Below are positions 1 to 34,815 of a DNA stretch of 34,815 bases, in pieces. The position numbers were made by a program, and so were the translations under genes. The notes under the pieces are model-generated. The model was not told where the DNA came from. It worked only from the letters and a program-made list of their open reading frames with translations, and did not search any database. Numbering within the stretch: the stretch's first letter is position 1; each line of letters starts with the position of its first letter. Origin of the DNA: a virus (lineage: Duplodnaviria; Caudoviricetes); IMG/VR virus record IMGVR_UViG_3300009095_000040, positions 1-34,815 of that record; one strand, written 5' to 3'.

Positions 1-132
1 CCCGAGGTCGTACCGCCTGTCGGCGTTGCGCTTGCTGCTGACTTCGATGACGTGGTTCGTGGTCCCGATTTTCAGGTTCAGCGTGAACGTGAGGTTGTGC
101 TCGTCGGGGCAGTAGGTTGGTCCAAGGTGCAT
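1..132 (-). CDS. N-terminal part of a hypothetical early protein (MHLGPTYCPDEHNLTFTLNLKIG...), runs off the window edge
   Basis: ATG at 132 preceded by CCACAGGAG SD and the conserved leader/promoter cassette; frame open to position 1; not in the ORF track. Confidence 0.75.
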   Translation of the reverse strand, partial: MHLGPTYCPDEHNLTFTLNLKIGTTNHVIEVSSKRNADRRYDLG

Positions 133-138
133 CTTGCT

Positions 139-193
139 CTCCTGTGGTTCGCGTCCGTGCACACACACTCACGCCCGGGTGGCCCGCAGTCCA
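139..193 (-). promoter_or_regulatory. Early-type cassette: TGGACT-N17-GAGTGT promoter, ACGGACGC motif, CCACAGGAG SD
   Basis: -35 at 188-193, -10 at 165-170, motif at 151-158, SD at about 139-147; same layout as the copies at 29.2, 29.9 and 32.2 kb. Confidence 0.75.
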
Positions 194-227
194 GCCAAAA
201 CCCGGGATTTCGCGGATTTATTTACGC

Positions 228-254
228 AAAACCGGCCGCACTCGGCGGCCGGTT
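228..254 (-). terminator. Rho-independent terminator ending the late operon
   Basis: 10-bp inverted repeat AACCGGCCGC/GCGGCCGGTT (230-239/245-254) running into TTTT on the minus strand, 20 nt after the stop at 275. Confidence 0.7.
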
Positions 255-274
255 GCTTGTTGCTGGTTCGCAAT

Positions 275-652
275 TCAGGAAGCCATGGCCGTGAACTCGA
301 CGCCGCGGCCCCACATTTCCCTGACATGTTCGCGCGTGGCGTGTTCGCCACAGAGGAAGGGTTGCGCGAGAATCAGGAACGCCGGCCCTGCCCGGAGTGT
401 CGCCCGGGCTTTGCAGCCCGGCGCTTCGCACTTGTAGTGCGGGTACTCGTCGCCGACTGGAACAAGAACGAGGTGCCCCGTTTCGCCGTCCTTGATGTGA
501 TCGCAGGCTTCGGCTGGCGTCGCGTGCCCTCTGCATCCGTCCCGGCAGGCGCCGTGCGTTCGGATGGAGCGGTCCTGCATGACGGTAAACCGGAACGTCC
601 CGAGCCCCTTGCCGTTCTCGTCCGCCATCTCTCGCGCGCCGTAGTACCGCAT
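275..652 (-). CDS. Cys/His-rich hypothetical phage protein (125 aa, probable Zn-binding)
   Basis: ATG at 652 in a TGATG overlap with the upstream stop; CRDGCRGH...C and CEAPGC...LCGEH clusters. Confidence 0.75.
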   Translation of the reverse strand: MRYYGAREMADENGKGLGTFRFTVMQDRSIRTHGACRDGCRGHATPAEACDHIKDGETGHLVLVPVGDEYPHYKCEAPGCKARATLRAGPAFLILAQPFLCGEHATREHVREMWGRGVEFTAMAS

Positions 653-1026
653 CAGGCTCCGAACACTTTCATGACGCGGCCGAACAGGCCGGCAAAGATG
701 TTGGTCGCGTGGCCCGCGCTTGCCATCACGACGTCGCGAATCGCCCGCATCGCTTCGATGCTGACGACTGTCTTGAGGTCGTACAGCGTCGACTCGACAA
801 TCGCGACCTCGCGGCCGACGTGCTGGCCCGCCGCCTGCTTGATCTTGAGCCGCGCGAGGTCTGTGAGCGCGCCCTTTACAAGTTCGAGCCCGTCGCCGGT
901 GAGCTTGTTGAACGCGTCCTTGCCGACCGCCTTCGCCTTCTCGAGCAGCTCGAGCCCTTCCTTCTTGGCGAGCTCCTCGAGCGATTCCGCGAGCTCCTTC
1001 GCCTTGTCGCCGATGCTGTCGCTCAT
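652..1026 (-). CDS. Hypothetical amphipathic helical protein (124 aa)
   Basis: ATGA overlap with the upstream lipoprotein gene; AAGGA SD; helical composition. Confidence 0.8.
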   Translation of the reverse strand: MSDSIGDKAKELAESLEELAKKEGLELLEKAKAVGKDAFNKLTGDGLELVKGALTDLARLKIKQAAGQHVGREVAIVESTLYDLKTVVSIEAMRAIRDVVMASAGHATNIFAGLFGRVMKVFGA

Positions 1027-1331
1027 GGCTGATCCTTCGCTCTGGTGTGCCCAATTTCCTTGGCGAGCTCGTCGGCAAGGATGTTCGCCGACTTGTACTT
1101 CCGCTCCCGGCGCTCGAGCTTCTCCTCGCGCGTTCCGGTTGAGTCGTCAAGGAACCACGGCACGAACTGGCCGTCGTCAGTCTTGCGGTAGGCGTTGGGA
1201 ACCATTTCGTTCCACTCCTCGACGACTGAGTCCGTCTGCAGGACGTACGCCTTCGCGGTGTCCTCGTTGATGGAAACACAGCCGGCCGCGAGCGCGGCCA
1301 GTGTGATAAGCATGAGTACGAACGTCTTCAT
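1023..1331 (-). CDS. Lipoprotein (102 aa), possible outer-membrane spanin-like component
   Basis: Start MKTFVLMLITLAALAAGC at 1331 after AAGGAG SD; basic N-terminus, hydrophobic core and lipobox LAAG-C. Confidence 0.8.
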   Translation of the reverse strand: MKTFVLMLITLAALAAGCVSINEDTAKAYVLQTDSVVEEWNEMVPNAYRKTDDGQFVPWFLDDSTGTREEKLERRERKYKSANILADELAKEIGHTRAKDQP

Positions 1332-1362
1332 GGGTCGCTCCTTCGCCGGAGCGTAACCCGGC

Positions 1363-1842
1363 CTAGCTTTCGGCGCAAGTGCCATTTGCCGGCGGCCGGC
1401 CGTTGAGTTTCTCGAGCTCGTCGATGCGCCGGTGCCCGTCCCGCGCGAGGTCGGCGGCAATCTGCGCCGCGAGCGCCGTGTCGCTCATCATCTTCGCGCC
1501 AACTTTCAGCTGGTCCTTGATGTTGATGATCTCCTCGATCAGCCGCGTCTGGCGCTTCTTGCTGTCAGCGAAGTATTGCAGCACACCAAGGCCGACGACT
1601 GCGAGCGCGATGTAGTACCACGGAATCTGCTGGCCAAGAATCTGCAAGCCCTCCTGACCGCCGAACCCGCCGGCGATTGACAGCAGCGCGAGTACGAACG
1701 GGTTGCCCTTCGCCTTTTCGATGAACGCCTTCACGATCTCCGCGTTGCTGGCGGGCATGAGCTTCTCGAGGTCGACCGCATCGTCGTTGTCGATTTCCTC
1801 GCGCTGTTCCGGGGTCAACTTGTCCGTGCTGATTCTTGCCAT
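1363..1842 (-). CDS. Membrane protein with C-terminal coiled coil (holin or inner-spanin candidate)
   Basis: AGGAG SD; hydrophobic segments PFVLALLSIAGG and WYYIALAVVGLGVLQYF followed by a heptad-like helix; lies after the tail fibres. Confidence 0.6.
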   Translation of the reverse strand: MARISTDKLTPEQREEIDNDDAVDLEKLMPASNAEIVKAFIEKAKGNPFVLALLSIAGGFGGQEGLQILGQQIPWYYIALAVVGLGVLQYFADSKKRQTRLIEEIINIKDQLKVGAKMMSDTALAAQIAADLARDGHRRIDELEKLNGRPPANGTCAES

Positions 1843-1854
1843 GGTGGCTCCTAC

Positions 1855-3171
1855 CTATGCCCTGAAGAACGTCCACCATGAGGCGGACGATATCGCAGCG
1901 GCTGTCGTTCCAAGCTGCGCTCGACTCATGCTGACAATGTTTCCGCTGACGAACGTGAACTTGATGATCTCGCCGGTGTCGCGGTTGATGGCGTAGTCGT
2001 TCAGGACCGGCTGGGCGGTCTTGTCCGCTATGTCGCCGCTGGTGGCGCTGTCGGCGTAGTTGTTCGCGAACCGGAACGCGCCAATCTCATCGTAGCCGTC
2101 GGGCGTCACGTCTTCGATGTCGGCCCACGACCTGAGAACGTCTACGACAGCCGCATACTGCGCGTCGCTGAGGTTGACCGCCCACGTGACGAACACCGCG
2201 AACTTGCCGCCAGCATAGGTGAGGTGCTTGAACAGCTGGAGCAGCTTGTTGGTAGCCGTGGTTCCCGATCCGGTGCGGGCCTCGGACGCCTTGTCGATGG
2301 ACGCGCAGTAGCCGGCCGTCGAGTCGTGACGCCCGGCAAGGACGCCCGGGTTGCTCTGCAAGAACGCCGAGACAATCCCGCCTGTGCCGCCACTCGCGCC
2401 GGCAACGTTGTAGATGGTGTCGCTCGCCAAGTTGCGGTGCGTCACGTATGGCCGCGTAGAGTCACCCGCGCTGTGGCCAACGATGCCGTCGTTGATGTAC
2501 GCGCTCGAGTTGTTGAGCACGGGTGCGTCGAGCAGGCAGAGCATGGCGAACGTGTGCGCGTTCCCGTCGCCGTACCATCCGTATTCCGCGAGGTTCCTTA
2601 GCGCCCTGTAGTACTCGCTGTTGGCATCATCCATCACGAGCGCGGGCTTCGTTCCTATCGCTGCCGCCTCGACAACGCCGCCCTTGTTGGTCGCGCCTTC
2701 GTCCATGTAGACGCGGTCGCCAACCTGATCAAGCAGCCGGAACGCACGCTCTGTGTCTGCGGCAACCGTGTGGGTAACCAAGTAGACGCCAGCGTTGTCG
2801 GAAATACTTTGAGCCGTCGTGCCTCCAAAACCACGAGCGACCGTCAGCGTGTTCGCAGTGATCCCCGAAATCTTGAGGACTTCGGTCGATCCTTCCGGCT
2901 GGATGGTGTCACCGATACGAAAGACGGAACCGTCGTCAACGACGATGCTAGTAGAGACGTCGTCATACCCGCCGATGTTGTTGATCGCCGACAGCGCAAC
3001 TGGTTCTACCTGTGGGTCGAATTTCAGCGCGTCAGTCTCTACAACGAACAGCGCCGTCGGCGCGGCGCCTGCGGCTGCCGTCAGCAGGTCGAGCAGAGAC
3101 GATCCGCCGCCGCCCGCGGCCTTGTTCGCCGCCCCAACCGCTACAGCTGGTCCGATGATGAGTCCGCTCAT
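1855..3171 (-). CDS. Virion structural / receptor-binding protein, possible LamG/ConA-like core (438 aa)
   Basis: A/G/T/S-rich beta composition; related motifs TLTVARGFGGTTA and IVSMSRAQLGTTA flank the core; located in the tail module. Confidence 0.6.
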   Translation of the reverse strand: MSGLIIGPAVAVGAANKAAGGGGSSLLDLLTAAAGAAPTALFVVETDALKFDPQVEPVALSAINNIGGYDDVSTSIVVDDGSVFRIGDTIQPEGSTEVLKISGITANTLTVARGFGGTTAQSISDNAGVYLVTHTVAADTERAFRLLDQVGDRVYMDEGATNKGGVVEAAAIGTKPALVMDDANSEYYRALRNLAEYGWYGDGNAHTFAMLCLLDAPVLNNSSAYINDGIVGHSAGDSTRPYVTHRNLASDTIYNVAGASGGTGGIVSAFLQSNPGVLAGRHDSTAGYCASIDKASEARTGSGTTATNKLLQLFKHLTYAGGKFAVFVTWAVNLSDAQYAAVVDVLRSWADIEDVTPDGYDEIGAFRFANNYADSATSGDIADKTAQPVLNDYAINRDTGEIIKFTFVSGNIVSMSRAQLGTTAAAISSASWWTFFRA

Positions 3172-3177
3172 GATGAC

Positions 3178-3205
3178 AGCGTAGCCGGAGCCCGCCGACT
3201 TTCAA
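3178..3205 (-). promoter_or_regulatory. Possible sigma70-type promoter giving a leaderless mRNA
   Basis: TTGAAA-N16-TACGCT ends 6 nt before the ATG at 3171; no SD present. Confidence 0.4.
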
Positions 3206-3214
3206 GTCTAACGG

Positions 3215-5011
3215 CTACTTGATGTTCAACAGGCTGGCGCTCAGGTAGGTCTTGGGTGCACCAGCCTTCACGCGGACGCTGAGCGTCCCGCTACCGTCGA
3301 CGCCAAACGCGTAGAGCTCGATGTAGTCGGTCGCGCCGTTCAGATACACGACGTCCGAGCCGTGGCTTTCCGGGTAGGTGTCCTTCGTGACCGTTTCACC
3401 CGCGCCGACTCCGCTGTCTGTCGAGCCGCCCGAGTGGATCACTCCGTTCTTGTAGATGGCCGTTTTGAACGCGTAGAACTTGGCGGTGTTGAACGGAATC
3501 GACTCGGCCTCGCCAACGGCGTCATACAGCGCAAACTCGACGTTCCAATTGATCTGGTAGTAGCCCGCCACGTTCGGCGTGAAGCGGTACAGGGTCGCCG
3601 CGTCGAACGTGCTCTCGAGGTCGAAGCTCTCGGTGTCGAGCACCAGCTTCGTCCACGTGGCCTGAGCGAAGTCCTGATCACTGCCTTGGTAGGCACGGAC
3701 GATGTTGTGCCGAACGCCGATGTAGACCTCGCCGCCGCCATCGTCTACGCCGCGGTAGTTGTTTGGGGTGTCGTTCTTGGCGTAGGTCTTGTACTTCGCG
3801 GCCGTCGATGCCGGCGGTGTCGCTTGCTCGCTGTGCGTCTGGTACTTGACGTTGTTGACGTCGTTGCCGTTGGCGTCGAGGTTGCCCGTCATTGCCCGCG
3901 TGCCGTCAATCAGCAGGTACTGCGGGTGATCGTCGCTCGACAGGTTGGAAAGGTCGCTGTGCGACGTCGCTCCGGTTGCCGTGAACTGCTGCACGAAAGC
4001 CGACTGCAGCGACTCGAAGCTCGCCGCGCTTTTCTGGATGATGATCTTCGCCGCAAGCACGCCGTGCCCGAGTTGGAAGTGGGGCGGGATATCGCTGGGC
4101 GGAGTGGCGTCCTGCGCGTCCTTGAGCGTGTAGTCGTCGCGGCCGTAGACTACGTACACGTGATCGTCGACGCCGATGTAGACCCAATGCACGCCGTACT
4201 TGTTGCTGCCGAGCGTCGCAAGCGCGCCGCTGCCATCGTCGTACTGCGTATTGTCGATCTGCGCCTGCGAAGCTACCGCCGTCCATCCGCCGCCGCCGTC
4301 GCGGTAGAAGTAGGTGAACCTGTCGGCGCCTGAACTGTTGAATCCGCCGGCGAGCGTGGTGATCTGGTTGAGCGAAATCCAGCCGGTGAACTCGGTGACC
4401 GTGATGTTGCGCGTGCCTGTTTCCCCGACGACTCCGCCAGACTCCCGCGTGAGCCCGAACGTGCGGTACAGCCGCTCGCTGAGCATGTGAAGCGCGTTGG
4501 CAACGAACTCGCGCCGCGGCGTCGGGTGGACGACAAGCCCGCTGCGGTACACCGTGCCGAGGAACAGGTTGGTGTTGTGGTCGGTGCGTTCCGCCGTGGT
4601 CACTACGATCTGCGGGGCGCCACCGTTGTACTCGACGTAGATGTAGCTGATCGCAGCGTCCGTCGGCGTGTAGCCCGTGACCGCCGACCATTCGAACGAC
4701 AGCACTTCAGCCGTGTCAGAGTCCGTCGCGCGGATGAAGCCAGCTCCGGCCGCAATGTCGATATTGCCGCCGCCGGCGTCGGTGATGCCACCGCCGGAAA
4801 TGACGCCGCTCGACAGCATGGCGTCGAGCTTCTCTTGCAGCTGATTCAGCGCCGGCGCACCAATGACCGGGATGCCGATTTCGCTCGTCTGCACCTGCGC
4901 CGACTCGACGTCCGAACCGACACGCTTGAGGTACTGGCCCGCCGTGAGGTCGCGAAGGTTGAGCGACGATCCATCCGGCGTGACGATCTTCGGGTTGCGG
5001 GTCTGAGTCAT
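3215..5011 (-). CDS. Tail fibre / receptor-binding protein with C-terminal C1q/TNF-like head (598 aa)
   Basis: HSDLSNLSSDDHPQYL fibre-type motif; C-terminal VRAY...WTKLVLDTESFD...FTPNVAGYYQI...YLNGATDYIELY pattern typical of C1q-like jelly rolls. Confidence 0.75.
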   Translation of the reverse strand: MTQTRNPKIVTPDGSSLNLRDLTAGQYLKRVGSDVESAQVQTSEIGIPVIGAPALNQLQEKLDAMLSSGVISGGGITDAGGGNIDIAAGAGFIRATDSDTAEVLSFEWSAVTGYTPTDAAISYIYVEYNGGAPQIVVTTAERTDHNTNLFLGTVYRSGLVVHPTPRREFVANALHMLSERLYRTFGLTRESGGVVGETGTRNITVTEFTGWISLNQITTLAGGFNSSGADRFTYFYRDGGGGWTAVASQAQIDNTQYDDGSGALATLGSNKYGVHWVYIGVDDHVYVVYGRDDYTLKDAQDATPPSDIPPHFQLGHGVLAAKIIIQKSAASFESLQSAFVQQFTATGATSHSDLSNLSSDDHPQYLLIDGTRAMTGNLDANGNDVNNVKYQTHSEQATPPASTAAKYKTYAKNDTPNNYRGVDDGGGEVYIGVRHNIVRAYQGSDQDFAQATWTKLVLDTESFDLESTFDAATLYRFTPNVAGYYQINWNVEFALYDAVGEAESIPFNTAKFYAFKTAIYKNGVIHSGGSTDSGVGAGETVTKDTYPESHGSDVVYLNGATDYIELYAFGVDGSGTLSVRVKAGAPKTYLSASLLNIK

Positions 5012-8000
5012 TGCGCCACCACCTTCTGAATCTTGTACCAGACCTCGAGCTCGCCACTGATGAGCCCGTCCATAGAGTCGCTCGCGGTGAATCTGGCTAC
5101 GATGCCCGTAGTCGCCTCGAGGTCAAGCACAGGAGCCGCGAGCGGGGCGTAGCGCGAGAGCGGAAGCGGCGTGCCGATGAGCTCGAGCTCCTCAACGAAA
5201 TCGTCGGCGCCACCGCCGCTCTTGCCAACCTGCACAGTGAGCGACGCCATGCCGTCCCACTCGAGCGTCGCCTTCGCGATGAACGCGATGATCTCGTAGC
5301 CGGCCGGCACTACCGCGACGTCGTAATCGAGCAACGTCCCCGGGTCGTTGATATCCGTGTACGAAACCGTCGCCTTCTTCCAGTGCGGGCCTTCCGGGTA
5401 GACCTGACCGTTGGGCGCGTAAACCGTGTTCTTGAACTCGACCGTCTTCGCGTCGTCATGGGCCCCTGTGTCGTCAAGACACTCGACCTCGAGCGCGTCG
5501 CTGGCGTCTACCGAGTTTGTCCCGCGTTTCAGGCGCCAGCCGTCAACTGCTGGCCCGTAGTTGTCGGCGTCCTGCCCTTCAACCGGCCGCGCGCCAATGT
5601 AGAGCGGGGACTCCGGCCTGAGCACAACGCCGGCGGTGACGTTGCTGGCGTCTTCGCTCGCCGGGTCTACATCCGGCCCGTGGAACACGAACGACGACAC
5701 GACCGCGATGTTCTTGATCTGGCGCGGCTCGATCGCAATGCCGGCCATGGGCGTGATGCAGATGGACGCCGGCGCCTTGCCTTGCTCGATGTACTCCTGA
5801 ATCGTCCGGCTGTCGGCCGCCGCAAGAGTGTTCTCGCGGCGATGCTTGTCTGTGACCGCGTAGAAGTCGAGCGCCGGAAGCATGAGCTTGTCGAGCATCA
5901 TCGCCGGAAGGATGGAGCCGGCGGGTGCTGAGCGCCGCGCATGCGAATCCCTCTCGGCTCTGGCGCCGGTGATCGGCCCGTCGGTTGACTGGTTGGCCTT
6001 CCGACGTGCCGCTTCCTCTGTCTGCTTCGCGAGCGCGCCGCGGAGCTCCTCAGCCGTCTTGGCGTCGTCAATGGCCTTGCGCCGGCGGCGGTACTCGTCC
6101 TCGATTTCCTTGAGCCGCTTCGCCTTGCTCGAGCCGGCCTTCGCTTCCGCCTCGCGCTTCTCTGCCGCCTCGCGCCGGTCGAGCTCCTTCTTGACCGAGT
6201 CCTTCACCTTCTCGAGCAAGCCGGCGTCGACCTTCGATGATGCCGTGCCTTTCGGAGCGTCCTCGGGACGTCCGACGCCGGGCTTCTTCGCAGCGCCACC
6301 GCCGCCACCGCCGCCGGCCGATCCGCCGGAAATCGCGTCGCGGGCTTCTTCTTCGGCCTGACGCCGCAAGTCCTGCCGTTCCTTGACGCCCATGCGGGGC
6401 TCGCAGGCTGCGCGCCTTCTGGCGATTTCGGCCGCCACCGCGCGACGTGCTGCGATGCGCGCTTGCGCGCCCGGGTTGGTGTGTCCGTATTCTTTCAGCC
6501 TCGCCCGCTTGTTAGCGCGCTCTTGTGCATCTTTGGCCTGCCGTTGCGCCTTCTCTTTGAGCTTCGCGAGAGCCTCTGCGAGTCGCGCCGCCCGTTTCGG
6601 CTGTCCGCGGCGCTTCGCTTTGGCAAGCCGCTCGAGCAGCGATTGAATCCGCCGCCAGACGGAAGGCGACACGCCGTCGGGGCGCGGTCCGATATCCGGC
6701 GCCTCGTCCCGGTTGCCGCCGCCGGCGATGCGGGGACCGTCGCGCCCGGGCTGCTGCCGGCACTTCTTCTTGCGCCGGTTGTCGTCTAGATCGTCGTGGT
6801 CGCCGCGAGGCTTCGGCCTCGGCTCCTTGTTGTCGGGGTCCGGGTCGCCCTTCTTGTCACCGCCTCGTCCGCCGGGGCCACCACCGCCGCCGCCGGGGCC
6901 ACCACCGCCGCCTCGGCCACCACCGCCGCCACCGCCGCCGCCGCCGGCCGACGGTGCGCCACCGCCGCCGAACTGCCCTTGGGGTGATCCGCCCGAAGTC
7001 TGAGGCGCAATCATGTGCTCCTCGACTTCGATCTCCCAAACGCCGTAGCCCTGTGTCGGCTGGCCGTTTACGTCGAACTGCGTGTTTCTCCGGTTGGGGT
7101 TGAGGAACAGCCGGCCCTTGCCGAAAAATGGCGGCTGCAGGTGGACGCCACCAACTACACCGCCGCCGGCCCCGAGGTGCCCGCCCGACACCCGCCAGCC
7201 GACAGGAACCGTGTCGAACGCGTACCTCGAATCGTCGAAGTCGAGCGGCGCCGGGGCGTCGGTCTGCTGCTCCGGGTTGCCAAACTTCGCTGTCCGGTAG
7301 TCGAGCATGATTGCTCGAAACGGAATCTGCCGGTTGTTGCGCCCGAGCTCCGTGGCGTTCGTTGGATCGGCCGCAAATGGCCCGTTGCGGTTCCAGACGC
7401 CCATGCCGACGATGCGCTCGCCGAGCTGGCCCGCGTACTGGCCAACCTTGTTGAACACGAACGCCATATTGCCGTCGAGGTTCTTGTCCTCGAGGCTCAT
7501 GGCGTTCAGGCTGATAACGTACCGACTGCCCATCTGAGGCGGGAGCGCGACCACGTAGAACGCGCTGCTGAGCCCGCCGTCGCCGTCAAGCTGGTCGAAC
7601 TCGTCCGTGCCGAACACTATGCTTTCGCCGGCCGGCCGCTTCGTTCCGAGGTGGTTGACGCGCAGACCAACAGCGGCGTCCGGGTGGAAGATGACGCGGT
7701 CTTCGTCTAGATCGGTGCCGGCGACAATGATGCCGGTTGTCCCCGGGGCGACGTCCTTTGTTCCGTCAGGAAGCTGCCAGCGCGGAAATGGCTTGTGATT
7801 CGGGTCGGCTCGGCCGTTGTTGTCAAGTGCATGGAGCTCAGGCGCCGCCGTGCTGGCTTGGATGATGCCGGGGAGAGCGAACGACCACAGGCCCGGCTGG
7901 GGACTGTTGCCTTCTGTCATCACGAGGTTGCGCCGAACGCGCCCTTCCTCGCTGACCCGTGGATAGCCGAACTGGTTGATCGTGTCGACGCCGCGGGCGA

Positions 8001-8088
8001 TGGGCAGGCCGCGACTGCCGGGCTCGAGCGCCGGCTGAACTGTGTTGTTGCCTAGTTCTTCCTGCCGGCTGTCTCTCGTCTGTCTCAT
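5008..8088 (-). CDS. Large virion-associated protein (1026 aa) with a central low-complexity Gly-rich and Arg/Lys/Glu/Ala-rich region
   Basis: Longest ORF; ATGA overlaps on both sides; folded-looking N- and C-terminal thirds. Confidence 0.8.
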   Translation of the reverse strand: MRQTRDSRQEELGNNTVQPALEPGSRGLPIARGVDTINQFGYPRVSEEGRVRRNLVMTEGNSPQPGLWSFALPGIIQASTAAPELHALDNNGRADPNHKPFPRWQLPDGTKDVAPGTTGIIVAGTDLDEDRVIFHPDAAVGLRVNHLGTKRPAGESIVFGTDEFDQLDGDGGLSSAFYVVALPPQMGSRYVISLNAMSLEDKNLDGNMAFVFNKVGQYAGQLGERIVGMGVWNRNGPFAADPTNATELGRNNRQIPFRAIMLDYRTAKFGNPEQQTDAPAPLDFDDSRYAFDTVPVGWRVSGGHLGAGGGVVGGVHLQPPFFGKGRLFLNPNRRNTQFDVNGQPTQGYGVWEIEVEEHMIAPQTSGGSPQGQFGGGGAPSAGGGGGGGGGGRGGGGGPGGGGGGPGGRGGDKKGDPDPDNKEPRPKPRGDHDDLDDNRRKKKCRQQPGRDGPRIAGGGNRDEAPDIGPRPDGVSPSVWRRIQSLLERLAKAKRRGQPKRAARLAEALAKLKEKAQRQAKDAQERANKRARLKEYGHTNPGAQARIAARRAVAAEIARRRAACEPRMGVKERQDLRRQAEEEARDAISGGSAGGGGGGGAAKKPGVGRPEDAPKGTASSKVDAGLLEKVKDSVKKELDRREAAEKREAEAKAGSSKAKRLKEIEDEYRRRRKAIDDAKTAEELRGALAKQTEEAARRKANQSTDGPITGARAERDSHARRSAPAGSILPAMMLDKLMLPALDFYAVTDKHRRENTLAAADSRTIQEYIEQGKAPASICITPMAGIAIEPRQIKNIAVVSSFVFHGPDVDPASEDASNVTAGVVLRPESPLYIGARPVEGQDADNYGPAVDGWRLKRGTNSVDASDALEVECLDDTGAHDDAKTVEFKNTVYAPNGQVYPEGPHWKKATVSYTDINDPGTLLDYDVAVVPAGYEIIAFIAKATLEWDGMASLTVQVGKSGGGADDFVEELELIGTPLPLSRYAPLAAPVLDLEATTGIVARFTASDSMDGLISGELEVWYKIQKVVAQ
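6870..6970. repeat. Poly-Gly-coding CCG/CCA low-complexity tract containing a 21-nt tandem unit (gccggggccaccaccgccgcc)
   Basis: Directly visible; encodes GGGGGP repeats of the 1026-aa protein. Confidence 0.8.
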
Positions 8089-10400
8089 AGTCCGGTCGCT
8101 CCGCCTTGTGCTGGTAGCTGCCTTACGGTAGCGCGCAGCACGTCGGCGGGCAACCTCGAGAGAAGGTTGTCGGGCGTCCTGTACCTCTCGGCTCGCAGGC
8201 TGATTGTGACCCTGCCGCCTTGAGCGTAGGTGTAGATGATGGACCGGAGCGAGCCAGTGGGGCGGATTCTGGCGTTGATCTTGCCCGGGTAGATGACCAT
8301 ATCGCCCTCGAACTGGTCGTTGTACGTCTTGTAGATTCGCTCGTTCTCCGCGGTGATGATCGCTGAAATCACCGCTTCGTTGACGAACCTGCCCCGGGCG
8401 CCGACAGCCTGCGCTGCCGGGTTCTGCGTGGGCCTGTACTCCCCGAGCTCGTAGGGCGCGATGCCGTGAGTGAACCGCGCGTCCTCGAGCCTGATGCGGC
8501 GCTGGACGAGCGGGCCATTGCCGACGACTGCAACAACCGAGCCGTCCTGCTTCTTCATCGCCGGCGGGCTTCGCATTTCGCGGTACATGCGCCGCTTGTC
8601 ACGGTACAGGTCCGGCACGACCGACAGAACGAACGTGCACTCCCAATCGACTTTCAAGCCCGTGCCTGAGAACGACTCGCGGTCGTTGTAGCTGTAGTTG
8701 GTGTCCTGCCGGATGTAGTAGCCTTCGTCCGCTGCCTCGCCCGGCACGACCGACTTGACCGCGCCCGGCCGGTCGTAATCCTGCCCCCAATCAACGCGGA
8801 TGAGCCCGAGGTCCGCGTCCTCGATGGTGACCCGCGCGCCGCTGATCGGTACGTACTTCTGCCGGCGCACCCTGTTTCCCGTGCTCTGCTCGAGCTCCGT
8901 GAACGAGTCGAGTACGACGCCATCGGGCATTTCCTGCGGAAGCATCACGCTCGAGGGGACGAGCCACGAAACAGTCGAGAACACCGAGCTCGGCGCCCGC
9001 GTGCGCGTGACTTCGTCGAGCATATCCGCGTGCAGCGCCTCGAGCTCGCGAATCTGCTCGATCACGTACCTCGGAACCTCGAACAGTGTGCGGAAGTCCT
9101 TCTCGATGGCGTCCTTGACGATGGCGGCCGTCGGGTCAATCGCGTACTTCACAAGCCCTGCGGCCGCCGCCGATCCCTTCTGCATGAGCGCCGCGCCGGT
9201 GATCATGAACGCGTCGGCGCCGTAGTAGCGAAGCAGGTCATCCGTGGTGATCCCGGCCATGCCGTACAGCGTGCCGAAGCCCTCGAGTGCCTTGTCGATG
9301 CTGACGACTGTCCCTCGGGGGACCGGGTTGCCCTTCTCGTCCGTGGTCTGGCTGTCGATCACGGTGCGGGTGACGTTCCGAACGTAGACGATGCCGGCCT
9401 TCAACTGAGCCGCCGCATCGTCGAACGACGTCGCGACCGGGTCGCGCGTGGTGGCGCCGACTGACTGCTGCCGGAAGGTGAACAGCATTTCAATTCGCGG
9501 GGTGACAAGGTGCTCGATCGCTGCCGGCCGGATGGCCTTGTAGTCGATCAATCTCATGTCCCCGTCGAGCCGCCCCGTGATGCCATTTGGGAACAGCCGG
9601 TTGAAGTCCCGCTCGACAAGCGGCTCCGTGCGGTCGTAGATGACGATCTTGCCGTCCTCGTCGATGTAGAGGTCGTTTCCTTCGAACGCAAGCATCCGGT
9701 TGATAACCGCGTCGGCATCTTCCCCGTCGATCGCTTCGTTCTGCGGGATGTAGGCGCTCTTGTTGGCGCGCGAGGTGTCGACGTCCACGCCGTTGTAGCC
9801 AAGAAGGTCGGTCAGGATGTACTGGATGATCTCGAGCGCCGTCCATGGGGTGCCGTCATCCTTGAGGGTGCGCTCGCGGTACAGAATCTTGGCCTCTCGC
9901 AGAAGATTCTGCCGACTGGTCGGCAGCTGCTTGAAGATGAGCACGTCGTTCGACTTCCGCGTGTGGTTGAAGTCGCGGAACACCTTCACTCGGTTCCAGC
10001 GGTAGCGGTCATCCTCGAGCGTGATCGTTTGGTGCGCGTAGTCGCTGGGCAGGTTGAGCTGGACGTTGAGCTTCTTGAACTTGATGGTGTTCTGGCGCGA
10101 CGTGACGGTTTCGCCGGCCCCGCCGGTGATCTCGCCGATGATGTACTGCAGCGTCGCCTTGCCCTTTTCTGAGTTCTTGGCGTACCAATCTGCGAACCGG
10201 GGCGTCATGTTGATCGCCACGGATTGCGGCGACGTGCCGGACACGAAACCCCATGACAGACTGCCCTGAATCGGGAACGCCTTGCCGTTGAGCAGCAGCG
10301 CGTTGATGCCGGCCGCCTTGCTCATTTCAAGCGCGAGGTCACCGAGAACGGGAATCGGCGCGGGCTCCCTCGGTCCACCCTCTGCTTCAAGAGTCGGCAT
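8085..10400 (-). CDS. Putative tail tip / baseplate hub protein (771 aa)
   Basis: Position after the tape-measure candidate; hub-like segment (IIQYILTDLLG...DAVINRMLAFEGNDLYIDEDGKIVI). Confidence 0.6.
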   Translation of the reverse strand: MPTLEAEGGPREPAPIPVLGDLALEMSKAAGINALLLNGKAFPIQGSLSWGFVSGTSPQSVAINMTPRFADWYAKNSEKGKATLQYIIGEITGGAGETVTSRQNTIKFKKLNVQLNLPSDYAHQTITLEDDRYRWNRVKVFRDFNHTRKSNDVLIFKQLPTSRQNLLREAKILYRERTLKDDGTPWTALEIIQYILTDLLGYNGVDVDTSRANKSAYIPQNEAIDGEDADAVINRMLAFEGNDLYIDEDGKIVIYDRTEPLVERDFNRLFPNGITGRLDGDMRLIDYKAIRPAAIEHLVTPRIEMLFTFRQQSVGATTRDPVATSFDDAAAQLKAGIVYVRNVTRTVIDSQTTDEKGNPVPRGTVVSIDKALEGFGTLYGMAGITTDDLLRYYGADAFMITGAALMQKGSAAAAGLVKYAIDPTAAIVKDAIEKDFRTLFEVPRYVIEQIRELEALHADMLDEVTRTRAPSSVFSTVSWLVPSSVMLPQEMPDGVVLDSFTELEQSTGNRVRRQKYVPISGARVTIEDADLGLIRVDWGQDYDRPGAVKSVVPGEAADEGYYIRQDTNYSYNDRESFSGTGLKVDWECTFVLSVVPDLYRDKRRMYREMRSPPAMKKQDGSVVAVVGNGPLVQRRIRLEDARFTHGIAPYELGEYRPTQNPAAQAVGARGRFVNEAVISAIITAENERIYKTYNDQFEGDMVIYPGKINARIRPTGSLRSIIYTYAQGGRVTISLRAERYRTPDNLLSRLPADVLRATVRQLPAQGGATGL

Positions 10401-10403
10401 TGT

Positions 10404-11696
10404 CTACCCCGGTTGAGCCGGTTTCACCAACGTATTGTCGGGATCGTCCGGCGACGGAATGACAACATACCAATCCTTCGTGTAGTTTAGCGAGTACCTT
10501 TGCTCCTGAGTCCCGATCTGGTCACCGATGCCGATATCCGCGGTGCCGTGATTGGTGATGCCGCGCGACCGTACCCGCTGGGAAGGAATCAGGACCGCGC
10601 CGGCGATGCCGGCGATGCTGGGCGGTGGCGGATCGCCCGGGGCTGCCTGCGCGTACTCGGCAACGACTCGCTGCGTGAGCGTCATGATGGCGCCCGGTGA
10701 GAACGCAACCATCGTGAGCGGCTTCCCGTCGGTGATCTTCTCGACGCTGCCGTACACAAGCCTGTCGTCTACCGTCTCGTCGTAGGTGATGTACTGCGGC
10801 CCGTTGTCGCACCGGAACGTCCACGTCGCCCGGGCACTTTGGTTGGTGCTGCTGAAAGACTCGTCATCCGACTCGAGCACGACGCCGTCGCAACCGAACT
10901 GGTCCTTGAGTCGCTTGATCACCAGCGCCGCGATGCGTGTCTCGAGGTCGGCCCGCGAGGTGGCGAAACTCCGGTGGAACAGACACTCAAAACTGACCGT
11001 CACGAACTCGGCCGGAGTGTCGCTGTGGCCGCGGACAAGGTTGCGCCGGCGCGCGTGCGCCCACTTGCTGAACATGATGCCGGTGTCGAGTACCTCGCCG
11101 GCGCCTGAGTACGCGGTGACCGTTTCGAGACTCTCAACTTGGATGCTCTGGAAGCGCAGCTCGTTGTCGAATCGGTCATGCTCCGCGATTTCTCGCCTTG
11201 CCGGGAAGTAGGTGCCGCCACCGTACAGGCTGCGGACAGCCGACTCGAGCGTCGCGATGTTGGCGTCGAAATTGGCAAGCGCGCCAGAGCCGCCCGACGT
11301 GCCGGTGTACCGGCCCGAGAGCGTTATGGTCTTCATCCCCTGCTCGTCGGTGGTGAGGTCCGCTGTCCAGTCGCGAAGGCCATTGTCGCCGGCTTTGTCG
11401 TCTTTGAGGACCACTTCGACAACGAGCGTCAGGTACTGCCGGGCGCCGTCCGCGTCGAGCCCTCGCTTGCTGACCCGGCTGACGATGCGGGTCGCGCTGC
11501 CGGTCACCGAGTAGGTGATGCCGAACACCTGCAAGTCCTTGTCCGGCTTCTCGAGCGTGTTGAGCACTGAATCGAGCGAGCTGGCAAGAATCGAAAAGTT
11601 CGTGGTGAACCGGATTCTGACGTTGCCTTCGGTTTCGAACGTGATCTTGCCGTGTTGCGACGGCAGGGTGTACCCGTTGTAGATGACCGTCGCCAT
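10404..11696 (-). CDS. Putative distal tail / tail tip structural protein (430 aa)
   Basis: Beta-rich ORF directly after the tape-measure candidate; GGGAG SD. Confidence 0.55.
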   Translation of the reverse strand: MATVIYNGYTLPSQHGKITFETEGNVRIRFTTNFSILASSLDSVLNTLEKPDKDLQVFGITYSVTGSATRIVSRVSKRGLDADGARQYLTLVVEVVLKDDKAGDNGLRDWTADLTTDEQGMKTITLSGRYTGTSGGSGALANFDANIATLESAVRSLYGGGTYFPARREIAEHDRFDNELRFQSIQVESLETVTAYSGAGEVLDTGIMFSKWAHARRRNLVRGHSDTPAEFVTVSFECLFHRSFATSRADLETRIAALVIKRLKDQFGCDGVVLESDDESFSSTNQSARATWTFRCDNGPQYITYDETVDDRLVYGSVEKITDGKPLTMVAFSPGAIMTLTQRVVAEYAQAAPGDPPPPSIAGIAGAVLIPSQRVRSRGITNHGTADIGIGDQIGTQEQRYSLNYTKDWYVVIPSPDDPDNTLVKPAQPG

Positions 11697-11698
11697 GA

Positions 11699-12496
11699 TC
11701 AGCTCCCAACATCACCAAGCAGCGTGCGGCCGGCGGCTGCTGCGCCGCTCGCCCCAGCGCCGCGAAGCGCGGCCACGAGAATTGACGCGGCCTGCAGTTG
11801 CTTTTCTGCCGCCTCGTCCTGCTTCTCGGCCGCAAGCCCAAGCGCCTCGAGTAGCGGCCCGATGCCCGGGATGCGGTCGCCCACCTGACCGCCGATGCGC
11901 GCGACTTGGTCTGCCGCCTGCTCGAGTGCCGCGCCTGCGTCGACACCCTTCGACCGTGACGCAAGAATCTGCTGCAGCGCGACCGAGCCTTGCGCCCGCC
12001 GGCGTTCGATATCGGTGAGCGCGTTGATCTGCGTGCCGAGGCGCTCGTTCACCGCCTCGCGGATGCTCGCCGTGTCGGCGTTGGGCCCCTGAGCCAGCGC
12101 GATTGCTTCGGCCGCGGACTGCAGCTGCGTGAGCACCCGCTGAATCGTCTGTTGCTCGGTTTCGACCTGCGGCCCGAGTGCGCCCTTCACCGCCGCCGCG
12201 AGTGCCGGGCTGAGTGTGCCGGCGAGCCCCTCGAGTACCGCCGCCTGTTGTTCGGCCGCGGAAGTGCTCGCGTCGAACGCCGAACCGATTGAAGTCTCGA
12301 GGCTTTTCAGTGCGTCGGCGAACCGATTGAACAGCGCGGTTGCGGCGCCCGTGAGCAAGGCAGAACCGAGCCCACCACCACCACCGCCGCCGCCATGTTT
12401 CACGTCCCGGTCGCGCGTGAGCCGGTCAAGCTCGCTCGCGGCCTCGTCCTCGTTGACGATCCGAACGCGAAGATTGAGCTCGTCTATCTCGGCCAT
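11699..12496 (-). CDS. Short tape-measure-like protein (265 aa)
   Basis: N-terminus IDELNLRVRIVNEDEAASELDRL resembles TMP starts; Ala/Gly/Leu/Gln-rich helical sequence; syntenic position. Confidence 0.55.
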   Translation of the reverse strand: MAEIDELNLRVRIVNEDEAASELDRLTRDRDVKHGGGGGGGGLGSALLTGAATALFNRFADALKSLETSIGSAFDASTSAAEQQAAVLEGLAGTLSPALAAAVKGALGPQVETEQQTIQRVLTQLQSAAEAIALAQGPNADTASIREAVNERLGTQINALTDIERRRAQGSVALQQILASRSKGVDAGAALEQAADQVARIGGQVGDRIPGIGPLLEALGLAAEKQDEAAEKQLQAASILVAALRGAGASGAAAAGRTLLGDVGS

Positions 12497-12499
12497 GGA

Positions 12500-12940
12500 T
12501 TACCCCAACAGCGCCTTGTAGCGGGCCTCAAAGCTGTAAAGCCCGTCGCCTTCCGGCGTGAGCTCGTCGATTGACTCGAGGTAGAACGCGGCGCCGTAGA
12601 CGTCGCCAGCCCGGTACTCGTAGTTGTCGTTCAGGTACTCGGCAATCTGAGCGTAGTAGCCGCGCGGGCTGTCGGCCGACTGCTGGGTGACGCCGTCCAT
12701 GCCGCCGGAGTGGTCCCGGAGCATGATCTTGATTACGACGTCCTTGGTTCCGAGGTGCGGCTCCTCGCCGTCTGAGTTCTTCGCGCCGAATCTGACTTGC
12801 GCGTGCGGCGTTTCCTTGAAGTGCTTGGTATCGTCGATCAGCCCCGAGCCGGGCTCGGCGACGCGGAACAGCGGCTTGTTCTTGTACTGGAACGCCGTCA
12901 GGTCGGCGACGATCTTGTCAATCAACGAGGGTCCGGCCAC
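12500..12940 (-). CDS. Putative tail completion / terminator-like protein (146 aa)
   Basis: GTG start after AGGAG; size and alpha/beta pattern; located in the tail module. Confidence 0.45.
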   Translation of the reverse strand: MAGPSLIDKIVADLTAFQYKNKPLFRVAEPGSGLIDDTKHFKETPHAQVRFGAKNSDGEEPHLGTKDVVIKIMLRDHSGGMDGVTQQSADSPRGYYAQIAEYLNDNYEYRAGDVYGAAFYLESIDELTPEGDGLYSFEARYKALLG

Positions 12941-13367
12941 CGCTTACTCCTGAGAGGATTCGCCGCAAGAGTACGTCTTGCTGCTCCGAGGGCAACGCCT
13001 CGAGCGCGATGCGCTCGGCCTTCCCCTTCCCGCACAGGGTATCATGGATCAGCTTCGCGAGCTTGGCAATCCGCAAATCGTCGACCATCGTCCGCGAGTG
13101 AATCCACCACTTCTGCAGCAGTCGCCCGCCTTCGTAGCGCCCCCAGCGCCGCCACTCGTCGCCCGTGACGTCGATGCCGGCCTCGATGAGCTGCCGGAAG
13201 TGGCCCTCTACGAACGAGAACAGAGCCGCGGCGGCTGCCTGCGGCTCCATCCTGTCGAGTACTTCCGGGTTCTCGATGATGGCGCAAAGCAGAATGAGAA
13301 TCTGCTGTGCCGGCGGCCGTTGCTTGAGCCGCCTGTGCCGGCGCCATTCTCGGAATGCTGTGATCAT
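12918..13367 (-). CDS. Hypothetical protein, tail assembly chaperone candidate (149 aa)
   Basis: ATGA overlap immediately after the tail tube gene; helical. Confidence 0.5.
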   Translation of the reverse strand: MITAFREWRRHRRLKQRPPAQQILILLCAIIENPEVLDRMEPQAAAAALFSFVEGHFRQLIEAGIDVTGDEWRRWGRYEGGRLLQKWWIHSRTMVDDLRIAKLAKLIHDTLCGKGKAERIALEALPSEQQDVLLRRILSGVSGGRTLVD

Positions 13368-13936
13368 GGGTGCGTGATGCGTGTCGAGTCGCCGATGCCG
13401 AGCGTCCGGTAGGTTTCCTGCGCGCCACCAACAAGCGTGTCGTCAGGGTACAGCTGGAACTCGAGCGCGAGCTTGCGGATTCGGAGTGTGCCGAACTCGA
13501 TGATCCGCGAGGCGACAAGAACTGCCTTCATCGCGAGGATGTAGGGGTCCTTCGTCGGGTCGGTCGGCCTGAGCAGCAGGCGCTGGCCGTAGGACAGCAG
13601 ATCATCGCCCGGCGTGAGGTCGCCGGGGATTTCTACGCGGCCCGTTCCGGTGTCGTCAAACTGGCCCGGGAACGCGACCTCGAGGTTCTTCTCATTCCAC
13701 TGCCTGAGCACCGTCCGAAGCCGGATATCCTGCCCGGCAAAGAACGCGACGCCCGGCCCGCGCCCGCTCTCCTCGTTCGGGTCGAGGAAAGCCCACTCGC
13801 CGCGGTCGATCTCGATGCCCGAGTCCGTGAAACCGAGCGGGTACTCGTTGGCCGGCGTAACCGAGCCGTCGAGCGAGAGCGACTTCCAGATCAGCTCTCC
13901 CCGGGACGTTTTGATTTCAGACCGCGTGAACGCCAT
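13364..13936 (-). CDS. Major tail (tube) protein (190 aa)
   Basis: LGFTDSGIEI...G...IRLRTVLRQWNEKNLEVAFPG pattern typical of tube proteins; GGAGG SD. Confidence 0.65.
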   Translation of the reverse strand: MAFTRSEIKTSRGELIWKSLSLDGSVTPANEYPLGFTDSGIEIDRGEWAFLDPNEESGRGPGVAFFAGQDIRLRTVLRQWNEKNLEVAFPGQFDDTGTGRVEIPGDLTPGDDLLSYGQRLLLRPTDPTKDPYILAMKAVLVASRIIEFGTLRIRKLALEFQLYPDDTLVGGAQETYRTLGIGDSTRITHP

Positions 13937-13939
13937 GGA

Positions 13940-15511
13940 CTAGTCCTCCCAGCCGCTCGACGCAGCCGTGTCATGCGAAGGCACGAAACCGACGTGCCGC
14001 GCGAACATATCGCAGATATCACCGATGCTGGCGCCAGTGAGGTCCGCATCAACGACCGCGAGCCCGCCGCCGTTGTCAACTACCGTGACGACAACCGCGA
14101 TGGTGCCCTCGACCGGCTTGCGCTGCTTGATGGTGAGGTTGCCGGATGACGACTCGGCTTCGTAGTCCGGCCCCGTGGGGATGGCGTTGATCGCCGCGGC
14201 TGCAGCTGCAACTGTGGTGGCGAGGTCGGTGTCGAAGTCGATCGCCTCGCGGAGCAGCTCGACGCCGCCGACTAGGATGCTGGAAATCTGGTCGCCGGCG
14301 GCTCCACCGCTGAACGCCTGAACGCCAGAGGCAACTGTGAGCCGGCGCGTGTGGGTGTGCTTGTCGTTGAGCCCGGGCGCCGTGATGCCGGCGATGATAC
14401 CCGACGGCAAGCCGCCGACTGTCGGCAGGGTGTCACAGATCAAATCGTCGAGCCACAGGTTGCCACTGACTGAGCTGATCGTGATCGTGAGGATCGGCCG
14501 GCCGGTTTCGTCGAACGTCTCGCGCCACGCCGTCTCAGTGTCCGGGTCGACAACGTACTCGGTCCAGTCTACCGCGCCGACAATAACGAACGTGCCGGTG
14601 AGCGGGCTTGCGGCGCCTGCTGACGCGAGGCTCATCGTGAAGGTCGCGTTCGCGTCCGTCTTGGCTCGGATGCCGAGAACGTATGGCAGCACCTCGGACA
14701 GTGCGATTCCGTTCGCGACGAAATCAATGGTGATGGTGCAAGCCCCGGTGATCTTGAGACTTGCGGGATTGCCGCCGCGGTTCTCGGCGTACACCGTCCT
14801 GTCGAGCGCGACGTTCGCATCGCCGGCGGTGATGACGCAGCCCGGGATTTTGGTCGTGCCAGCGCCGCCTGACACGAAACTCTGGTCAAAGCTCGGGTTG
14901 CGGAAGAAGTTGGTGCGGCCCGGCCCGATGCTCGTGAGGCTCCCTTCACTGACACCGATGCCGGGACCGTCGAACTCGCTTACTTGGGAGCGGGCACTGC
15001 CCTTGACGTTCCAAACGTCTTGGCCAAGTAGGGCGAGGGATTGGGCGCGCGACTGCAGGGTGAATTCAAGGTTGTCGATGTTCGCCGACTCGTTCACCGT
15101 GCCGTCGGGCAGCTTTGAGTTGATCACCAGCGTCTGCGTGCCGGCGTTGCCTGCATCGTCGGCCGCGGCGTCGATGATTGTGCCGCGCTTCTTGAACGCG
15201 AGCCGAGGCGACTGGCGCCGCATGTAGAGGTCGAGGTCGAACGCGAGCTCGGCTACGCTCGAGGCTTCGCTGCGGATGGTTTCTCCGAACTCCTGCAGCA
15301 CCGAAACGAGTAGCGCCGCGAAGTCGTTTGCCGGCGCCTCGTAGGCGCCCGTGAACGAATTGGCAAGTGCCGGGACCGCGTCGTACTCGTCCTTCGTGAG
15401 CTTCGCGAGTTTGTCCGCCCGCTGCCGGATGAGGTCGTAGCATTGCGACGCCTGCTTGTAGACTTCCTTGGCGTTGCGAAGGTCCGCGAGTGCGTCGACA
15501 AGAGCGGTCAT
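13940..15511 (-). CDS. Virion structural protein (523 aa): helical N-terminus, probable carbohydrate-binding jelly roll, C-terminal decoration-type domain
   Basis: NFFRNPSFD...LWLDDL motifs typical of CBM-like folds; TTVAAAAAAINA motif; lies between the neck and tube genes. Confidence 0.6.
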   Translation of the reverse strand: MTALVDALADLRNAKEVYKQASQCYDLIRQRADKLAKLTKDEYDAVPALANSFTGAYEAPANDFAALLVSVLQEFGETIRSEASSVAELAFDLDLYMRRQSPRLAFKKRGTIIDAAADDAGNAGTQTLVINSKLPDGTVNESANIDNLEFTLQSRAQSLALLGQDVWNVKGSARSQVSEFDGPGIGVSEGSLTSIGPGRTNFFRNPSFDQSFVSGGAGTTKIPGCVITAGDANVALDRTVYAENRGGNPASLKITGACTITIDFVANGIALSEVLPYVLGIRAKTDANATFTMSLASAGAASPLTGTFVIVGAVDWTEYVVDPDTETAWRETFDETGRPILTITISSVSGNLWLDDLICDTLPTVGGLPSGIIAGITAPGLNDKHTHTRRLTVASGVQAFSGGAAGDQISSILVGGVELLREAIDFDTDLATTVAAAAAAINAIPTGPDYEAESSSGNLTIKQRKPVEGTIAVVVTVVDNGGGLAVVDADLTGASIGDICDMFARHVGFVPSHDTAASSGWED

Positions 15512-15514
15512 CTG

Positions 15515-16333
15515 CTATCTCCGATTCGGCTTGTAGGTAACCGGGCTTACCCTGCGGTTTCCATCTTGTTGCAGGTTGGCGTCGGCGTCAATCCACAGCC
15601 TAAGATTCGTCCAGTGCTCATGCCAGATTTCCGTGTACCGATCCGACACCGTCTTCGCGAACTCGTTCGACCCGATGAGCTTCTCGCAGGCTTCTTTCAG
15701 CAGCGTCCAGACCTGCAGCTCCTTGAGCTGTTCGGGCGCCGCGATGATCGCAAGCTGGTAGCGACCGAGCAAGTCGACCGTGAAAGGTGACGCCTCGACC
15801 GTGCCATCGGATGCGCGGACAAACGTGCCGCGGCCGGTATCCTGCGCGTCGCGGATGAGCCGCTCGTCGATCTTGATCTTCGCTTCCTCGAGTAGCGGTT
15901 GCAGCCGGCGCGGGCCAGCGAGCGCGTTCTTGATGACCTGCCAAACAAGCTGCTGGTTCTCGCCGGGAATCTTCTCGAGCACGTCATCCTCGTCTGCGTA
16001 GCTGATGATGACGTCGAATTTGCCGCTCCCGGTGTATCTCAGGTGGCCAGAGAGCCCCGAGCCGTTCGCCTCCCCGAGCGTGATGAGCGCGTTCTCGGCC
16101 CCGGTGCCCGTGAGGACAGCCTCGCCGGCGGTGAACGTTCCGTCCGTGTTGATGGAGCGGTACAGGGTGACCGTTGTGCCCGACACCTCGCCCCAGAGCC
16201 GGCCGTTGTGTGTTTTCTCGCCGAGCCTGACGCCCGGCCCGCACCACCCGGTGATATCGACGTTTCGAACGAGCACGTCGCCGCTGAGCTGGCGGTGCGA
16301 CACCTTCTCGATGTTCACGACTCCTGACGCCAT
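15515..16333 (-). CDS. Putative head-tail adaptor (272 aa, N-terminal beta-domain extension)
   Basis: C-terminal half begins YADEDDV and is helical like adaptor proteins; synteny. Confidence 0.5.
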   Translation of the reverse strand: MASGVVNIEKVSHRQLSGDVLVRNVDITGWCGPGVRLGEKTHNGRLWGEVSGTTVTLYRSINTDGTFTAGEAVLTGTGAENALITLGEANGSGLSGHLRYTGSGKFDVIISYADEDDVLEKIPGENQQLVWQVIKNALAGPRRLQPLLEEAKIKIDERLIRDAQDTGRGTFVRASDGTVEASPFTVDLLGRYQLAIIAAPEQLKELQVWTLLKEACEKLIGSNEFAKTVSDRYTEIWHEHWTNLRLWIDADANLQQDGNRRVSPVTYKPNRR

Positions 16334-16921
16334 TTACCCCGCCTTCCTTCTTACGCGTCGCCGCGGGTTGTTTCGCCCGACTGACTTCGCCTTTTGGATG
16401 AGCTGCTGCTTTGCCTTCTTGACCGCGCCCTTCTTGTCTACCTTCGTTTCCGCTTCGCGCAGAGCCTTCTGCAGCGCGTCGACGTGCCGCTTGTTGACGA
16501 TCAGGATGCCGGCGCCCTGCTGGGTGTAGCCCTTCTCGTAGTACTTCATGTACGGAACGAGCCGGTGGAACTTCGCGCGGTCTAGGATCACCGTCGCCCG
16601 GCCGTCCCTGTCGGCTGTCGGGCGCTGGTAGTTGATGTACCACAGTTTCGAGCGGTCAAGCGTGCGCTGGGTCTTGCCAAAAAGGTGGCCCTTGCGGTTT
16701 CCGAATGGCAGCGACTGGCGGGCCTTCCACCTTCGGTACGCTGCTGACCGCGGGGGCTTGAGCGGCCCGAGGTTGGTGCGCTCTGCGAGGAACGCCTGTG
16801 CGATATCGTCCTGCACAAGCTCGCGGATGAACGAGTCGATCAGCTTCTCGGTGATGCCGCTCCCGGGGCGGATGCCGCGGATGACAAGCGAGCGGAACGA
16901 CTGTTTCGTGACCGTCAACAT
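16334..16921 (-). CDS. Basic neck / virion morphogenesis protein (195 aa)
   Basis: PLKPPRSAAYRRWK...YMKYYEKG motifs resemble virion morphogenesis neck proteins; Arg/Lys-rich. Confidence 0.55.
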   Translation of the reverse strand: MLTVTKQSFRSLVIRGIRPGSGITEKLIDSFIRELVQDDIAQAFLAERTNLGPLKPPRSAAYRRWKARQSLPFGNRKGHLFGKTQRTLDRSKLWYINYQRPTADRDGRATVILDRAKFHRLVPYMKYYEKGYTQQGAGILIVNKRHVDALQKALREAETKVDKKGAVKKAKQQLIQKAKSVGRNNPRRRVRRKAG

Positions 16922-16949
16922 GCGGTCAGCTTACAGGGTGCGGCCGTGG

Positions 16950-17336
16950 TTAGCTAGATTCCCCGCCGCCTTCTTCGGGTTGCGGCTGCGGGTTGGGTGA
17001 GCTTGCGACTCGGCCAAGTTGGAGCTGGCCCCACAGTGCGATGTAAACGACGCCGGACACCGTGAAGTTCCACTCGTACCAGTACCAGCCGGGGCGCAGG
17101 TCCGCGGTGTCTGCTGGGTCTGTCTCGACTGATGCTTCGCCGTCGGTCGGTGAGTCGAGCGTGACGCCGTCGCCTACCGTTTTCTCGAAGATCGCCGCGC
17201 CGGATTGCTGCTTGTAGACCTTGAAGCTCGAGGTGGCGCCGGTGAGGTTGACTACGTCGCCGTTGGCCTTCTTGACGACGACTTCCTCGACGATGCTCTC
17301 GCCGGCCGGATAGTAGAGTGCGCGGGACTCGCTCAT
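16950..17336 (-). CDS. BppU-N-like Ig-fold structural protein (128 aa)
   Basis: Start MSESRALYY at 17336 (ATGA overlap); VNLTGAT...DGEASV...DTADL.PGWYWYE motif. Confidence 0.65.
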   Translation of the reverse strand: MSESRALYYPAGESIVEEVVVKKANGDVVNLTGATSSFKVYKQQSGAAIFEKTVGDGVTLDSPTDGEASVETDPADTADLRPGWYWYEWNFTVSGVVYIALWGQLQLGRVASSPNPQPQPEEGGGESS

Positions 17337-17602
17337 GCTACCCAAGTAAGGTTCGTCGCCGTGGTGCCGGTGGAATTGATGCGGCGTGCCGCGACAGGAA
17401 GCAGGGTGCCGGCCGGGACCGCCGTGAAGGTGGCCGTGGCGTCGTTCTTGAACACGACAACCACGTCGCCAGCGCCGCCGACGTAAATGCCGCGCGTCAG
17501 CACCGGAAGATCGACAGTGTCGCTCGGCGTGACAGCGCCGCCTTCGTTGGCGGGCGCCCATGCGTTGCGGCGGTTGTCTGAGTTCTCTCGAGGGTCGGTC
17601 AT
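17333..17602 (-). CDS. Head spike base / capsid decoration protein (RcGTA Rcc01079-like, 89 aa)
   Basis: AVTPSDTVDL...TRGIYVGGAGDV...F.AVPAGTLLPV...RINSTGTTAT signature. Confidence 0.75.
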   Translation of the reverse strand: MTDPRENSDNRRNAWAPANEGGAVTPSDTVDLPVLTRGIYVGGAGDVVVVFKNDATATFTAVPAGTLLPVAARRINSTGTTATNLTWVA

Positions 17603-17633
17603 GGCCGGCTCCTGCTACGTGAATGACTCGATG

Positions 17634-18044
17634 CTACTTGCCGCCGTGCTTGCGGTAAAGCGCCTCGATCTTTTTGATTCCGAGCGTCGGGTGGACTTTC
17701 TCGCCAGCCGCTTCGATGAACGCGACCATTTCCGACTTGCTGGGCCCGCTCTTGGCGTCCGGCGCTTCCTCGCGGCCGTCCGGGTCGGTTGCCGGCGGAG
17801 CTGCCGGCGCGGACTCGCCGTCGCCGGTGTCGGCCGGCGGTGTCGCGTCGCCGGAAACCGGCTGCGAGACGTCGCCGTTGGCCTCCGGTTGCTTCTTCGG
17901 TGCCGGGTTGGTGGTTTGTGTCGCCCGGGCCTTCGGTTCGCTGTAGCCGGCCGCGCGCCACGTTTTCTCGGCTTCGCTGCCGACGTTGACGATTACCTCG
18001 TTCTTGCCGTTCGTGAGTGTGACCGTTTTGATGACCTGCGCCAT
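17634..18044 (-). CDS. Hypothetical post-capsid protein with Pro/Ala/Asp linker and small C-terminal helical domain (136 aa)
   Basis: CAGGAG SD; typical position directly after the capsid gene. Confidence 0.75.
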   Translation of the reverse strand: MAQVIKTVTLTNGKNEVIVNVGSEAEKTWRAAGYSEPKARATQTTNPAPKKQPEANGDVSQPVSGDATPPADTGDGESAPAAPPATDPDGREEAPDAKSGPSKSEMVAFIEAAGEKVHPTLGIKKIEALYRKHGGK

Positions 18045-18057
18045 AACTTTCTCCTGT

Positions 18058-18093
18058 GAAATGAAAACCCGGCGGCAATGTAGCCCGCCGGGT
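18058..18093 (-). terminator. Rho-independent terminator after the major capsid gene
   Basis: 9-bp stem ACCCGGCGG/CCGCCGGGT (18067-18075/18085-18093) followed by TTTCATTT on the minus strand. Confidence 0.8.
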
Positions 18094-18114
18094 AGTTCAC
18101 TTCAAGAGCCTCGA

Positions 18115-19284
18115 TCAACCGAGGACGCGGTTGGCGAGTTCGGCGCGCAGCGTCTTCACGCCGTAGAGAACGTCGAAGGCCCAATAGCGGGTCTTCTTGT
18201 TCGGGTCGCGCCACGTTTCCATCCGCAGGCTGATCCCGCTGATCGGGTCGGTCTGCTGCGCGATGGTGGAGCTTTCGCTCTGGCCCGTTTCGCCGTCCGC
18301 CAGCGGGCGCTGCACGAACACGAACGCGTCGCGGTGGAACATGAGGTTGTTCATGTACGTCGACGCAGCCGCGTCACGGATTACCGTGATCGCCGCGTTG
18401 TCCGCGAAGCCGCCGGTGGGCGCTGCCGGTTCGAAGGTGACGCCGGCGACCGCGCCACCGGCGAGCGAAATGCTTGGGTCGTTGGTGATGACGAACTGGC
18501 CGTCAACACCGGCGACGGTGAACAGGTCGCCCTTGTAGAGCGTGCCGCCGAGGGGCGTGCCGGTGTCGACGTTCATGGTCTTGGCGCCGGCCGCGACCGC
18601 GCCGTTCGTCTGCAGGGCGGTGATATCGCTCTGCGTGTGCGCCGGCATGTTCTGGTCGAGGAAGTGGTCGATGCCGACGATGCGGCCGAGCATGCCCTCG
18701 CGCAGCGCCTCGGTGCTCGCCGACTCGTTCACCTTGCGGATGTTGTCGATGTTCAGCAGCGCTTCCTCGGCCTCAACGTCGATGACGTGCCGGCGATTCT
18801 GCATCGGCACGCCGCGCTCGTTGAGCTTCTTGCGGCCTGCCAGCAGCGCGGCGATGCTGTTCGGCGTGGTGCCGGCCGTGCCGCTGTGACTGTACACGTC
18901 CTTGTACAGCTCGATGAGCGAGAGGTCGATGGCGTTGGCGATGGACTTCACCGCCGCCTCGGCCGCGCTGGGAAGCACGCCCTGAGTGACGGTGTCGAAC
19001 ATTTCCTTGTCCGTCATCTGGAACTTCTTGTACTTCCACTGGTCGAGCACCACGTCGACCTTGGGGTCGTCAAGGTCGGTGCTGCTCATGCCCGTCGCCG
19101 GGTCGAGCGTGTCGGCCGTGCCCATGGACTGCGGCAGGGGGACGCGGATCGTCTGGTTCTTGCTGGCCGCGATACCGTCGAGGTCGCGGTTCACGAGCGC
19201 CGCCATCACTGCGTTTTCGCGAAGCACAGGCAGCGCGAGCGGCAGGATCATCGTGCTCATGAGGTCGGTGAGAGTGTTAGCCAT
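18115..19284 (-). CDS. Major capsid protein, P22 coat (gp5)-like HK97 fold (389 aa)
   Basis: ALPVLREN.VMAALVNRD...TIRVPLP, NNLMFHRDAF and FDVLYGVKTLR motifs; follows the scaffold gene; GAGGAG SD. Confidence 0.92.
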   Translation of the reverse strand: MANTLTDLMSTMILPLALPVLRENAVMAALVNRDLDGIAASKNQTIRVPLPQSMGTADTLDPATGMSSTDLDDPKVDVVLDQWKYKKFQMTDKEMFDTVTQGVLPSAAEAAVKSIANAIDLSLIELYKDVYSHSGTAGTTPNSIAALLAGRKKLNERGVPMQNRRHVIDVEAEEALLNIDNIRKVNESASTEALREGMLGRIVGIDHFLDQNMPAHTQSDITALQTNGAVAAGAKTMNVDTGTPLGGTLYKGDLFTVAGVDGQFVITNDPSISLAGGAVAGVTFEPAAPTGGFADNAAITVIRDAAASTYMNNLMFHRDAFVFVQRPLADGETGQSESSTIAQQTDPISGISLRMETWRDPNKKTRYWAFDVLYGVKTLRAELANRVLG

Positions 19285-19321
19285 CTTTCGTTTTCTCCTC
19301 GCGGCCTACGATTGCTGAGGG

Positions 19322-20188
19322 CTACTCGCCTTCAACCTCGATTTCACCGCGTGCCTTGCGAGCTACGAGCGCCTTGCGGTCTGCATCGTTCGCCCGCCCC
19401 GTTTTCTCCTGCCACTCGGCAAGAGTGTACTTTTCTTTCGCGCCGGGCTTCTTCGGGTTGGTGTGCCCGCCAGCGCCGGCGCCACTGCTGGGCAGGAACA
19501 TGAACGGCTTTTCCGTCTTGAGCTCGTTGATGAACGCCTCGGGGTTGTAGGGCCCCTTGGAGTCCTTCGTGTAGCGCGTGGTGCCGTCTTTGTTCTTCGC
19601 GACGATTTCCTCGCCGTCAAGGCCGAAGATTTCCATGCCGTCGCGAACAACGTAGTCGATGGCATCCGGCAGAACACCCGCTTTCTCTGCGTGCCGGCGG
19701 ATCGCTCCACCGATGACAAGCTTGTGGTTAGTGCTGACGATCGACTCGAACTTCTGCTTGTACTCGTCGCGTTCCTTGCTGACCGCCTCGAGCTGCGAGT
19801 GGTGATTGCCGCGTTCGACTTTCAGCCGGCGCTCAATCAGCCCCTCGATGTTGCCAGATTGCAGAAGCTGCCGTTCCTCGTCGTCTCGGGCCTTCTTGAG
19901 CATTTCGCCAACGCTCTTGAGGTCCGTTGAGCCGCCGGCTCCGAGCGCCTTCTTGATTTCAGAAAGCTCGCCCTCGAGTCCGGTGGCCCGCTCCTTCCAC
20001 TTCCGCCTGTCCGCGAGCAGCTCCCCGTTGTTCTTCTTCAAGCCGGCCGTGGCCTTGGCCACTTCCGCCTCAACGAGTTTCGCTACGTCAGGTGCGCCAC
20101 CTTGCGGGTCGGAGCCTCCGCTTCCGCCCCCGCCTCCACCCCCGCCGGGTTCCGGCGAGCGCAGAATATTGCGCCAAGTCAAGAACAT
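19322..20188 (-). CDS. Capsid scaffolding protein (288 aa)
   Basis: Coiled coil (GLKKNNGELLA...), KPFMFLPSSGAGAGG motif; lies between portal and capsid genes. Confidence 0.85.
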   Translation of the reverse strand: MFLTWRNILRSPEPGGGGGGGGSGGSDPQGGAPDVAKLVEAEVAKATAGLKKNNGELLADRRKWKERATGLEGELSEIKKALGAGGSTDLKSVGEMLKKARDDEERQLLQSGNIEGLIERRLKVERGNHHSQLEAVSKERDEYKQKFESIVSTNHKLVIGGAIRRHAEKAGVLPDAIDYVVRDGMEIFGLDGEEIVAKNKDGTTRYTKDSKGPYNPEAFINELKTEKPFMFLPSSGAGAGGHTNPKKPGAKEKYTLAEWQEKTGRANDADRKALVARKARGEIEVEGE

Positions 20189-20239
20189 GATAGTCGTCCA
20201 GTAAGACGGGCTCCCCGCCGTGGGTTTCCCACGTGGCTA

Positions 20240-20268
20240 ACCGTAGCGCCGTGCTACCGTTGCGTCAA
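20240..20268 (-). promoter_or_regulatory. Sigma70-type promoter for scaffold/capsid with an overlapping inverted repeat
   Basis: TTGACG (20263-20268)-N17-TACGGT (20240-20245); GTAGC-N5-GCTAC at 20243-20257. Confidence 0.6.
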
Positions 20269-20555
20269 CTGCCTAGATTTATTTCCGGCCCGTCGCCGGT
20301 TTCGTGGATGACGATTGCCGGCGTGCCGACGTCCCGGCCAACAAGCCCGGTGCCAGAACAGGCGGGGCAGGCCGGGTCGGTGGCGCCGACGTCCGTCTCG
20401 CAGTAGCAGTCTAGGCATGGCCACTGGATGAGCGGCTCACACCAACAGCGCCGGCTTTCCCGGTGCGGGTAGCCGGCGCAAGGGATGACGTGGATATCAC
20501 TACTCGTCCGACTCGAGAGCCGCGAGCTGCGCCTGTGCTTCCTCGAGCGTTTCAT
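20265..20555 (-). CDS. Small Cys/His-rich Zn-binding protein; start uncertain
   Basis: IHVIP...H...CWCEP...CLDC...CPACSGTG...VIH; fills the portal-scaffold gap. Confidence 0.6.
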   Translation of the reverse strand: MKRSRKHRRSSRLSSRTSSDIHVIPCAGYPHRESRRCWCEPLIQWPCLDCYCETDVGATDPACPACSGTGLVGRDVGTPAIVIHETGDGPEINLGS

Positions 20556-22185
20556 GCGTGCCCATGACCTTCCCGTCGGCGACCTTCACGACCGCGTACT
20601 TCCCGCCCCGCTTTTCGATGCGGTAGGGGTTGCCGTCCTGCACGACTTCGCCGTCATCATCGGGGTCGTCTTCGCCGCCCTCGTCGTCTTCTTCCTCGTC
20701 GCCCGTGGCGTTCGGGTCGCTTTCATCGGTCGGCGGTGCCGGCGGTGCCTTTGCGGCCTTCGCCGCATTGTCCCGCTCGATGCGCTCTTTCCACTCGTCG
20801 AACGTGAGCCCCGCGGGTAGCAGACCGCCTGCCTTGGCGCGTTCGAAGTACGACTCGGTGTCGACGCCGCCCTGCTGCCAAGCCTGCATGAGCTTGAGTG
20901 CGTCATCCCACCCGAGCCGCGCCTCGACAAAGTCGCGGTTGAAGGTGACTTCGCAATCTTCGGGATCGAGGTCCATCATGATCGCGGCGTAGTCGAACAC
21001 CTTGTTCATGGCGGCTTCGGTGTTGTCTACGACTTTCATCATGACACTGGCGTTCTCGCGCGTGCGGAGCCTGACCGCTTCGGCCGTCTCTGCCTCGCCG
21101 CCCTTCTGGTGGTGGATGAGTCGGGCGCCAAGCGCCGCCATTCTCTCCTCTTTCGAGACGATGGCCTCGAGTAGCGAGTCCATGGACGTCCCGGAAGCCG
21201 ACAGCGTGCCGACTTCCTTCACCGTCTCGGGCAGGGTCCAGATGATGCCGCCGCCGATCTCGCGCGGCTTCTCTTGGTCGTTGATCGCGCCGATGATGTA
21301 AAAGGTGTCGTGCGCGCCGGCGTACAGGCAATGCTCGTAGTCCGCGCTGTTCACGTAATGCCCGCGGTTGACGTCAACGAGGTCGAGCATCGGCGGCCGT
21401 TCGATTTCCGGCTGCAGCGACTTCGGGTTCACGAACACGAACGGGATGAAGTCGATCGGCTTGCCGCGGACAAGCGGGATGCGCTCGACCGGCGGGCGCG
21501 CGGGCTTGGTGTATGGGTTGACCGCCGCGCCGGAGTACACGTCGTCTTTGAAGAAGGTCCACTCCTCAACAGCGTAGACCGGGTTGGTGTCGGGGTTCTT
21601 GAGCGCGAGGCGCAAGAAGCGTATCGCGTCCTTGTCGTTGACCTTCTCGTGCCCCTCCTCGAGCAACACCATCGTGAGGATGCGCCGGCCGTTGATGAAC
21701 TCGCGGCGCCAGTCGTAGATGTGCTCGGCGTAGTACTTGCTGACGTAAGCCCGCTGGTCTGGCGACTCGTTCGCCGGCATATCAACAAGCAGCCCCATCC
21801 TGCCGACACTGATCACCTCGTCAACGATGGCGTGTGCGAGGATATCCGCGGGCTCCCCGTCGACCGTGAGCGCATCGACCATGCCGGCGTCGATCATTTT
21901 CTCGGGAAGCTTGTAGGTCGGGTTCTGCAGGAACGCAACGCCGGTGATCCCTTCGATGGTTCGGTCGATCACCGGGTAAAAGCTGGCTCGCTCCTTGTAC
22001 GCATCGTACTCCGAGCGGCCTTCTTCGGTTTTCAAGTCCATGCCGGAAGGGGCGGGTAGGTAGAGCGTGCCGTGCAACTTGACCTGATCTGCGCCTTCGC
22101 GGAAGTCGCGGATTCTCTGCCACTGGCGCCACCTCATGCCGTAGCTGGTGTGACTGAGGTGCGGGTTGATCGTTAGCGTCGCCAT
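20500..22185 (-). CDS. Portal protein (DUF4055-type, 561 aa) with acidic linker and extra C-terminal mini-domain
   Basis: YLPAPSG...YDAYKERASFYP, IPFVFVN...PPMLDLVDVNRGHYVNSADYEHCL, KEERMAALGARL, AETAEA motifs; follows TerL. Confidence 0.9.
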   Translation of the reverse strand: MATLTINPHLSHTSYGMRWRQWQRIRDFREGADQVKLHGTLYLPAPSGMDLKTEEGRSEYDAYKERASFYPVIDRTIEGITGVAFLQNPTYKLPEKMIDAGMVDALTVDGEPADILAHAIVDEVISVGRMGLLVDMPANESPDQRAYVSKYYAEHIYDWRREFINGRRILTMVLLEEGHEKVNDKDAIRFLRLALKNPDTNPVYAVEEWTFFKDDVYSGAAVNPYTKPARPPVERIPLVRGKPIDFIPFVFVNPKSLQPEIERPPMLDLVDVNRGHYVNSADYEHCLYAGAHDTFYIIGAINDQEKPREIGGGIIWTLPETVKEVGTLSASGTSMDSLLEAIVSKEERMAALGARLIHHQKGGEAETAEAVRLRTRENASVMMKVVDNTEAAMNKVFDYAAIMMDLDPEDCEVTFNRDFVEARLGWDDALKLMQAWQQGGVDTESYFERAKAGGLLPAGLTFDEWKERIERDNAAKAAKAPPAPPTDESDPNATGDEEEDDEGGEDDPDDDGEVVQDGNPYRIEKRGGKYAVVKVADGKVMGTHETLEEAQAQLAALESDE

Positions 22186-22209
22186 GGGCTCCCCTCGGGT
22201 TGCCCGATA

Positions 22210-22398
22210 CTAGCTTAGTTGCACGACACCAATCAAGAACACGCCAACAAGTACCGCCGCGGCGCCGAGCGCGCTGAGGCACATGAACCAGACGAACAGG
22301 CGAACGAGTAGCGGGACCGACTTCCATGCGTCGCGCTGCTGGACTACAGGCCGGCCGCGCCGGTAGCGTCGAACTGGCCTTCTCATGAGCTTTTGCAT
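22210..22398 (-). CDS. Small membrane protein (62 aa)
   Basis: ATG at 22398 in a TGATG overlap with the TerL stop; Arg-rich N-terminus, then about 33 hydrophobic residues. Confidence 0.65.
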   Translation of the reverse strand: MQKLMRRPVRRYRRGRPVVQQRDAWKSVPLLVRLFVWFMCLSALGAAAVLVGVFLIGVVQLS

Positions 22399-23930
22399 CA
22401 GTACGCCCCTTTCGCTTTGATTCTCCCGATTTTGTTTCCGCTGTCCACCCCGATCCGCTTCCAAAGAAGCGCGAGGTAGACGATCACGTCGAACTGGTCA
22501 TCGTGCCCGGCGTTCGGGTACTTGGTGCACTCGCGGACAAGAGCCGACACCCATGGGGCGCCCTTCTTGACGAACAGCCGGCGCGAGCTGAGGAAGTCCT
22601 CGACTCCGTAGAAGCGCAAGTCCTTGTCCTTGTCCGCGTCGATTGGCCTGACCGCCTCGTTCTTCGATTGAAGATTCTTGATCACGCGGCTCGAGAGGAA
22701 CGCCTTCTCGACCGCAATCCAGTTGATCCCGGTGTTGCGGTTGAACTTTCTGATCTCGTCCTCGTGCGCGCCGTCTTCGTTGACCCGCTCTAGCAGGTCG
22801 ATCTTCGTGCGGTTCCACTCGTAGACAAACAGGTAGCCGGTCGACTTGTCGCCAGCCGCCGCACCAAGCACCGTGTAGTCCGATCGCTTCTCCTTGGTGA
22901 ACGCCAAGTCGCCGGCGCCGAACTTGAACAGCTTGTCGGCTTCGATCTCGTAGCCGTCATCTGTAACGAGCAGCAGCTTGCCGTTGACAACCTTCTCGGT
23001 GTATTCGCGGAACCAGTCGCGTTTGAACATGCCGCCTTCTGGCGGTGCGGGGCTTTGGTCGAGCTGGCCGCTGGCGCCGTAGGCCCCGAGCGTCTGCCTG
23101 AGTTTCGAGACTTCTCCGGCGTCGAACTTGTCCGGCCACAGCAGCTCGCCGGCGGTGGTGCGGTTGTCGTAATACCCGAGCTTTGAGGGCTTCTCTCTGT
23201 CCGGGTCGTACTCCATCGGGATCATGAGGTGATCCCACTCCTCGACCGCCGGCTCCGACTCGACTTCACCGAGTACGATGCCCGAGAGGTCGGCCTCGTG
23301 AAGTCTTTGCATGATGATGATGATGACGCCCGTCGCTCGGTCGTTGAGTCGCGAATAGAGCGACTCCCGGTAGGCGTGGATGCCTCTTAGCCGTGCGGCG
23401 TCGGACCTCGATGCGTCCGCGTTGTGCGGGTCATCTATCAGCAGCGTGTGGCAGCCGTAGCCCGTGACGTTGCCGCCGATGCCGGCCGCGATGCGGTGAC
23501 CGCGGGCGGTGTTCTGGAACTCCGTCTTCTTGTTCTGGTCCGGCGCGAGCTGGACGTGCGGCCAGTGGCGCCTGTACCAGTCCGAGGTGATGAGCTGCCT
23601 CATCTTGAGGTTGTCGCGGGTGGCGAGGTCTTCGCCGTGCGACACGCACAGGAACTGGTGGCCCGGCGACTTCGCCCATACCCAAGCAGGATAGAACACC
23701 GAGACTAGAAGCGACTTCATGCACCGTGGCGGGATGTTGACGACAAGCCGCTTGATTTCGCCGCGGTAGGCCGCCTCGAGGTGATCGCAGATGACGCGGA
23801 TATGCCAGTTGTCTACGAACTCGGTTTCTGGCTCGAGGATCGGCCACCCCTGCCTAACGAACTCGTACAGCGATTCGTGTGCAATCGCGGCGTCAAGTGC
23901 GTCCATGTAGTCGGCTACTGGCTGGTTCAT
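22398..23930 (-). CDS. terL: Terminase large subunit (510 aa)
   Basis: Walker A-like VNIPPRCMKS, Walker B LLIDDPH, IIIMQRLHEADL, RNase H-like GDLAFT...SDYT and HDDQFD. Confidence 0.96.
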   Translation of the reverse strand: MNQPVADYMDALDAAIAHESLYEFVRQGWPILEPETEFVDNWHIRVICDHLEAAYRGEIKRLVVNIPPRCMKSLLVSVFYPAWVWAKSPGHQFLCVSHGEDLATRDNLKMRQLITSDWYRRHWPHVQLAPDQNKKTEFQNTARGHRIAAGIGGNVTGYGCHTLLIDDPHNADASRSDAARLRGIHAYRESLYSRLNDRATGVIIIIMQRLHEADLSGIVLGEVESEPAVEEWDHLMIPMEYDPDREKPSKLGYYDNRTTAGELLWPDKFDAGEVSKLRQTLGAYGASGQLDQSPAPPEGGMFKRDWFREYTEKVVNGKLLLVTDDGYEIEADKLFKFGAGDLAFTKEKRSDYTVLGAAAGDKSTGYLFVYEWNRTKIDLLERVNEDGAHEDEIRKFNRNTGINWIAVEKAFLSSRVIKNLQSKNEAVRPIDADKDKDLRFYGVEDFLSSRRLFVKKGAPWVSALVRECTKYPNAGHDDQFDVIVYLALLWKRIGVDSGNKIGRIKAKGAY

Positions 23931-24469
23931 GCCGCCCCGGGGCCTTTGATGATCTGCTTCTGCGGGTCGGTGACCTCAGTCTGTTCGAACACCGTGCCGC
24001 GAGCCTTGTCCATCCACTCGTGCCGCGTGCGGTGTTCGACCGGCCGGGGCTGCTCTCTCTCCGGCGGTAGGTCGAAAGCGTAGACGTCCGGCTCGCCGGC
24101 GATGTTGCGGACAAGTTCTCGTTCTGCGTCGGTGACCGTGACCCGCAAGCAGAGCACCGTCTGATCACTCGAGACGTTGATGTACTCGACGTCTTCACCA
24201 ACCCCCATGAGCGTGAGCACCGCGCCTGCGTAGGCGTCGAACAGCCTGTCGTTCGTGAGCCGGTAGAACGCCTTGCCGTTCCCGAGCGAAACGCGGCACT
24301 CCCACACCGGCCGGCCAAACATGATCGAATCGTAGCGCGCGATGTAGACCGTCACGCTGACAACTCGGCCGTGGACGTCCTTGTACTGGTGGTGGTGGAT
24401 GTTCCTGACGTCGGCCCGCCGGCTGACCGGCGAGTATAGGGCGCGCTGCTGTGCGATTGAGAGCTTCAC
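23927..24469 (-). CDS. Hypothetical protein (180 aa)
   Basis: GTG at 24469 in a GTGA overlap, ends in an ATGA overlap with terL. Confidence 0.7.
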   Translation of the reverse strand: MKLSIAQQRALYSPVSRRADVRNIHHHQYKDVHGRVVSVTVYIARYDSIMFGRPVWECRVSLGNGKAFYRLTNDRLFDAYAGAVLTLMGVGEDVEYINVSSDQTVLCLRVTVTDAERELVRNIAGEPDVYAFDLPPEREQPRPVEHRTRHEWMDKARGTVFEQTEVTDPQKQIIKGPGAA

Positions 24470-24777
24470 CTTCCCCCCTTGGTCTTGTAGATGCGCTTGC
24501 CTTTGGCCTCGAGTTCCTTGATCCGGTTGGTCTTGTTGCCCCGGCCGTGGATGGTATCGCGAGGCTTCTTGCGCGGCTCGACCGTGACGACTGTTCTCGA
24601 CTTGTGGTCGTACACGACGTGGATGCCGTTCAGGGTCAGCTTGTAAGTGACCGCCGGCCAACGTTCGAAATCGCCGCGCCGCGAGAGTTGCGCCTCGATG
24701 ACTTCAAGAGCCTGCTGCTGGGTGATGCCGCGTTCGGCACAACGCTCGAGCGCGTGGTACGAAAAGGTGACGTTCAT
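24466..24777 (-). CDS. DUF4258/RelE-like (BECR-fold) putative RNase with basic tail (103 aa)
   Basis: Start MNVTFSYHALERCAERGI at 24777 (ATGA overlap); HA..R..ERGI...IHVVYD....TVVTV pattern. Confidence 0.65.
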   Translation of the reverse strand: MNVTFSYHALERCAERGITQQQALEVIEAQLSRRGDFERWPAVTYKLTLNGIHVVYDHKSRTVVTVEPRKKPRDTIHGRGNKTNRIKELEAKGKRIYKTKGGR

Positions 24778-25163
24778 GCCGTCACCTCGAGAGTGCCGCC
24801 GGATACGAGGTTGCGGAACTGGCGCGCGTGCATCGTGCGCGTCCGCTTCCAGCGCTTGTACTTGTACTCGATGAAGTACCCGGTGACACCGACAACTTCG
24901 ATGGCGTCGCCGCCTTTGGTTCTCCACTCCTGCCCCGCCTCGAACTCGCCCGTGCGAGGTTCGCCGGCGTACTCGATCCTGATGCCGGCATCACAGACGC
25001 CAGTGGTCAGGTAGCGAACCAGCTCAGACAGGGCCCGCTCTTTCTTGGTGTCCGTGGTCCGCAACGTCCCGAGCCCGGGGCTTTCCCATTGGGTCAGGTA
25101 CAGCCGGTCAAAGCTGACCGTGTAGCCGTGCACGTCGATGATACGCTCGTACTCGCTGTCCAT
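24774..25163 (-). CDS. Hypothetical protein (129 aa) with SH3-like C-terminal domain
   Basis: ATG at 25163 after ACAACAGGAG SD; FEAGQEWRTKGG.AIEVVGV pattern. Confidence 0.7.
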   Translation of the reverse strand: MDSEYERIIDVHGYTVSFDRLYLTQWESPGLGTLRTTDTKKERALSELVRYLTTGVCDAGIRIEYAGEPRTGEFEAGQEWRTKGGDAIEVVGVTGYFIEYKYKRWKRTRTMHARQFRNLVSGGTLEVTA

Positions 25164-25169
25164 GACGAT

Positions 25170-25201
25170 CTCCTGTTGTGCGGGCCGCCCCACGCGTCCG
25201 T
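25170..25201 (-). promoter_or_regulatory. Leader motif ACGGACGC plus ACAGGAG SD (no promoter seen)
   Basis: Motif at 25194-25201 directly after the TerS stop codon. Confidence 0.55.
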
Positions 25202-25666
25202 TTAGGCGCCGGCCTTGGCTGCGAGCCGCCGGCGTGCTTCATCGCGAAGGTCGAGAAGCTCCGACACGCTGAGCCCCTCGAAGTCCTGTCGCGTTACTGT
25301 CGTCTGCTGCTGAATCGGACCACCTTCCGGCCCCGAGTGCTCGAGCGCGACCTTGCGCCCGAACGTCTGCGGGTCAGTCCGCTCGAGCCACCAAGCATGA
25401 GCCTGCCATGCCTGCGCGTTCGTGATTCGCCGGATGCTGAGCATCTTGCGCGTCGCGAGCGCCTTTTCTATGGCTGCGCGAAAAGCCGGGTCGCGGTTGG
25501 CTGCCGATCTGACACCCGACTCGCTGATTCCGATGTAGGCGCAAGCTGTGGCGATGAAGCCCGAGACTGTCAGCGCCCCGATGAACTCTGCCTTCTTCGC
25601 GTCCGTGAACACGCTGTTTGCGCCGGTTGGACGTCCGCGCTTACGTTTTGGCTTTGGGCTTCCCAT
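25202..25666 (-). CDS. terS: Terminase small subunit (154 aa)
   Basis: N-terminal GRPT, HTH (IATACAYIGIS), WQAHAWWLER...FGRK and LEHSGPEGGPI motifs; upstream of terL. Confidence 0.85.
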   Translation of the reverse strand: MGSPKPKRKRGRPTGANSVFTDAKKAEFIGALTVSGFIATACAYIGISESGVRSAANRDPAFRAAIEKALATRKMLSIRRITNAQAWQAHAWWLERTDPQTFGRKVALEHSGPEGGPIQQQTTVTRQDFEGLSVSELLDLRDEARRRLAAKAGA

Positions 25667-26306
25667 TGCCTTTTTGCTCCTTGTACCAGAGGGGTACGAA
25701 CCTGAGCTTCTCAGTGGTCATTGCGTGCAATCTGTCATCGAATTTCGTGTTGATCTCGATGATGGTTGGCGCGACGACTACCGTACCCGTCCGGCAGCAT
25801 ATCAGATTGTGCGTGACCGTGTCCAACAGGCAATCCGCCGGCGGGGTTCCGAGGGGCTTGGGAACCCTGAACTTTCTCGGCAAGTAGGCGAGCTTCGCCT
25901 GATGCGCGCTGAGGTGCCCGGCCTTCACCGCTTCTATGATTCGCTTTCTCGCCGTGGCGTGCGCGATGCGGTACTTCGCCATGATCTCAACGCAGCCTAG
26001 CCCGTTCTCGACGTCGTTGGCTATCCTGAGCGGGGTTGACTTCACCGACACCATGGCCATTTCCTCCGGCTTCATGACTCCGGTCGCGATGGCCTCGTGG
26101 CGCCAGTGGTACAGGGTGGTCCTTTCGATATCGGCATCCCTCGCCGCGTTGACGACTGACTGAGGGTAGTTCTTGAACAGCCGGCCAACGAGCCGCATGA
26201 ACTCGCGCCGCTGATCGGCGTTCTCGAACTTTCGCCTGACCCCGCATTGCTTCCGAGGCCAGTCGCGGATGCGCCGAATCGCCCGCTCCCCTTCCGTCTC
26301 TTTCAC
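25641..26306 (-). CDS. Basic HTH-type DNA-binding protein (221 aa)
   Basis: GTG at 26306 (GTGA overlap, GGGAGG SD); SVVNAARDADIERTTLYHW and EIMAKYRIAHATARK HTH-like segments. Confidence 0.65.
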   Translation of the reverse strand: MKETEGERAIRRIRDWPRKQCGVRRKFENADQRREFMRLVGRLFKNYPQSVVNAARDADIERTTLYHWRHEAIATGVMKPEEMAMVSVKSTPLRIANDVENGLGCVEIMAKYRIAHATARKRIIEAVKAGHLSAHQAKLAYLPRKFRVPKPLGTPPADCLLDTVTHNLICCRTGTVVVAPTIIEINTKFDDRLHAMTTEKLRFVPLWYKEQKGNGKPKAKT

Positions 26307-26818
26307 GATTGCGCCTCCCCGTTTGCCGGCGTCATGGCTTCGACGCGGGCGCGCTCGGCGTCCCGGCCCGGTATTTTGATCCCGGCCTTTCTGGCGAGCT
26401 TGACAACGTGCCCGACGGCGCTTTTGGAGCACTTGAGACGCTCTGCGATGGCCCGGTAGGTATCCGAGGTGTTAAGCAGCTCCGCGAGGATCGCGAGCGT
26501 CCGATTGTTGGGCTTCCCGCCGGCCGGCATCCGGTAGTTCTCGCGGACGATTGCCAGCTCAACAACCCGGGGGCTGACCCCGAACTCCTTGCAGGCTTCC
26601 GAGTGAGTGTGCCCGCGGTCGATGAACTCGACGATCGCTTGGCTCTGCCGGCGTTTCTTCTCGTGCCCGACGATGAGCCCGTTCTCGATGCAGGCGGCGT
26701 GAACTCGGCTGTACGATACCCTGAAATGCACCCCGGCCTCGGCGATGGTGCAGCCCGTTTTCCGAACGTAGTCGGCTATCTTCTTGCGCTCGTCGCGCAT
26801 TTCCGCGTGCGTTGCCAT
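26303..26818 (-). CDS. Triple-HTH DNA-binding protein (171 aa)
   Basis: TIAEAGVHFRVSYSRV, THSEACKEFGVSPRVV, TYRAIAERLKCSKSAV. Confidence 0.8.
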   Translation of the reverse strand: MATHAEMRDERKKIADYVRKTGCTIAEAGVHFRVSYSRVHAACIENGLIVGHEKKRRQSQAIVEFIDRGHTHSEACKEFGVSPRVVELAIVRENYRMPAGGKPNNRTLAILAELLNTSDTYRAIAERLKCSKSAVGHVVKLARKAGIKIPGRDAERARVEAMTPANGEAQS

Positions 26819-26820
26819 GA

Positions 26821-27357
26821 CTAGCTCCCCTTGGGTCGTGCTGCGTGGTAGGTGGGAATGGTTCGGACGTAGTACAGCATGTCCTCGATCTCGTCTTCCG
26901 TGAATTGGTGGTTCCGGGCTTCTGGCTCCTTTGACCCGTCGGTGAAGTCGCGGTCGAGCCCGATCTCAAACACGACGTGGCCATGGCTCGGCTTGTACCC
27001 GTACTCGAGCCATCCGAACTGGCCAACAAAGCTGCCGTAATCCTTGATGAAGGGGCGCCTTGCGCGAAGGTTCTTCAGGCCGTGGGCGATATCGTCGGCC
27101 GCGGCGTCGATGACGCGGTCGCGCTCGCCGAAACAGGCGTCGTAGTTCCCGTAGACCGCGATGAACCGCCGCGCCCGGTTGATGCGCTCGACGTCAAGCC
27201 CCGCGAGTAGCGCCGCCCTTTCGTGGAACAAGCGCTTCCGCTCGGCATAGAGCTCGATCTTCCGCCTTGTGTGCCGGCGCACTTCTTCGTTGACCGCCTC
27301 GAGGATTTCAGTGATCTGGACCTCTAAACTGGCAAGACTGACCTGTCGCTTTTCCAT
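26821..27357 (-). CDS. Hypothetical protein (178 aa)
   Basis: Start MEKRQVSL at 27357; N-terminal coiled coil, aromatic-rich C-terminus (KDYGSF...YGYKPSHGHVVFEIGL). Confidence 0.7.
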   Translation of the reverse strand: MEKRQVSLASLEVQITEILEAVNEEVRRHTRRKIELYAERKRLFHERAALLAGLDVERINRARRFIAVYGNYDACFGERDRVIDAAADDIAHGLKNLRARRPFIKDYGSFVGQFGWLEYGYKPSHGHVVFEIGLDRDFTDGSKEPEARNHQFTEDEIEDMLYYVRTIPTYHAARPKGS

Positions 27358-27413
27358 GGCTAATCTTTCCGTTGACGAAACAAGGCAGTTGGGGCGTGCT
27401 CGCCCCGCGTGCT

Positions 27414-28196
27414 TCATGCCGTCATGACTACGAGACAGGTGTTGACGTTCGTGCCGGAGCTCGAGAACGAGCCGGCCGGCAAGTCTTCGATGTAGCCGCA
27501 CGACTCGATTCGCTCGCGCAGCTCGCGGTACTTCCGGTCATTCCTGAACTTGATGCTCGAGGGCATCACCGCGACAAGCTTGCCACCCGGGAAAAGCCGG
27601 TCGTATGCCGCCGACACATGCTCGCAGGCGAGACGGAACGGCGGATTCATGATCACCTTGTGCACATTCTGCTCCGGTGCCGCGGCGAGCCAGCTCTCGA
27701 ACGTCATCACCGCGCAGTTGATCATCAGGCGCAGGATGCGCGCCGCGTTCACCTCGTTCGGCTCGACGACAATCAGGTCGCCGAGGTTGAAGCCGAGGTC
27801 GCGGGCTCTGGCCTTGATCGCGATGGCCAGCGCGCCGCGGCCGGCGGACGGTTCAAGAACGAAGTCGCCGGCGGTCAGGGACGCAAGTGTGACCATCTTC
27901 TCGGCTACATCCGGCGGCGTCTCGTAGAACTCGATCAGCTTCTTCTCGTTCGTGTACTGGCCCGTGTTGATGATGTTGTCGATGCGGTCGCGCAGCTCGG
28001 TAGGCGTGAGGTCGAATAGGTGCGCCTGCACCTTCCCGCCCTTCCACTTCCCGCCCATGGCGGTCAGCACGTCGTTGAGCTGCTTGTACTCCGAGCGGTC
28101 GAGCTGGCGGTCGTACTTCAACAGCCGGCTCCCTTCTTGCGTCATGCTCGAGAGGATCGCGAGCACGTTGTCTGGGACTTGCTTTGTCGCCTGCAT
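27414..28196 (-). CDS. SAM-dependent amino-methyltransferase, probably DNA N6-adenine (260 aa)
   Basis: FYETP, motif I VLEPSAGRGALA, motif IV IMNPPF, F..SGTNVNT; CAGGAG SD. Confidence 0.88.
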   Translation of the reverse strand: MQATKQVPDNVLAILSSMTQEGSRLLKYDRQLDRSEYKQLNDVLTAMGGKWKGGKVQAHLFDLTPTELRDRIDNIINTGQYTNEKKLIEFYETPPDVAEKMVTLASLTAGDFVLEPSAGRGALAIAIKARARDLGFNLGDLIVVEPNEVNAARILRLMINCAVMTFESWLAAAPEQNVHKVIMNPPFRLACEHVSAAYDRLFPGGKLVAVMPSSIKFRNDRKYRELRERIESCGYIEDLPAGSFSSSGTNVNTCLVVMTA

Positions 28197-28228
28197 GCCT
28201 TTTCTCCTGTGTTGGTCAATCTGCCGGT

Positions 28229-29152
28229 TTACATCACGCCGGCGCCGTGAAGGTACTTGATCATCGACTGGCGCTCCGCCTCGTACAGCGTTGCAACCAG
28301 CTTGGCGACCCGGAGCGCAACCTCGCGGTGGCCCTTGCTGCCCTTGCAGAGCGTCTCGAGCGCCGCGTCGAAATTGCCGGCCTCGACAAGCGCCCGAGCG
28401 GCGTCGTACTGCACTTGAAAGCCGCCGGTTGCCTTCGTGGGCTTCTCCGGCTTGGGTGAAGGTGTCGGCGCCGGCTCGCCTTGTGCCGCGACCTTCGTAG
28501 CGGGCTGCTTTTCGGGAGCCGGAAGTCGGACCATCCTGCAGCGCTGGTCGGTGGTCGCGACGAAATGAGCATCGTCGCGCCGCTCGATTTCAACAAACTC
28601 CTTGCCGTTGTGGCGGAACGTTTTCCAGACGACGAGCCGGCCCTTGCACGACTTGCAGTGTCGCGTCAGGAACCTCGAGCTGCCGTCGGTCGAGCGCTGG
28701 ACTACGCGCTGCGTGAGCGTGAAGTCCTTCCCGCAGCCGCATACTACCTTGTGAGCAAGCTGGCCCTTCGGCATCGCGTTGAGGGTGTCGTAGGTGTGGA
28801 ACCTTTCGGGCGCCTTCCCGAACGCGCGCATGACGCCCTTCCAGAGCGGCCCGTGCCCGCACTGCTTGCGGTACTTGTGGTTGGCGACGATATGCGCGAC
28901 CTCGTGCGGCACAGTCTGCGTGATGGCGTCTTCGAAGTTTTCGCCGCAGAGCACCGGGTTGAAGTTGAGCTCGAACAGCCCGAGCTGGATGAGCGTCGTT
29001 GCGGTCGCTGCAGCTCTGCCCTTCTTGGTGAACTTGATCTTGACTGTCCCGACGGGAATCTTCCTGTCCGGGGGAAGCAGCTCGTCGTTGGCAATGGCGA
29101 GATAGCGGCGGCACTCGCTGGTAATCTTTTCCATCTGTTCAAGCGTAAGCAC
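28229..29152 (-). CDS. SprT-like zinc metalloprotease with Zn ribbon and C-terminal extension (307 aa)
   Basis: TVPHEVAH...HGPLWKGVMRAFG; CGC and CKSC pairs; GTG start at 29152 after CCACAGGAG. Confidence 0.9.
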   Translation of the reverse strand: MLTLEQMEKITSECRRYLAIANDELLPPDRKIPVGTVKIKFTKKGRAAATATTLIQLGLFELNFNPVLCGENFEDAITQTVPHEVAHIVANHKYRKQCGHGPLWKGVMRAFGKAPERFHTYDTLNAMPKGQLAHKVVCGCGKDFTLTQRVVQRSTDGSSRFLTRHCKSCKGRLVVWKTFRHNGKEFVEIERRDDAHFVATTDQRCRMVRLPAPEKQPATKVAAQGEPAPTPSPKPEKPTKATGGFQVQYDAARALVEAGNFDAALETLCKGSKGHREVALRVAKLVATLYEAERQSMIKYLHGAGVM

Positions 29153-29158
29153 TGGCCT

Positions 29159-29250
29159 CTCCTGTGGTTGTGTGAGCCGGGCGTCCGTTCCCGACTCGCA
29201 CACACTCTATGGCGGATTTCTCGCTGTCCAATCATTTCCCGGTTTTTTAT
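29159..29250 (-). promoter_or_regulatory. Early cassette: A-tract, TGGACA-N17-GAGTGT, hairpin GAGTCGGG-AACGGACG-CCCGGCTC, SD
   Basis: -35 at 29225-29230, -10 at 29202-29207, hairpin at 29174-29197. Confidence 0.78.
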
Positions 29251-29501
29251 TTGAGTCTGGCCCCTACTGCGATGGCGCGGGCGGTGGCGGCCGGCGTCTT
29301 CGCCTTTTTGCCGGCGTGCTCGAGGCGCAGGACGATGTGATCGAGCTCGTTCGTCTGCTCGCTGTCGAGACGATGGAGCCGGTAGCCGTGCTCCTCGGCG
29401 ATGAACTTCGCGTTCTGCCAGATCGCGGGGCTGCTCCACAAGTCTTCAGCTACAACGCCTCGGAACTCGATCTTGGCTTCGTACTGCAGGTGCTCGTTCA
29501 T
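29247..29501 (-). CDS. Hypothetical protein (84 aa)
   Basis: AACCACAGGAG SD; fills the gap between neighbouring genes. Confidence 0.75.
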   Translation of the reverse strand: MNEHLQYEAKIEFRGVVAEDLWSSPAIWQNAKFIAEEHGYRLHRLDSEQTNELDHIVLRLEHAGKKAKTPAATARAIAVGARLK

Positions 29502-29519
29502 GACTTCTCCTGTGGTTGC

Positions 29520-29867
29520 CTAGCACTCGTACTTGACACCATCGACGGTGATGGTTCTCGGCTTGCGTGAGTACAGCGCGTTTGGGTTGAACTTCTCGAG
29601 CATCCCGAGCCGCGCCATGAGCTCGAGCCACCGCTTGCGGCGCGCGCCGCTTCCTTGAATCCAATCGGTATCGACGATCATGGTCAGCTCTTGGTCAAGT
29701 GCATCCCGTTGCGCCGGCGTGAGTTCATCGTGCCGGCCATCTAGCAAAAGGTCGATGGCCGTGACCGCGTCCCGCTTTTCTTCTTCCGACCAGTCGTCAT
29801 TGTCTTCGATCATTTCTCGGCGGTACCCGAGCTCCTCTGCTACTTCGAAGTGAATCTCAATCTTCAT
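29520..29867 (-). CDS. Hypothetical acidic protein (115 aa)
   Basis: Follows the conserved promoter/leader cassette. Confidence 0.8.
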   Translation of the reverse strand: MKIEIHFEVAEELGYRREMIEDNDDWSEEEKRDAVTAIDLLLDGRHDELTPAQRDALDQELTMIVDTDWIQGSGARRKRWLELMARLGMLEKFNPNALYSRKPRTITVDGVKYEC

Positions 29868-29873
29868 GGCTGG

Positions 29874-29972
29874 CCCCTGTGGTTGGCGGGCGTCCGTCCC
29901 GCGATGAACTCACTCTCACCCGCACCGGCCGGGCAGTCGAATCAAAACCCCCTTTTTTGTGAGGTATTTTTT
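29874..29972 (-). promoter_or_regulatory. Early cassette: A-tracts, TCGACT-N17-GAGAGT, hairpin GCGGG-ACGGACG-CCCGC, SD
   Basis: -35 at 29935-29940, -10 at 29912-29917, hairpin at 29886-29902. Confidence 0.78.
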
Positions 29973-30077
29973 CGGCTGCGTGGTTGCCTTTATAGGCTTC
30001 TTGAAGCCTCTCGGTGGTAGTTCGGGTAGCTCTGGTTGCGGCCGTGGCGCCCGGCGGGGCGTGGTGCGGCGTGGCGC

Positions 30078-30476
30078 CTATTCCGGCGGCGTCCAGTCGG
30101 CCCGATTGCCCCGTTTGAGGTGGTTCTCGACAATGGCAGGTGTCCCGAACGTCGAGCCCGGAAGGTGGCGGGTGATGTAGGCGACGACTGCCTGCAGGTA
30201 GAACGCGTCATCCCGGCCGGCGACTCGCAGCGCCGCGTGGACGTCGTTCTCGAGCACGCGAAGCAGGAACTCGCCCGGGGCGACCCGCTCGCGCACATAC
30301 TTCTCGAGCTGGTGGCGGTGTTCGTAGGGGCAGTCTCTGTCTGTCTGCCGGCCGGGCCATTTTGCTTGCGCGTACAACCGTAGGACGTGGAAGTCCTCGC
30401 GCGTGATTCTGACCTCCCCGCCATCTTCAACTGCCGATTGCAGGATCGCCGCGAGCGCGTCATTGCTGGTCGCCAT
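30078..30476 (-). CDS. Hypothetical phage protein (132 aa)
   Basis: AAGGA SD; PGEFLLRVLEND...P...FGT...V pattern recalls a common small phage family. Confidence 0.75.
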   Translation of the reverse strand: MATSNDALAAILQSAVEDGGEVRITREDFHVLRLYAQAKWPGRQTDRDCPYEHRHQLEKYVRERVAPGEFLLRVLENDVHAALRVAGRDDAFYLQAVVAYITRHLPGSTFGTPAIVENHLKRGNRADWTPPE

Positions 30477-30726
30477 CTTCTATCCTTTCGCAGATTACGA
30501 TGCGGTGTCCATCCACAAGCAGCTGCAGGTGGACGTCGAGTTCCCGCGTCGGGAATGAGCACTTCTTGGTTCCGGCCGGCGTTTCACCGAGCTCGAGCCG
30601 GCACGCGTGCGCGACCGTGACAGCGTCGGCGGCGTAGCACTCGTAGCGGTCGCCGATCTGGAACAGCAGCAGCGCGCCGTCGTACTTATCCTTCGCCTCG
30701 AGCCATGATCGGAGCGGCTCGCTCAT
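30460..30726 (-). CDS. Stand-alone MutS domain I (mismatch-binding-like) protein (88 aa)
   Basis: KDKYDGALLLFQIGDRYECYAADAVTVA...CSFP...L..LLVDGHRIVICE aligns by eye with the MutS N-terminus (LLFYRMGDFYE...DA...G.P...L..GESVAICE). Confidence 0.85.
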   Translation of the reverse strand: MSEPLRSWLEAKDKYDGALLLFQIGDRYECYAADAVTVAHACRLELGETPAGTKKCSFPTRELDVHLQLLVDGHRIVICERIEDGDQQ

Positions 30727-31115
30727 GACGCACCGACCTTACTGGATGGGAACGCTCCGCCAACCCATGCGTCGAGCCGGTACCTGTGCGGCTCGGCCAA
30801 CCACCGCATTTCGTCGAACTCGCTCCGGTCGCAGACCCGTTGAATCCAGTGGCCAAGCCTGACTAGGTCGCTGTGATTGAACACGCTGGGCATCGCCGGC
30901 GGCGGCTCAAGTTGAGTTTCGCGAACCGTGACCTCGTCGCCGATCAGGTCGTGCCCGGTGTCGCCGGCGTTGCTCGCGCCAACAAGCACGCAGTAGAACG
31001 TCTCGAACTCGTCATCATCGTCGACTGAGACAATCTGGCCCCGGAACTTCTCTCCGTGGTGATCGGCGCCAAGGTAGGTGACGACTACCGCGTCGCGCCT
31101 GCTGTACTTCGCCAT
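30723..31115 (-). CDS. Hypothetical protein (130 aa), possible SH3-like N-terminus
   Basis: Start MAKYSRRD at 31115 after AAGGAG; ATGA overlap with the next gene. Confidence 0.72.
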   Translation of the reverse strand: MAKYSRRDAVVVTYLGADHHGEKFRGQIVSVDDDDEFETFYCVLVGASNAGDTGHDLIGDEVTVRETQLEPPPAMPSVFNHSDLVRLGHWIQRVCDRSEFDEMRWLAEPHRYRLDAWVGGAFPSSKVGAS

Positions 31116-31117
31116 GG

Positions 31118-31381
31118 CTACCGGCTCCTTTCGATCATGCTGCTCCACGCCCGGGCGAACATCAGGTCGAGCGCCCCGTCGCTGCTGTCGCGGATTCCCG
31201 ACCAATCTCCGCCGCACGTCCCGAGCCCGCGGCCAAATCCATCGGCCAAGTCTTCGAAGCTGGTGCCGGATTCGAAAGCGGCCCTGATCAACATGAGCCT
31301 GAACTCGGCTCGGCACAACATGCCCCGGCTGTCGCGGTACTGCAGGCTTCCCGGGTTCTCGATCTTCACTTCGGAAATCAT
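31118..31381 (-). CDS. Hypothetical protein (87 aa)
   Basis: Start MISEVKIE at 31381 after CCACAGGAG and the ACGGACGC motif. Confidence 0.75.
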   Translation of the reverse strand: MISEVKIENPGSLQYRDSRGMLCRAEFRLMLIRAAFESGTSFEDLADGFGRGLGTCGGDWSGIRDSSDGALDLMFARAWSSMIERSR

Positions 31382-31387
31382 GGCTGG

Positions 31388-31410
31388 CTCCTGTGGTTGG
31401 TGGCGTCCGT
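31388..31410 (-). promoter_or_regulatory. Leader motif CACGGACGC plus CCACAGGAG SD (intercistronic)
   Basis: Motif at 31403-31410, 5 nt after the upstream stop codon. Confidence 0.65.
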
Positions 31411-31415
31411 GAGAG

Positions 31416-32147
31416 TTAGGCGTTCTGCGGCCCGCAAGCCTTGAGAGCCGCGTGGGCATCGCGCAGGGTGCCGAGAGTGCGGCCACCAACTCCGATCTTC
31501 CACTCGAGATCGTGGCGCACACCTTCCCAGCAGGCCGCTTCTTCGATCTGGTACATCCGCATTTCGCGGACAGCGCCGCGGGCAAGCTCGGTCGCCTTGC
31601 GCTCGAGCTGTTCGAACGTTTCGTCCCACGCCTGCAGCTTGCAGGCGGCTGCGAGTTCGCTCGTCGTTTCCATCAGCTCGGCAGCGCGGCGGTAGTAGTA
31701 GTCGACGAACGACTTCACGATGCCGGCCTGTCGGATTTCCCGGCCGCGAGCCGCGAGCCTTTCGGCGTTGGCGTATCCCGGGTTCTTGATGGCGTCGGCA
31801 AAGCTGTCGGTGGCGCCCTTGACGAGCCCGTCAATGTAGCGCTGAACCCTGTCCTCGATGTAGTCGACTTCCCACTGTGCCGCGCTCAGGATGTTCGCGA
31901 ACTTGGTGCGCGCCGGCGTGTTCTTGACGCCGGCGGCGTACTGCTCGAGAGCCGCGAGCGCTTCCTTCTGGGTGCCGGCTTCTTTCTTGTAGTTGTACGC
32001 GCCGATTTCGGCCCGCCACTTGCGCCCGTCGCTGGTGATGGTGGCGGGTACCCCGACCCCGACGTTGCCGAACATGCCGGCGGCGACATACTGCACGGTG
32101 CGGGTCTTGCCTTCGGTGGAAGCGCTGACTTTGGTAAGCGTAAGCAT
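31416..32147 (-). CDS. Hypothetical early protein (243 aa), beta N-terminus and helical C-terminus
   Basis: Start MLTLTKVS at 32147 after the conserved cassette. Confidence 0.8.
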   Translation of the reverse strand: MLTLTKVSASTEGKTRTVQYVAAGMFGNVGVGVPATITSDGRKWRAEIGAYNYKKEAGTQKEALAALEQYAAGVKNTPARTKFANILSAAQWEVDYIEDRVQRYIDGLVKGATDSFADAIKNPGYANAERLAARGREIRQAGIVKSFVDYYYRRAAELMETTSELAAACKLQAWDETFEQLERKATELARGAVREMRMYQIEEAACWEGVRHDLEWKIGVGGRTLGTLRDAHAALKACGPQNA

Positions 32148-32153
32148 GGCTGG

Positions 32154-32265
32154 CTCCTGTGGTTGTGTTGTTTGAGAGGCGTCCGTTCCCCTCGACGCAC
32201 AGACTCTCACCCACACCGGGCGGGCAGTCCAGTTTTTTCCGCCTAATTTTTCCGGTTTTTTTTTG
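32154..32265 (-). promoter_or_regulatory. Early cassette: three A-tracts, TGGACT-N17-GAGAGT, hairpin GAGGGG-AACGGACG-CCTCTC, SD
   Basis: -35 at 32226-32231, -10 at 32203-32208, hairpin at 32174-32193; plus-strand T-runs between 32233 and 32264. Confidence 0.8.
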
Positions 32266-32303
32266 CTGCCCGCGAGAGCGTAGAAGTGCGCTCTCCACGG
32301 CAA

Positions 32304-32891
32304 TCAGAACATTTTCGTCTGCGGCGGGGGCTCATTATCCGAGCCGCCGGCGGGGTGTTTGTTGTCCCACGAACGCCACACCGCCTCGGCCTCGGCCTTG
32401 AACTCAGTATGAGTAGGAGCCGGCTCGAGCTTGCTGCCCTCGTCGACGAAATGAGCGTAGCCGCGGCCCATCTTCTTCCCGCGGTGGGTGTGCTTGTCGA
32501 GCGCCTCGTCGGGAATCGGCGGGCGCACCTTCTTCTCGATATCGTCAATCACGACCGCGATGATTTCGTCGCCCGAACGGGACTTCTGCGCCTTGCACAG
32601 CGCAAGGACCGCGTTACTGACCCCGAGGCGCCATCCGTGGTTTTTCTTGGCGTAGAGTTCGGCCGCGAAGTTGATCGCTGACAGCGCGTGCTGGACCGCG
32701 ACCGGGTCGCCGATGCCGACGTCCTCGAAACAGATCACTTTGGTCCGCGTGACCATCGCTGCGAACCAGCCGGCGGTTTCCATTTCGAAAGCCCATCGAA
32801 GCGCGAGCCGCGGTTGATTGCGGCGGATCGCCTTCTGGAAAGCCGACTGCACTTCCCACACGTTGTAACCGGAAATCGTGGTGTCGCCCAT
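32304..32891 (-). CDS. Stand-alone RarA/MgsA C-terminal-like helical domain protein lacking the AAA+ ATPase (195 aa)
   Basis: SAFQKAIRR...ALRW...R..VICFEDVGIGDP...AVLALCKAQKSR...PIP matches the post-ATPase part of RarA (SA.HKS.RGS...EDVG.ADP...LA.APKSN); no Walker motifs. Confidence 0.8.
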   Translation of the reverse strand: MGDTTISGYNVWEVQSAFQKAIRRNQPRLALRWAFEMETAGWFAAMVTRTKVICFEDVGIGDPVAVQHALSAINFAAELYAKKNHGWRLGVSNAVLALCKAQKSRSGDEIIAVVIDDIEKKVRPPIPDEALDKHTHRGKKMGRGYAHFVDEGSKLEPAPTHTEFKAEAEAVWRSWDNKHPAGGSDNEPPPQTKMF

Positions 32892-32897
32892 GGGCTT

Positions 32898-32959
32898 CTC
32901 CTGTTGTTTGCGGTGATGCGTCCGTAACTCTCACTACCACGCCGGCGGGAGCGTGTAAA
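32898..32959 (-). promoter_or_regulatory. Variant cassette: TTTACA -35, TAGTGAGAGT -10 region, ACGGACGC, ACAGGAG SD
   Basis: TTTACA at 32954-32959; motif at 32918-32925. Confidence 0.55.
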
Positions 32960-32969
32960 GTCTTTCCTT

Positions 32970-33725
32970 CTAACGAGTTGAGGCGATATCCGAGCGGCGT
33001 TTGACGCGGATTGCCATGTTCAAGCTGCCGCGCTCCTTCGCCTTGTCTACGCTGAGGTACTGGCCCCATTTCTTGCGAAGCAGTGCCGTGCAAGCCTCGT
33101 TGGTGGCGCCCGTGCGGATTCCTTGATTGCCGCCCTTGCCAGTGAACACCGCCCCGAAGTCGAAATAGAAGCGCCGATCGCATAGCGTGATGCGCTCGTT
33201 TAGCAAACTCTGCATGGTGAGGTCGATATCCTCGCCCCGCTCGAGGCGCGCGTCGAACCTGACCGTGCGGCCGATGACGCCGAAGGCGCCGGCCGACGGG
33301 ATCACGAGCCCGAGCGGGTCACCTGTGTTCAAGTACATCGGGTTCGGGTTGCGCTGCCAGCAGAACACTGCGAGCTCGAGGTCGCGCGCAACGTTCCACG
33401 CGTTGCGGATGATGCGGTCGATTGCGTCGGACTCTGTGATGCGTCGAACCTTGCGGCCAACCAAGCAGTTCACGCCGCTGAGGTCATCGTCGATCATGCA
33501 GACGTCGCCTTCGATGTTGTCGAGAATCCAGTTGCGGATGTGGGCGATGTTCTTGAGCGGCGGATGTAGCGCGAGCTTGGCGCCAGTGCCGGCGATGGCC
33601 TTCGCGTACTGGTCCCGCTCCGACTCGTCTACGCAGATTGTGGCCGTCGGCAGCAGCGAAAGAAGCCGCTCCATGTTGCCGGCTCGCGCCCTCGAGGGGA
33701 CTACGACTGTGAGGTCACTCGCCAT
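32970..33725 (-). CDS. GT-A fold glycosyltransferase, TAGT/GREB1-like (candidate DNA base glycosyltransferase, 251 aa)
   Basis: VVVPSRAR, IRNWILD, MIDDD (DxD), FD...GEDID..MQ.L, GGNQ..R, L..KWG motifs; paired with a ParB-like gene. Confidence 0.82.
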   Translation of the reverse strand: MASDLTVVVPSRARAGNMERLLSLLPTATICVDESERDQYAKAIAGTGAKLALHPPLKNIAHIRNWILDNIEGDVCMIDDDLSGVNCLVGRKVRRITESDAIDRIIRNAWNVARDLELAVFCWQRNPNPMYLNTGDPLGLVIPSAGAFGVIGRTVRFDARLERGEDIDLTMQSLLNERITLCDRRFYFDFGAVFTGKGGNQGIRTGATNEACTALLRKKWGQYLSVDKAKERGSLNMAIRVKRRSDIASTR

Positions 33726-34401
33726 TGATCACCGCTATCACCTTCTTCGCATCGACCGCGCGGCCGAGCCCGATCTTCCGCCGGCCGACAAGCGGCGACA
33801 CGTTGCGCTTCTCGATGCCGAACTTCTCGCAGAGCCACTCCCAATCCATCGTGTTGCGCGCGAGCACGACGATGTAATCGTAATGCTCGAAGGGCTGCAG
33901 CTCCATTTCGGGTGGACCGCCGGCGTCATTCTGCGCCAGGCCCGCACCGCCGGCGGCGTCGCCATCTTGCGCGGCGATTTCATCGAGCCGGAGCGACTCG
34001 TACAGGTCCGGCATTGCCGACTCGATCTCGGCGACGATCGCATCGACGTCCGCGGTGAAATGGCCTTGTATCCCGGGGTTGTTGGCTGTGAGGTTCGCGG
34101 CTCGCTCGGTGTCGGCGTCCCAATCGACGACACGAACCGGAAACTCGTCATCACCGTGGACGAACCGGGGCGGGTCCGTGAGGAACACCGCCCCTGATTC
34201 CTTGAGAACGTCTACCCGCTGGTGGCCTGCGACAAGGTGCCCCGTCCTGCTGTTCCAGACGATGCCCGAGAGGTCGCCGAACTCCTCGACCGACCGCGTC
34301 AGGCCATGCTTGGCTGCCGGGTCGATTTCTCGAGGATTGTACGGCGCCGGCTGCAGATCATCGGCCGACTTGAGCCGGCGGAGCTTCCCTTGCTTGGCCA
34401 T
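33715..34401 (-). CDS. ParB/Srx-like N-terminal domain protein with distinct C-terminal domain (228 aa)
   Basis: LQPAPYNPR, L.RSVEEFG....IVWN.RTGHLVAGHQR, E...NL..N motifs; 11-nt overlap with the glycosyltransferase gene. Confidence 0.88.
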   Translation of the reverse strand: MAKQGKLRRLKSADDLQPAPYNPREIDPAAKHGLTRSVEEFGDLSGIVWNSRTGHLVAGHQRVDVLKESGAVFLTDPPRFVHGDDEFPVRVVDWDADTERAANLTANNPGIQGHFTADVDAIVAEIESAMPDLYESLRLDEIAAQDGDAAGGAGLAQNDAGGPPEMELQPFEHYDYIVVLARNTMDWEWLCEKFGIEKRNVSPLVGRRKIGLGRAVDAKKVIAVINGE

Positions 34402-34404
34402 GGC

Positions 34405-34797
34405 TTACGCCTCCACTTCGACATTCTCGTCTTCGAACGCCATGTCCTTCTGCGAGTCGGCGAACTCGATGCCAACCGACTCCTCGATGGCCATGAACAG
34501 CGCCGTGAACTCGTCCGGCGTGAGCCTGCGCGCCGGCACGAACTGGTACTTGTGACTGCCGCTCTCGTCGCTCGCTTCGGCATACGACACCGACTCGAGC
34601 AGCTTGCCGTCGGCAGTCAGGCCGACCTTGCCGCCGATGGTGAGTGTAGCGAACCGCTCGCGGCGTGTCGCGGCCTTCTCGGTTTCGGACGTCAAATCCT
34701 CGTCCGCCTGCGAGAACTCGATCTTGATGCCGCTCGCCTTGTCGGTCTTCCGCTTGCCGGTGATCGCCTCGAAGATCCAGTTGACTGAGAACTTCAT
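34405..34797 (-). CDS. Hypothetical acidic protein (130 aa)
   Basis: AAGGA SD; 3 nt from the ParB-like start. Confidence 0.75.
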   Translation of the reverse strand: MKFSVNWIFEAITGKRKTDKASGIKIEFSQADEDLTSETEKAATRRERFATLTIGGKVGLTADGKLLESVSYAEASDESGSHKYQFVPARRLTPDEFTALFMAIEESVGIEFADSQKDMAFEDENVEVEA

Positions 34798-34815
34798 TGT
34801 AGCATCCTTTCTGAC

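What the first reader, a model, noticed from the sequence alone, without database searches (positions are those of the whole stretch)
25170..32925. Repeated 5'-leader hairpin with invariant ACGGACG loop next to the SD: candidate CsrA/Rsm-type translational regulon of phage early genes
Seen: ACGGACGC (plus strand gcgtccgt) lies just upstream of the SD of seven genes, at 151, 25194, 29181, 29890, 31403, 32179 and 32918. In three copies it is the loop of a clean hairpin whose stems differ in sequence but keep pairing: GAGUCGGG/CCCGGCUC, GCGGG/CCCGC and GAGGGG/CCUCUC. That pattern argues for RNA structure rather than a DNA operator. The other four stems are weak or imperfect. In six of seven copies a second GGA lies 14-27 nt downstream inside the SD (ACAGGAG). 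Established: CsrA/RsmA dimers bind ANGGA motifs, ideally in hairpin loops, and can bridge an upstream site and an SD-overlapping site to control translation; copies 151 and 31403 match CANGGANG exactly. Inference: the phage places its early genes (SprT, RarA-C, several unknowns) under a host or phage Csr-like protein, coupling them to host state. I did not see the motif in leaders of structural genes, and no csrA is in this window. Alternative: a boxB-like antitermination site.
Basis: partly seen in the sequence, partly recalled or inferred. Interest (0 to 1): 0.85.

Follow-up and report, generated by a model that had tools for sequence, protein, structure and literature searches.

The report
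Seven-base leader box, phage early genes
An uncultured phage and one relative both place the same seven-base word (CGGACGC) between a predicted promoter or stop codon and the ribosome-binding site of 7-8 mostly early genes; it is likely a docking site in the mRNA for a regulator that would tune these genes together, but the relative's copies fit the proposed host protein CsrA only in part.

Summary
ACGGACGC lies before the Shine-Dalgarno (SD) of seven genes (7 intergenic copies, 0.29 expected), three times in a hairpin loop. A related phage record (G001, 41-71% protein identity) keeps the word in 8 leaders while swapping most downstream genes, so it is under selection. There the conserved part is CGGACGC. 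The first A, which Csr/Rsm proteins cannot do without, is T or C in 5 of 8 copies, and a variant contig reads G at window 32925. Bases that CsrA ignores are invariant. Loop display is seen in 4 of 15 copies, and neither record encodes CsrA. Still for CsrA: invariant GGA, A preferred (10 of 15), 11-24 nt spacing to the SD, and an unrelated contig (L092) with covarying ACGGA-loop hairpins behind strong promoters. Best reading: a start-associated, single-stranded RNA box read by an unidentified sequence-specific factor (0.40). Rivals: Csr-type (0.27), DNA operator (0.18), cassette relic or initiation element (0.15). It is a new variant of the unexplained SAS/ESAS/PeSL-type leader cassettes. The host is unknown.

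The parts
32918..32925 (-). Leader box ACGGACGC before the MgsA_C (RarA C-terminal domain) gene; about +1 of the predicted promoter; first base reads G in a variant contig
32931..32959 (-). Promoter-like element TTTACA-N17-TAGTGA (predicted)
32898..32904 (-). SD ACAGGAG of gene 32304-32891
32304..32891 (-). Stand-alone MgsA_C protein, 195 aa; 56% identical to the G001 orthologue, which also lies in a box-led operon
32203..32231 (-). Promoter-like element TGGACT-N17-GAGAGT behind an A-tract (predicted)
32174..32193 (-). Hairpin GAGGGG/CCUCUC with loop AACGGACG (box at 32179-32186), before a 243-aa unknown gene (31416-32147)
31403..31410 (-). Intercistronic box 5 nt after a stop codon, no hairpin; matches CANGGAYG; before an 87-aa unknown gene (31118-31381)
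31379..31399 (-). 21-nt SD-to-start tail, identical at 32145-32165 and with one change at 29865-29885 (sign of cassette duplication)
29912..29940 (-). Promoter-like element TCGACT-N17-GAGAGT (predicted); 72% identical over 75 nt to the 32203 promoter region
29886..29902 (-). Hairpin GCGGG/CCCGC with loop ACGGACG (box at 29890-29897); SD ACAGGGG lacks GGA; before a 115-aa unknown gene (29520-29867)
29202..29230 (-). Promoter-like element TGGACA-N17-GAGTGT (predicted)
29174..29197 (-). 8-bp hairpin with loop AACGGACG (box at 29181-29188), before the SprT-like gene
28229..29152 (-). SprT-like metalloprotease gene, 307 aa, GTG start
26303..26818 (-). Protein with three predicted helix-turn-helix units, 171 aa, 41% identical in G001; candidate (untested) reader of the box; its own leader lacks the box
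25194..25201 (-). Intercistronic box directly after the small-terminase stop codon, followed by a separate hairpin; before a 129-aa unknown gene (24774-25163); G001 has a box at the same place
165..193 (-). Promoter-like element TGGACT-N17-GAGTGT after a terminator-like hairpin; boxes, leader word and SD kept in G001 while the spacer and the downstream gene differ
151..158 (-). Leader box at predicted +1; matches CANGGAYG only if the upstream C is transcribed; before a gene cut by the window edge (start 132)

Best explanation
CGGACGC is a conserved box in a repeated promoter-box-SD cassette of this phage group, and it is likely read in the mRNA, as a single strand, by one sequence-specific factor (probably not canonical CsrA) that would tune translation or stability of the early accessory, recombination and replication genes together. 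Shown: the box, its enrichment, its retention in G001, its link to promoter-like sites and its spacing to the SD. Inferred: start sites about 6 nt after the -10 box put it in the first ~15 nt of most transcripts, and bare A/C-rich linkers or G+C hairpins keep it exposed. A factor bound 25-38 nt before the start codon would sit at the upstream edge of the initiating ribosome, most simply damping these strongly promoted genes once it accumulates, as Aca2 does. Occluded copies (RecE leader) would respond weakly. The factor is unknown; candidates are the shared triple-HTH protein, a Com-like zinc ribbon seen only in G001, or a host protein or small RNA.
For: Intergenic enrichment: 7 vs 0.29 (window) and 9 vs 0.39 (G001; 8 leaders plus one copy inside an ORF left out of my gene list). 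Seven bases are fixed in 15 of 15 main copies while flanks and spacing vary. 10 of 10 intergenic promoter-like matches have GGAC 5-17 nt downstream; the 4 matches inside ORFs do not (the pattern was derived from these sites). At the promoter after the lysis genes, -35, -10, box and SD are kept while the spacer and the gene change. RNA level: one orientation only, G-U pairs in the stems, stems enclosing the box at P<0.05 in 3 of 15 copies (0.006, 0.036, 0.0025), and intercistronic copies without a promoter. Coding copies are not avoided (9 vs 11.0; 13 vs 9.5), which suits a context-dependent RNA site better than a 7-bp DNA operator. All five loops that touch the box share GACG, including the G001 variant loop AGACG where GGA is half paired. 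Precedent: Aca1/Aca2 motifs directly after the start site and about 20 nt before the start codon (PMC13551039, passages).
Against: No factor was identified or tested. The triple-HTH leader lacks the box and its fold search gave no match at E<=0.001. The Com-like ORF is weak (Pfam E 0.017, below cut-off; Atlas 0.93 with 144 shared features), has no window homologue, and Mu Com reads a different motif (PMC6483171). A is still preferred before the box (10 of 15, binomial P 8e-4), as CsrA would need. 11 of 15 copies have no predicted protective hairpin, and folding pairs several of them partly. In two G001 promoters the predicted start falls inside the box. Only two genomes carry the multi-copy box, so conservation rests on two genomes. 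Aca motifs are double-stranded hairpins, unlike this box.
Confidence: 0.4

Rival explanations
1. The box and the SD form a two-site target for a host Csr/Rsm protein (canonical, or a paralogue with relaxed specificity), which represses translation or shields 5' ends and ties early genes to host state.
For: GGA is invariant; 12 of 17 sites (15 main plus 2 promoter-linked variants, AGGAC and ACGGAC) fit A(N)GGAX, including 7 of 7 in the window, and 2 match CANGGAYG. The gap to the SD is 11-24 nt in 14 of 14 copies with an SD, within the 10-63 nt bridging range. Three window loops display GGA. In unrelated contig L092, 15 of 21 strong promoters start with AGGA or ACGGA (shuffled mean 4.2, max 11), and five ACGGA-loop stems covary (25 of 25 cells paired, 4 of 5 pairs changed on both sides). 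CsrA homologues differ in specificity (PMC12247646, passages).
Against: 5 of 8 main G001 copies lack the non-substitutable A (PMC4005645), and a variant contig has G at window 32925. N, X and the following GC are fixed though CsrA ignores them. One SD lacks GGA and one copy has no SD. The RecE copy is fully paired. No csrA was found in G000 or G001, whose overlapping gene maps seem to close a circle, though both are fragments. The host is unknown. AGGA in an SD is uninformative, and the A of ACAGGAG partly follows from CCWGG avoidance. L092 was found with this motif as query and is unrelated.
Confidence: 0.27
2. The box is a short asymmetric DNA operator or stoperator for a phage protein such as the shared triple-HTH protein. 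It would block initiation at -1 to +17 and elongation at intercistronic copies.
For: It overlaps or closely follows all 10 intergenic promoter-like sites. In 11 of 15 copies there is no hairpin. A three-HTH protein is shared by both phages in box-led operons. One G001 copy may straddle a start site. L5 stoperators are asymmetric and oriented (mentioned in PMC3203893, passage).
Against: Seven bases give little DNA specificity; 9 and 13 coding copies are tolerated at expected levels. There is no second half-site and no fixed phase to the promoter (5-17 nt, about 45 nt in one case). Loop display with G-U pairs has no use in duplex DNA. The HTH gene's own leader lacks the box.
Confidence: 0.18
3. 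The box has no trans-acting reader. It is a favourable start or escape sequence or ribosome-loading aid, copied around with PeSL-like promoter-SD cassettes by recombination.
For: In six promoters it lies 5-8 nt after the -10 box, where A or G fits a start purine (rule recalled), and the A-to-G allele keeps a purine. Three window leaders share a 21-nt tail and two promoters share 72% over 75 nt. G001 encodes RecE/RecT. Genes behind the cassette are swapped. PeSL cassettes do this in RB49/phi1 (PMC2839356, passages).
Against: Only the seven bases stay fixed while neighbours drift, across phages at 41-71% protein identity. Intercistronic copies keep all seven, and hairpins were built around it three times with different stems.
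Confidence: 0.15

Closest known systems
Start-associated sequences (SAS) and extended SAS of cluster K mycobacteriophages, and the cluster EC/EF motifs of Microbacterium phages (PMC3203893, PMC7302621; passages read)
   Same: Asymmetric, single-orientation repeats before mainly non-structural genes, with an over-conserved SD part plus an upstream element; kept while downstream genes change; function unknown. The cluster EC motif also lies 21-30 bp before the start codon, upstream of the RBS.
   Different: Unrelated sequence. The box is 7 nt, separate from the SD at variable distance, sometimes in a hairpin loop; ESAS are 17-bp inverted repeats.
CsrA/RsmE/RsmN target leaders (PMC4005645 abstract and passages; PMC7652899, PMC12247646, 10.1101/315341 passages)
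   Same: GGA upstream of an SD GGA, gap 11-24 nt, sometimes in a loop; 12 of 17 sites fit A(N)GGAX.
   Different: The required A varies while the free positions are fixed; no loop is an ANGGAX hexaloop on a C-G pair; no csrA was found in either record.
PeSL cassettes of phages RB49/phi1 (PMC2839356, passages)
   Same: Repeated AT-rich region, sigma70-like promoter, stem-loop and SD before swappable small genes.
   Different: PeSL stems are terminators with no fixed loop word; here a fixed word also occurs without a promoter or stem.
Aca1/Aca2 RNA motifs (PMC13551039, passages) and Mu Com (PMC6483171, passages)
   Same: Small phage proteins that bind RNA just after the start site or near the RBS of early or modification genes; multi-operon control is predicted for Aca.
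   Different: Aca motifs are paired hairpins with a promoter inverted repeat; Com reads CC(N)2-3GAG in a loop. Neither sequence matches, and no Aca or clear Com family hit was found.

Membership tests
Csr/Rsm target regulon | Invariant GGA core | tested here: met
   15 of 15 main copies
Csr/Rsm target regulon | A at the head of A(N)GGAX (non-substitutable, PMC4005645) | tested here: not met
   7 of 7 in the window assembly, but 3 of 8 main G001 copies; G allele at 32925
Csr/Rsm target regulon | N and X positions free to vary | tested here: not met
   N = C in 16 of 17, X = C in 17 of 17
Csr/Rsm target regulon | GGA exposed, ideally in an ANGGAX hexaloop | tested here: inconclusive
   Loop display predicted in 4 of 15 copies, loops of 7-8 nt; one copy fully paired
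Csr/Rsm target regulon | Second site over the SD, 10-63 nt away | tested here: met
   11-24 nt in 14 of 14 copies with an SD; one of these SDs lacks GGA, and AGGA in an SD is weak evidence
Csr/Rsm target regulon | A CsrA protein in phage or host | tested here: inconclusive
   None in G000 or G001 (both fragments); host not identified
Csr/Rsm target regulon | Binding and regulation shown | not testable with these tools
   Needs EMSA and reporters
SAS/ESAS-type start-associated elements | Asymmetric repeat in one orientation just before start codons | tested here: met
   7 and 8 leader copies, all on the coding strand, 13-38 nt before the start
SAS/ESAS-type start-associated elements | Mainly non-structural genes | tested here: met
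   No intergenic copy before window capsid, portal or tail genes; one G001 copy precedes a lysis-region gene
SAS/ESAS-type start-associated elements | Cluster K 13-bp SAS sequence over the RBS or 17-bp inverted repeats | tested here: not met
   Different sequence and layout; same kind, not the same family
PeSL cassette | Promoter, stem-loop and SD repeated before swappable ORFs | tested here: inconclusive
   Promoter and SD repeated, genes swapped; a stem in only some copies; terminator activity not tested
Aca-type HTH RNA/DNA control | Conserved inverted repeat over the promoter plus a conserved paired RNA hairpin | tested here: not met
   The ten promoter spacers share no conserved repeat by inspection; the box is single-stranded
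Rfam families (including boxB-like and Csr sRNAs) | Covariance-model match | tested here: not met
   0 at gathering score for the window; 0 at E<=1 for 24500-34815

The most novel reading that the evidence does not exclude
A phage that carries no csrA wires its early accessory, recombination (RecE, RecT) and replication-initiator genes to a host Csr-type protein with altered specificity (reading CGGACGC, tolerating U or C up front), so that lytic gene expression is gated by host metabolic state. L092 would be an independent second case using both canonical Csr forms, AGGA and ACGGA.
Probability: 0.27. Interest if true: 0.75.

Novelty: new variant of a known kind. Interest (0 to 1): 0.45.

Why it matters
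Start-associated repeats of phages were described in 2011, and the 2020 paper read here still lists their role as unclear. This one is short and comes in natural bare, loop-displayed and occluded forms with natural base changes, so a small mutation matrix can tell CsrA (needs GGA and the leading A) from a new reader (needs CGGACG/GACG) and RNA from DNA. A positive CsrA result would show a phage coupling its early programme to host state through a host translation regulator; a new reader would add an RNA-binding regulator family.

Tried and rejected
Host search failed: no portal relative in genome contigs; the 16 motif+SD hits there are single and taxonomically scattered; large terminase best 36% in cultured phages; G001 DnaB about 33% on plasmids; homologue searches gave almost no organism names. 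More family members: capsid, MgsA_C and portal scans of viral contigs gave only G001 or nothing. Of 49 viral records chosen from the 59 pattern loci and earlier hits, only G001 had more than 2 box+SD+ATG matches. Blastn of a cassette region found no cultured phage. A host-wide motif is not supported: counts were near control in 5 bacterial genomes (22/19, 12/16, 3/1, 8/8, 4/6) and at most 6 per genome in 61 genomes of one phylum. Antisense RNA: the complement GCGTCCG occurs on the coding strand only inside genes (2 per record); a host small RNA is not excluded. L092 relatives were not found, and 5 records had no csrA. No RNA holder listed. The triple-HTH model (pLDDT 77, pTM 0.38) gave no PDB match at E<=0.001. 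The Com-like ORF search found only 7 weak hits. Pairing to the 16S rRNA tail was considered from memory only and not computed. Print searches: CsrA + phage + GGA motif + early genes gave 0 papers; CGGACGC + phage + motif + promoter gave 111, and none of the 20 listed titles concerns such a motif (listing only). Supplements were not read; the Microbacterium S10 figure may hold related motifs.
Full report
Setting. The window is a 34.8-kb phage record (G000, rated 37% complete) whose identified genes all lie on the minus strand: a P22-type coat, portal and terminase, large unannotated genes that are probably tail genes, and an early region with a ParB-like protein, a glycosyltransferase, a stand-alone MgsA_C domain, SprT, a methyltransferase and two HTH proteins. 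The one run listed as holding it is labelled soil metagenome. The host was not identified.

Observation. The word is not over-represented overall (15 vs 12.0), but it is in intergenic DNA: 7 vs a mean of 0.29 and a maximum of 4 in 5000 shuffles, with the best shuffled 7-mer reaching 4 segments. The three hairpins fold as described; their stems against shuffled flanks give P = 0.006, 0.036 and 0.088, and the other four are unremarkable. Rfam has no match.

What was missed. Five copies follow a promoter-like element: a hexamer like TGGACT/TCGACT/TTTACA, 17 nt, then GAGAGT/GAGTGT/TAGTGA, usually behind an A-rich tract. The stock sigma-70 scan does not call these; they are my inference from repetition and fixed spacing. 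The box lies 6-17 nt behind the -10 hexamer. With the usual gap of about 6 nt to a purine start (recalled), two copies begin at about +1 and three sit in a 5'-terminal hairpin. The other two follow a stop codon. A second conserved piece is the SD with its A/C-rich lead-in, ACCACAGGAG, which also occurs without the box. The unit is therefore promoter, box, SD.

A relative. A pattern scan and a protein scan independently gave one relative, G001; 13 of its 50 tested proteins match the window at 41-71%, and it supplies the RecE/RecT, replication-initiator and DnaB region that the window lacks. It has 8 intergenic leader copies of CGGACGC (one search counts 9 vs 0.39; one lies in an ORF I had left out), before a lysis-region gene, RecE, RecT, the initiator, the MgsA_C operon and unknowns. 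A ninth copy lies in the last codons of an upstream ORF and was not counted. Two more promoters carry variants, ACGGACAC and AGGACC. All 10 intergenic promoter-like matches in the two records have GGAC within 5-17 nt; the 4 matches inside ORFs do not (pattern built from these sites). After the lysis genes the two phages keep -35, -10, box and SD but not the spacer or the gene. This is purifying selection on the box. It is family-specific: 1 of 49 viral records tested had more than two matches, and bacterial genomes were at control level.

Testing CsrA. PMC4005645 (abstract and passages) says the A, G, G, A of A(N)GGAX are read by the protein backbone and cannot be replaced, while N and X are free. 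Across 17 sites the base at that A position is A 11, T 5, C 1; N is C in 16; X is C in 17; the next two bases are G in 15 and C in 16. Twelve sites fit A(N)GGAX and five main G001 copies do not. One contig of run X1 (depth 6.4, 4 differences in 1162 nt) reads G for the A at 32925; this is a single contig and could be a strain or assembly difference. Only one G001 copy is loop-displayed, and its stem overlaps the predicted promoter, so it needs a read-through RNA; the RecE copy is fully paired (z -3.6); and the variant hairpin shows loop AGACG with GGA half in the stem. No csrA was found in either record. In favour of CsrA: GGA never varies; A is preferred (10 of 15, P 8e-4), although a start purine explains some of these; the gap to the SD is 11-24 nt in all 14 copies with an SD, against a published range of 10-63 nt (PMC7652899, passage); and homologues differ in specificity (PMC12247646, passages).

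An independent look-alike. Of 55 metagenome loci from the pattern scan, three were the window's own record; of the other 52, L092 stood out. It is an array of strong canonical promoters before small ORFs without PHROG hits (0 of 18), so its phage origin is inferred. 15 of 21 promoters start with AGGA or ACGGA (shuffled mean 4.2), and five hairpins keep loop ACGGA on covarying stems (structure chosen from these sequences). That fits Csr better than the window does, but there the CG after GGA is stem, not loop, and the contig is unrelated; it shows the design exists, not that this box is the same thing.

Mechanism. Shown: a selected 7-nt word at leader positions, linked to promoter-like sites and SDs. 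Inferred: it acts in RNA, because it has one orientation, variable spacing, G-U-containing stems built around it and no avoidance in coding DNA (9 vs 11.0 and 13 vs 9.5). A reader that needs all seven bases explains the conservation better than canonical CsrA. Bound 25-38 nt before the start codon, it would most simply damp translation of strongly promoted early genes, as Aca2 does (PMC13551039, passages). Candidates are thin: a triple-HTH protein shared by both phages, and a Com-like ORF behind a box in G001 only, whose Mu homologue reads another motif (PMC6483171, passages). I put this at 0.40, Csr-type at 0.27, DNA operator at 0.18 and a reader-less cassette or initiation element at 0.15; for the last, shared 21-nt tails and PeSL shuffling (PMC2839356, passages) show that duplication contributed.

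Relation to known systems. It works like the SAS/ESAS and cluster EC motifs (PMC3203893, PMC7302621, passages): oriented, start-associated, mainly non-structural genes, kept while genes change, function unknown. It is not a member by sequence. It fails two defining Csr features and two Aca features, so it is not filed under either. I found no description in print (listings; subscription journals are mostly missing). Earlier notes of this scan describe similar cassettes in other phages, which suggests the kind is common; these are unchecked leads.

Verdict.

Noticed in passing
L092:300-8050: Array of about 21 near-identical strong promoters before small unknown ORFs; 15 leaders begin with AGGA or ACGGA, five as ACGGA-loop hairpins with covarying stems. 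A better Csr-target candidate than the window; no relative found in viral contigs.
   Followed up: partly
L065:12860-13099 (G001): 79-aa ORF with two cysteine pairs, weakly Com-like (Pfam E 0.017), inserted between a box-led promoter and the MgsA_C gene; absent at the same place in the window.
   Followed up: partly
window 26303-26818 and 25641-26306: Two HTH proteins at the end of the early operon; the first has three HTH units, weak similarity to Cbp1 and SpoIIID, and a 41% orthologue in G001.
   Followed up: partly
whole window and G001: Strong site avoidance: CCWGG 1 vs 54 expected in the window and 0 vs 37 in G001; GGAGG 12 vs 38 in the window; many 6-bp palindromes absent in G001. Suggests host restriction pressure.
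   Followed up: no
window 32304-34401: ParB-like gene, TET-associated-type glycosyltransferase and stand-alone MgsA_C domain form a block conserved in G001 (56-71%); possibly a DNA-modification module.
   Followed up: no
L066:7255-7312 (G001 RecE leader): Long hairpin (z -3.6) directly after an extended -10-like site that buries the whole box; possible attenuated copy.
   Followed up: partly
L066:1400-1540 (G001 replication initiator leader): Two hairpins, then the box 13 nt before ATG with no other SD; the box's GGA may serve as a weak SD here.
   Followed up: no
window 30460-30726: Stand-alone MutS domain I protein (88 aa, Pfam E 3e-15) in the early region.
   Followed up: no
L081:2100-2200 and 2745-2790: Two leaders share GTTGACACGGAC, one behind a canonical promoter; possible further look-alike.
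   Followed up: no
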